A stretch of 52,920 nucleotides of DNA from Pelomyxa schiedti (lineage: Eukaryota; Protista; Evosea). Shown here in pieces: positions 1-52,920 of this stretch. Made by a program: the position numbers and the translations under genes. The notes under the pieces were generated by a model. It did not search any database and had not been told where the DNA came from. It saw nothing but the letters and a program-made list of their open reading frames with translations. How positions within the stretch are numbered: the stretch's first letter is position 1; each line of letters opens with the position of its first letter. The stretch spans positions 1-52,920 of the forward strand of contig JAHLWZ010000073.1 in assembly GCA_020536535.1 (NCBI GenBank), in the 5' to 3' direction.

Positions 1-71
1 CCCCTGACTCCTCCATGATCGATATGTGCGATGCAGTCACTGGAATGGTGCTGGCCGAATGCTGGTTCTAA
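1..71 (+). CDS. 3' end of a paralog/allele of the 49192-50380 hypothetical gene (partial)
   Basis: Encodes PDSSMIDMCDAVTGMVLAECWF*, identical to the C-terminus of 49192-50380. TAA at 69-71. Confidence 0.85.
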   Translation, partial: PDSSMIDMCDAVTGMVLAECWF

Positions 72-368
72 CTTTCAATAAAAACTGGTTTTTTTCCATC
101 TAAACCACCGAGCAGCAGCCAACAAAAACCTCGCGAATCAGTCCGGACTGTGCTTGGAGTCCCACCCCACTTGGCAGAGGAACCATCTGGTTCCTTGTTG
201 TGGCCCCTTCCAAGAAGAAAACAATCAAACGACACCAGCACGGCAATTGTGGGTTGGGTGGTGGCGAGCAACAAGACTACTACAACAACAGCACGCAATA
301 GCGTAGCCTAGCCAGCGAACAGAACAGATAAATAAAAAAAAGAGGGGGAGCGACATAGGCGGGGGAAA

Positions 369-583
369 ATGGCGAGCAAAGAAGTGCTGGAGCAGGCGAG
401 GCTCAAGTGGGAGGCCATGAGGCAGCAGGCCGCGTCGTCCCCGGGCGGCTGGTCCGCCGTAATCCCACAATCTGTCCCCACGACGGCGTCCGCTGCCGCC
501 ACTAATACCGCTGAAGCCGCGTCGACGGCCTCGAGTGCAGCGGCGACGGTGAATTCTTCCCTTTCTTCTCCTTCTTCTTCTGG
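369..583 (+). CDS. Exon 1 of a second copy of the 50668-51615 hypothetical gene, truncated by the gap
   Basis: MASKEVLEQARLKWEAMRQQ...SSSG followed by donor GTATGT at 584. Near-identical to 50668 onward. Confidence 0.7.
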
Positions 584-597
584 GTATGTGGCGTTAA

Positions 598-697
598 NNN
601 NNNNNNNNNNNNNNNNNNNNNNNNNNNNNNNNNNNNNNNNNNNNNNNNNNNNNNNNNNNNNNNNNNNNNNNNNNNNNNNNNNNNNNNNNNNNNNNNN
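598..697. other. Assembly gap (100 N)
   Basis: Run of exactly 100 N, a typical unknown-size scaffold placeholder. Confidence 0.99.
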
Positions 698-787
698 GAT
701 ATGACAGACTACGCATTGAACTGTGCACATGGATTCTCCAACGAGACACGGTTGTGGCTTGATGTTCCAAGACTAAGAAGGTTTTAA
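698..787 (+). CDS. C-terminal fragment of a paralog of the adjacent ankyrin-like gene
   Basis: DMTDYALNCAHGFSNETRLWLDVPRLRRF* aligns with the end of 827-2899 (DMTDHYVSGRYNFRREALLWLDVPKKRR*). Shared DNA GTTGTGGCTTGATGTTCC. Confidence 0.8.
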   Translation, partial: DMTDYALNCAHGFSNETRLWLDVPRLRRF

Positions 788-826
788 ATCGCATAAAAAA
801 ACCCAAACAAAAACGCAACGGATCAC

Positions 827-2899
827 GTGGTGTTCGTCTCGCACGTTGTGTGGGCGCACGTGGTGCCCGTGTGGATGAGGCACTCCAAGGGCGACGGGGA
901 GTCCGCGTCGTTGCTCGTTGCTGTGGGGGAGGCCCTGTGGCCCCTCGTGCCCCTCGCATGCCGCGCCGTCGCCGCCCTGCCGATTACCGAGTCAGTGCAC
1001 AGCACGAGGCTGCGGTTGGCCTCGGCGGTCGGCGCCAAGTCGTGCGTCAGGTGGTTCCTGAGGAACAGGCCGCGGGCGGAGGAGGAACGGGGGGCCACCG
1101 ACGGCGACGACGGCGCCAGTTGCTGCAATTGCGGCGGCGGTGGCGGCGCGAGGGGGGACAAGGAAAAGGAGTTGCTGGCGGTGCTCGCGGGGCTGTGTGC
1201 TGGCGGGCACCTCGAGTTGGCAAAGGCACTTGTCGGGGAACACAGGTCGCAAGATGGTGATGGGAGATGGGAGTGGAAGCTCGAGGTGGTGGAGGGACGA
1301 GTGCGGGCTGGTGTGGCCCGACGACGACAGCGACATTGTGGAGCTCATCAGGAGCCGCACGGGTGAGAATTCGCTGCTGTACAGGGTGTTCCAGGGAGGC
1401 CACATCGAGACGGCCAAGTGGGTGGTGGAGAGGTTCCGGATCACCGAATTGTGGGAGGCCGTGGAGCCGCTGCTGGGCGCATTGTCGCACGGGAACCTGG
1501 GCGTTGCACAGTGGTTGTACGATGAGTTTCCGGGGTGCGGTGAGTTGATGCAACGCGTGGGTGTTGATGCCACTGGGGAAATGTTTCACAGTGTGGAGGT
1601 TCTTGAATGGGCCATGGAGAGGTTCCCTCGGTGTTACAAAAATCGGTGTCCCGAGTACTTGATTCATATGGTATTGCACGTCCTGCCGGTCAGAGCGATC
1701 GTGAAACATTGAGGCTTTGCAAGTGGTTGAAAGAGAAGTTCTCACCGAAAGAGGTTGACATAAGATCTTTGAATAACATCACAGTGTTGAAGTGGGCAGT
1801 GTCTGCCTTCAATATCGAGCTGACCACCGAGACTGTTCTCAGTTTCTCGTCAAGGTTCAATCCTGATTTCATTCAGTGGGCTGTGATTGAAAAGAACGTC
1901 TCTCTCACTGCCGAGTTTGTCACGGATACGTGTGAGACGGGGTCTTGCACTGTTTCACATGTGAAGTGGTTGATGGAGAGGACACCACCACTCACAAGGG
2001 AACAACTCCAAAAGTCGTTGCTTGGAAGAGATCAGTGCTGACAGCAAGTCTCTGGTGCCTTCTTTTTTAAAAGTGTGCCAGTGTGACACAAGAGGAACCA
2101 CAGGCACCAAGTGGTTTCTTCAGCACGTTTCGTCGTTGCAAATGATCCCTGAATCCTCGGTTGTGCAAGTAATCAAAGAATCCTTTAACCTTGAGCTTAT
2201 TTCACTGTTGCTGGAGACATTTCACCTCAACACCTCACTCCTGAAGTACAGATTGACAGTGGACAATTTAAGCCTCCCCCTTTTCAGAGCTGTGTGGGGA
2301 GGCATTCCAAAAATCAAGGAGTGCATTTCGTGGCTGGGAGAGGATGCTGTGACCAAAGATTGTGTCACTCAATTCCTCACAAATCGGAGTTACCTGTTTT
2401 TTCCAGCAAAGTTACGAAGTGGTTCATTGTTCATTATGCACTTGAGAGCGAGCAAGTCAAGGCAAACAACAACTGGGTTCTCTTCAAATTGATTGCAATG
2501 GGCAAGAATCACTGTGCAGAGTGGACCATGAAGAACTTTGCTGTCACATGCCCCGAGGTATTCACAGCTCCTTTTTTCAAAAAAAATCAACTCAAACCAA
2601 CACCCAAAAAAAAAAAGGTTGTAACAATGATGAACAAGTGGGGAGTAACTTGCCCGCATCTAAGTGCGGACCTGAGAACGTGGCAGCTTCTTCTCAGGAA
2701 CTTCCCGAGCCTGACACCTGACGTTGTAAGGGATCACTTTTTGACCCTGGCACTGAGCTCGCCAGTCACGGCAAAGTTTGTTCTGCGAACCTTCCCAACC
2801 ATCACAAAGGCTGATATGACAGACCACTACGTTTCGGGGCGTTACAATTTCCGGCGCGAGGCACTGTTGTGGCTTGATGTTCCCAAAAAACGAAGATAA
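827..2899 (+). pseudogene. Degenerate ankyrin-like repeat protein, lineage-expanded family; frameshifted and lacking an upstream ATG
   Basis: Motifs GLCAGGHLELAKAL, VFQGGHIETAKWVVERF and ALSHGNLGVAQWLYDEF. Coding sense switches frame about four times (~1270, ~1690, ~2030, ~2400). One clean in-frame intron at 2558-2617. No ATG between the in-frame TAA at 794 and Met at 872. Very short introns could explain some shifts. Confidence 0.5.
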
Positions 2900-3122
2900 A
2901 GAAGGGGTTTGTAACCAATACTTCCAATTTGGCTGATTCAGATGAAGTTGATGAATTGGTTTTTCTTTTTTTTCTCAAAAAAAGAAACGAAAGCAGATAG
3001 GACAATAACGGCGGAGCACCGCGTGTCGTAAGATCAGGCCGTAAAAGACGTCATCGAGATCTGGCAGTTGTGTGATATCAAGTACAGAAGACCACTACGA
3101 ATCAGACGACGAAAAGCGCGCG

Positions 3123-4979
3123 ATGGCTACGGCGGATTCCCACGTAAACACCACACACCACCTTCCACACAGCGGCGGGATTATGGGAGACTGGTTCGTA
3201 CCCTTCGGGCACTCGGCGCCGTGCCCCGAGCACAACGACGGCTCTGACGGCGACGAGTGGGAGTACCCCCCTGAGCAAGTCAACTCCAAATCAGCCAAAA
3301 AAAACGCCGCAGCCGCAGCAGCAGCTGCTGCCGAACCAGACGACAAATTGGAGGAAGGAGCGGCCGCTCATGAGGCCGAGGCAGACAGCGCAAGCGACGA
3401 CGAGAACGGCGAGACTGAGTTCTGCGAAGATGGAGGAGAATATGAGGAGTGCGAGGAAGGAGACGAGGAGGGAGCAGAAGAAAACGGAGGGGGAGAGGAA
3501 GATGGAGAGGAAGGGGAGTACGAGGAGGAAGAAGAAGAAGAAGAAGGAGAGGAGGGCTTGCTTTACAGTGACAGCTTGAGCGGGGAGGACGTTCCGTCTC
3601 CTTCGCCGTCTCCGACTTGCTTTGGGTTCATGACCCCAACGCCGTCTCCTTCGCCGTCTCCCACTCCGTCCCCTCGGTCTAGGTCTCCGCTATCTTTCCA
3701 GGCGTCACCCTCGCCTTCGCCGCGCACGAAATCACGGTCCCCGTCACCTTCCCCTACGAAATCTCCTTCACCACCACCTAACCGATCTTTATCGCCGCAG
3801 TCAAAGTCAGTTTCACTTCCAATAATTCAACCCACTGGTGGCTTGACAGGATCCGGGCCAAATTCCCCTAAGATACTACCAAAGCAACCTCAAGCCCAGC
3901 AAACTGCCCCCCCTGCCCTTGATCCAGCCACACCAACCAGGGAGCAGGTTGTACAGCATCTGTCACATAAAATTGTTGGCCGACCGGACAGGGAAAATCT
4001 TATTGACCTCAATATTCTCAAACGTATGAATAAGGGATGCTTGTACAAAAAACTTACATTACAGTAGCTTCTCATCTATCACCAGCTCTCCAGGCAACAG
4101 CCAGTGCCCTGGAACGTGGAAGAACAGCTATAAGGTTAGAAAAAAAAATTAGTGGAAGGCCAGGGAAAGAAGAGCTTGTAAACCACAATATACTCAAAGG
4201 TATCCCCAATGAATCCAACATCGATATTAAACTCCTCAAGATATAAATGTTGCTGGCCGGCTGCAGCCAGCAATGCACGAAGTGTTGAAAGCAAAGCGCA
4301 AGCAAAGCATGGAACACAAGATTGAAAAACGACCTTCTTTTACCGATATAACAGGCCGGTCTACGATCTTAACTGGTATGGTTTCTTTTTAACCAGGCCG
4401 CACTAACCAACGACTGTAGTGACAGGTGACCGGGAAAATGTTGTTAATGCACTCCTCCCAAAAATTGGGCAGCGACCTGAGCCAGATCAATTGCGGGCAC
4501 AACATATTTTACAAGGTCAAAACCAAATATTTAATCTATTCCTAAAACATCACCAGATGACGGTAAAATTGCCCCACGATTGCAGACAACGGCGACAACA
4601 ATTCAACACGAATTAAGAAAATCATCTCTAAGTCACGCCGTCAAGAATAGACAACCAAAGGACAATCTAATAGCACACAATATCATAAAAGGTAACAAAC
4701 AAAGCGAAGTGATTCGGAACTTAACCTATTTTTTTAGAAGGTTCACCTGAAACAAATTTCAGTGCACAGCTCCAGGTATTGCACCCTTTTTCTTGTATTC
4801 CACCCTCACAGTTCACTGCGCAGAAGCGCAAAGCCGATGTATCTAAGACTGTAAAAACAGGCACAAGACCGCAGCACACGCCAACACACAGCCACACACC
4901 AACAGCACATGTAAAACCAACACTCCCCCCTGTACCAACATCCCCACCACAAACCCCGGAATCACACAGCGTCCCATAA
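3123..4979 (+). CDS. RPEL-repeat (G-actin-binding) protein with acidic and Ser/Pro-rich N-terminus
   Basis: Spliced repeats IVGRPDRENLIDLNILK, ISGRPGKEELVNHNILK, IEKRPSFTDI..TIL, IGQRPEPDQLRAQHILQ and VKNRQPKDNLIAHNIIK, separated by GT-AG introns. 3' end uncertain. Confidence 0.75.
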
Positions 4980-5109
4980 TTAAAGGAAGCACAGCCAGCA
5001 CCCCTCCATCCACGTTACAGAGCCCTTAGGCGCATCTCTCATTGTTTATTATTTGTTTATTAAATTTCCCTTTTTTTTCCCAGAACCATCTTTTTGGAAA
5101 AAACAAACG

Positions 5110-7381
5110 ATGTTTACCAGAAGAAAGAGGGGCACGAGCGGGGCAGACGCCACGACCATGAAACGGTACGTGGCTCCCATAACAGGGGATGACCAGATGT
5201 GCCCTGGGGCTACTTTGGAGACTCACCCCCTCAAGGGCGCACCAAACACAAAAGATTGGTTCAGACTTCTCCACAAGGTTTTTTTTTTGTTTTTTTTCAA
5301 CTTATCAATTGCAAGGGAAGGGTGGGCAGTTAATTGTGGCAATAAATTCTAAGAGGCCAAACAGGCATCAAATGATACTTTGTCACCAAGAGACGTTAGT
5401 AAATGCAGTGAACAGCAATTGGATTTTTTCATGCCCCTACTGCTACAGTTGAGTCACTTGCCTGCAGCATTGTTTGCACGCCTAAATGGTTTTCTTTTAT
5501 TTGTCCTCCTCCATTGGGAAATGACACTGTTGCCTTTGTAGACAGCCGTTTTCTGCGAAGCAGCGCTTTCTATTGGATGCAAGGCGCCCCTCTTACAATT
5601 CATTCCACGTTTTCACACAATAATGCACTGCGACAAGCCTTAAATGAGGAATTTGGTGCAACTGTAAGCTATTTTCAGGCAATGAGTGTCACTGTTGCCA
5701 TGCAAAAGGAGGGTGCCACTGCAACCTTCCCACCTGATCCAGAAATGGTCTCTCCCTTTTTGGAACCAATCAGGTTGAACTCTCACTATAATCACTCCTT
5801 CTTGTTCAATGCACTTGCAATCAAAAAATTACAAACACTTATTGCAAGGAAGAGATCAAGCACCCTTTACTTCAGATGATGCTCTAGATGAGGTAGACAG
5901 TAACCAAGGTTACCAATCTCAAGAGAACACCTTTGCGTGACTTGACTTGAAAAGGTCATCTCACTGGCTTGACTATTGGAAAGACATGTAAATCCGGACA
6001 CAGTCCAATTTTTCTTGACCTCCAAGATGGTGTCAAGAAAAAAAAAGTAAGAATGAAGTAACTTTCTAGCTTACAGTTGGTGCTAGATACTGCTGAAACC
6101 TGATACCGTTCTGACAGATGCCCTTGTCTATAGATTCTTCGAGGTGTGGGGCATAAAAAAATAGGGTATAACTTATTTCCTTAGCTCTTCAACTACTTCT
6201 GGCGCATGTCATGGATTCCCGCAGAGGTTAAACCTGCCGCAATTTCATTTGCAGTTGCCACTGGCGGGCCATCATGGGGATTTGTGGAAGTGATCCCAAA
6301 TGCAATACCACTCAGAAACTTCGACTTCGACAAAATATTGACTTTTTCAGACAGTGAGATGAACACTTTTCTGAGAACATGTGCAGGTGGAATGATTGCA
6401 GGGTATCCAAACTCTCTAGACTTTCGGGAATTCATCCCTTCAAAGCTACCTCTTGGGTCTTGGTGACCGACATTCTGACAACACAATGATTGTTGATGGC
6501 AACAAACTTATGCATATCGATTTCAAACACTGTTTTGATCACAAAACCACCGGCGTGGATGCCCCTTGCATAGGTACCTCCCTTCCCACTTCTGTTGCAT
6601 TTGTTTCGTTTTTCTCAATTCCTTTCTCTCAAGCCATTCCAATGAAAATGAAGAAGGCCTTAGTGCAAAAGCAGAAGTGGAACGAGTTCAAAGATTTATG
6701 TGCAAACGCATTTGCAGTAATTCGGAGAAATAATGGCTGGATAGTGGCATTATGCCGTTCCATGTTTGCCGGTGTTGTGGATTCCAATGAAGTCGAACAA
6801 AGTTTGCTCTCCAAGTTCCAACTCGGAATACTTGAATCTCGAGCCATTGCAAACATACCTGGAAGTATGTCCAAAAAAAGTTTCTTTCTATTTACATCCT
6901 CAATTCCCCCACAGTCGTCGAAGCCGGGGTCTACAGCCTCAAACGCGTTCTGAAAGATGCCGTTCATGAGATATCACTGAAGCGCATGGAAGACGATTCC
7001 CGAGGAGCCGCATCATCCTCTTCCGCCAGCGTCTCGTCGGCAGCCGCGTCAACAACTCCAACTGTTCCAACCACACCCCCTCTCACTACTCCAACAGCTT
7101 CCACCACGCCTATCGAACCTTCACCTCACACAACGGACGAAACAGCGGACCAACAAATACCGCTATCCACAGCTCCCATACAAGAGCCAATCACATCAGT
7201 ATCAACAACAACACTGCTCTCTCCAGATACACCAAGTGATCAGCAATCCACTGGACTCGCAGAGACCCCAACAGCAACATCAGCCTCAGTGCACCACAGG
7301 TCAAGCAGTGCCATAACTGTTTCTACCAAGCCAAGTGACCACAAGCACACAACCTCAACAAGCACAGTTTCTCACCACTAG
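5110..7381 (+). CDS. PI3/PI4-kinase-family (PI3K-like) catalytic domain protein with Ser/Thr/Pro-rich C-tail
   Basis: ILLKPDTVLTD (catalytic-Lys region), WGFVEVIPN hinge, LGLGDRHSDN catalytic loop (6465-6482) and HIDFKH. Intron ending at CCCACAG joins to IVEAGVYSLKRVLKD...MEDDSRG, ending at TAG 7379-7381. 5' end unresolved. Confidence 0.75.
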
Positions 7382-7467
7382 GAATCAATCTGCAAATCTG
7401 AAAAATAAATAATAAAGGCATTAGCGGAAAGAAAAACTGAGTGAACGTTGTTAAGTACTAAACCCAA

Positions 7468-8710
7468 ATGGTGCGCCCGAGCAAAGTGGTTTTGTGCTGT
7501 TTGGCCATTGTGGGATTCTGTTGCTCCTGGGGTAATTGCGCTGTTCCACAACCAGTAAGTATAAGTGTGAGTTATTATTATTTTTGGGTGCTGCTTTCTT
7601 CTTTGGTTTTAGATTGGCTTGGGCCCAACTGATACAAAGCTTTGATGCATATTATAGTTGGACTACTCATCGTGGCAAAGAGTACTAATGATTGCTGCAC
7701 ACCCAGACGATGTAGGTTTGTACTATGTTGTTACTGAGTTGCTGCATAGCGAATAATATCGGAATTCCTGGAACTAGAGTGCACAGCAGGAGGACTAGTT
7801 TATCTCCTCACACAACAAGGAAAAGAGGTTTTCTACTTGATTGTCACCAACGGTGATAAGGTACCTCATCCACTTTCTTTAAGTGGAGAAAATGGCTTAA
7901 TTACTTTAGGGGTGCAGTGCTGCCAGCTGCAAAAATTGGACCCAAGCGCAGGTGAGTCAAATACTTTTTATGACTGTTAACATGAGCTAAAGATCGCTGA
8001 AGAACGCCAAAAGGAACAAATAGCCGCAGGAGCTGTGCTTGGGGTTCCCTCTGAGAATATCGTTTTTCTTGTAATTCCCCCTCAAGGTCCACATAGACTT
8101 TCTTATTAGCCTTTTAGACGTATGAAGACGCCATGTTGCCATCCTACCCGCACCTAGAAGTTGTACAAGATCTCGTTCTGTGGATCAGAACAATAAAGCC
8201 AGATGTCGTAATGAGCTGGTGGCCATATCCCTCTTTTACTCTTCTCCCCTCAGCTGGATGGGATGACATAGGGTATCCTTTGGTTGACTTTCATTACTAT
8301 TATTTTCCTTCTGCATGCTAATCTGGGACACTAATAGGTTTCATCCAGACCACCAAATTCTGGGATCCCGAGTACTTGATGCCAAATTTGATGCTGGAGT
8401 AGACCGGGCATTTACAGATTTGCCTTATCCCTCATGGGACACCAAGGAATTCTACATGTGGGACTATGTGGCACCAACTCACTGTATGCACTGAGAAAAT
8501 ACAGGCAATCCAATAACCAAAATTATAGACGTTGCCTTGGATGAACAGCTACTGCAGGCAAAAACAGATGCCTATCTTCAACATACCACACAGTATCCCA
8601 GTGCTTTTTGGGTGAAGGAATTCATGCTTTTCTCTGCCACACATACTGCAATCAATGCCAATATCTCTGAAACAGTGCCTCTAATTGAAGGCTACACTGC
8701 CTATTGGTAG
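7468..8710 (+). CDS. Secreted LmbE/PIG-L-family N-acetyl-sugar deacetylase
   Basis: Hydrophobic signal-like N-terminus, then spliced motifs VLMIAAHPDDVECTAGG, LIVTNGDKG, EQIAAGAVLGV..IVFLTYED and GFHPDH (metal-binding motifs of the family). Confidence 0.85.
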
Positions 8711-8846
8711 AAATAATAGAATAAAGTACAAAACAACCCTTGTTGTTTTTTGGTTCCAGAACAAGGGAAGCATCCAATCTTTTATTCTGAATATCGGTAA
8801 CCAAAACCACCAAGTCAAAACTTATGCCTGCAAAAAGAAATAATCA

Positions 8847-9157
8847 GGGTCTCAGAATGTGTCACGGCGGCCGACGGGGTCCCCAGAATGTGCTCCGCCG
8901 GGGCAGACGGCCGTGCGCCTGGCTGGGCAGTACGGTGGAACGGGGCCCTTTTGCGAACGCCAAGGACCCTCGTCCACAGGATGCAGGTGATACCTATGGT
9001 TTTTCGTTTTTGAGATGAGACCGAACATCTCGGCTGCTCGGCACTTTGCCGCGTGCTCCGCAGCGCTGCTGCGCAGGCCCCGGTGCCTCGTTCCCCCTTT
9101 TGCCAAAAAACAGCCAAATTCAAACCCACCCAAAAAAAAGGGGGTCTCAGAATGTGT
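8847..9157 (+). repeat. Three dispersed copies of GGGTC(T/C)CAGAATGTG
   Basis: GGGTCTCAGAATGTGT at 8847-8862 and 9142-9157 (identical 16-mers). Variant GGGGTCCCCAGAATGTGC at 8876-8893. Confidence 0.8.
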
Positions 9158-11911
9158 ACAGAACAAAAACATTGGACTCACCTTTGGGGGATTTTGAGGC
9201 CAATAAAGGTCAAGAGTCATTGAGACACTGATTGAAGGCCAAAGATGTGGTATTACATCATTTCAATGCAATGTTCATTGCAACCTTTTTTTGTTGGGGG
9301 TATCCCAAGATTACTTCGACGAAGTTCCGACAAAAACAACGGTTTTTCTGGCTACAGGTACTTATGGGAAGGTTTTCCGCGCCTGTTCTGTTTGAAAGAG
9401 AGCAAGGACAATTACGAAAATAACAGTATTCCGGTCTATTTATTTTTATTAACTCAACTGTTTCGAGGTATTGCACCATTATTTTCTGTTTTCGCAGTAC
9501 TTGTTCTAATTATTCATTCCACTGCTGGTGTATTTATTAGAACCGGAAATGGCCACAATAGGTGTTACTTGCGCTCAACCCAACAGACAAAATATCTCAG
9601 CTAGAAATTCCAAACCTAATTAAAGTCTGTGAGGTAAATAATAAAAAGAAAAAAGAAGCGACATAGCAGTGCCACAAGGTGCCGAAATGCAGAAACGAGG
9701 GGTATGATGGCACTTTTAGGATATTCTCGGCACTGAAGCGCACATTTCCGACAATGCATCTTACAAAAGGATTGGTGCAGAAATGATGGGAAGCATGCAT
9801 ACGACATCTGGAAATGGTTCTGACAAAGATGGGAATACTAGATATGTGAATTTAAATCATCCAAAGCTATGTAAAATTATTCCAACTCTGCTTATCTATT
9901 TCGTTTGTATTTATTTGTTGTTTTATTGGTTTGTATTTGCGTTTTATTAAGCAGTTAATGCGTTGCATGCAACATAGGTGAAAATGCAAGAATGGGAAAC
10001 CAGGATTTACCATAAGTTCACCAAGAGCAAGGAAATGGCTCAACTTTTCAAATCGGACCTATTTCTTGAGTCAGAAGAGGAACTGGAATGGGCATTGAGG
10101 CCTCTGGAGGAAGCAGGATGAGTCCAACCAGCTGCGCCAACATACCGCAATTGCAGAGAGCAGTCTAATCCAAATTAGTGCGGAAATGGAGAGGACCATG
10201 TGTACAACGCTCGGCAAGTGTGATTACAACTGCGGAGGTGCTAAATATGTGCATTCAGAACTGAAACCAAAAGGAAATCACAAAAACCAAATCGTAGCTG
10301 AACTTCCCCTTCAGTGCGCTGTGTAATGTAAGGAATTATCTTACAGCAAGTGGAGCCATACCAAGAACAGGATGATGTGGTTCAAGTATGGTATTCACTC
10401 AAGCTGGAGAATGCCCATACTAATTGGTTGCCGGAATTAGGAGACAGTTTACAATCATGAATTTGCGAGCCACACAAAAGTCACTTTATATCCTGGGATC
10501 TGTTGGTCAGGGATTACATCTAGCCAAGAGTTGATTCCTATTGGGCAAAGTCAGACATAGGAATTGCAACAATCCTGGACATAACACAAGGCTTTCTGAC
10601 AAGAAGCCAAGGTGCAGGATTACCCTGATACCGTCAGCACAAGTAGTTCTTCAGCGGATCTGAACATCTGAAGAAATTGAGTCCACATGCTGGATTTCAT
10701 CTCATATGAAATGAACCTGGAGTAATTTCTCCTCCAACCCAGCACAGTCCCAATATGATCCATTGGCATACATGCAGGCTGGAATACAACCTTCAAGCAC
10801 TTCTGTCAGCGAATCCCTGGCCATTAATTAGTCAGCTTTTATATAAGAGGGGACTGCATACCAACGCAAAGGAATCGTCGCTACTTCTGCCAGGCTTTGC
10901 GCATAATTCTGAGGATTCTACAATTGGATGAGTCCTTTGGAGATAGGGACCACAAAGGGCATACCTAGAATGCTGCAGAACAACTGGTAGCACAGCTGAA
11001 CTCAGCAGAGTTGTTGCAAAGCTGGGAGTTGAGTCAGGAAAACCAAAGCCGATGTTCAGCACCATGTTTATTGGGGCCAATGCGTTTTACAGAGGCAAGC
11101 ATTATGCAACAATACGAGGAACAATGCAGTACTGATTGCTGGATAATAATCAACAAACCGATTTCACATACCACCAATTTCCAATCAATATTTCTACCAG
11201 GGAGAACTATGCACCAATCCAAGTTACGCCAGTTTTGAAATACAAATTCGTGGTGCTCAGCTCTTTGAAAGTAATACCGAGTCACACCAAAGCTTGATGG
11301 TAGGGCATGAACCACATGAACAGTGCATTCAGCAGCATTTCTAATGCTACAGAATCGTGAGAAGCAAACCAAAATACAAAAGTCAGCAGAGGCTCAAGAA
11401 AAACGAAACGCTGTGCACGTGGAAGCAGAACACCTGAGGCAGGTAGTAAAAGAAACAAATCAGGTGCCGCAGCCAACAATGGCAAGGAACACGTTTGTGG
11501 TTGAAACGAACGCTGGACACACATTGGACAAGCAATACAAGTTATTATTCCCCTCACATCAAAAAAGGAAAAAAAAAAAAAAAACCGTACCTCCGCCACA
11601 AACCTCCTCGTGATTCATCGGCTGTTAGTCACCATCACTCCATCAACACCTGTTAATAGATACACTCGCCGCACCATCCGCCGCCGATCAACGCTTAGTT
11701 AGTTTAACTTAGGAGTCGTATCTACGGGTTTATTCTTTTCACCTTTGATTGTTTCTACTCACACTTTTTATGTGGTCGACGGTGACCGCAGCAACTCCTT
11801 TGTCTTGTTTCGTAGTGAGTGGTGTGGATGAGTGAGTCATTTTGATCCCAAAACAAGCATACACGCGCAGCTTTAAAGACGAAAACGATTCGTGTCACAG
11901 GCCTGTTGATC

Positions 11912-13267
11912 ATGACAAGTGAGTTTCAGGTCGGGCCTGTTGACGTGTCGGCCAGCACCACCGTCCGAGACCAGATGGGCGCCCTGGCCGCGGCGGCCGC
12001 GGTCGCGCGGTGCGGGGCGGGGAGCCCCATGGTGGCCGTCATGGGCCGCGGCCACGCCGCCTGGCTCGTCCGCACCCTGTGGGCCGACCTCGTCCGCCCC
12101 ACCCTGCGCCTGTTTGTGGTCGACGTGACCGGGGTGTGCCGGCAGGGGCCAGACACCGCCTGCAGGGTTCCCCACGGCGCCTCCTTCCGGCTCTCCCCGC
12201 TGCTCCTGGGCGTGGCCTGCGGCCCTCGGCTTCCCCCCACCCCCTACGGGACCACTCGCGTCGGCCCCGGCAGCATCTCGCTGTGGCTGCACCGCGGCCG
12301 AGGGATGCTTGCCGTCTGCGACCTGCTGGCCAACTCCATGCCCAGAAGGGAGGCCGTGCCCGTGGCCAATGCACCGTGGGATGGCCACGTGGTCGGATCC
12401 AGGTGGGCAGCTACTGTCGGGAGAACAAGGAATCCAGTGGCATCAGCCAAGGCACCTGGAAGCGCTTCCAAACACATCGACGCCGAAGTGAGCCTGACTG
12501 TTGCGGAGATGATTCGCGGGGTGGCTGTGTCTGCTGGTGGTTGCCTTTGTGGTTGCGGTGATGATGGGGACCTTGGATACACTGTTGTTGTGGGCGTGCC
12601 ACAGTTCGCGGGCAGTGAGGGCCGAGTGCAAATGTTCCCGGACCAGTCAGTCGAGAGTGAGGTCATTGTCACTCACTCCACGGCCAACCGCACCCTGATT
12701 CTGGTTGTTGATGTGGAGCAGACACACAACAGCAGGAGCCTGGCTGTGCTGAGCACAACGAGGTGTGAGTTCCCACCTGGCTACTTGTTTCAGTATCTCG
12801 TTGTGATGAGGAACTGGGGCCAGTGTTCTTCTTCACCTTTTGGGTCGCGCACGTTCATTGTCACAACTCATTTCAAGCGTTCATTTTATGAAGTGTTCCG
12901 TGTGCAGGAACACACTGCCATTTTCATGCCAATCATGCGCCACGTGTCTGGTGTCTTCAGTCTGTCTGACTCTCTGTTCTGTCTCTCATTCTATGCCAAG
13001 AAACTGCGGGATTATTTCTATCTCTACCACTTTGGTGACCCAACTCACCCACATGACATTGCTCAGTCCTTCCCATATCCCAAGTCCTGCAAGCAAGTCA
13101 AAGCGAAAAGGTTCCTGGCAAAGTCTGGGCTCATGTTCCGCGTGTTAGTCAGCAACGTCATTGAGGTTATTGAGCCAAAAACAGGGTTTCTGTGCCTCAC
13201 AATCGGTTTCCCCGGTCTCAAGTCAATCGAGGTTCCAACAACACCCTTCTCCTGTTGGGTTTATTGA
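11912..13267 (+). CDS. Hypothetical protein, intronless, member of the lineage-specific 'DQ(F/M)xALA' family
   Basis: 451-codon ORF. N-terminal RDQMGALAAA...RCGAGSP and C-terminal IEVIEPKTGFLCL resemble terminal motifs of 41929-43243 and 49192-50380. Confidence 0.8.
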   Translation: MTSEFQVGPVDVSASTTVRDQMGALAAAAAVARCGAGSPMVAVMGRGHAAWLVRTLWADLVRPTLRLFVVDVTGVCRQGPDTACRVPHGASFRLSPLLLGVACGPRLPPTPYGTTRVGPGSISLWLHRGRGMLAVCDLLANSMPRREAVPVANAPWDGHVVGSRWAATVGRTRNPVASAKAPGSASKHIDAEVSLTVAEMIRGVAVSAGGCLCGCGDDGDLGYTVVVGVPQFAGSEGRVQMFPDQSVESEVIVTHSTANRTLILVVDVEQTHNSRSLAVLSTTRCEFPPGYLFQYLVVMRNWGQCSSSPFGSRTFIVTTHFKRSFYEVFRVQEHTAIFMPIMRHVSGVFSLSDSLFCLSFYAKKLRDYFYLYHFGDPTHPHDIAQSFPYPKSCKQVKAKRFLAKSGLMFRVLVSNVIEVIEPKTGFLCLTIGFPGLKSIEVPTTPFSCWVY

Positions 13268-13414
13268 TTGTTCTCGCTTTTTCTTGGTCCTGGGGTGCAT
13301 CACACAACATCACCATAAGGAACACCGCCGAGACCCCGAAATGCTCACTGGCCGCCACTACGTCGGCGATGTGTAGTACTAGTACCCGAGTAACTGTAAA
13401 TGTCCTTACAGCTG

Positions 13415-13425
13415 AAAAAAGAAAA
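13415..13425 (-). terminator. Pol III oligo-T terminator of the tRNA-Gln-like gene
   Basis: TTTTCTTTTTT on the minus strand, 3 nt after the discriminator base. Confidence 0.55.
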
Positions 13426-13428
13426 TTA

Positions 13429-13500
13429 TGGCCCCGCTCAGAATCGAACTGAGATCAATAGAGCCAAAATCTCCCATACTAACCATTCTCCTACGGAGCC
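13429..13500 (-). tRNA. tRNA-Gln(TTG)-like gene, degenerate D and anticodon stems (possible pseudo-tRNA)
   Basis: Minus strand: GGCTCCG TA GGAG AATGGTTA GTAT G GGAGA TTTTGGC TCTAT TGAT CTCAG TTCGATT CTGAG CGGGGCC A. Acceptor and T arms pair fully and an oligo-T follows. Confidence 0.6.
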
Positions 13501-13599
13501 TCCCTGTTCTTATCTCTCAAGTTGACGGCGCCTAGAACACCTGGGAGAAGGCACAAACAGTTGAATGGGCCCTCGTTCTGAGGGCGGGACTTCAGAAAT

Positions 13600-13689
13600 G
13601 CTCTGGTAGCTCAGTTGGTTAGAGCGCGGTACTTATAAGAACAGTATTGAGTGATGCTGAGGTCGTGGGTTCGATCCCCACCCGGAGCA
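13600..13689 (+). tRNA. tRNA-Ile-TAT: tRNA-Ile(TAT) with 16-nt intron (13638-13653)
   Basis: GCTCTGG/CCGGAGC acceptor stem, TAGCTCAGTTGGTTAGAGC A-box/D-arm, anticodon TAT at 13634-13636, intron at the canonical 37/38 position, GGTTCGATCC T-loop. Confidence 0.93.
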
Positions 13690-13692
13690 TAA

Positions 13693-13698
13693 TTTTTT
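13693..13698 (+). terminator. Pol III oligo-T terminator of tRNA-Ile
   Basis: T6 run 3 nt after the tRNA 3' end. Confidence 0.7.
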
Positions 13699-13936
13699 GT
13701 GGAGTTCGTTGGTCTGTTCAAACTGTTGGCTCGTTTCCGAGATTTTCGTTATCGTCGCTCAAGATCGGCGGTCTGGTGTTTTTTTTATTCAGCCACATGT
13801 CGAGACCATTCGCCACAGCCCGCGTTGCAAAAGTAACGAAAATCAAGTTTCCGTGAGTCGGGTTCTGCGCAGATGATTAAGTGCTTTTAGTCGCCGACCA
13901 AAACAAGGTTTTTTATCCTCGTAAACAAGAATCTTC

Positions 13937-15719
13937 TTAGTGCCAGGATTTATAGAGAAGAATTGCGGCAGAAAGAGGGAGAAGCAGGCAGAACACCAAG
14001 AAGATTATAAGAGGCCAGGATAGTTTCTTAACCGGTGGTTTGCATTCTTTGACAAGAGTCCATTGATTCCACGATAAACACTAGACTTGTAAGTTCATGG
14101 GTCATTTGAAAATAGTGGGAACCTGTCTGACATCAGGCAAAATTTTATCCACAACGCGAATTTCAAATGGTCCATTGTGGAGAATACTGTTATCAGTGCG
14201 ATCACTCCAATTGAACAAGCACCCGGATGTATCAGGACCACTTTGTTCCAGTTAGGTTTGTGTTGTCAATCGAGTAAAAGTCATACAAAGGATTCAGCTC
14301 TATGACTCGAACTCTGTCATTGAGAACCTGAAGGTCCACAACAAAGTTTGTGAGCGATTTTACAGCTGGGATAATGGTTCCCTGGAGGAATTCACATATT
14401 CGGCGGCCTATTACTGCCTTATTTTTGGCCACATCAGGCCAATACTGATAATAGCAATACTGCGAAATGGCCTGGACTTGTTGTAAGTGGGAAGAGAGTT
14501 TTAGTATGGTTATCATGTACACACTGTAACATTGCTTCCACTGATAAAAGCACGAAACTCTTGATGTGGCATCATTGGAACCCACTCACGAACAATGATA
14601 CTAAATTGTGAAACTAGTTTAGGATGATCTAGAGCACGCATTAAATCACCGTAGACTCTTTCACTGTTCACTAAGAGCTTTTCGAAATTGAATTACTGAA
14701 GAAGAACTTTGGTGGAGCGACGGCAAACCATACCTGCATTGCTTGCTCAGCGTTTGTAATTTTCATAGCCAAACGTGTAGCCGTGACAACAGCAACTTGT
14801 AAAGAGTGAGAGCGTTGATAAACTTTGATCAAAAGAATACTTGTATCAGAATTGTCACTTCCATCCCCTTTACTAAGGAGATGCTTTAAAATAATTTTGT
14901 ATTCTGGGCGTTGAAGGGCTGCATCTTTTGGGCTAGTGCATGAAGTTACTTTCAACATCAAAGCAGGGGAAATAAGTAGATAAATAAAAAGTCACCTTCG
15001 TGTACTTAGTTTTACAAAGGCAGCCCCCTCAAATTCCATAATGGCCTCCTGTACCTTGGCCACAACCTTCAACAAAAACAAGTTGATGGTTAAAAAATGT
15101 AACAGCATTGCTATTTACAACGTATAGGTAATAATTACTTAACACCAAGGGAGCAAAAAGGCAAGATAGAAGCCATATATAGCCAGAGAAGGGAGGGCAA
15201 GAGAACATAACAGCACAGAAGGAGGAGTGATTCTTGATTTAATTTATTTATTTATTTTATTTTATTTTATTTTATTTTTTTTTTTTTTTGGGAAGGGTTG
15301 GTGAGTGACACCTACATACATCAACCAACGAAGGTGACTTTAGAGCAGGGGCGGGATCCTCCTTGTTCCTACAGGAACAACAGGCCCTGTACATGTCCTT
15401 CCTCTGTTCTGGCGACAGGGGAATCACTCTGCTCCTGGGCGTGCATCCAAGAGGTGCCAGTGCAGGGTACCACGCCTCGAATGAGCAGCCAAATATGGCG
15501 GCCGCGTGCTCGTCGTCCTGCAAAGGGGAAGGGAGGAGAGAGGGTACCGGCCAATGAGGCAGGGGAAGGCGGGTAAGCCGTTGGTGTTGGGTTGCGGTGC
15601 GCGAATGTGGCGAGGTGAGGAATGCACTGTTGGGATTATGGGATGGGCTTCGCACGTACGGTTGAGGCGACGCCAGGGAGCGTGGTACTGTCCGACAACC
15701 GAAACCTGAGGTCGGTCAT
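13937..15719 (-). CDS. CDC123/D123-like ATP-grasp (R2K clade) protein with C-terminal transmembrane segment
   Basis: Spliced motifs CSFEAWYP, SCTSPKDA, EFRAFISG..AISQY, VIELNP and GCLFNW...NGPFEIRVV. Last exon ends WPLIIFLVFCLLLPLSAAILLYKSWH*. Confidence 0.8.
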
Positions 15720-15906
15720 TTCTTTTTGGGTTTCTTTCGATCTTGATCTCGTTATCGTAATTTGACCTTTGGCGTTTGACTAGTCACCTCTGGTACCTTC
15801 CAGAGGTAGGACTGTGAGACACTTGACAAAAACAAAAAAACTTTGTATAATAGCAGACAGAATTTGGGTTGGGACAAAAGTGGGTGAATCAAATCACTGC
15901 TTTGTG

Positions 15907-17275
15907 TCATACAGGTTTTGGGTTAAGGTTACGGAAAGCATATTCAGTGGCAGCAACATCAGCAAGACTGCCATAAACATTAGGTTCACGGTGGAATAAC
16001 TGTAGTCCATGGGATTCCAGGCACTGAAAAATTTTCCAGGTTTTCTGCACAACTTGCATGGAGGTGATGGAGTGTCTATCTTTGTTTTGCCAGTGCACCT
16101 CTAACTAGTAAATGTGAGCCCTTGGCCATTATATTGGAAAAAACTTACTAGAAGGTGCCCAATCCACGGAAAGGTTGTTTGGTTGCATAACGCTGGAATA
16201 GTATCCCACTCGCTACCCTCTATATCCATTTTTAGAACGTCGAGGTGAGTGTGACCCAGTTCGTTCATTATGGTTTGTAAAGATTTTTCATTCCGATAAG
16301 GTTCATCTCTACCAATGCGGACCTGTAGTTAGGGGAATAATAATTCTTAAAAATTTTTGAGGCTATAAGCATAAAATCACCTGGTGATAGGTAGCCCGAA
16401 GAGTTCCCAAGTTATAATGAGCTGGATCAAACACGTGCACCTCACATTGATTGTGTGTTATTATATTAAAATTCCTCTCAAAATCTGTGACTCCAAAGCA
16501 CCCTAAGCTGTAGGCAACACATGGTGCTCTAATCAAATCTGCTCCGCACATCCACTTTCCTCCGTCAATCAAGTTACCTTGGAATAAGTCAGAAGTCTTA
16601 TTTGGAAACAAAAATGGTCAAGGGAATGTAAAAAATACCAATTCTATCCTCTTTGAGCATACACTGATAGACGGGTTCAAAGAGATCAAACACTTGAGCA
16701 TCGCCATACATCAGCATACTCCTTGGGAACGAATTTTGTGCTAAAGCCACGTCCACCTCTTTTCTCAAGCCATTCAAAAATTCCCTTCACACAACAACAA
16801 TTAAAACAATTAAGGCGATTGGTCGCGTACTACAATAGCAATAACAATAACAATAATAATAACAACATACTACTCCCCACACTTGGATAATAATAGCAAC
16901 AACATATACCCACAATCAAGCTAGTAAGTACCTTGGAGCCATAGCCTCCGTTGCCACCGGCAAATTCACAGGAGCAGGAGGAGGAGGGGGTGGAGGAGGA
17001 CACTCTTGGCACGTTTCGCACTCTGGGCACATCTGACACTCTGGGCACACATGCGCAGGACACACCGGGCAATCTTTATGAGGTGGGTTTGTTGGCGCCG
17101 CGATTGTGTGTGTTTGCTGCTGTTGTTGTTGCTGCTGGTTGTGAGGGGGCTGCGTGGGGTGGTTTAGGGCGTCGCCGGGTGGGTGTGGCTTGGCCCAGAT
17201 GTTGTACAGCATCGCTGTGTACAGACCCAGGGTCAGGGCCAAGCACAGTCCGTAAAGCACATACGCCCGTCTCAT
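15907..17275 (-). CDS. Type II membrane Methyltransf_22/FkbM-like (METTL24-like) protein
   Basis: N-terminal TM, Gln/Pro- and CPxC-rich stem, then DGGKWMC, VAYSLG..DFE, EVHVFDP, KMDIEGSEW and FHREPN motifs. Confidence 0.85.
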
Positions 17276-17488
17276 CGTCTACTACTTATGGGTGCCAAAA
17301 AGTCGAGCCACGACACACCGCCACTTGTACTGCACACCCAGCCCCCGAATTTCGCAACTCACGAATAACCAAGGAGAGAAAGAACGAAAACCGTTGTTCT
17401 TTTTTTGATGAGGATGCGGTGGTTGGGGAGTCACAAAGACAAAAACGAAAAGGAGCAAAAACGAAACAACGACGGTGATGGCTTGTTT

Positions 17489-19274
17489 TCAGTAGCGACG
17501 TGTGGAACCTCGGCCTCTGCCTCTGCCTCTGTTGTTGTAAGAGTAGGATGTGGTTGTGGACTGCATTGCTAGCTGCTGTTGTGACATTGGGTGGAAGTTG
17601 CTGGCCTGCCGGTACTGCTGGGTCTGTGGCTGGGGATTATTGTAGTAGGAGTAGGAGGAAGGTGGAGGGAGTGATGTCTGAGGTTGGGCAAGTGGAGGTG
17701 GGGGTGTATTGCTGGTAATGCTGTTGTTCACTGGGGATGTCGCTGTGGGTATTTGCAGCATGGACAGGAACTGTTCTGTTTGAGGGCTGTCGGCATATCT
17801 TTCCCCTGTGGCTGCTATTTAGAGGATGAACCTTTCTGAGGAGCGAACAAACCAGGAAAGTCGAAGGGGGTTTTGTATGACGTGAAACGCATAGAGCCTT
17901 TGTAGCCTAATGCTGTCTGCGAAAAGTTACACGGCACAGTGAGATCTTTCAGGCTTCCAAGAACGAAATTCATGTGCGTTGGAATCGACGCAACAATTGT
18001 CGGTGAGCTTGTTGGTGGGATTTACTTTCATGCAAGAAGAGCAGATTAACATACTAGGTTTGAAAGTTTGCATAATTTCCACTAAAGGAGAATGGTGTAG
18101 CTCCTCTAACAATAGCTAGCCATTCGGGATCATATTCAAGGGTCAGTGGGCCAGTTTTGTCTGGAAAGGTGATCACCTATGTCAATAGTGAATTGAATGT
18201 GACATACTTGGTGACAAGAATACTCACATCCATGAACTGATGACCAGGGAGAGCTTTATCCATTGCCACAAAAAAGTGCCCTTCAGGCGATGGCAAGGGT
18301 AGGGATAGAGGTGTAGTGAAGGGGATGTGCATGTGGCCTGAAAGCCAAAAACGAGGTTTAAGGGATAATAATAAATCTGTGTAGTACTGTAAGGAAAGTG
18401 AGTGGTTCAATCATAGGAATGAATCTTGACCTGACATCCAAGTGGTTCACACTTTATTCTAGTACAAAGCTGAGGATTTTTTTGCTGGGTCGCAACAGGA
18501 AAGTAAGGAGAAAGGTAAGGCCAATCGTGACTCATCACAATGTCTATTGGTTGTCTTATCTGGTGGCTTTATATCAGAAAGTTGGAAAGAGGACAACAAT
18601 ACTCACCATGGACAATTTCCCTAAATCAAACGAGCGAACGTGATATGCGCTCCGCTTGTGATCCTCTGTGTAAGGAGGAAACTCGAAGTGTCCTATGACA
18701 AGTGAGAAAACTTTGTGTGCTTGGAATACCAGAATACCTTTATTGAAATCGTATCCCTTGAAAATGCCAGAAAAGCCAGCAATCCGCAGGCCTCCATACC
18801 GAATAACACCAGAATACCCAAGGAAGTAAATATTGGGAGCTACCCATCCTCCATGAAACCTACTACCTTTAGTGTGGAAGTGGAAAAAGATTAAATATGT
18901 ACCCACAATTCCCTAAGGTGATTTTGAGCCTCATGATTACCCCCAACAAAAATGGTCATTACTGGCGCTGTTGCTTGACCATTGTAGTACTTGTAGAAGT
19001 CTTTGAATGTATGATATTTCGTGGGTCCAGCCAAGTTTGCCAAATCATACTCATTTCTCACCGCCTTGATGAGAAATTAAACAAACAAGCGCAAAGCAAA
19101 CAGGAAAAACGAGATGTCACCTCGAAGTCACCGCAACACAAAAGAAGGTGTATTTTAATCCCTCTTTGAGCCTCCTGTCTCCTTATTTCCGCATAAATGA
19201 GGTCCAGTTCTCCATGTGAGCACCCTACAACAGCCACCTTCTACAGTAAAAAAAAAAGCCACTGAGATCTTCAT
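17489..19274 (-). CDS. DBR1: RNA lariat debranching enzyme
   Basis: [64 protein letters not shown]-like and SPQTEQF motifs across many introns. Confidence 0.95.
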
Positions 19275-19417
19275 AAAAATGCACACGTTTATGCCACCAG
19301 TGTTCGTCGCCGCACTCGACATTTAGTTAATTTAATTTGTTTCTATTTTTCGGTGTCTGATAAAGGAAGGCTTTGTTTTTTGAAATTCCTGCTTCTTGTG
19401 TGGGATTTGGAGTGTGG

Positions 19418-22026
19418 CTACATAATGTCAGACATAAGGCTACTCAGTGCAGAACGGATATGGGGTACTGCGGAAGTAGGTGGCAACAGTCCATAGGCAT
19501 TGCACACGTCGTGGAATGCATTCAGCATTTCAGGTGGTAGGCAGTAATTCTGTCCATGTGGTTGAGGATGGTAGCCAATGGGTCCAATGTTGGCCGATGG
19601 GTCAAAAACCGTCACGTAAGTTTTGTCTGTGGTGAAGGAAATGAGCCGGCGTTGGTCACATGTGACCCCGACAAGCATCCCCGATATCCTTTGTATGCTC
19701 TGTTTTCAGGAGTTAGTTGCAGGATTATCACAGATCGTTGCATACTCGAAGTGCTTGCATGCTTAGGGGGTGTGACTTGAGTAATTGCAGTTTTTGTTGT
19801 TTGAGACTGCTCGATTGGACAGCCGGATCTTCCAATCGAGTTTTCGCACTGTCCAGATCAGATTTGTTAACAGGAAGTTGTTGCTGTGCATTTTGTGCTG
19901 AATGTAACTGAGCTTTCAGAGTTACTATCTCTCGTTTTGCTGCTTCTAGCTCGCCCTTAAGGTATTCTGAATATATTCCGGTCATCTCATCACCCCGCAG
20001 AATTGTTTGTGCAACATCTACATGCGGTCGCTTGTGGGGGTCACCAGCCAACAAGCTTTTAATGAGTTCCTGTAATTTTAAAAGGGTCCTGGGAGATATG
20101 GTAATATCTCCCGCAACTGCAGGGAACTGTATATTCTCGCAATCAGTAGAATAATTACCCACAATGCCATATCCATTGGGGTAATCAGGAAATGCGTCGC
20201 CTCCATAAATTATCTCGTAGATTAGCAAGCCAAGTTCCCAAGGAGGCTGCCCACCAACCCAAGTTTTTCCTAGAGGATTGCTGCAGACAGAGTTGAGGAT
20301 CTCCGGGGCCTTGTGGCACATGTTTCCTTGTGTTAAATCACTGCATGATGCCATCCATGTTGAGTCCAGTTCTTTCGCACAGCCAAAATCACACACAACC
20401 AACCAGAGGTGATTTCTTTCCTCACAAACAAGGATGTTATCTTTTTTTTTTTTTTTTTTCACGTAAGATTTGATAAAGAAGAACCACGAACCTAATTTCA
20501 TATCCAGGTGTACAACATGAAACTTGCACATGTGAGTGAGAGCTTCGCATAGATCCAAACAAAATCCAAAGAGTAGTGACAAAGGCACAGTGGATGATTC
20601 TGTGAGGTACTGCTTTAATGTTCTTGGGTAGTACGTCATTGCCACAAACGTTGTCATTCTCCGTTTTCTTGTACCATGGTCATTGTACTCCATCGTGTCT
20701 CGAATTGATGGATCCACAAAATGAAGAACCTCGTCGATTATTCTCTCATTAAACTCATGCAGTAGCCTGACAATGTTGGGGTGTGGCGGTAAAGTGTGCT
20801 TGAGGATCCCGTACTCTGACACGAATGGATTCCGTGTAAGAACGGTGTTGGACCCAAACTGGAAGTTGAAAATGCACTTCAGAGCAAATACACGTTCTTC
20901 CTCAGCGGACGCGGACATTTTTGTACTGACGAGAAGAACCAGTCCTAACATGAGCTTAGTTTTGGTTAGTTTACCATGGGCAGTTCAACCATTGCACCCC
21001 TGCCCAATCTTCTTAACTATCTGAAGTCTTCCTGCCTCTATCAACTGACCAGGGGCAGAACAAGCTTTTAGAAAAGAAGTCTGTGGTTTGGCAGCAGGTA
21101 AATTTTGAAACAGTGCTAGCATTGGCTCTGAGTTGAGTGAGACTTCGGTTGTGCCAAGTCTAAGTGATTGCAGAGATGATACTGCACCCTCCAGGGGATT
21201 GCGGGCAGCGGAGATTGGTGGCTGTAATACTGGTGTTACAGCAGGATCATGTACTTCAATATGTGTACTTTCTCTGTTTACTGCAGCTTCACTCGTACTT
21301 AGAGTAGGATCAATTTGCAGGGAATTTGACGTTACAGTTTGTATTCCTAGTGGTGTCTTCACTATTATTTTATTTCTTGGGGCCAAAGGAAGAATGGAAG
21401 AGGGCTGCTTAACGTAAACACCACACAGACTTGTTTCTGTCTGAACCAGGTTAGACTTCCAATAGGTCCTGTCATCAAATGACCAGTAATCCTTCAAGTA
21501 AAGTTTACATGGGATACGGTAGTGACACGGGATGTACCTCTTTGAATCTGACTTCCACAAAAAATTTGATTTTACTCAGGCTCAGAGAATAGGGGGCACA
21601 CCTCGCAGCGAGGTCCCAGGTGTCTCCATAGTCATTTTGCAAGGTCCGTTGAAGAATGGAAGGAGGATGTGGTGTGATAACGACGAGAGTGTGTTGCAAG
21701 TCCTGGGACGTAGGGAGCGAAGACACGCGCAAGCAGTCGCATGTAAGTGAGCATAGAACGTTTGCGAACCAGTCTCCAAAGTTTGCAGAGTCCGTGGGAG
21801 ACGGTTCAAGTACGCTCATGCCAACGGCAACCAGCTCTGCTATCTTTCTTTGGCATCTTTTCAAAGACTCGGGCCCCAGCAGCTCTGACTGTTCTGTCAT
21901 CCCTCCCAGCAATTCGTCCCGTAGCTGGACAAACGCCCAGCCAGAAGATGGTTGGCATCTGAGGGCGTGCAGCATTTGTATTGCCATCGTTTTTTGCACC
22001 CGCGATGTATCGGTTTCGTGGGCCAT
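19418..22026 (-). CDS. PINK1-like Ser/Thr protein kinase with long N-terminal extension and C-terminal coiled coil
   Basis: KKIGQGCNG, FALKCIFN, PPHPNIVRL, AMTYYPRTLKQYL, HLDMKL|DNILV (in-frame intron), VVCDFGCA, GNMCHKAPE and PWELGLLIYE. Start position uncertain. Confidence 0.75.
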
Positions 22027-22103
22027 TACGAAGTTCGTCCTTACAGTAAAAAAAAACTGTTTTGTTGTGTTCTATGAAGCGTCATGGATCGCTGACGGCG
22101 CTA

Positions 22104-25100
22104 ATGGAGACTAAGATAGTGGTGCTTGACGGTGCTATGGGCACACAACTGGGTTCCTTGAATCTAACGGAGACAGACTACCGAGGTCAGTTTTTTTTAG
22201 TTTAGGGGTGGATGGCTATGTATGTAACCCTTTTCTGTGTTTTTCTAATTTAAAAAACAAAAAACAAAAAGGTGTTATGTTCAAGGACCATTGTTGTGAT
22301 TTGAAAGGCAATTTCGATGTTCTCAATTTGACTAGACCAGATATTGTGAAAATGTGCCATATGGTTGCTATTCCCTGCACTTGTTGAGTAGCCATTAATG
22401 AAATGGTAGAAATACCTCCTTGCTGGAGCAGACATAATCACTACAAACACGTTCAATAGCACACATGTTGCTCAAAAGCACTACAGTATCTCACCGGATG
22501 TGGCCCAATCAATGGCACATATGGGTGCCAAACTTGCTGTGGAGTGTGCACAATCTGTACGAAGTTCTGGAAAGGTTGCATTTGTGGCAGGATCCTTGGG
22601 ACCAACACCTGTGTCAGTTTCAATTGTTATGGGTCCAGATCAGCCATACAATCGCAGTGCTAGTATTGACCCCTTTTGAAAACTAGTTTCCTGAAATTTG
22701 CATTACACTCAGCTTTTGCACTGCTTGCTGACAGCTATCAAAGGGAAGCAGATGTGCTGATACAAGCAGGAGTAGATATTATTTTGATTGAAACAGTCTT
22801 TGATACTTTGAACTGCAAGGCTACTGTGTTCTAGTCTGGTGCCTTTTAATGTTCAAATGCAGGCAGCAATTTTTGGAGTAAAAAAGGCTTTTGCAAGTGC
22901 CTCCTTAGAACTTCCTCTTTGGGTTCCTTCATGTTCACTCTCTACTCATTGTTTGACTTCTCATCACTCATGAACTCAGATATCTGTGGCTCTTGACAGT
23001 GTATCTGGCCGCACAATGAGTGGCCAGAATATCCAAGCATTTTGGGCCAGTATCGAGCATTCCATGCCTTTTTGGTACTCCTCGCTTGCATGTGTTTGAA
23101 AAAATGACTGTGTAGTATTGGGTTGAACTGCTGCCTTCCCGCTAAGGAACTAGCACTGCATCTCAGAACCTTGTCAAGGATTGCTCCATGTTGTATTGGT
23201 GCTTATCCAAACACTGGGGAATCCTGTTTAGGGTACCTTGAAGTCAGTTACAACCTTGACACCTTACATTTTCTAGTAAAACCGAGTCCCCTGAGGAATT
23301 TAGCAATCTAATGGGGCACCTCTGTTGTGAAGGGTATAGTCGCTGATAGTCTTTTTAATCTCATTGATTTCAGGCTGCTCAATATTGTAGGAGGGTGCTG
23401 TGGTAGCTCTTTTATTCACATTTCTGAGCTTGCCAAAGTTAGTTTTAACTCAAGTCTGTTCGTACTTGTTGAAAATAATAGGCTGTCTCCACAATAACCC
23501 CACGTCATACACCACCAAGATCCAGTCATTTGTGGCTCAGTGGTTTGGATGTTACTCTACTTGACCATTCGTCATTCATAAAAATTGGTGAGCAGTGCAA
23601 TGTGTACGGATCCAGATTTTTCTCTCAGCTTATAAAGCAGAATAAATTCGAGGTAAATAGACCATGTTTAACTGTGCTGATTTTTACCCCTATTTTAGGA
23701 GGCGGCCTGTGTTGCCCGGAGCCAAATTCAGTCTGGGGCTGAAATGATTGACATAAACACAGATGATGCCCTATCTGATAGTGTTGGGAAAATGAGTGCT
23801 TTTATTAATCAGCTTTCCTCTGATCCCGCCATTGCAAAGGTTTGCGCTTTTTCCTATTCTATTCTGCTCAATTTGTAAACTACTAGTACCCCTTTGTAAT
23901 TGATTCAGCTGATATAGCGGTAGTAGAAGCAGGGTTGCAACGCATTCAAGGGAAAGGAATAGTTAACAGTCTCAGGTTGGCACATGAATTCGGGGGTAAG
24001 AACTAATAAAAGCAGTTTGAAGGATGGAGAGGACATCTTTTTACAAAAAGCTAAACTCTGCAGAGAATATGGTGCATCTATCATTGTGATGGCTGTGTGT
24101 TGATTCAAAATATTTACAAAACGCAAACAAAACAAAATCTAAATAAAAGTGTGACGAAACTGGACCGGCTGAAACAGCTGAAAGGAAAGTTGAGATTTGT
24201 AGACGATCTGCTAGGTTATTGGCCCACATTGGGGTTCCATTACACGAAATTATCTTCGACATGAATGTGATGACATTGGCAAGTGGAACTCGTATTTCCC
24301 TTTCCCTTCGTTCCACCCAAAATAATGGAACAAGGGACCAACAATGCTGTGGAATTTTTTGAGGCATTAAAAGGGCTCAAAAGAGAGTTTCCACTGAGCT
24401 ATGTACGTGTTAAAAGTGGCAAAAAAATTCTGAAGAAATAAGACAATAGGTGGTGTATCCAATATATCTTATCCCTTTCGGGCATTACCTTCACTGCGAC
24501 AAGCAATCACTTCTGTGTTTCTGGTGACCCAGTCAATTTTTCTCCCTAAGGGTATTAATAAAGCCACTCTTAGTTCCATGCAATAAAAGCTGGATTGGAT
24601 ATGGCAATCATGAATGTAACATCAGCTACTGACTTTAATTCGATTCCACAGGAGCAGAGACTCTTAATTGAAAAACTAATTTTTGACCAAAAGTAAGCTC
24701 CTTTGCAAATTTCCAAGCATTAATGATATTACTAGCAGCAGCGAAGATACTGCGGAAACGCTCATACACCATGCCCAACATCATAGTCCCTCACATCTTC
24801 CTATTTTACTGCAGTCACCATCCATCCCTGCATCTGACAGGTTTAAGGCCCGTTACCAGTTTTGGTGGAGCTGAGCATCAAAATAGGCTCACCTTAGCAA
24901 TAGCTAAAGGCGACATCACATGTCTTAAATCTGACTTGGAGGAAGCCCTCCAGCACAACACTGCCAGCCAAATTCTGGAAGGTCCTCTATTATCTGGGCT
25001 TGTGCAAGTGGGGAGTTTATTTGGAGATGGGGTAATCTTTCTGCCCCATCTGCTTCGGGCCTCAAGGTGACTTAAATTGATACAATAACACACCTATTAA

Positions 25101-27025
25101 TTGCGTTTATTCAGAGTTATGCACCAAGCTGTAGAAATTCTCAAAACTACCACAGCACAATTTGAGTTTCAGAAACCTCGTGGAACCATCATTTTAGCGA
25201 CGGTTAAAGGAGATGTGCACGATATTGGGAAGTGCATTGTAGGTACTGTTATGGCGTGCAGCAACTTCAAGGTTGTTCCTATTATTTAAAAAAAAGCTTT
25301 TAGTTTACAGTACAAGGTTGTAGATCTTGGAACTCAGTGTGAGGCTAGCACTATTGTGAGCCAGGCATGTGAACAGAAAGCAGATTTTATTGGTGTGTCG
25401 GGGTTAATATCACCGTCACTCTTCCAAATGGAATTACTTGCCCAAGAGCTCGCTCGAAGAAAGTTTCATGTGGGGGTCTTTGAACTTTGTGAGATATTCT
25501 AATGCCAACAAGATCCCTCTACTCATTGGTGGTGCCGCCACATCAGAGCTCCACACGGCCGTGAAGTTAGCACCTCTCTATGCACCTCTTATTCATATCA
25601 GAGATGCTTCATTATGCGTTCCTATTGTATATGCCTTAGAAGCCTCAACCCAACTAACAATCTATGAGGTGTCGACTCTCATGAATCCTCAGACACGACT
25701 ACATTTGTTAGATACTATCAAATCCAAGCAGCAGACACTACAGAAGGCATACGCGACTTCAAGAAATGTACCATTTTCTTATTCTTTGAGGTTTTTTTCA
25801 TGCGATTTTTTCAGTCACTAGAAGTTCTCCCTTTCCAACAAGCTAGGGAAGCAAAACTAATATTAGATTGGAGCCGGAGCCAACCAAGGATGCACTTTAC
25901 TGGAATTGAGGTAAAAATTTACTATATTGAAGCTTTATTTAGCCACATATATTCCAGATCATGAGAGATTATGATGTTTCACAAGTAAAGTCGAGAATCA
26001 ATTGGAACTTATTTTTTTCTTTCTTTTCCTTGAAGGGAACAGCACCAACAAATAAATATCCAGATATTTTATGTGACCAAAAGGTAAGAGGTTTTTTTTT
26101 TTGTAAATTCCTTAATTTCACCTGGAAATAGGTTGGGGGTGACGCTAGGGCTGTATTTGACTGTGCTCAGACTTTACTCCTGCGGTGTGAAGAACAAAAT
26201 ATCATTCCACTTCATGCAGTCTTGGGTTTGTTCCCTGCAAATAGCGTCGAAGAAGATGTCGAGGTTTGTGTTATTGAATCGGTTTTTATAATATCTATCA
26301 GATTTATGATGATGAGTCCCGTGCCAAACCAAAATGTGTTTTTCATGGTTTAAGACAACAAACACACAGCAATGAACATTGTTTGGCTCTTGGCGATTTT
26401 ATTGCTCCCAAAGGCTCCGGAATTCTGGACTACATAGGTTACCTACTACAATTCATTTCAGCAATTTCTCTGACTCACAGTTAAGGTGTCTTTGCCGCAA
26501 CAGCTGGTACCAAGATGGAAGCCCTTGTCACACAACTAAACTCAGAAGGAGATACCGAGAGTTCCCTGGTTGCTGAAGCACTTTCTCACCGATTGGTTAC
26601 TCTCCGATTTTCAGGCTTCTTTTTGATGTTTTTCAGGTAGAGGCTCTCATGGAGACTGTGCATCACAATTTCCTTCAGTATTGTAACCTACCAGTATGTT
26701 TACTCACAATCGGAGGTCAATTCATCACTTTCCACAGAAAGGCATAAGACCAGCGTTTGGCTTTCCTCAGCTTCCGGACCATAGTGAGAAAGAAGCCGCC
26801 TTAGCCCTGCTAGATGCTGAGCGAGCCATTGGTGTTCATCTGATCCCAGGGTCCTACGCGATGTCGCCTTGCGCATCCTCTTGTGGTATGTTTCTCCTTC
26901 ATCCAGAAGCGGAATACTTCGGTGTTGGGTGCATTGGAGAGGACCAGTTACAGCACTATGCCAAAAGAAAGGGAGTTGTTCCCTCTGCTCTAAAATCTGT
27001 TCTCGCATGTGCAGTAGTTGACTAG
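22104..27025 (+). CDS. MTR: Cobalamin-dependent methionine synthase (MetH type), many introns
   Basis: [10 protein letters not shown] start, GLNCC and GGCCG zinc-ligand motifs, pterin domain ([18 protein letters not shown]), B12 motif [21 protein letters not shown] and activation domain [17 protein letters not shown]...[10 protein letters not shown]. Stop at 27023-27025. Confidence 0.96.
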
Positions 27026-27224
27026 CAAGTCCAACTACAAGAAACAACAGAAAAGACTAGGGAAAAAAAACAAAGAATAATAAAGGCATATTTGTTATAT
27101 TTCACAAAGTACTTTGTGTCTATTCACATTCTTTGGTACAAAGTGGTAAACTTTTTTTTTCCACCAGTCCCCTTTCACAGGGAACCAGGCATAAAACCAC
27201 TTTCAGTCTGGTTCCAATTCCCAG

Positions 27225-28249
27225 TCAGTTTCTTGCTGTGGTGTTGTTGCTGTTAGAGCATCCACAAACAAGGCTTCCATCCCAGGTGTCAGCCACCTCC
27301 TTGTCCGTGCACTCATATAAACGGTTGGAGCGGGTCTCCCAGCGAACTCCAGCAGAATTCTCTTCCACTACTACATATTTGTACTCGAATCGCATTCCGC
27401 GTACTGGAAGGGTAATTTTCCAGATGTTTCCGTCGGTCCACTGCATCTTGTTGGTCTCGGTGATTTGCCAGGATCCAAGAAGCGTGTGGCTACCCACGAT
27501 GTGTAATTGTTGCCCGTATCTGAGATAGGAATTAGCCGAAATGAGAATGGGAATAGGAAGGAATTCTACCTTGCAACAAAGTGGATAGAGAAAGTGACCG
27601 AGAGCAGCTTCTTGCCATAGGCAATAAGCTGGTGCCTGAAGCCGATATTTGGGCAGATAATAGGGCGAGCTCGGTGCACCATTCTAAAAGCAGTGGCGAA
27701 ATCCACGCAGCGGGTGTACATAAGGTAAGCGATCACGATTGATGCGCTTCTCGAGACACCCATAACACAGTGGACAAGAACATTGCCCACTCTTCTGCCG
27801 GCATCAATAAATGCGTTTGTTTGGTTGAAGTACTGGGCGATATTCTGCTGCGCATCGTCCAGAATGCTATTGTTTGGGTTATTACTTGAACGAAACCTTA
27901 TTCTTATCATTATGAATAATATAAAAGAGAAAAGTAGATACAGAATGTAAAAAACTTACTCTACGACTAGACAATTGACGTTTGGCGGGAAGAGTCTCTT
28001 GTACTGCACGAAATCAGGTACGAGAGTGACAGTGAGAACGTGAGTGATGTTGAGTCGTGTTATGGTCTTCTTGTTATACGCGTCCTTCTCGTCGCCGAGG
28101 TAGAGGTGGTCCATAATAAGGTCGGGAGCAGCTCTTGGGGCGTAATTAGTGCTCGAGGGACCCGAGGTGTGTCCACCACAGGGAACTGCAGCAGGCGAGA
28201 AGTAATTGCCGCTGTTGGGTGCAACATATTCGCATACTTTGGCTTCCAT
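27225..28249 (-). CDS. Dual-specificity phosphatase fused to C-terminal CBM20 starch/glycogen-binding module
   Basis: Three exons, two GT-AG introns. DSP: IMDHLYLGD, ILDDAQQNI, VLVHCVMGVSRSASIVIAYLM, CPNIGFRHQL. CBM20: VTFSIHFVAR|YGQQLHIVGSHTLLGSW, MQWTDGNIWKITL, FEYKYVV, WETRSNR, DTW. Confidence 0.9.
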
Positions 28250-28915
28250 TGTGTGAGCCGTTTGTGTTAGTGCTGTTTGTTTTTTTGTTTCGTTGTCTGG
28301 GGTTTTTCGATTTGTTGTTTTTGTTTGGTGAGTTGGGCTGTTTGTTTATAAAGAAGGCGATTCGCGAATTAGTGCCTAGGTGGATTGTTTGGAATACGAG
28401 GAAAATGATGGATTTTAATTGATCTTCGACGTTCTTGTCTTTTTGACGTCAAATTTAGGAGATCTTCGACTCATCAAGGAAAAAACCCGTTTTGTTCAAT
28501 GATCACAACCTATCGAGATTGGATTTGCTAGCAAGTTTTCTGAGGCAGTACAGCCGGAATCGATTGATCCTCGTGCGCGACAGTGATTAGGGCGCCTCGG
28601 CAAGCGAGCGGCATGACGAGGAAGCCAGGGAGGTGAGAATAGACCCAAAGTTCCTCTACGGGACGTTTGACACTCCCCTTTTGGAGTGGGACTAACCCGA
28701 ATTTGGGCAAGCTTGTCCCCCGACTTCCCAATTGAAACTGGACCTGTTGGTCTCTTCTGTCCCCTCAACCCACCTCCCGCACAAGCTGATCCTCCATCCA
28801 GGGGAGATGATTCCCGCTCTTCGAATTTCCATCCCAGCCCCCGCTTTCCAGTCCCAAGTTTCGGTATTTCGATTTCCAGGTTGGGGAACCTTCCGCGTGT
28901 CGGTTCGCCCAGCAA

Positions 28916-30962
28916 ATGGATCAATTGCGTCAGGCTCTTACCTGTCCTGTATGTCTCGGCGACTACGCGTCGGAGGGACCCAAGGAGCCTCGCCTGCTTA
29001 CAGGGTGCTCGCACTCCCTGTGTAGCGAGTGCCTCGCCACCCTTTTATCCGTCGCTTCTGCTTCTGCTTCAGCAGCTGTATCCTCCTGTCACACCACCAC
29101 TAGTACTAGTGCCAGGGGTGTTGGTGTTGTGTGCCCCTTGGATAGGGTGGTGTCTGTGGCGAATCCAGCTTTGGGAGTGGACCAGGTTGGCGGTTGGTTC
29201 CTGGTCACATACATTCGCTTCGGGCCTTTTTTCTTTCTTTCTTTCTCTTTTTCTTTTTCTTATTATTAACAATATTATTATCATTGGAGCTTATTGCCTC
29301 GCAATTTCCTACCAGTTCAAAAAAAACTACGCTCTGCTCGATGTAATCAATACACTGTCAATGCTACCAAAAAGCCCTGTTGCAACGACCAGTGCCTCTA
29401 CTGCTGCCTCCAAGTCTTCAACTGTGTCAAGTCCATGTGCACAGGGCGAGCCCAACTCTGCCCGTATGTCTCTCGTTATATCAAATTAGGCCTCAATTTA
29501 TTGCCCCTCTCCCAGATTCTTATGCTTTATATGCATGGGGTTACAATAGACATGGCCAAGTTGGAGCTGGCGATTTGGTTGACAAAAAACAGCCTGTTCA
29601 TGTCACCTCCCTACCACTACTATCAGCACGTTCATCGATTTCTGCGGGGGGAGGCCACAGCGCCCTACTACTAGGTTATTAGCTGTACTTAGTTACTTGC
29701 AATAGCACGCTTACATCCACACAGAGAATGGAGACGGCTACCTCTGGGGTCGAAACATGAAAGGTGAAGTTGGTTACCGAGAAACTGAAGGAAGACCGAA
29801 TATGACACCCGTTATTCCCACTCTGCCAACACGAGTCAGAATGACTATGTTATGCTGCGGAGCACACCACACGATTGCAGCTATTCAGGGATCATCTGAT
29901 CTGCTCGTATGGGGAGACAACACGCATGGGCAACTTGGCCTTGGCAAACCATTCGAGCCTCGATTTTCTCCTGTTTTCCTTTCTATGAGTTTATATATAG
30001 GTCGTTCCGACACAATAGCTAGTCTGAGCGCCGGCTGCTACCACTCTGTTGCAGTACTTGGTATGATTTGAATATGAGTATCCGATAGCTAACAGCAATT
30101 TTGAAAGGAAACGGTTCTATTTTTGTATGGGGTAGGAACCACAACAACCAAATTGGGTCGCCCCTCAGAGATCAGGAAGGAATGAAATCCACACCTACTC
30201 TCCTGGATGCACCTGGAATTTCATTCCGCAGTGTGGCATGTGGATGCCGACATACTGTTGGATTAACAGGTAGCAGCACTAACATGCTACAGTTTAGAGC
30301 TTGATAAGCATATTAAGATATCTCCAAAAAAACAAAAAAAAAGTGCAAGGAGAGGTTGTCACGTGGGGAGGAAACCGTTGTGGAGAACTTGGAAGGCCTA
30401 CATCAGAAGCTACATCATCTGTTCCAAAGGCACTGTCTTTACCTGGTCCTGTGAGGTCCATTCAATGTGGATGTCATCACACAATTGCACTTCTTGGTTT
30501 GTACATAAATTTGCTCTTCGAAATCTAATATTAAATGAACAGAGTCTGGCATTGTTATGGGGTGGGGATCCAACAGATTAGGCGAAACTGGGCGAACAAA
30601 CGTTCGCCGGCACAACCCTGTTCCGACCCCCGTTTTTGATCACACATTTCTTCACAGAAAAGTAACCACAATTGCCTGCGGTGGATACCACACCTGCTTC
30701 ATACTTGGTTTCTTCCCTCCTTTTTCCTCTTACCTCTGTTTTCCTCCCCCACCACTACATAAATACTAGTACTCCTTATCTCCTTTACTTGAATTAACCC
30801 ATTTCCACAGACACCGGAACCTTGTGGTACATTGGGTCAGTTGGAGCCCCAATTGCCGCGCCTGGCGTACCTGTTTCTGTGAACTTCCCTGTGCGTGACT
30901 ACGAAGTGATAGCAGTCTGTTGTGGCTGGAGTCACACCATTGCACTCTTGGAATTTCCTTGA
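28916..30962 (+). CDS. RING-finger plus RCC1-repeat protein (candidate E3 ligase)
   Basis: CPVC...CSHSLCSEC...CPLD RING followed by KKNYALL. About 6-7 RCC1 blades (YAWGYNRHGQVG, ISAGGGHS, VWGDNTHGQLG, VACGCRHT, WGGNRCGELG, IACGGYHT, VCCGWSHT). TGA at 30960-30962. Confidence 0.88.
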
Positions 30963-31136
30963 CAAACACTAAGGACAAGGACTGGTCTTTGTTTTGTTGT
31001 ACACGGGACAAAGCACAAGGAGCTGAACAAGCCACAAACTACAGAGATAGAAAAAGAAAGTGGTGAAAAAGCCACATTTTTGTGGAATTTTGTTGTATTT
31101 ATTCATGGTTTTTGGCGGTGTTGGTGGGTATTAACA

Positions 31137-33217
31137 TTAACAGTGAAAGCTGGGAATATCAGTTCTCAGTAGACATTGGGAATAGGCCTCATAAGAGGAG
31201 TACATGATGTTGCACAGTTCCTTCTGGCGGCACACAGAGTCGCATTCCGTGTATGTTCGTCTGACAAACCAGTTGTCAAAGAACTTACACCAGAGAGTCT
31301 GGTTTGAAATAAGCTGATTGGCCAGCCGTACCATACTGGCTGAACTCAAATCTGTCATCTGATACCTACAGTGAAGATTAGGTGGAAAGACACATGAGGG
31401 GAATTTGCCAGAGGCTTACTCTTTCAAGGGGTCGTACAGTAACTTCCACATGTATGACACAGAATTGTAATGCTCATTGGCCTCCTCCAAGTCCAACCAG
31501 TAACTCTCGTAGTCGGCCAGTTTCCATGAATACTTTCCATTCAAATTGTCATCCACGAGAGAGAATGAGCGAAGTGCTGGGTTCTTCCCCTCTGTTTGAC
31601 CAGAGTCCGGGGCAACACTGGAACAACGGGGAGTCAAGCCAGGGGAGATGAAGGCTGGGAAAACCTGACGTGCAGTGTTATTTTTGTTAACCTTTTCGTT
31701 CTTACCACTTGAGAATCTACACTTGGAACAAGTCGGAATGCATCGGAATGTAGATGGCCGAAAATCTGCCCCATAATGACATCAGGGTATTCTGTTACGA
31801 TACGGAAGTATTCATTTTCGTAATCTGCAGTCCACAACCGGTAATCGTCGTAGGGATTTTTGGAGCCTGGAGGCGCATGACCAACAATTAATACTTGTTC
31901 ACCGTTTAGCTGTGCAAAATGTTACTCTAAGAAATGTTAGGGGGAGTCTTGCCTTGGCGGTCTGCAACACACTTTCAAACCACTGCAATTGCCCACCGAT
32001 GTCAAGGACTGTGCTATTGATAACCCAAGGATTGCCATTCAGAAAATACAAAGTATTCAGTACGACAATATGAAGCCCTTGAACGGATTTAGGGAAAAAA
32101 CAACACGATGAAGGGAATAAGAACCAGGGAAGACAAGTTCCTCATAAAACCCCCCACGCCTCACATTCACAAGAGATTCAGGTGAAAGCCAGGAAGACCA
32201 AAGATTTGCAAGCTCGATGAAATACCCCGGCACAACGTCAGGTGGGGGAAGTTCACCTGGGGAAATTGGGTTTAGATTTATTTACCAGATGTGAGGAGAT
32301 GAACTTGCAGGGTGGTAATCATGGTTCCCAATGACAGGAAAGATGGGCGTTGTCGGGAAGTATTGCTTTAAGTAATCCACAACCTATTTGTGAGTAAACT
32401 TGGATGTGGTAGAACTGTCTCAGTGTTGTTGCCTGAATAATGTCCTTCCATATCATTGGCCAGGTCTCATAGTGAGCTGGGTGTTCTTGATACAAAGTGG
32501 CAGAGTCCCCCACCCAAAGAAGAAAAGATGGAGTTATGTCATGCTTCACCATGAAGTCAAGAGCAGACTGAAAAAGGGAGAAAGTGCTGTCACAGTTGTA
32601 TGCCCCAATTTTTCCGGCAGTTCCAGTTCCACTGATAACCAGAGAACACCAATGTTATTTATTCAGAACGGGGCAAAGGAGCTATACTTGGTACAAAACG
32701 TTTTAGGATCACTTCCCACAGCGTAATCTGATGCAATGTGTATCTTTTGTTAAACCAAAGTTAATTATACACAACGAAAACAAGGGGAAGGAACCAAAAA
32801 ATAAAAAAAGATAAAGTTAATCAAAAACCACACATCAGCTATAGTCCAAAAGGAATAGGCTTGATCATTTGTCGCCCCGTTATACAATGACGGTGAGGCG
32901 CTCAAGGAAGCCACTAGTAACAACGAAACCACCAAAAGGCCCACAACACCCACCATCGCAGTCAACAACACCCAACTTGTGTCTTGATTCCTAGGGCTGC
33001 TTGTGCTTATGTATACACCGCTGACCGGAGATCCGCCTTCAAGATCCAACGTCACTCCGCTGCCACTGTCACTGCGTTTACTGCTATTGTTGCTAAGATC
33101 CGGATCTTCCTCGACAAACGTAGGACTACTACCGTAAGTCCGTCGTTCCGTTTTTGTTTTCTTTCTTCCTTTTGTTCTGATGGACCTCGCTTTTCGTTGA
33201 AGGAGCTGATGATTCAC
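31137..33217 (-). CDS. Acid sphingomyelinase-like phosphodiesterase (SMPDL3-like), membrane-anchored
   Basis: N-terminal TM, FWTIADVH, FLLWVGDS, FPVIGNHD, GHAPPG, GQIFGHLHSD, YWLDLEEAN and terminal CDSVCRQKELC. Confidence 0.88.
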
Positions 33218-33253
33218 TTTCCTTTAAGAAATCACGGCTCTCTTTTTTAAGAT

Positions 33254-35268
33254 TCAATTGACCAGGGACTTGTTATCGTGTTTGTGGTTGAGATTGCACA
33301 CAGCACGGTCCAGAACAATGATAGAGTAGACAGCAACAATCAAAGTTGCAAATACGAGAACGCATTTTAGTTGGAGGCCTGTTTTTTTTTTGGATTTTGT
33401 TTGTGAGAAAGGGGAGGGATTTTATTTGTTGTTGAACCAAGATAGGGTCCCCAGATATAACCAATGGCAAATCCCACTGACTGCCACAGTTTCATGTTGG
33501 AAAAAGCGGCCTCTCTGGACTCTGAAAACCTGTTCTGTCGTTAACCGATTACGAGTTTAGTTCGGGGGGAGGGTACCAGGTTCCCATCATTGAGTTTGGA
33601 AGAACACCAAAGAAGACAGCATCGCCCAGCCCCAGAAGTGCAGCACAAATCCAAATTGTAGCCGGCCACATTCCATCAGCAAGCCCGTCCAGAGGCTCAA
33701 ACTAGTACGAAAAAAAAACCGGTGAGATAAAATGATACTATTGTTACACTGAACCAGACCCAAATTGGAAATGCGTAATTCAGTGGGAGAAAAGTACCTG
33801 AAGCCACAGAATGAAGAACAGTAGGCACACAACATGGGCAATAGTGCCACATACAATCATAATCCTCTTGCCAATAGTGTCAACCAACTTTCCAAATACA
33901 AACGAGGATATGGAATCTGAAGCAAAGAACAACGCCATGATGTATCCCACCCACTCAATGCCCAGCACAGTTGCAATAATACTATTGGTGAAGTCACTGA
34001 ATACGAATCCTGATGGAATGTTGGTTTTTTACTTCTGAGCAATAAAATTGGTAGTTACCTTCTGATAATCCACTGTAGAAAATTGGAGGAATAAGAAGTG
34101 ACATTCGGCGGTCCCTCATGAGCTGGAATGTGGCAAGCATTGCCTCCCTGATGACTTGTGGGGTTGGCTTCACCTCTATTGGTTCCTCCTCAGATGTAGA
34201 CTTGATGGGGTCTTCAGTTGGTAGGATGAAAAGGCTAAAAATCCCACAGAGGCACAATATTGCAAATACCAAGAAAAGGACTGAAGTGATATGTGAGTAT
34301 CTTACTGATAGGGCAAGTGGGTGCAAACTTTTGGAGGAGTTGTCAGATGGCAATCCAAGAATAACAGATGTAATAATATTTCCAATGACAGAGGCCAACT
34401 ATTCAGGTAATTAGACTGCATATCACACAAAGAGATGCCAAGACCAACTTGAAATATTCCAAAGAAGACACCATTGAACAAGCCCATTGATGCCTTGGGA
34501 GGTTTATTCACAGCTACTGAGTATCTTGTCGACGCTATACTCACATATGCACCTATACAAAGAAATTTTGCAAAAATCAGTGACGAAGTGTTAAACGAGT
34601 TTAGGGTGCAAACGATGATAAGGTGTAGTGTAATCGCCAGTTTTCATTTTTTTTGAATATCTACCCCACAGCACCTTCCCCAGCCCAAAGTATGGATGCT
34701 GACACTCCAACCATAGCAGCAGTAGGAATCAGTGTGTAATACTGGGGATCTGCAAGCAGAATTGGGATAAATTAGATGTTATCGTAGTGGTAAGAATCCA
34801 ACAAAGATTGGCTCCGACATAGACTGCATAAGCTATCGTGCCAATTGCCATGGACCACTGTAGGAATGTCAAAAGTGTCATAGTCTAGATTGCAAAACAA
34901 ATGGCGCATTTTACCTTGGGCGATAGCTTTTTAACAACACCAGAAGACAAGAATAATGCACTTACAGCAAAGGTTATATATATGGTCGCTACAGACCAAT
35001 AGCCCAAATCGCCAGGTACAATGCTAGACTCTATGGTCTGCGTGCCTATCAACAACAAGTGAGTTCCCCGCCAAAGCAAAGGAATTTCGAATCGTTATTG
35101 CAACTTCACGTATTCATTTTTATACTTGTGGGTGTGGGCAGGGAAACCATTGAATGCCAAAAACACGAAGAAAAACGAGGTGCTGACAAAAAATAAATTG
35201 CACAGGTGCCTCTTTGCTGAGCCCTTGTTCTCAGACTTGTTGTTTATTGGTAATTTATCATATTGCAT
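33254..35268 (-). CDS. UNC-93-like MFS membrane protein
   Basis: FFFVFLAFN, LGYWSVATIY, GVSASILWAGEG, LLIPPIFYSGLSE, LLGLGDAVFF and AAFSNMKLWQSVGF; multiple TM segments. Alternative start at 35337. Confidence 0.85.
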
Positions 35269-35406
35269 TGGTGGAGGTCTGAGGTGTTTCGTTTTCGATT
35301 TTTTTATTGTTTTTTTTTGTTGTTTCGTGTTGTTCATCAGTTCGCAGAAGGCAAAAGCCCTGTGAGAAGTGATGGAAAAAGACAGAGCACAAGATATTCA
35401 ATTGTT

Positions 35407-36166
35407 TTAGAATAGAATGGTCAGAGAGCATAACAACAACAGGCCAATGAGGGAAAAGGCCAAGGTTGTGGCGCCGCCGTGGATTGGAGGAGGTTCGCAT
35501 TGGATAAAGTAGGAAGTATCATACAGTGTCTCGTTGTAGCAACCGTTCCTCTGGTCAGTCTCCACGCAGTTTGTGGTGCAGGTGTCGTCGTCGCAGTCGG
35601 CATACATTGTGAAGCCGTCCTCACAGTAAATGTGCTCCCATGTGCTTATACCCTCGGTACAGCTCTCGTGGGTTGCAATGACACTGTAGGCGTCTGCTTG
35701 GACACAGCCCAGGTCATTGTACAGTAGTTGGTACCAGTAACTTAGTTGTGTTAGGTTCAATGTGTACAAACGTAAGCTAAAGTATACATATTTCTCAATT
35801 ATTCATGATACATAGCGAAGAAAATTTAATCTAAGGAAATCTTGCAACAAATCCACAGACATACGGTTCGTCATCATCAGGCAAGTCGGGCCACGAATCG
35901 TCGCACTCAGTCTTGGTGTACCACCCATAGGCTTCGTTGAGGTAGCAATCAACCTCAATACAAGAACTATCTTCGGTTCCAGATATCTGCAACAGTGTGC
36001 CCTTACAGTCCGCTAGGAAAAAAAAAACAATGCAACGTTTCCTTAGTTCAAAAAAAAAAAGTTTCGACAACGGATTACCTTCTTGATACTTGCTTATGAT
36101 TTCATAAGTCTTGGCGGCAAAGGACAACGACACCAGCGCAGCGAAAAACACAACCGATCGCATCAT
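35407..36166 (-). CDS. Cys-rich, signal-peptide and GPI-anchor-signal surface protein
   Basis: MMRSVVFFAALVSLSFA signal, Cys/Asp-rich body, and C-terminal GGATTLAFSLIGLLLLCSLTILF* (small residues then a hydrophobic tail). Confidence 0.7.
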
Positions 36167-36283
36167 CGCCGTTTTTTTTTTTTTTTTTTGGTTTGAGGCC
36201 TTCTGGCCCTTTGACACCAGCATTTTCCTCGTGATCAAAATCCACCGAACACGGGTAAGGACTTGAGCAGAACAACTCTATTT

Positions 36284-38514
36284 TTAGTAGTCATAGTCCA
36301 AAAGTCTGAGGTAGTTTTCTTTGTTGTGTGAGAGTAGTGTGCAACCCTGTACACCGCGGCACCTGCATAGGGACTCTTGGATGTCACCGGTTGGGTGTGA
36401 GGTGCTGCGGAGGTGGGCTACACCCTCCCGCACTTCCAGTTTGTTGGATACCTTATTGTGGGTTAGCTGCGGTGTTTGTTTTGTGATTGGTAGGGAGAAT
36501 TGTGTTGGGGTGCTGTTTGGGCTTTTTACCTGCATGAGTAACAGGAAAAAATGAACAAGGAAGGAGCCAGAGGGAAATGTGGGACTGCAGTACTTGGTCT
36601 TGTATCTGTGTTGATATCATTGGAGAGTTTACATTGACTCCAAACTTACACTTACTTGAGTGCCATGACTGAGACATCCTGATCAAAACCAGGGGGCAAA
36701 ACCGGCCGACAAGATATTATTGACTTTCCATTTGTGGTTGTCCCCTGGGTAAAATAAGAGAAAATTAATTGCACCAGGTAATTCTTTTACCTCGGGGAAA
36801 ACAACAACTGGACAGTGATAATCACACTGGGCCTCCTGCAAAATCGCTTCCACGGGGTAGGTCTGTGGGAATTAAGTACACGGAAAATCACTTAGTGATG
36901 CGTCAATTCACCGTTGCACGTTTTTGTTACCTCTTCCATCACAGGCCAAGAATCTGTAACGGCTCTGTACAGTGCCCCAAAAAAGCCACTTGTGGCGACA
37001 TGTCCCTAATTTACATGTTAAAATGCAAATCTATTTCAGAAAATGTTTACTTCTTTTTCCTCGAAGAGCGGAGGGTAAATAAACTCTGGAGCGCACCTTC
37101 AAGAGGGTATGATAATGTTCGCAGGTGTTGGAATTTTACCTGTACCCATAAAAGAGGATATCAACATAGGATGTATGGGTGGATACAATAAGATTCGAAG
37201 AGGACTCCTGTAAATTGGCATTTCTTCTTTACAAAAATTACTCACTGGTCAGTACTAAAGTGTGCTAACCTTCTCTGTTTTGAGGTTGAAGGTTGAGGAA
37301 TTCGGATATAAGTAATGACATGGAACCCCATGAAAAACAGGAGAAGTCTACAAGATAGACGAAGTGATGAAGAGTAAAATTTGCGTTGAAGTGTTGCTGT
37401 TGGAACCTACACATCATAAAAGAAGATAAATAGGATCAAAGAAAGAGTACCACAAGGGACACCAAATGTACAATAACTAATATAAAAGTCAGAAGTATGA
37501 CAACAGGGAGCCTTATAGCCAATAGCATCAATCCCATCACTAACCAGGCCTAAGGCAATGTGAAATTGATTGCTCCACCACTGGGAGGGTAAACCGTACC
37601 ATGGTAAAGATGAGTCCACGGCTTTTCTTTGGCTGAAGATAGAAAAGTTAGTACAACTGTTTGGTTTTCTTTGGTACTGGATTTATTTTGTTGAGAGCGT
37701 TTACAAACTGTAATCTGGTAGAATGGACATGGTTCTGGCACATCATCATGCTGAGGACTCCAACTCTCAAACTCCTCCTCCTCCTCCTCCTCAACAACTA
37801 CGTTCCTGTTGTGATAAACTCATGAATAAGAAATTCTTTCTATGTATGTTTGGCTAATTAAATTAGCTGCTCCGACGGGAACATTATTCCCACTACTCCC
37901 ATTATTCACATTCACAGTGGTAGAGTTGTCACAACTGCTAGCAGTACAAACCCATCATTGTTATCTGCCGAAGGCGTCGAGGTCCCCGCGCTCATTTTCG
38001 GAGTCTCAGTCCTCTGCAGCTCCTCAGTCTCCCCGGTGCAATCAAAAACCCTCCCAGGCCGCGAAACGTCGCCACTGCCGCACTCGCACCAAGTTGGCGG
38101 CGAGGGCCGCCCCGCCCAACTTGGGCTCGCGCTCGGGCTGGGTTGGCTGTCTCCGCCGTTGTTGCTAAATCCGAATCCAGAACTCCACGTGCAGTTGCAA
38201 TCACGGTCACAGTCGCTCGCCTTTTGCTTCTCGTTCCTCCTCCTGCACCTGATCTGCTCCTCAGTCTCGGGCTCCCTCTCGCCGGCCGGCGCACTGCCGT
38301 TGCATGTCCCACCGGTGGGCTCGCCCCAATTCCACCCTTCTTCGCCCCACTGGCCGCCCCACGTCATCTCCCTACCGCCAAAATCACCCCCTCCCTGGTC
38401 GTAGTAATCTGCCTGTGCCTGTTGTGCAGTGACACCATTTCCCTGCCTTTCGGGAACGTCCACGTCCACATCGCCGTCAAAACCAAAAATCCAGTCCACT
38501 ACCCGCCCCAGCAT
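36284..38514 (-). CDS. Lysophospholipid acyltransferase (LPCAT/LPEAT-like, PlsC fold) with long low-complexity N-terminus
   Basis: IVSTHTSYVDILFY (HxxxxD, ~37160-37190) and VVVFPE|GTTTNG (~36750-36810). Linkage of the 37912-38514 ORF as exon 1 is inferred from a phase-compatible GT-AG intron. Confidence 0.7.
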
Positions 38515-38598
38515 TTACCTTGGTTTTTTTTTTGTTGCCTTTTTTCTTTAGAATGGAAATGCTGTTAAATGGACCAAACTCTGGCTAACCCCCTATTT

Positions 38599-38700
38599 AT
38601 CGAATTTTAAGGGAAATAACTCGAGTTATCTGGGGTAAACTCGATGTGAAAAACAGGACCCATTAGGCCAAAACTCGAGTTATCTAGGGTAAAATCGAGT
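38599..38700 (+). repeat. Left subterminal array: two ATAACTCGAGTTAT-type palindromes with 3' arms
   Basis: Core at 38616-38629 plus arm CTGGGGTAAACTCGAT. Second core AAAACTCGAGTTAT at 38670-38683 plus arm CTAGGGTAAAATCGAG. Confidence 0.9.
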
Positions 38701-39321
38701 TTTTGGGGAGTCATATTGAAATCGGTCTTTATAAACACAGCAGAAACAAGCGGGAAAAAACCATAAATATATTTTTTTAACAAATCTCTGCCACAGGCAC
38801 ACAACAACAACAAAAAAAAAACCAGAAACGCAATGTGGCTGGCAATTGTGGCTGGTTCTCATCACTTTGTGGCTGTCACTCACTCATCACCAAAATGTGG
38901 CTAATACTTGCCAGTGGAATCAAAAGTGTGGAATTATAAAAGGCCTTTCTTGTTAAGAGACCCTCCGTGTATGATACATTATGAGAGGTATCGCACTTTC
39001 TATTTCACAAAACAAACAATGAGCGCAGCACTGAGAACAAACACCCAAACAAACAGAAAAATGGGAAAAAAAAAAAAAAAAAATCGCGCTCGGCACTTTG
39101 TTCTTGTCGTCGATGATTTCGTGTTAACATCGAAGTGCGGGTTCGAGGAATCTGATGGTAATCGAGTGAGAAAAGAAAAAAAACCGTTGCGTAGATGAAG
39201 GTGCGGGTTAGCAAAAAAAGGGGTGAAGAGTGCGTGAATTGGGTCGTAACACATTTTGTGGGGTCTTAAGACTTGTGGATGGAAGACAAACACACGTGAA
39301 CAAAATTGCCACAAATCCGAG

Positions 39322-41123
39322 ATGAACGACATTGCCAATGTGCTTCCCCTAGCTTGTGGTGACACACTTCAGTATTCTTTCGATGAGAGGCAGTTGGCAA
39401 TCTCCCAGGATTTGTCCCTCATGTATGGTACCTCAGCTTTGTCAGATCAACATTGGACTGAGCCACCACTGCCTCAGCAGCGAGGATCAGCTCTGCTGGG
39501 GTCACAACAGGCACCACCACCACTGCAGCAGCAGTTGCAAGTGCTACAACAACAGCAGATCCCGGTCAGACCATTGGTGCAACAGCCTATAGTTCCACAG
39601 TCAGGAAGACGCAGGAATGTACAACAAAACTCAACACCCACCCTCAGCACATCCACATCAACATCTGCAAGGCCAATTTCACAAGACAGAGCAAGAGTGG
39701 GGCCTGCAGATGCCAATCTCCCAGCAAATGTGCAGGAGCTAATTACGAGGTAGTTCCATTTCCAATAGATTTGCTAGCTATTACTAAGATGTTCCTTCAG
39801 GCATCAACAGCAGGTGAATCGCATCTTGAGTGCTGCCCCACTTGCCCATACAACAGTTGTTGAGCCAGAAAAAGGACTATGGCCAACTTTTCGTGCTTCT
39901 CCTGCAGTTTCGTTTCCCTCTTTGCTTTCTTCCCGTTTTAATTAAAGCTGCAGGCCTTTTTCGCTATTGTACATTTTGATGTGTTTTGGTTCAACTCCTT
40001 CCTGAACGATGTTGTGCCCCGGATTGATTATGGCCGCCGTGGTGCAAAGCCACAGATTTCAACAGCCGATGCTGTTTTGCTCTATTTTATGTGTCTATCA
40101 AATGGTTCCTCTGTGTACAAAACTGCAGCTCTCCAGCGGCTCTCTGGGAATCTTGCCCTGAAGGCAATTGAGCGGGTCAGAGAGGATGTAAGGTTGGTTC
40201 TGTGGCGGAGGTGGATTGAAAACCCTCCTACACATCACCCTGACCCCACTGATCCAACATCCTACATAGCTGCTATTGGGGACCACACACCCATTATTGT
40301 GAACAAGCCCTCTGGTTCATGGGCCACACAGGCTGAAATGTTTGATGCACATCACGGGTTCCATGCTGCTAAAAAGCATGTTGCTGTGCAGGCCACTCAT
40401 CCTTACTATGCACGTGGCATTGGGAAGTGGTGCAAGGGGGCAAGGCATGACTATGCCGATCTTCAGACCTGTTGGGAGTTGTACAAGCCACTGCTGCGGA
40501 AAAGCCCTGAGGAACTACAGAGATATCCCCAGCGACCAACCTGGGCAGCTTTATTTGATTCTGGGTATATTGGCCCAGAACCCAGCGGGTATTTCTTTTC
40601 CCAAGTTTGTGTAAGTTAACTTTGACATACAGGCTAAATAAAATTGCTATCCCACGAGAGAGTCATGCTGACCCTGATGTAGCTGCCTTGAAAAAGAAGC
40701 GGTACTTTTAAAACCAACCATCTCTCTGCAAACACTCAAACGAGCACAGTGTCGTTGTTGAACAGTTCTTTGGCCGGATGACAGTTTTATGGACCTCCTT
40801 GTTGATACCATACCGTTTTACTTTAGATACACTGGACACAGATGTGGATGTGATGATACTTCTGACAAATGAGAATATCAAGTTTCCCTTTCTTCCCTTA
40901 ATACAGTACACTTAATCTCCCAAGACTGGACAACATGAATGCTGAAGACCTGAAGAATCACCAGAAGTATCTTGGCTTGTTGGCTGAGAATGCAGCCAAG
41001 GCCACAGCAAAAGCTGAGAAGAAGCGTGAGAAAGCTAAGGCAACCGCAGCAAAAAGGGCACGATTTTCAAAAAATGGTCCTGATGAGCCCACTGAGTCCC
41101 ACTTCGCTACCTCCACCTCCTGA
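39322..41123 (+). CDS. DDE_Tnp_4 (IS5/Harbinger-type) transposase, 6 exons, open after splicing
   Basis: Introns 39750-39800, 39907-39953, 40589-40632, 40702-40749 and 40882-40924 (all GT-AG) give one frame. HTH-like region, GDHTPI..KP, GARHD, LFDSGYIG and RVVVEQFFGRM..LW motifs. Confidence 0.85.
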
Positions 41124-41256
41124 TTCAACCATCACCGGTGGCAGCACCCCGCGGGCCATGTTTCTGTTAATGCTGATCTGTTCGAATAGAACACCGTGTT
41201 AGAATAAAGAGGAACTTAGAAATTTTCTAGATCACGAAAGTTTCATCACCCTGTAA

Positions 41257-41355
41257 ATCGGTTTTTGGGGAAATAACTCGAGTTATCAGGGGTAAACTCG
41301 ATGTGGAAAACGAATTCATGCAGAAATAACTCGAGTTATCTGGGGAAAACTCGAT
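41257..41355 (+). repeat. Right subterminal array, same orientation as the left
   Basis: Cores at 41273-41286 and 41326-41339, followed by CAGGGGTAAACTCGAT and CTGGGGAAAACTCGAT. Confidence 0.9.
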
Positions 41356-41928
41356 TTATTGGGTCTCCACCGAAGTTGTACCCCAAAAACTAGACTTTGT
41401 TCCATTATATTTTATTTATTCCTTCTTTGCAATTGAAACGAAAGAGACAGAAACAACATGTTCCCCAAAACTCCACACACTAAGCACCAAGTCAGATCGT
41501 CTTGCTGCAGTCTGCACCAAATGAGAGGAGACAAGTGCATAAACAATGAACTCAGTTAATTAATCCTGGGCGCGTTGTTCCCTTCCCAGTTGGCGCAGAT
41601 CGACTTCTGTCTGACTTAGTGTTTTGGAGAGACTCCCCACTTTGGGTTTCCACACCAATTTCGGCACGAATTCAGCTCTCCAATGTGCATAGGAAATTGT
41701 GAAAATCTCCCCGATCCATCCAAATTGGGGAACGTGGGCACACTTTGGATTCAGGGTGGAGTCCTGCAAACAGTTGCACCCCATGGCCGATGGTCTTGTA
41801 GAAAACGCCTTTTTTTTCCGTCTCATCCTCGTCTCTGGACTGAGAAAACTAATAAACCCGATAATTTAATTTGTGCACTTGGGCAGTCCAAACTTCGAAT
41901 CATGGTGATCGTCGTTATTGGTTTCTGT

Positions 41929-43243
41929 TCACCAGGACAAAAAATGAGGGGCAGAGAAGTGAGCAAGAAGGATGCCCGTCACGGTGTCACACAATTCAAG
42001 TGAGAGCCCTGGGTTGGAATCTGGACTTGTGGGGTGTGTCGTGGTTGTTCTGGTGGGTGTGGTTCTAGCAACAGGGACAATGCCACAGTTGAGTGGATAA
42101 AACTTCCCTGGGAACATTGGCACTGGAAGGTGGTGGACACAGCACGGATGTGTGAGGTCTGATGAATGGAACACACTCATCACTTCATCCATCCTGTCCA
42201 CGCAGCACAGGTGGTACGGGCCGACGTTGTTGAGGAAGGTTGTCTCCTGGAATGTGTGCACCATCAGCTTGGTCTCGGTGTTGAACACGTGCCTCATTCC
42301 TTCTCCAACAGTTCTGTGCAAGGTATGCAGTGTGTTTTTGATCCACATTGAGCCATGGGGCTGTGGTGGGATGTCCCGAGCCTCATCATCTTCCACTACT
42401 TTCCTGCTTGTGAAAGATGTGTTCAAGTCCACCAGCAAGACCTGGTGTTCAACTCCAGTTCCTGCCCTTTGATATCTGTAATAGGTACTCAAGCACAGTG
42501 CAGCTTTGTCCAGCTCAAATGGTGACAGATTCCCACCAGTACAAGTGGCACTGCATTTACCCATTATGTTCAGTCCAGGCTGCACAATTACTTCGTGATG
42601 CTCCTCAGTCAGGCAGCCATCAACTAAGTTCCACAGATGCACATAATCACCTGTGGTGACCACCAACCACTTTGCATTCACACCAACGAGTTTAGGGGGG
42701 TTTTTAGAGTGAGTGTGCAGAGTCCTCACATGCTTCCCACTTCCGTCAACCACAAACAGAAGAGGGTATCCAGTCATCAGGAATGCGTTGCCAGCACCAA
42801 ATGCACACATCATCGTGCCGCATTCAGGCCGGCATTGGAATGCACCGCAACGCACAACACCCAGCGTTGGTGACACGCTCACCCACAATTGAATGGCCCG
42901 CATTTTTGGTTGGCCATCCTGCTGTTCTGTCTCTGTTGGCGAGGCGCTGATGGTGCAAGCCCTGGTTGATTCCACAGACATGATCCATCTTTTGCCAAAT
43001 TCCTCGAGCAGTGCCAGTGGCATCGACGCCAGGTGGCACACGGCCAACATTGTTGGAGGTGAGAAATCTGCATGCTCGGTGCTGTGAAATAAATAAAAAA
43101 AAGGGTGAAGTGTTAGTGGGGAACCGGTGAGTTTGTTCGGTTTTTCACCTGAGGCATCTGTTGTTATTGCGATAGAAGGAGATGTGAGCACAGGCAAGTG
43201 CAACAAATTGATCCGTGGCTCGAAGTACTGCACGAACCTCCAT
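41929..43243 (-). CDS. Hypothetical protein, 'DQ(F/M)xALA' family
   Basis: MEVRAVLRATDQFVALAC exon, one intron, then a long ORF clearly homologous to 49192-50380 (EFGKRW, NLSPF.K.AL.L, NIGPHHLC/NVGPYHLC, CDxVTG). Confidence 0.85.
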
Positions 43244-43302
43244 CAAGCAATTCTGTCGTTTGTTATCGTAAAGAAGAAATCTGTCGATTCACCATCAATC
43301 GA

Positions 43303-46300
43303 ATGTCGGCGCCGAGCGTGGTGATGGTGCGCGACATGCCGTGGCGCGACTGCAGCACCTACACAGGCAGGCTCGTCAACGCCAAGCGCGACGGCTCCGG
43401 CACCGCGAGGAACCCCGACGGCAGCATCTCCTACGAAGGCGACTGGCGCGACGACAAGCGGCACGGCCGCGGCGCCTCGCGCACCCACGACGGCGACGCG
43501 TACGACGGCGAGTGGCTCGCGGGCGCGGCGGACGGGTGGGGCACCCTGCGCCACGCCGACGGGTCGTGGTACGAGGGCCTGTGGCGCGCCGGCAGCTGGA
43601 AGTGGGGCACCTGGCACCACGGCGTCGACGAGGTCGAGGGCGAGTGGAACGGCGGCCCAAAACAAGGCTGGGGTGTCCAGAGGAGGAAGAGAGAGAACAC
43701 CACCAACACCACCACCAACAACAACAACAACGTCACCAACAACAACAACAACAATAATGTGATGATGATGATGATGGATACGGTGTATGAGGGGGAGTGG
43801 GATAGGAACCAGTGGCACGGGGTGGGGATGTGGAGGTCGCCTGATGGATCGGGTGACATGTACCATGGGGTGTTTGACCATGGGAGGAGGAGCGGGACGG
43901 GGAGCATGATGTTTGGGTGCGGGGGGAGCTATGTTGGGAGGTGGAAGGACGACGTGTTCCATGGGAGGGGTGCCAGGATTTGGGAGGATGGGACGAGGTA
44001 CGAGGGCGAGTGGGTGATGGGGAAGGAGCACGGAGCAGGGAGGAAGACCTGGGGATGCGAAGGCACAGCGCTTGAAGGCCTTTGGGAAGCAGGTGCGATC
44101 AAGTCAGGCACAATGAAGTGGCCAAACGGCGACGAATTCACAGGCACGTTCACAGTGGAGGGTGTTGGGGAAGGAACAGCCACATTGAAGAGTGGTGATG
44201 GTTCCGTCACATCAAAGGTTGAAGGCACTTTGAAAATGGGGGTTTTGCAAGTAAATGGTGTAATTGTCCATCACATGGGACGTGGTGACGCACACATGGA
44301 GGTTGAACTTTCCTCTCTTTTTTTTTTGTTTTTCCAACATAACATGCATTTATATTCTCCAGAAAGAAGTGAGAAGGTTGCAAACTGAGATCCTTTCATT
44401 GAAACAATCACTCCAAGATGCACAACAGAAACTGGATGAAAAAACTCAATGTATGGAATGTGTTGTCATTTTAAAAATGAAATAGTAACACACTCAAGGT
44501 TTTGACCACACATTGAAGCACATTCAACATGGTGTCTGGACGAAATGTGTGGATGCACCACAGCAGGAACAACAACAAAGTGAAGATGTTCTCATCACAC
44601 AAGAAGAAGGGAGGAGAAGCAGATGTGTGATGAGGGACCTGTTTTTCAAACTGGAGAACCACACTGTCTCCTTTGGTGCATCTGTTTGCGCCATGTGCCC
44701 ACTGGATAAGGTGAGAACAGAATTGCCAATTTCACAAACTAATAAAATGAACAAACACAGGTTGTGAAGATGGAAGTTGAGAAACGATTTGGAGTGGATG
44801 AAAACCAACAGGTTGTCTCTTTCTCCTTGCCATCGATGGATCAGGGTACTTGCAATGCAACACTGCTCCCTGGGAATGCATCGTCATTTTCCCTGTTTCC
44901 TCATCATGGGATTCCAGGTTCACTCTCCAGCCTGATCTGAAATACTGATGAAGAGAAAAAAAACCCACAGGGATGACGGTCAGAATTACGCCAGTGATGG
45001 CCATCTCAGAGCCTGACCTGAAGATTGTGTGCCCACTGGGAAGTGGAAGTTATGGAACAGTGTTCAAGTGCCTCCACAGACCCTCTGGAAGAGAAGTTGC
45101 TGTGAAAACAATGCATGAGGTACTCGCGTCTGATAAAAACGTTCAGAGTTTCATGCTGGAGGCTGAGGTATTTATTTGTTCTTTTCATTTCACTTTTGTG
45201 TGAGTGGGGGTACCAAGGGCGCCACGCACACCCTGTGTGGTTTTGGGTGGGTCTCACAAATAGTAAACAATAATGTCAACAAATAAGCAAAACCCCACAA
45301 CAAACAAACACACAAGATTGTGAGTGGGTTGAGGCACCCCAACATTGTGAAGTGCATTGGAACATCTATTACCTCTGTAACTGGGAAACTTCAAATTGTG
45401 TCAGAGCTCATGTGTTGCAGTCTCAGACAACTTCTGAAACAGGTTGGTTGTTGTTGATTGATTTAAGTATGATTGGTGTGTTCCTTTGAGCACTTTGACT
45501 AATTCCACTGCTGCAAAAAATTAAAAAAAAAAGAAAAAGCGGCTGAGCATCCATGAAGTTTCGGCCATTTCACTGAATATTGCCAAAGGGATGGACAGCC
45601 TCCACAGGTTTGTGTGTTACAATCTGAACATTACTTCAACTGGCAACCCATAAACGCACTCACAGGCAAAACTTCATGCACCGTGACTTGAGCAGCAACA
45701 ATGTTCTTTTTGACTCAAATGGAATTCCAAAGATTTGTGACTTTGGTATGATGGCTCCATCTGTATTCTTCACTTCCCCCACAAAACAAACAAGGTGTAT
45801 CCCGAACAATGGACCACCAACCAAGAACAATAAAAACCATTGTGCCTGGAACACCTGTTTACATGGCCCCACAAATGTTCACACCCGATTATTCACTTAA
45901 AGGTTGCGACTATTTTTTTATTATTTTCATTTAATTATTTTCATTGAATATTTACATTTTACCCAACAGGGGACATTTGGGGGTTCGGCATTCTGATGAC
46001 GGAGATGCTGAATGGTGACATTGTTGATTCCCCCTTTGATAAGGTCCCAATCGAGTCACAGGCAAACTTCATAATCGAGCAGAAGCGATTACTCTCACCT
46101 CCGGAGGTTGAAGGTTTGATTCCCTCTGTTAGGTCCATATATATATATCAATGCTGCTAATCCCATCAAACAGAGGTGGACACACTCCGCCTGAAAATGC
46201 TGAGCCAGAAATCCGGCGACTCGGCGATTGTGCAATGCGTCAGCCGTAGGAAGGCTTCCATTGATGCCGTGATCCTCATCACTCATCCTCCTGATTCCCC

Positions 46301-46616
46301 GAATCCGGCAACAACATCACAAACAGCTGCGGAACTCATTGTTCTCGTTGTTAAGTCATGCCTCTCAATCCTCCGTGTGTTTGTCCTACTATCTCACATA
46401 TATTGAAACAAACAATTTGACATTCACAACAACACAGAGAGGGACCGGGTTCCGTTTGCCGTGATCGCGAAACTTATGTTGTGTTGCTGCTCCGCTATCG
46501 TGTCACACACATCAACAACACCAGATGTGCAAGTGACTGACGACCAAGTAAACGAGTCCATCACACTCTGGCTCAACTCCCTCATCCCCTTCATTCTCAC
46601 GGCGGCCTTGTCATGA
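43303..46616 (+). CDS. MORN-repeat protein with coiled coil and C-terminal TKL-type protein kinase
   Basis: About 12 MORN repeats (YEGDW..DKRHGRG etc.). Kinase motifs LGSGSYGTV, VAVK, HPNIV, HRDLSSNNVL, DFG, GTPVYMAPQ and GDIWGFG. TGA at 46614-46616. Confidence 0.85.
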
Positions 46617-46735
46617 AATTATTGGACAACAACACAGACCTGACTTTTGAAAAAGTAAAATTCTATTTCCATCATTTAGTTAATGATTTACTGTTTGTAC
46701 AATTATCATTCATTGTGTGTTGAGTCAGGCCTGAC

Positions 46736-47870
46736 CTATGGGCTGGCTCGTTCGAATCTCCTGAGGTCATAGTGATAAACCAAGAAATTCCCTTTTGTGT
46801 GTTTAAGCGTTAGAGGCAGAAGAATGACGGATGGTACATACCATCATCAACAAACGCAAGTTTTGCGGTGAGTGGTTCCCTGTAATTGGGGGTTCCGGCA
46901 CTCTTTTGAAGGTCATAGATTGGCTCCGGCAGAATTTCAACAATCATGCACTTCTCTCCTTCATCTGTGCGTGTCGTTCAGAAGGTACATGGGTAAATGG
47001 ATATTTTACATGGCCTCCGCTTGTTCTTTAATCCATGCTTCCACTGGACAAAATCGCCGGGTTTCAGTGTGGGGTCCAATGGTGCGGTGAGTGCTTGGAA
47101 CAGTTGTTCCATTTGATTTTTCTGTGCTTTTGTTGTTGGGATGTGTAAGGAAACGATGGGAGTGCGATGTCATCTTACGTGATGAGTCATTTGAGAAAGC
47201 GGGCATTAGTCTGTTGCTGTCAAAGTGAAAAACAACAAAGTCATCTTCTTCATCAAGAACGCCAACTGCGATATCAAGCTTCTCACGAAACAAGGCGGAA
47301 CCTGCATCGCTGTCACGTTCATCAATTTGAAGTTTTCACAAGTAAATCGCATTAATGAAGTGGTATAAATTTTATTGTTACACTACACTGTGTACTGTAG
47401 TTCCATATTTTTTTACTGTAGTGCCGTAAAGTGATACGCGCGTCACAGTGCATTGTGATGAAATACAGCTGGGTGCTTATTTTACAACACACAGTAAAAA
47501 GGTAGGGTTTTTTTTTTTAACAAAAAAAGAGTGTGAAGCAACACAAACGCACTCTTCCCGCTTGCCGTGGGGATACACAGGCACGTCGAGGACCCGCACG
47601 ACGACGCCGACCTCGCCCTCCGCCGGCCTCTTCCTGTGCCTCAGGCCCGGCTTCCATTGCACCAGGTCTCCCTCCTTGAACACGTACCCCTTGCTGTACA
47701 TCCCGTACTTGTGCATCATCCTCCTTGCTTTTTATTGTGCAATTAATTCTGAAACTGAATCCCCCAGAGCAGAGTTTGAATGTGGGCCGGCAGCTGGGAA
47801 CTACTGGTAAACAACTAACGAAACTATCGCACCAGCCAGTGGAACTCGTACCGCGATTTGATGGAGCCAT
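46736..47870 (-). CDS. Hypothetical protein of two tandem copies of an unnamed SH3/KOW-like domain
   Basis: Six exons joined by phase-compatible GT-AG introns. Repeat 1: FKEGDLVQWKPGLRHRKRP...DAGSALFREKLDIAVGVLDEEDDFVVFHFDSNRL. Repeat 2: LKPGDFVQWKHGLKNKRRP...SAGTPNYREPLTAKLAFVDDGNFLVYHYDLRRF. Confidence 0.85.
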
Positions 47871-47972
47871 CTTTAATAAAACCATTTGGGTGCCGAGGGG
47901 TGCGGCACGACAGCGTACAGTGTCTGTGACTTGCACGTTACGGTCTGTGGGTGGTGTGGTTGGTTGAGTGAG

Positions 47973-49146
47973 ATGGCAACTACTAATGCGACGCCGGTTG
48001 CGCGGATTGCGTTGGTGTGCGCGAGTAACCAGAACAGGAGCGTGGAGGCTCACGCGCTGTTGGCCAGGAGGGGCTACCACGTAAGATCTTTCGGAACAGG
48101 TTTTCCCATTTTTCATGGAGCATTTTGTTTCTATTTCTCGTTTTTGGGCTTTTGAAGGCATTTTTTTTTATTGCCGTTGGAGACTTGCTTCAAGAGTTAA
48201 TTAACTCTACGTGGGGAGATATTGGAGTTAAATTGTTGTGTGTTTTGGCGTTTTGTATGGAATACAAAGATAACATTTACAACAGGATTACATTGCAAGC
48301 TTCCTGGACCGGCTGCTGACAAACCAAATATTTTCGAATTCAACACGCCGTACATGGAAATGCACAGAGTTCTGACAGGCCAAAACCAAGCACTGCATGT
48401 ACCTTTCTTTTCAATTCCCCCTTAATAACCGGAAAGTAAAGATACACTGAAAACGGAGTGCTAAGCATGCTGGAGAGAAACGCACGGGTGAAGCTTTGCC
48501 CGGAGAGATGGCAACTGTGTGCGGACCAATTCAAGATTGTCATCACATTCGAGCAGCGAGTATTTGACACGATTGTTGAAGGTCTCATTTCTCACTCATT
48601 CTTTCCCTCCCCCGTTTCCCTCCCTCCCTCCCTCTTGACAAAAACCAAACATCACACACAACAACACAACACACATAAACATTAAAATAAATGATGAGAA
48701 ACACCCTTACGAAAAGTACTCAACTTCTCATTGTGTGGTTGGTTCCACCCATTTGACTCACTGACCGTTGGTACTCAAACAAACAAACAAAACACATCTC
48801 TTCCCAAACAGATATTGACGCACGATCGTCATCAACAACAGGAGGACACGGTGAGCACGTTCACGTGTTCAACGTGCCCATCAAAGACACACACGAGGAG
48901 GCAACAATCGGTGCTGCCGTTGCACTTCAGCTCATACAAATGGTGCGTCTGTGTGTTCGTGTGTTTGTTCCCTGCTGTGGATTGAAAACTTTTTCTCTTC
49001 ATCAACAGCCTCTAACTTTGAACTTTTTTTTTCTCTTGCAGTTGGAGCAGAGGGGAGCAGACTGGGAGAGTGAACTGGACACGGTACTGGATGAGTTTCA
49101 AAAGAAGAACCAGAAACAAATCATGCACATAGTGTTGTTTTATTGA
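47973..49146 (+). CDS. SSU72: RNA polymerase II CTD phosphatase Ssu72
   Basis: VCASNQNRSVEAH (CX5R), VRSFGTG, LPGPAADKPN, NARVKLCPERWQ, VITFEQRVFD, IKDTHEEATIGA and HIVLFY*. Confidence 0.96.
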
Positions 49147-49191
49147 TTAGCTGATGAGCTCTTTTTTTATGAGAAACAACCGTGTGGTGTG

Positions 49192-50380
49192 ATGGGGCGG
49201 TCAAACGTGTTGTTTCGGGCCAAGGACCAATTTATTGCCGTCGCTTGTTGTCTTTTACCCTTCAATAGGTTTGAAAACCTGTCAACAAAACACTTATAAG
49301 TTCAGGGAGCATTGTGAGCGTGAACGAGAATCACCACGGCCACCAATTTGTAACTTGGCATCAACTCCGACGTTGCTTGTGGAATTCGGCAAAAGATGGG
49401 TGATGGCAGTGGAATCAAGGAGGGTATTCACCATGAGGGCCAACACAAAGTGGTGTGGGAACTACGCCAGGAATGTGCACCTGTGGGCATTTGTGTCACC
49501 AACACTGGGCATCGTTGACTGCGGAGCATTCCAGTGCCCACCTCCAGCACGCAGTTGCCTGATAACGGCCGCGTTTGGCGGCAACAGCAACACATTCCTT
49601 GTCATGGATATGACTGCTGGTGCGGTTGTCACCGACAGGACTGGGAAAATTCTGAGGACACTGTCACCCAATCACATTGTCACCTTCATTGGAATGAACT
49701 CCAGGTGGCTGGTTCTGCTAGTAATGGGGGATGGTTATTGCAGGGTTCATTTGTGGAAGCTGGTTGATAGGTGTTTGACACAGGATGAGCGTGATGAAGT
49801 GAGTGTGGAGTTACACAAAAGCACGGTGGGTCAGGTGAATGGAAACCTGTCACCATTTGACAAAGACAAGGCTGCTCTGGTTCTGAAGACATTCTACAGA
49901 CAAAACTGCACTGCCAGCAAAGAAGACCAGCCAGTAGTTTTCCTTGTTGACTTGGAGAAGACTTTTAGGACCCAGAATCTGGTTATTGATGAGGCTCTTT
50001 CTGTCCCACATCAAGCTTGCGGATCAATGTGGGTCAACGCCACGCTCTATGTTGATTGCTATAATATCAGAGGATCCCATAGGTATTTATTCAACACCAA
50101 AACCAAGGAAGTAATTGACACCACCACTGGCACCTTTCTTGGCAACATTGGGCCGCACCACCTGTGCCAAGTTGATTGGAAGAACGCAGTGCTGAATGTG
50201 TTCCCTTCATCAGACCTGTCCAAGCCTTGCCGCGTTCATCACCTGCCAATTCCCATTTCTCCAGGTATCGTACAGCCCCTAGACTGCGGGATTGTTCCTG
50301 TTGTTTCCACCCCTGACTCCTCCATGATCGATATGTGCGATGCAGTCACTGGAATGGTGCTGGCCGAATGCTGGTTCTAA
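49192..50380 (+). CDS. Hypothetical protein, 'DQ(F/M)xALA' family
   Basis: Exon 1 MGRSNVLFRAKDQFIAVAC, intron 49269-49305, then ORF to TAA 50378-50380. Paralog of 41929-43243. Confidence 0.85.
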
Positions 50381-50896
50381 CTTTCAATAAAAACTGGTTT
50401 TTTTCCATCTAAACCACCGAGCAGCAGCCAGCAAAAACCTCGCGAATCAGTCCGGACTGTGCTTGGAGTCCCACCCCACTTGGCAGAAGTGGAACCAGAT
50501 GTTGTTGGCCCCTTCCAAGAAGAAAACAATCAACCGACACCAGCACGGCAATTGTGGGTTGGGTGGTGGCGAGCAACAAGACGACTACAACAACAGCACG
50601 CAATAGCGTAGCCTAGCACAGAACAGATAAATAAAAAAAAGAGGGGGAGCGACATAGGCGGGGGAAAATGGCGAGCAAGGAAGTGCTGGAGCAGGCGCGG
50701 CTCAAGTGGGAGGCCATGAGGCAGCAGGCCGCGTCGTCCCCGGGCGGCTGGTCCGCCGTAATCCCACAACCTGTTCCCACGACGGCGTCCGCTGCCGCCA
50801 CTAATACCGCTGAAGCCGCGTCGACGGCCTCGAGTGCAGCGGCGACGGTGAATTCTTCCCTTTCTTCTCCTTCTTCTTCTGGGTATGTGGCGTTAA
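50310..50896 (+). repeat. Direct-repeat copy B (matches 1-597)
   Basis: See copy A. Confidence 0.95.
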
Positions 50897-51615
50897 AGAT
50901 GAATACACTTTATACACAGTTATATGTATTTGTACTATTATGCAGCGTTGTAATTGGGGATGCTGTAAGTAATAATGTTGAGTGTATTGTTGGTTGGCCA
51001 GGAGCTAACGTTCCTTTTTTTTTTTTTTTCAGGGCGAGGAAGCTGTCTGTGAAGATTGGAGGGAGTGGAAACCAAGGAGCCAGCACTTCATGGGGTGGGG
51101 AGTCAAACAACAATTTTAGCACAACGGGATGGGCTCTGGCCTTCAGTGTATGTTCCCATTTCCCGCGTAATCCTCGCAACCCAACTATATATTACACACC
51201 AAAAGCAAACAAATTGAACTCCGGCAATCAAAAAAAAGTAAACCAATCATCCCCGCACCCTGTAATTCAACACCACAATAACCACAAACAAATTCCGAAC
51301 AGTATAGTCAAATTACAACCCAGCCAAACAAACGAAGTAACATAACAATCACAGGTTGACGAGAATGACAACGTTTACGGAACATGCCGCAACGACAACG
51401 ACCCGTCGGGGCCAACCAAGACGCTGTCGGGGACATACAACCGACGAACCGGCGCCCTCGACGCCACCGCAACGTTCTCGTCACCCTGGGAGGGCTACAC
51501 CGTGAGATACACCGGCTCCCTTGTCAGGGATCAGCTCTGTGTCATCGACATGCACAACAGCCAGAACGACAAGGGCAAGGGGAGAGGCATTGCCGTGATT
51601 GAGGAAAAGGACTGA
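50668..51615 (+). CDS. Hypothetical protein, Ala/Ser-rich N-terminus plus small beta-rich C-terminal domain
   Basis: Three predicted exons: MASKEV...SSSG | ARKLSVKIGGSG...WALAFS | VDENDNVYGTCRND...TLSGTYNRRTGALD...GIAVIEEKD*. Confidence 0.65.
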
Positions 51616-51692
51616 TACGACCCTGTCATCGTTGTTCTTAGAAGGTGAAAAGGAATCCCAAATTTGTTTACGTTTTTATGTGCACATAAACA

Positions 51693-52920
51693 ATGGCGGC
51701 AACAACATCGGGTGTGGAGATGGTGGTGGGCAAAACTATGCTATGTGGTACCACGTACACGGGGCGCCTCGTAAACAGCAAACGCGACGGCACGGGCACA
51801 TGCACTTGGGAAGGCGGCAACACCTACACCGGCGAGTGGCGGGACAACAAGAAGCACGGCCGAGGGGCACAAAGGTGGGGCGACGGGAGTACGTACGAGG
51901 GCGAGTGGCGCAACGGCAAAAGGGAGGGCTGGGGCGTGGGCCACTATGCAAAGGAGTCGGGGGAGAGGGAGGCGTCGTGGTATGAGGGCCTGTGGAGGGA
52001 CGAGAGGTGGAAGAGGGGCACATGGCACACGTGTAACACGGGCGATGTCTATGAGGGCGAGTGGGTGTGGAACGACACAAAATGGATGGGGAGTGCAGAG
52101 GAGGCACGTAGAGGCCTGGCTCGAAACACTGGAGACGGTGTATGAGGGCGAGTGGTACAGCAACCAGTGGCACGGGAGTGGCACGTGGGTGTCACCTGAT
52201 GGATCAGGTGACATCTACCACGGTCAGTTTGACCATGGCAAGAAGAGCGGGAATGGGAGGATGCTGTTTGGTGACAGCCATGCTGGGGGAGGGAGCTACG
52301 TTGGGGAGTGGAAGGATGACAAGTTCCACGGTCGGGGCGTGAGGCTGTGGGCAAATGGTGACAGGTACGAGGGCCAGTGGGTGTGCGGCAAGGAGAACGG
52401 TGAAGGCACAAAGGTGTTGGCATGTGACGGTTCATCATTCACGGGGTTGTGGGAGATGGGTGTGGCAAAGAAGGGAACGAGGAGGTGGCCAAACGGTGAC
52501 ATGTTTGAAGGCACCTTCACGAGTGGAGGTGGTTGTGGTGGTTTGGAGCTGCGAGGGGAGGGTGTTTCGACACTGCCCTCTTCTGAGGGGTGCAACATGG
52601 TGCAGTTGAGAGGCATCCTCAACAGCAACAACATGTTCCAGCAACACAAGATGGGGTCACCACCGTTTGAGATTATTGAGGTGTGTGTGTTAACAGCGTC
52701 ACCATTTTTCTTTTCTGATCAAACAAGGCACTGAATGCAGACAAGAAACAGTTGCAGCTGCGTATCGAGCAACTGACAAAGGAGATCGAGGTGTGCGTTG
52801 ACAACGTCATTTTTTTTCTTTTCTGATCAAACAAGGGACTGAAGGCACACATAAAACAATTGCAGCTGCGAGGTGTGTGTCTTTTTTTTCCCCTTTTCTG
52901 ATTGGGGGGGTCTTGGGGGG
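51693..52920 (+). CDS. MORN-repeat protein (paralog of 43303-46616), one frameshift, runs off the window
   Basis: TYTGRLVN.KRDG.GT start shared with the paralog. MORN repeats continue in the next frame after ~52080, followed by coiled-coil exons. Confidence 0.75.
52678..52880 (+). repeat. Tandemly duplicated intron+exon units (~110 bp)
   Basis: Introns 52681-52727 and 52791-52835 share GAG|GTGTG...TTTTCTTTTCTGATCAAACAAG. Exons ALNADKKQLQLR.. and GLKAHIKQLQLR share TTGCAGCTGCG. Confidence 0.85.

Follow-up and report, generated by a model that had tools for sequence, protein, structure and literature searches.

A dual-specificity phosphatase joined to a C-terminal CBM20 module in Pelomyxa schiedti

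Introduction

Carbohydrate-bound dual-specificity phosphatases (DSPs) have been described in two builds: laforin, in which a CBM20 precedes the phosphatase (CBM20-DSP), and plant SEX4/LSF1, in which the phosphatase precedes a CBM48 (DSP-CBM48). Loss of laforin leads to Lafora disease, and recent literature (PMC12834914) still calls it the sole known glycogen phosphatase. A 2009 survey of 122 protozoan genomes for proteins that contain both a CBM and a phosphatase found laforin and SEX4 orthologs only; at the time of that survey, Entamoeba was the only sequenced representative of the Archamoebae.

In this work, we analyzed a phosphatase gene of the anaerobic amoeba Pelomyxa schiedti that is located in a window of 52,920 nucleotides (the whole stretch of contig JAHLWZ010000073.1 under study, assembly GCA_020536535.1). 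The family to which this gene belongs represents a natural third construction, in which a protein-type dual-specificity phosphatase (DUSP) is combined with a CBM20. The P. schiedti sequence is already in GenBank under a generic name, and both of its Pfam domains are precomputed in the protein collection that we searched. The DSP-CBM20 architecture itself is undescribed; our literature search found no paper on such proteins, and the Pelomyxa genome paper mentions neither glycogen nor DSP-CBM20 phosphatases.

Gene structure and transcript evidence

The GenBank protein P0161 (293 aa, "dual specificity protein phosphatase 1") corresponds to a three-exon gene on the minus strand (28249..27225 of JAHLWZ010000073.1; Table 1). 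Without any mismatch, its sequence is made up of the translations of the three exons and of the two codons at the junctions, D97 and R196. All full-length analyses were conducted on this protein, and the exons were also searched one by one. The motifs listed in the original prediction, which had been made from the DNA sequence by itself, all lie where it had placed them on the minus strand. For intron 1, the GenBank model takes the acceptor at 27867; use of another in-frame acceptor, at 27885, would lengthen the protein by six residues. Codon D97 is split by this intron, with its first two bases at the end of exon 1. An in-frame TAG is present inside intron 2 (27566-27568), such that retention of this intron would truncate the protein.

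Both of the Pfam domains expected in a single protein were found in P0161, namely, DSPc (E 3.8e-31) and CBM_20 (E 7e-16), with a gap of only three residues between them. When searched alone, exon 2 matched DSPc (profile positions 49-132 of 133, E 3e-27) and exon 3 matched CBM_20 (profile positions 14-90 of 97, E 2e-14). Exon 1 alone had no significant Pfam match, as it encodes only the initial half of the DSP, which is too weak by itself. The AYLM motif of the phosphatase is encoded in exon 2, and exon 3 carries Y197, W213, W223, W229, K243, W256, E257, and N261. The first strand of the CBM20 is located at the end of exon 2; therefore, this domain crosses the exon 2/3 junction.

Table 1. Features of the phosphatase gene and its neighbors. 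Coordinates are window positions; residues are those of P0161.
Feature	Coordinates	Strand	Residues	Remarks
Exon 1	27960..28249	-	1-96	ATG at 28249; disordered N-terminus (residues 1-~38) and first DSP half
Intron 1	27867..27959	-		93 nt; GTAAGT donor at 27959; GT-AG
Exon 2	27570..27866	-		second DSP half, 3-residue linker, first CBM20 beta-strand
Intron 2	27520..27569	-		50 nt; GT..AG
Exon 3	27225..27519	-		remaining CBM20, short disordered tail; TGA at 27225-27227
DSPc catalytic domain	27611..28105	-	49-182	split by intron 1
CBM20 starch/glycogen-binding domain	27303..27601	-	186-268	split by intron 2
ILDDAQQNI			98-106	
General acid	27857-27859	-	D100	exon 2
P-loop HCVMGVSRS	27746-27772	-	129-137	exon 2; Cys130 at 27767-27769
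LGSW			210-213	
MQWTDGNIW			221-229	
FEYKY			240-244	
WETRSNR			256-262	
RING finger + RCC1 repeats (beta-propeller)	28916-30962	+		514 aa; divergent neighbor
Cobalamin-dependent methionine synthase MetH	22104-27025	+		1142 aa; all five Pfam domains
tRNA gene	13429-13500	-		divergent pair, 100 bases apart
tRNA gene	13600-13689	+		divergent pair; 90 nt, probably intron-containing

Transcript evidence was obtained from contigs of four single-cell RNA-seq runs, all from one study and labeled 'protist metagenome'. The exon 2-3 junction (AAG/ATAC), which the original prediction had singled out for confirmation, is present in the RNA contig X3; this contig covers 27570-27795 and continues into 17 letters that match window positions 27503-27519 exactly and uniquely, so the junction is seen in a single contig with a 17-letter overhang. 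The contig X2 stops at 27866, which is precisely where exon 2 is predicted to begin. Two other contigs run into intron sequence: X1 (27187-27903) follows the genomic sequence without a break through all of intron 2 and then enters intron 1, and X4 also extends into intron 1. Both represent either unspliced RNA or contaminating genomic DNA. If X1 reflects retention of intron 2, translation would stop at the TAG in this intron and give a product without the CBM. The transcript evidence for splicing is positive but thin, and it is supported by homologs that have the same continuous DSP-CBM20 architecture, including intronless metagenome genes and transcriptome open reading frames of Mastigella eilhardi. 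The fusion is genuine, and it is both spliced and conserved.

The gene upstream of the phosphatase start codon, at a distance of 666 bases, encodes a protein with a RING finger and RCC1 repeats. Malin, the partner of laforin, combines a RING finger with an NHL propeller, and this neighbor was considered as a malin-like partner and rejected. The adjacency is probably coincidental because the neighbors of the genes for the two closest paralogs (P0162 and P0013) are unrelated to it. On the other side, the gene for MetH is convergent with the phosphatase gene, and 200 bases separate their 3' ends.

The phosphatase domain is of the protein DUSP type

Comparisons with solved structures, fold similarity, phylogeny, and the active-site loop all place the DSP of P0161 with the generic MKPs and atypical DUSPs rather than with the laforin type, as the original prediction had proposed. 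Its 60 best sequence matches among solved structures are MKPs and atypical DUSPs (from 1.8e-24 for DUSP10 to 7e-12). These matches include DUSP10, DUSP19, DUSP16, DUSP8, DUSP9, DUSP22, DUSP26, DUSP14, and VHR, of which DUSP10, DUSP19, and DUSP16 are the best; laforin, SEX4, and LSF2 are absent from these best 60 PDB matches. As controls, two Porphyridium proteins with the CBM20-then-DSP order (P0125 and P0089) found LSF2, SEX4, LSF1, and laforin as their top solved matches. The identity to the catalytic domains of MKPs and atypical DUSPs is 30-37%, with an rmsd of 1.3-1.5 Å over approximately 142 residues.

An AlphaFold2 model that was built on the family alignment has a mean pLDDT of 84.5 and a pTM of 0.77. 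Residues 40-280 are mostly above a pLDDT of 90 and residues 1-35 are below 50; the ordered part is approximately 250 residues long. In a fold search of this model against 48,161 PDB representatives, the best matches were MKP-2 (Z 24.7; rmsd 1.3 Å, 142 residues), Slingshot-2 (SSH2; Z 24.4), and DUSP5 (Z 24.4). The Z-scores of the MKP-type structures (MKP-2, DUSP5, and MKP-5) are 24-25, compared with 13.2-15.2 for laforin, LSF2, and SEX4. The individual values are 15.2 for laforin, 14.5 for LSF2, and 13.5 for SEX4 (3nme), the last of which superposes over 145 of 290 residues, on the DSP only. A SEX4-like two-domain geometry was considered and rejected, and no solved chain aligned over both domains. 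An LRR-DSP protein of Entamoeba histolytica also provides a close fold match with its phosphatase domain (PDB 3emu, Z 21.5), and LRR-DSP (MkpA-like) proteins of Dictyostelium were found by word search. Amoebozoa seem to attach many differing modules to such DSPs.

For phylogenetic placement, 70 DSP domains were analyzed by maximum likelihood, in a quick tree search with SH-aLRT support only. Generic DSPs were thinned to below 55% identity, and fragments and cluster duplicates were omitted. The nine DSPs with the laforin order are placed on their own branch (length 1.52, support 99%); this laforin-type set consists solely of CBM20-then-DSP proteins, for which the best solved matches are LSF2, SEX4, LSF1, and laforin. 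The DSP-CBM20 family is nested within the generic DSPs: 14 of its 15 sampled members cluster together (88%), and all 15 cluster when two plain DSPs are included (92%). The DSP-only phylogeny that had been suggested as a check thus places the P0161 domain outside the laforin-order clade, as delimited by the nine CBM20-then-DSP proteins. Taken with the Porphyridium controls, the tree supports an assembly of this fusion that was independent of laforin and SEX4.

The P-loop shows the same division. Glucan phosphatases reportedly carry the signature C-(polar)-A-G-(aliphatic)-G-R, which is said to have been set out by Meekins et al. in 2015. This signature is absent from P0161 and from the family, and all nine of the CBM20-then-DSP proteins have HCTAG[MI]GRA. 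The extended motif of protein DUSPs, in which LVHC-x-x-G-x-SRS precedes AY[LVIM][MLI], occurs in every one of the 15 full-length family members. In P0161, the features of MKPs and atypical DUSPs are VLVHCVMGVSRSASIVIAYLM and the general acid D100 located approximately 30 residues upstream. The loop reads C-V-M-G-V-S-R in the window protein and C-[VH]-[WMYCA]-G-[MVI]-S-R across the family. A Trp within the P-loop, which is unusual for DUSPs, is found in most family members (HCVWGMSRS; P0005, P0013, P0008, P0055, P0021, P0006, P0160, and P0054). It is also found in two plain DSPs that cluster with the family (P0200 and P0232, one of which is from the fungus Trametes). The residue at this position is Met in the window copy, Tyr in P0162, and Ala in the metagenome subclade.

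No Pfam domain was found before residue 49 of P0161, and the protein has no rhodanese or MAPK-binding domain. The N-terminus contains no basic cluster or KIM-like motif, and its residues 1-35 are modeled as disordered.

The CBM20 module retains both sugar-binding sites

The best solved sequence matches of the CBM20 are the starch-binding domain (SBD) of Aspergillus niger glucoamylase (E 1.5e-9) and the CBM20 of human STBD1 (E 2.7e-6), the latter with 33% identity over 91 aligned residues; laforin is absent from the PDB sequence matches of this domain. The fold matches are similar, namely, the glucoamylase SBD (Z 13.3), STBD1 with maltotetraose (Z 12.8), and the beta-amylase SBD (Z 12.6). The module is a CBM20 rather than a CBM48, which matched exon 3 only at E 0.003, compared with E 7e-16 for CBM_20 on P0161.

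The sugar contacts of the A. niger domain are W543, K578, W590, E591, and N595 at site 1 and Y527, Y556, and W563 at site 2. In an alignment to 1ac0, site 1 is represented in P0161 by W213, K243, W256, E257, and N261, and site 2 by Y197, W223, and W229. The single change is from Tyr to Trp at the position of Y556. The impression from the raw sequence that the Trp/Lys contact residues were kept therefore holds for both sites, and these sites are conserved across the family.

A small family in Archamoebae and environmental sequences

The CBM20 exon was searched exhaustively against 1.84 billion representative proteins, which resulted in 904 matches, and exons 1 and 2 were then compared by local phmmer with the best 150 of these. 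Among those best 150 of 904 matches, the DSP precedes the CBM20 in 11, and nine have the laforin order, with one or more CBM20s before the DSP; more distant DSP-CBM20 proteins may occur elsewhere. The four top-scoring CBM20 matches (P0001-P0004, from a green alga, Epulopiscium, and rock fungi) were rejected as relatives of interest; they are multi-repeat CBM20 proteins with repeat-inflated scores. A feature search of the ESM Atlas with exon 3 returned generic CBM20 clusters only.

Further members were collected by a word search with the family alignment, in which scores drop to plain DSPs beneath the family members. The family includes seven paralogs in P. schiedti (P0161, P0162, P0013, P0008, P0021, P0006, and P0160), such that the window gene is no singleton. 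It further includes three transcriptome proteins of M. eilhardi and about seven metagenome clusters (P0005, P0055, P0073, P0163, P0164, P0165, and P0172). The word search found no named Entamoeba or Mastigamoeba protein, and the Dictyostelium proteins found were DSP-only, none with a CBM20. One subclade (P0165, P0073, P0163, and P0164) is from ENA, Logan, and JGI environmental assemblies, and based on it the family may extend further than Pelomyxa and Mastigella. The gene for P0165 is intronless in each of the three loci found (L004 10001-10837, L005 1256-2092, and L006 635-1471).

The order of DSP then CBM20 described for the window gene extends to the family: all 18 aligned members contain both Pfam domains in this order. 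Across the family, the catalytic positions D100, H129, C130, G133, S135, R136, and S137 show little or no variation. The same is true across the 18 members for the CBM20 positions W213, W223, W229, Y242, K243, W256, E257, N261, and R262. The concern that this domain order might already be a widespread, characterized family did not materialize, as the family is small, its annotation is generic, and we found no paper that describes it.

Possible functions

Our preferred reading, held with moderate confidence, is that P0161 is a glycogen-tethered protein phosphatase of the DUSP type that is anchored via its CBM20. The C-terminal CBM20 would keep a DUSP-type Cys phosphatase permanently on glycogen or polyglucan particles, which would put the enzyme at the surface of the glycogen stores of the amoeba. 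There, the MKP-like active site may strip phosphate from particle-resident proteins, such as glycogen-metabolizing enzymes and kinases. The functional analog would be PP1 on its glycogen-targeting subunits, or AMPK on the CBM48 of its beta-subunit, and the seven P. schiedti paralogs may provide differing specificities or regulation. Based on the conservation of the catalytic triad (D100, C130, and R136) across the family, P0161 is predicted to be a catalytically competent DUSP. Its CBM20 is likewise predicted to be competent for sugar binding, and the model is a confident single chain in which the two domains are joined by three residues.

We favor a tethered protein phosphatase because all features of the catalytic domain are of the protein-DUSP type, and because an artificial fusion of the laforin CBM with VHR, a generic DSP, was active yet released no phosphate from amylopectin (PMC2064834). 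However, the domains of that construct were arranged in the reverse order, and its DSP was a different one. The sequence type also does not fix the substrate by itself. For example, PTPMT1 is a lipid phosphatase with an xSRS-type loop. Furthermore, the three-residue linker and the pTM of the model fit equally well with a SEX4-like integrated unit that engages glucan. The family has no recognizable protein-docking element (rhodanese or KIM), and the N-terminus is disordered. Pelomyxa has conspicuous large glycogen bodies, and a glucan phosphatase would make sense in such a glycogen-rich organism.

The main alternative, which we regard as possible but doubtful, is a third independent invention of a glucan (glycogen) phosphatase that has an MKP-type active site without the signature, with seven copies that manage the glycogen stores. 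The CBM20 would dock on glycogen or semi-crystalline polyglucan and feed phosphorylated chains to the adjacent DSP, which would remove glucose-bound phosphate as laforin and SEX4 do. The domain logic is that of both known types of glucan phosphatases, and the short linker, the confident modeling of the whole chain, and the retention in every member of the catalytic residues and of both CBM20 sites are consistent with it. The seven paralogs suggest a heavy investment in polyglucan handling, and the aromatic residue in the P-loop of most members and of two plain DSPs could contact sugar rings, although the window copy has Met instead of Trp at this position. However, the P-loop differs from the type common to all laforin/SEX4/LSF2-like proteins examined, the Z-scores of the DSP with MKPs exceed those with all solved glucan phosphatases by approximately 10 units, and the DSP is placed outside the glucan-phosphatase clade as represented by the nine CBM20-then-DSP proteins. 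The superposition of SEX4 on the DSP only argues that the arrangement of DSP and CBM is not SEX4-like. In addition, Amoebozoa are placed among the glycogen accumulators in a preprint, and the CBM-VHR fusion was inactive on amylopectin. The glucan-phosphatase activity implied by the name "reverse laforin" in the original prediction is therefore unsupported, given the different P-loop type and the inactive fusion, and a protein phosphatase targeted to glycogen, which we hold with moderate confidence, is better supported than the doubtful glucan phosphatase.

An improbable alternative is a glycogen sensor, in which the CBM20 acts as an allosteric or occupancy switch, as may be compared with the CBM48 of the AMPK beta-subunit, and the activity of the DUSP on soluble kinases (MAPKs) is set by the glycogen load. 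The nearest relatives of the DSP are indeed MAPK phosphatases, the tight domain packing (pTM 0.77) would let a ligand signal from the CBM20 reach the catalytic domain, and the paralogs could report to separate pathways. However, the N-terminus has neither a MAPK-docking domain nor a basic KIM-like motif, and the conservation of both CBM20 sites suggests avid binding to a polymer over a single regulatory site. The data at hand are equally compatible with plain localization. Finally, a gene-model artifact, in which the CBM20 exon lies outside the DSP transcript or translation stops at the intron 2 TAG to give a DSP-only product, would agree with the colinearity of X1 through intron 2 and the entry of X4 into intron 1 but is highly improbable, given that the spliced contig X3 connects 27570 to 27519 exactly, that the CBM20 straddles the junction with its first strand in exon 2, and that 17 other proteins have the identical contiguous architecture, some from intronless metagenome genes and some from the M. 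eilhardi transcriptome.

These readings differ in their implications. If the enzyme dephosphorylates glucan, the idea of a special active-site signature for this activity would be overturned, and convergence would have occurred for the third time. If it is not active on glucan, P0161 would be the first single-chain glycogen-anchored DUSP, and glycogen particles may be signaling platforms in Archamoebae.

Comparison with known systems

Laforin (EPM2A), with its red-algal and alveolate orthologs, resembles P0161 in having a CBM20 and a dual-specificity phosphatase in one small polypeptide, with the sugar-contact Trp/Lys residues kept. However, the domain order is opposite, and the laforin DSP clade, as represented in our tree by CBM20-then-DSP proteins, excludes the DSP of P0161, for which the fold Z-score is 15.2 with laforin compared with 24.7 with MKP-2. 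The P-loop of laforin is of the C-[TN]-A-G-x-G-R type, whereas that of P0161 is HCVMGVSRS, and the CBM20 of P0161 is nearer to those of glucoamylase and STBD1 than to that of laforin.

SEX4/LSF1 share the order of P0161, with the phosphatase first, the carbohydrate module second, and a tight join. The module is a CBM48 in these plant proteins and a CBM20 in P0161, the DSPs belong to different clades, and P0161 lacks a transit peptide and the SEX4-type C-terminal motif. The inter-domain geometry of the two proteins also differs, because SEX4 superposes on the DSP only.

The catalytic domain is most similar to those of MKPs and atypical DUSPs (DUSP10/MKP-5, DUSP4/MKP-2, DUSP5, DUSP19, DUSP14, DUSP22, and DUSP26), which share the VHCxxGxSRS...AYLM motif and the general-acid Asp. 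Unlike classical MKPs, P0161 has no N-terminal rhodanese/MAPK-binding domain, and its C-terminal CBM20 is found in none of the solved or described DUSPs of its type.

In terms of targeting, the closest parallels are PP1 with its CBM21 subunits, AMPK with the CBM48 of its beta-subunit, and STBD1 with its CBM20, in which a starch-binding-type module likewise puts a signaling enzyme or adaptor on glycogen. In contrast to these systems, P0161 has the catalytic and targeting parts in one polypeptide, and its phosphatase is a Cys-based DUSP, whereas PP1 is a PPP metallo-phosphatase.
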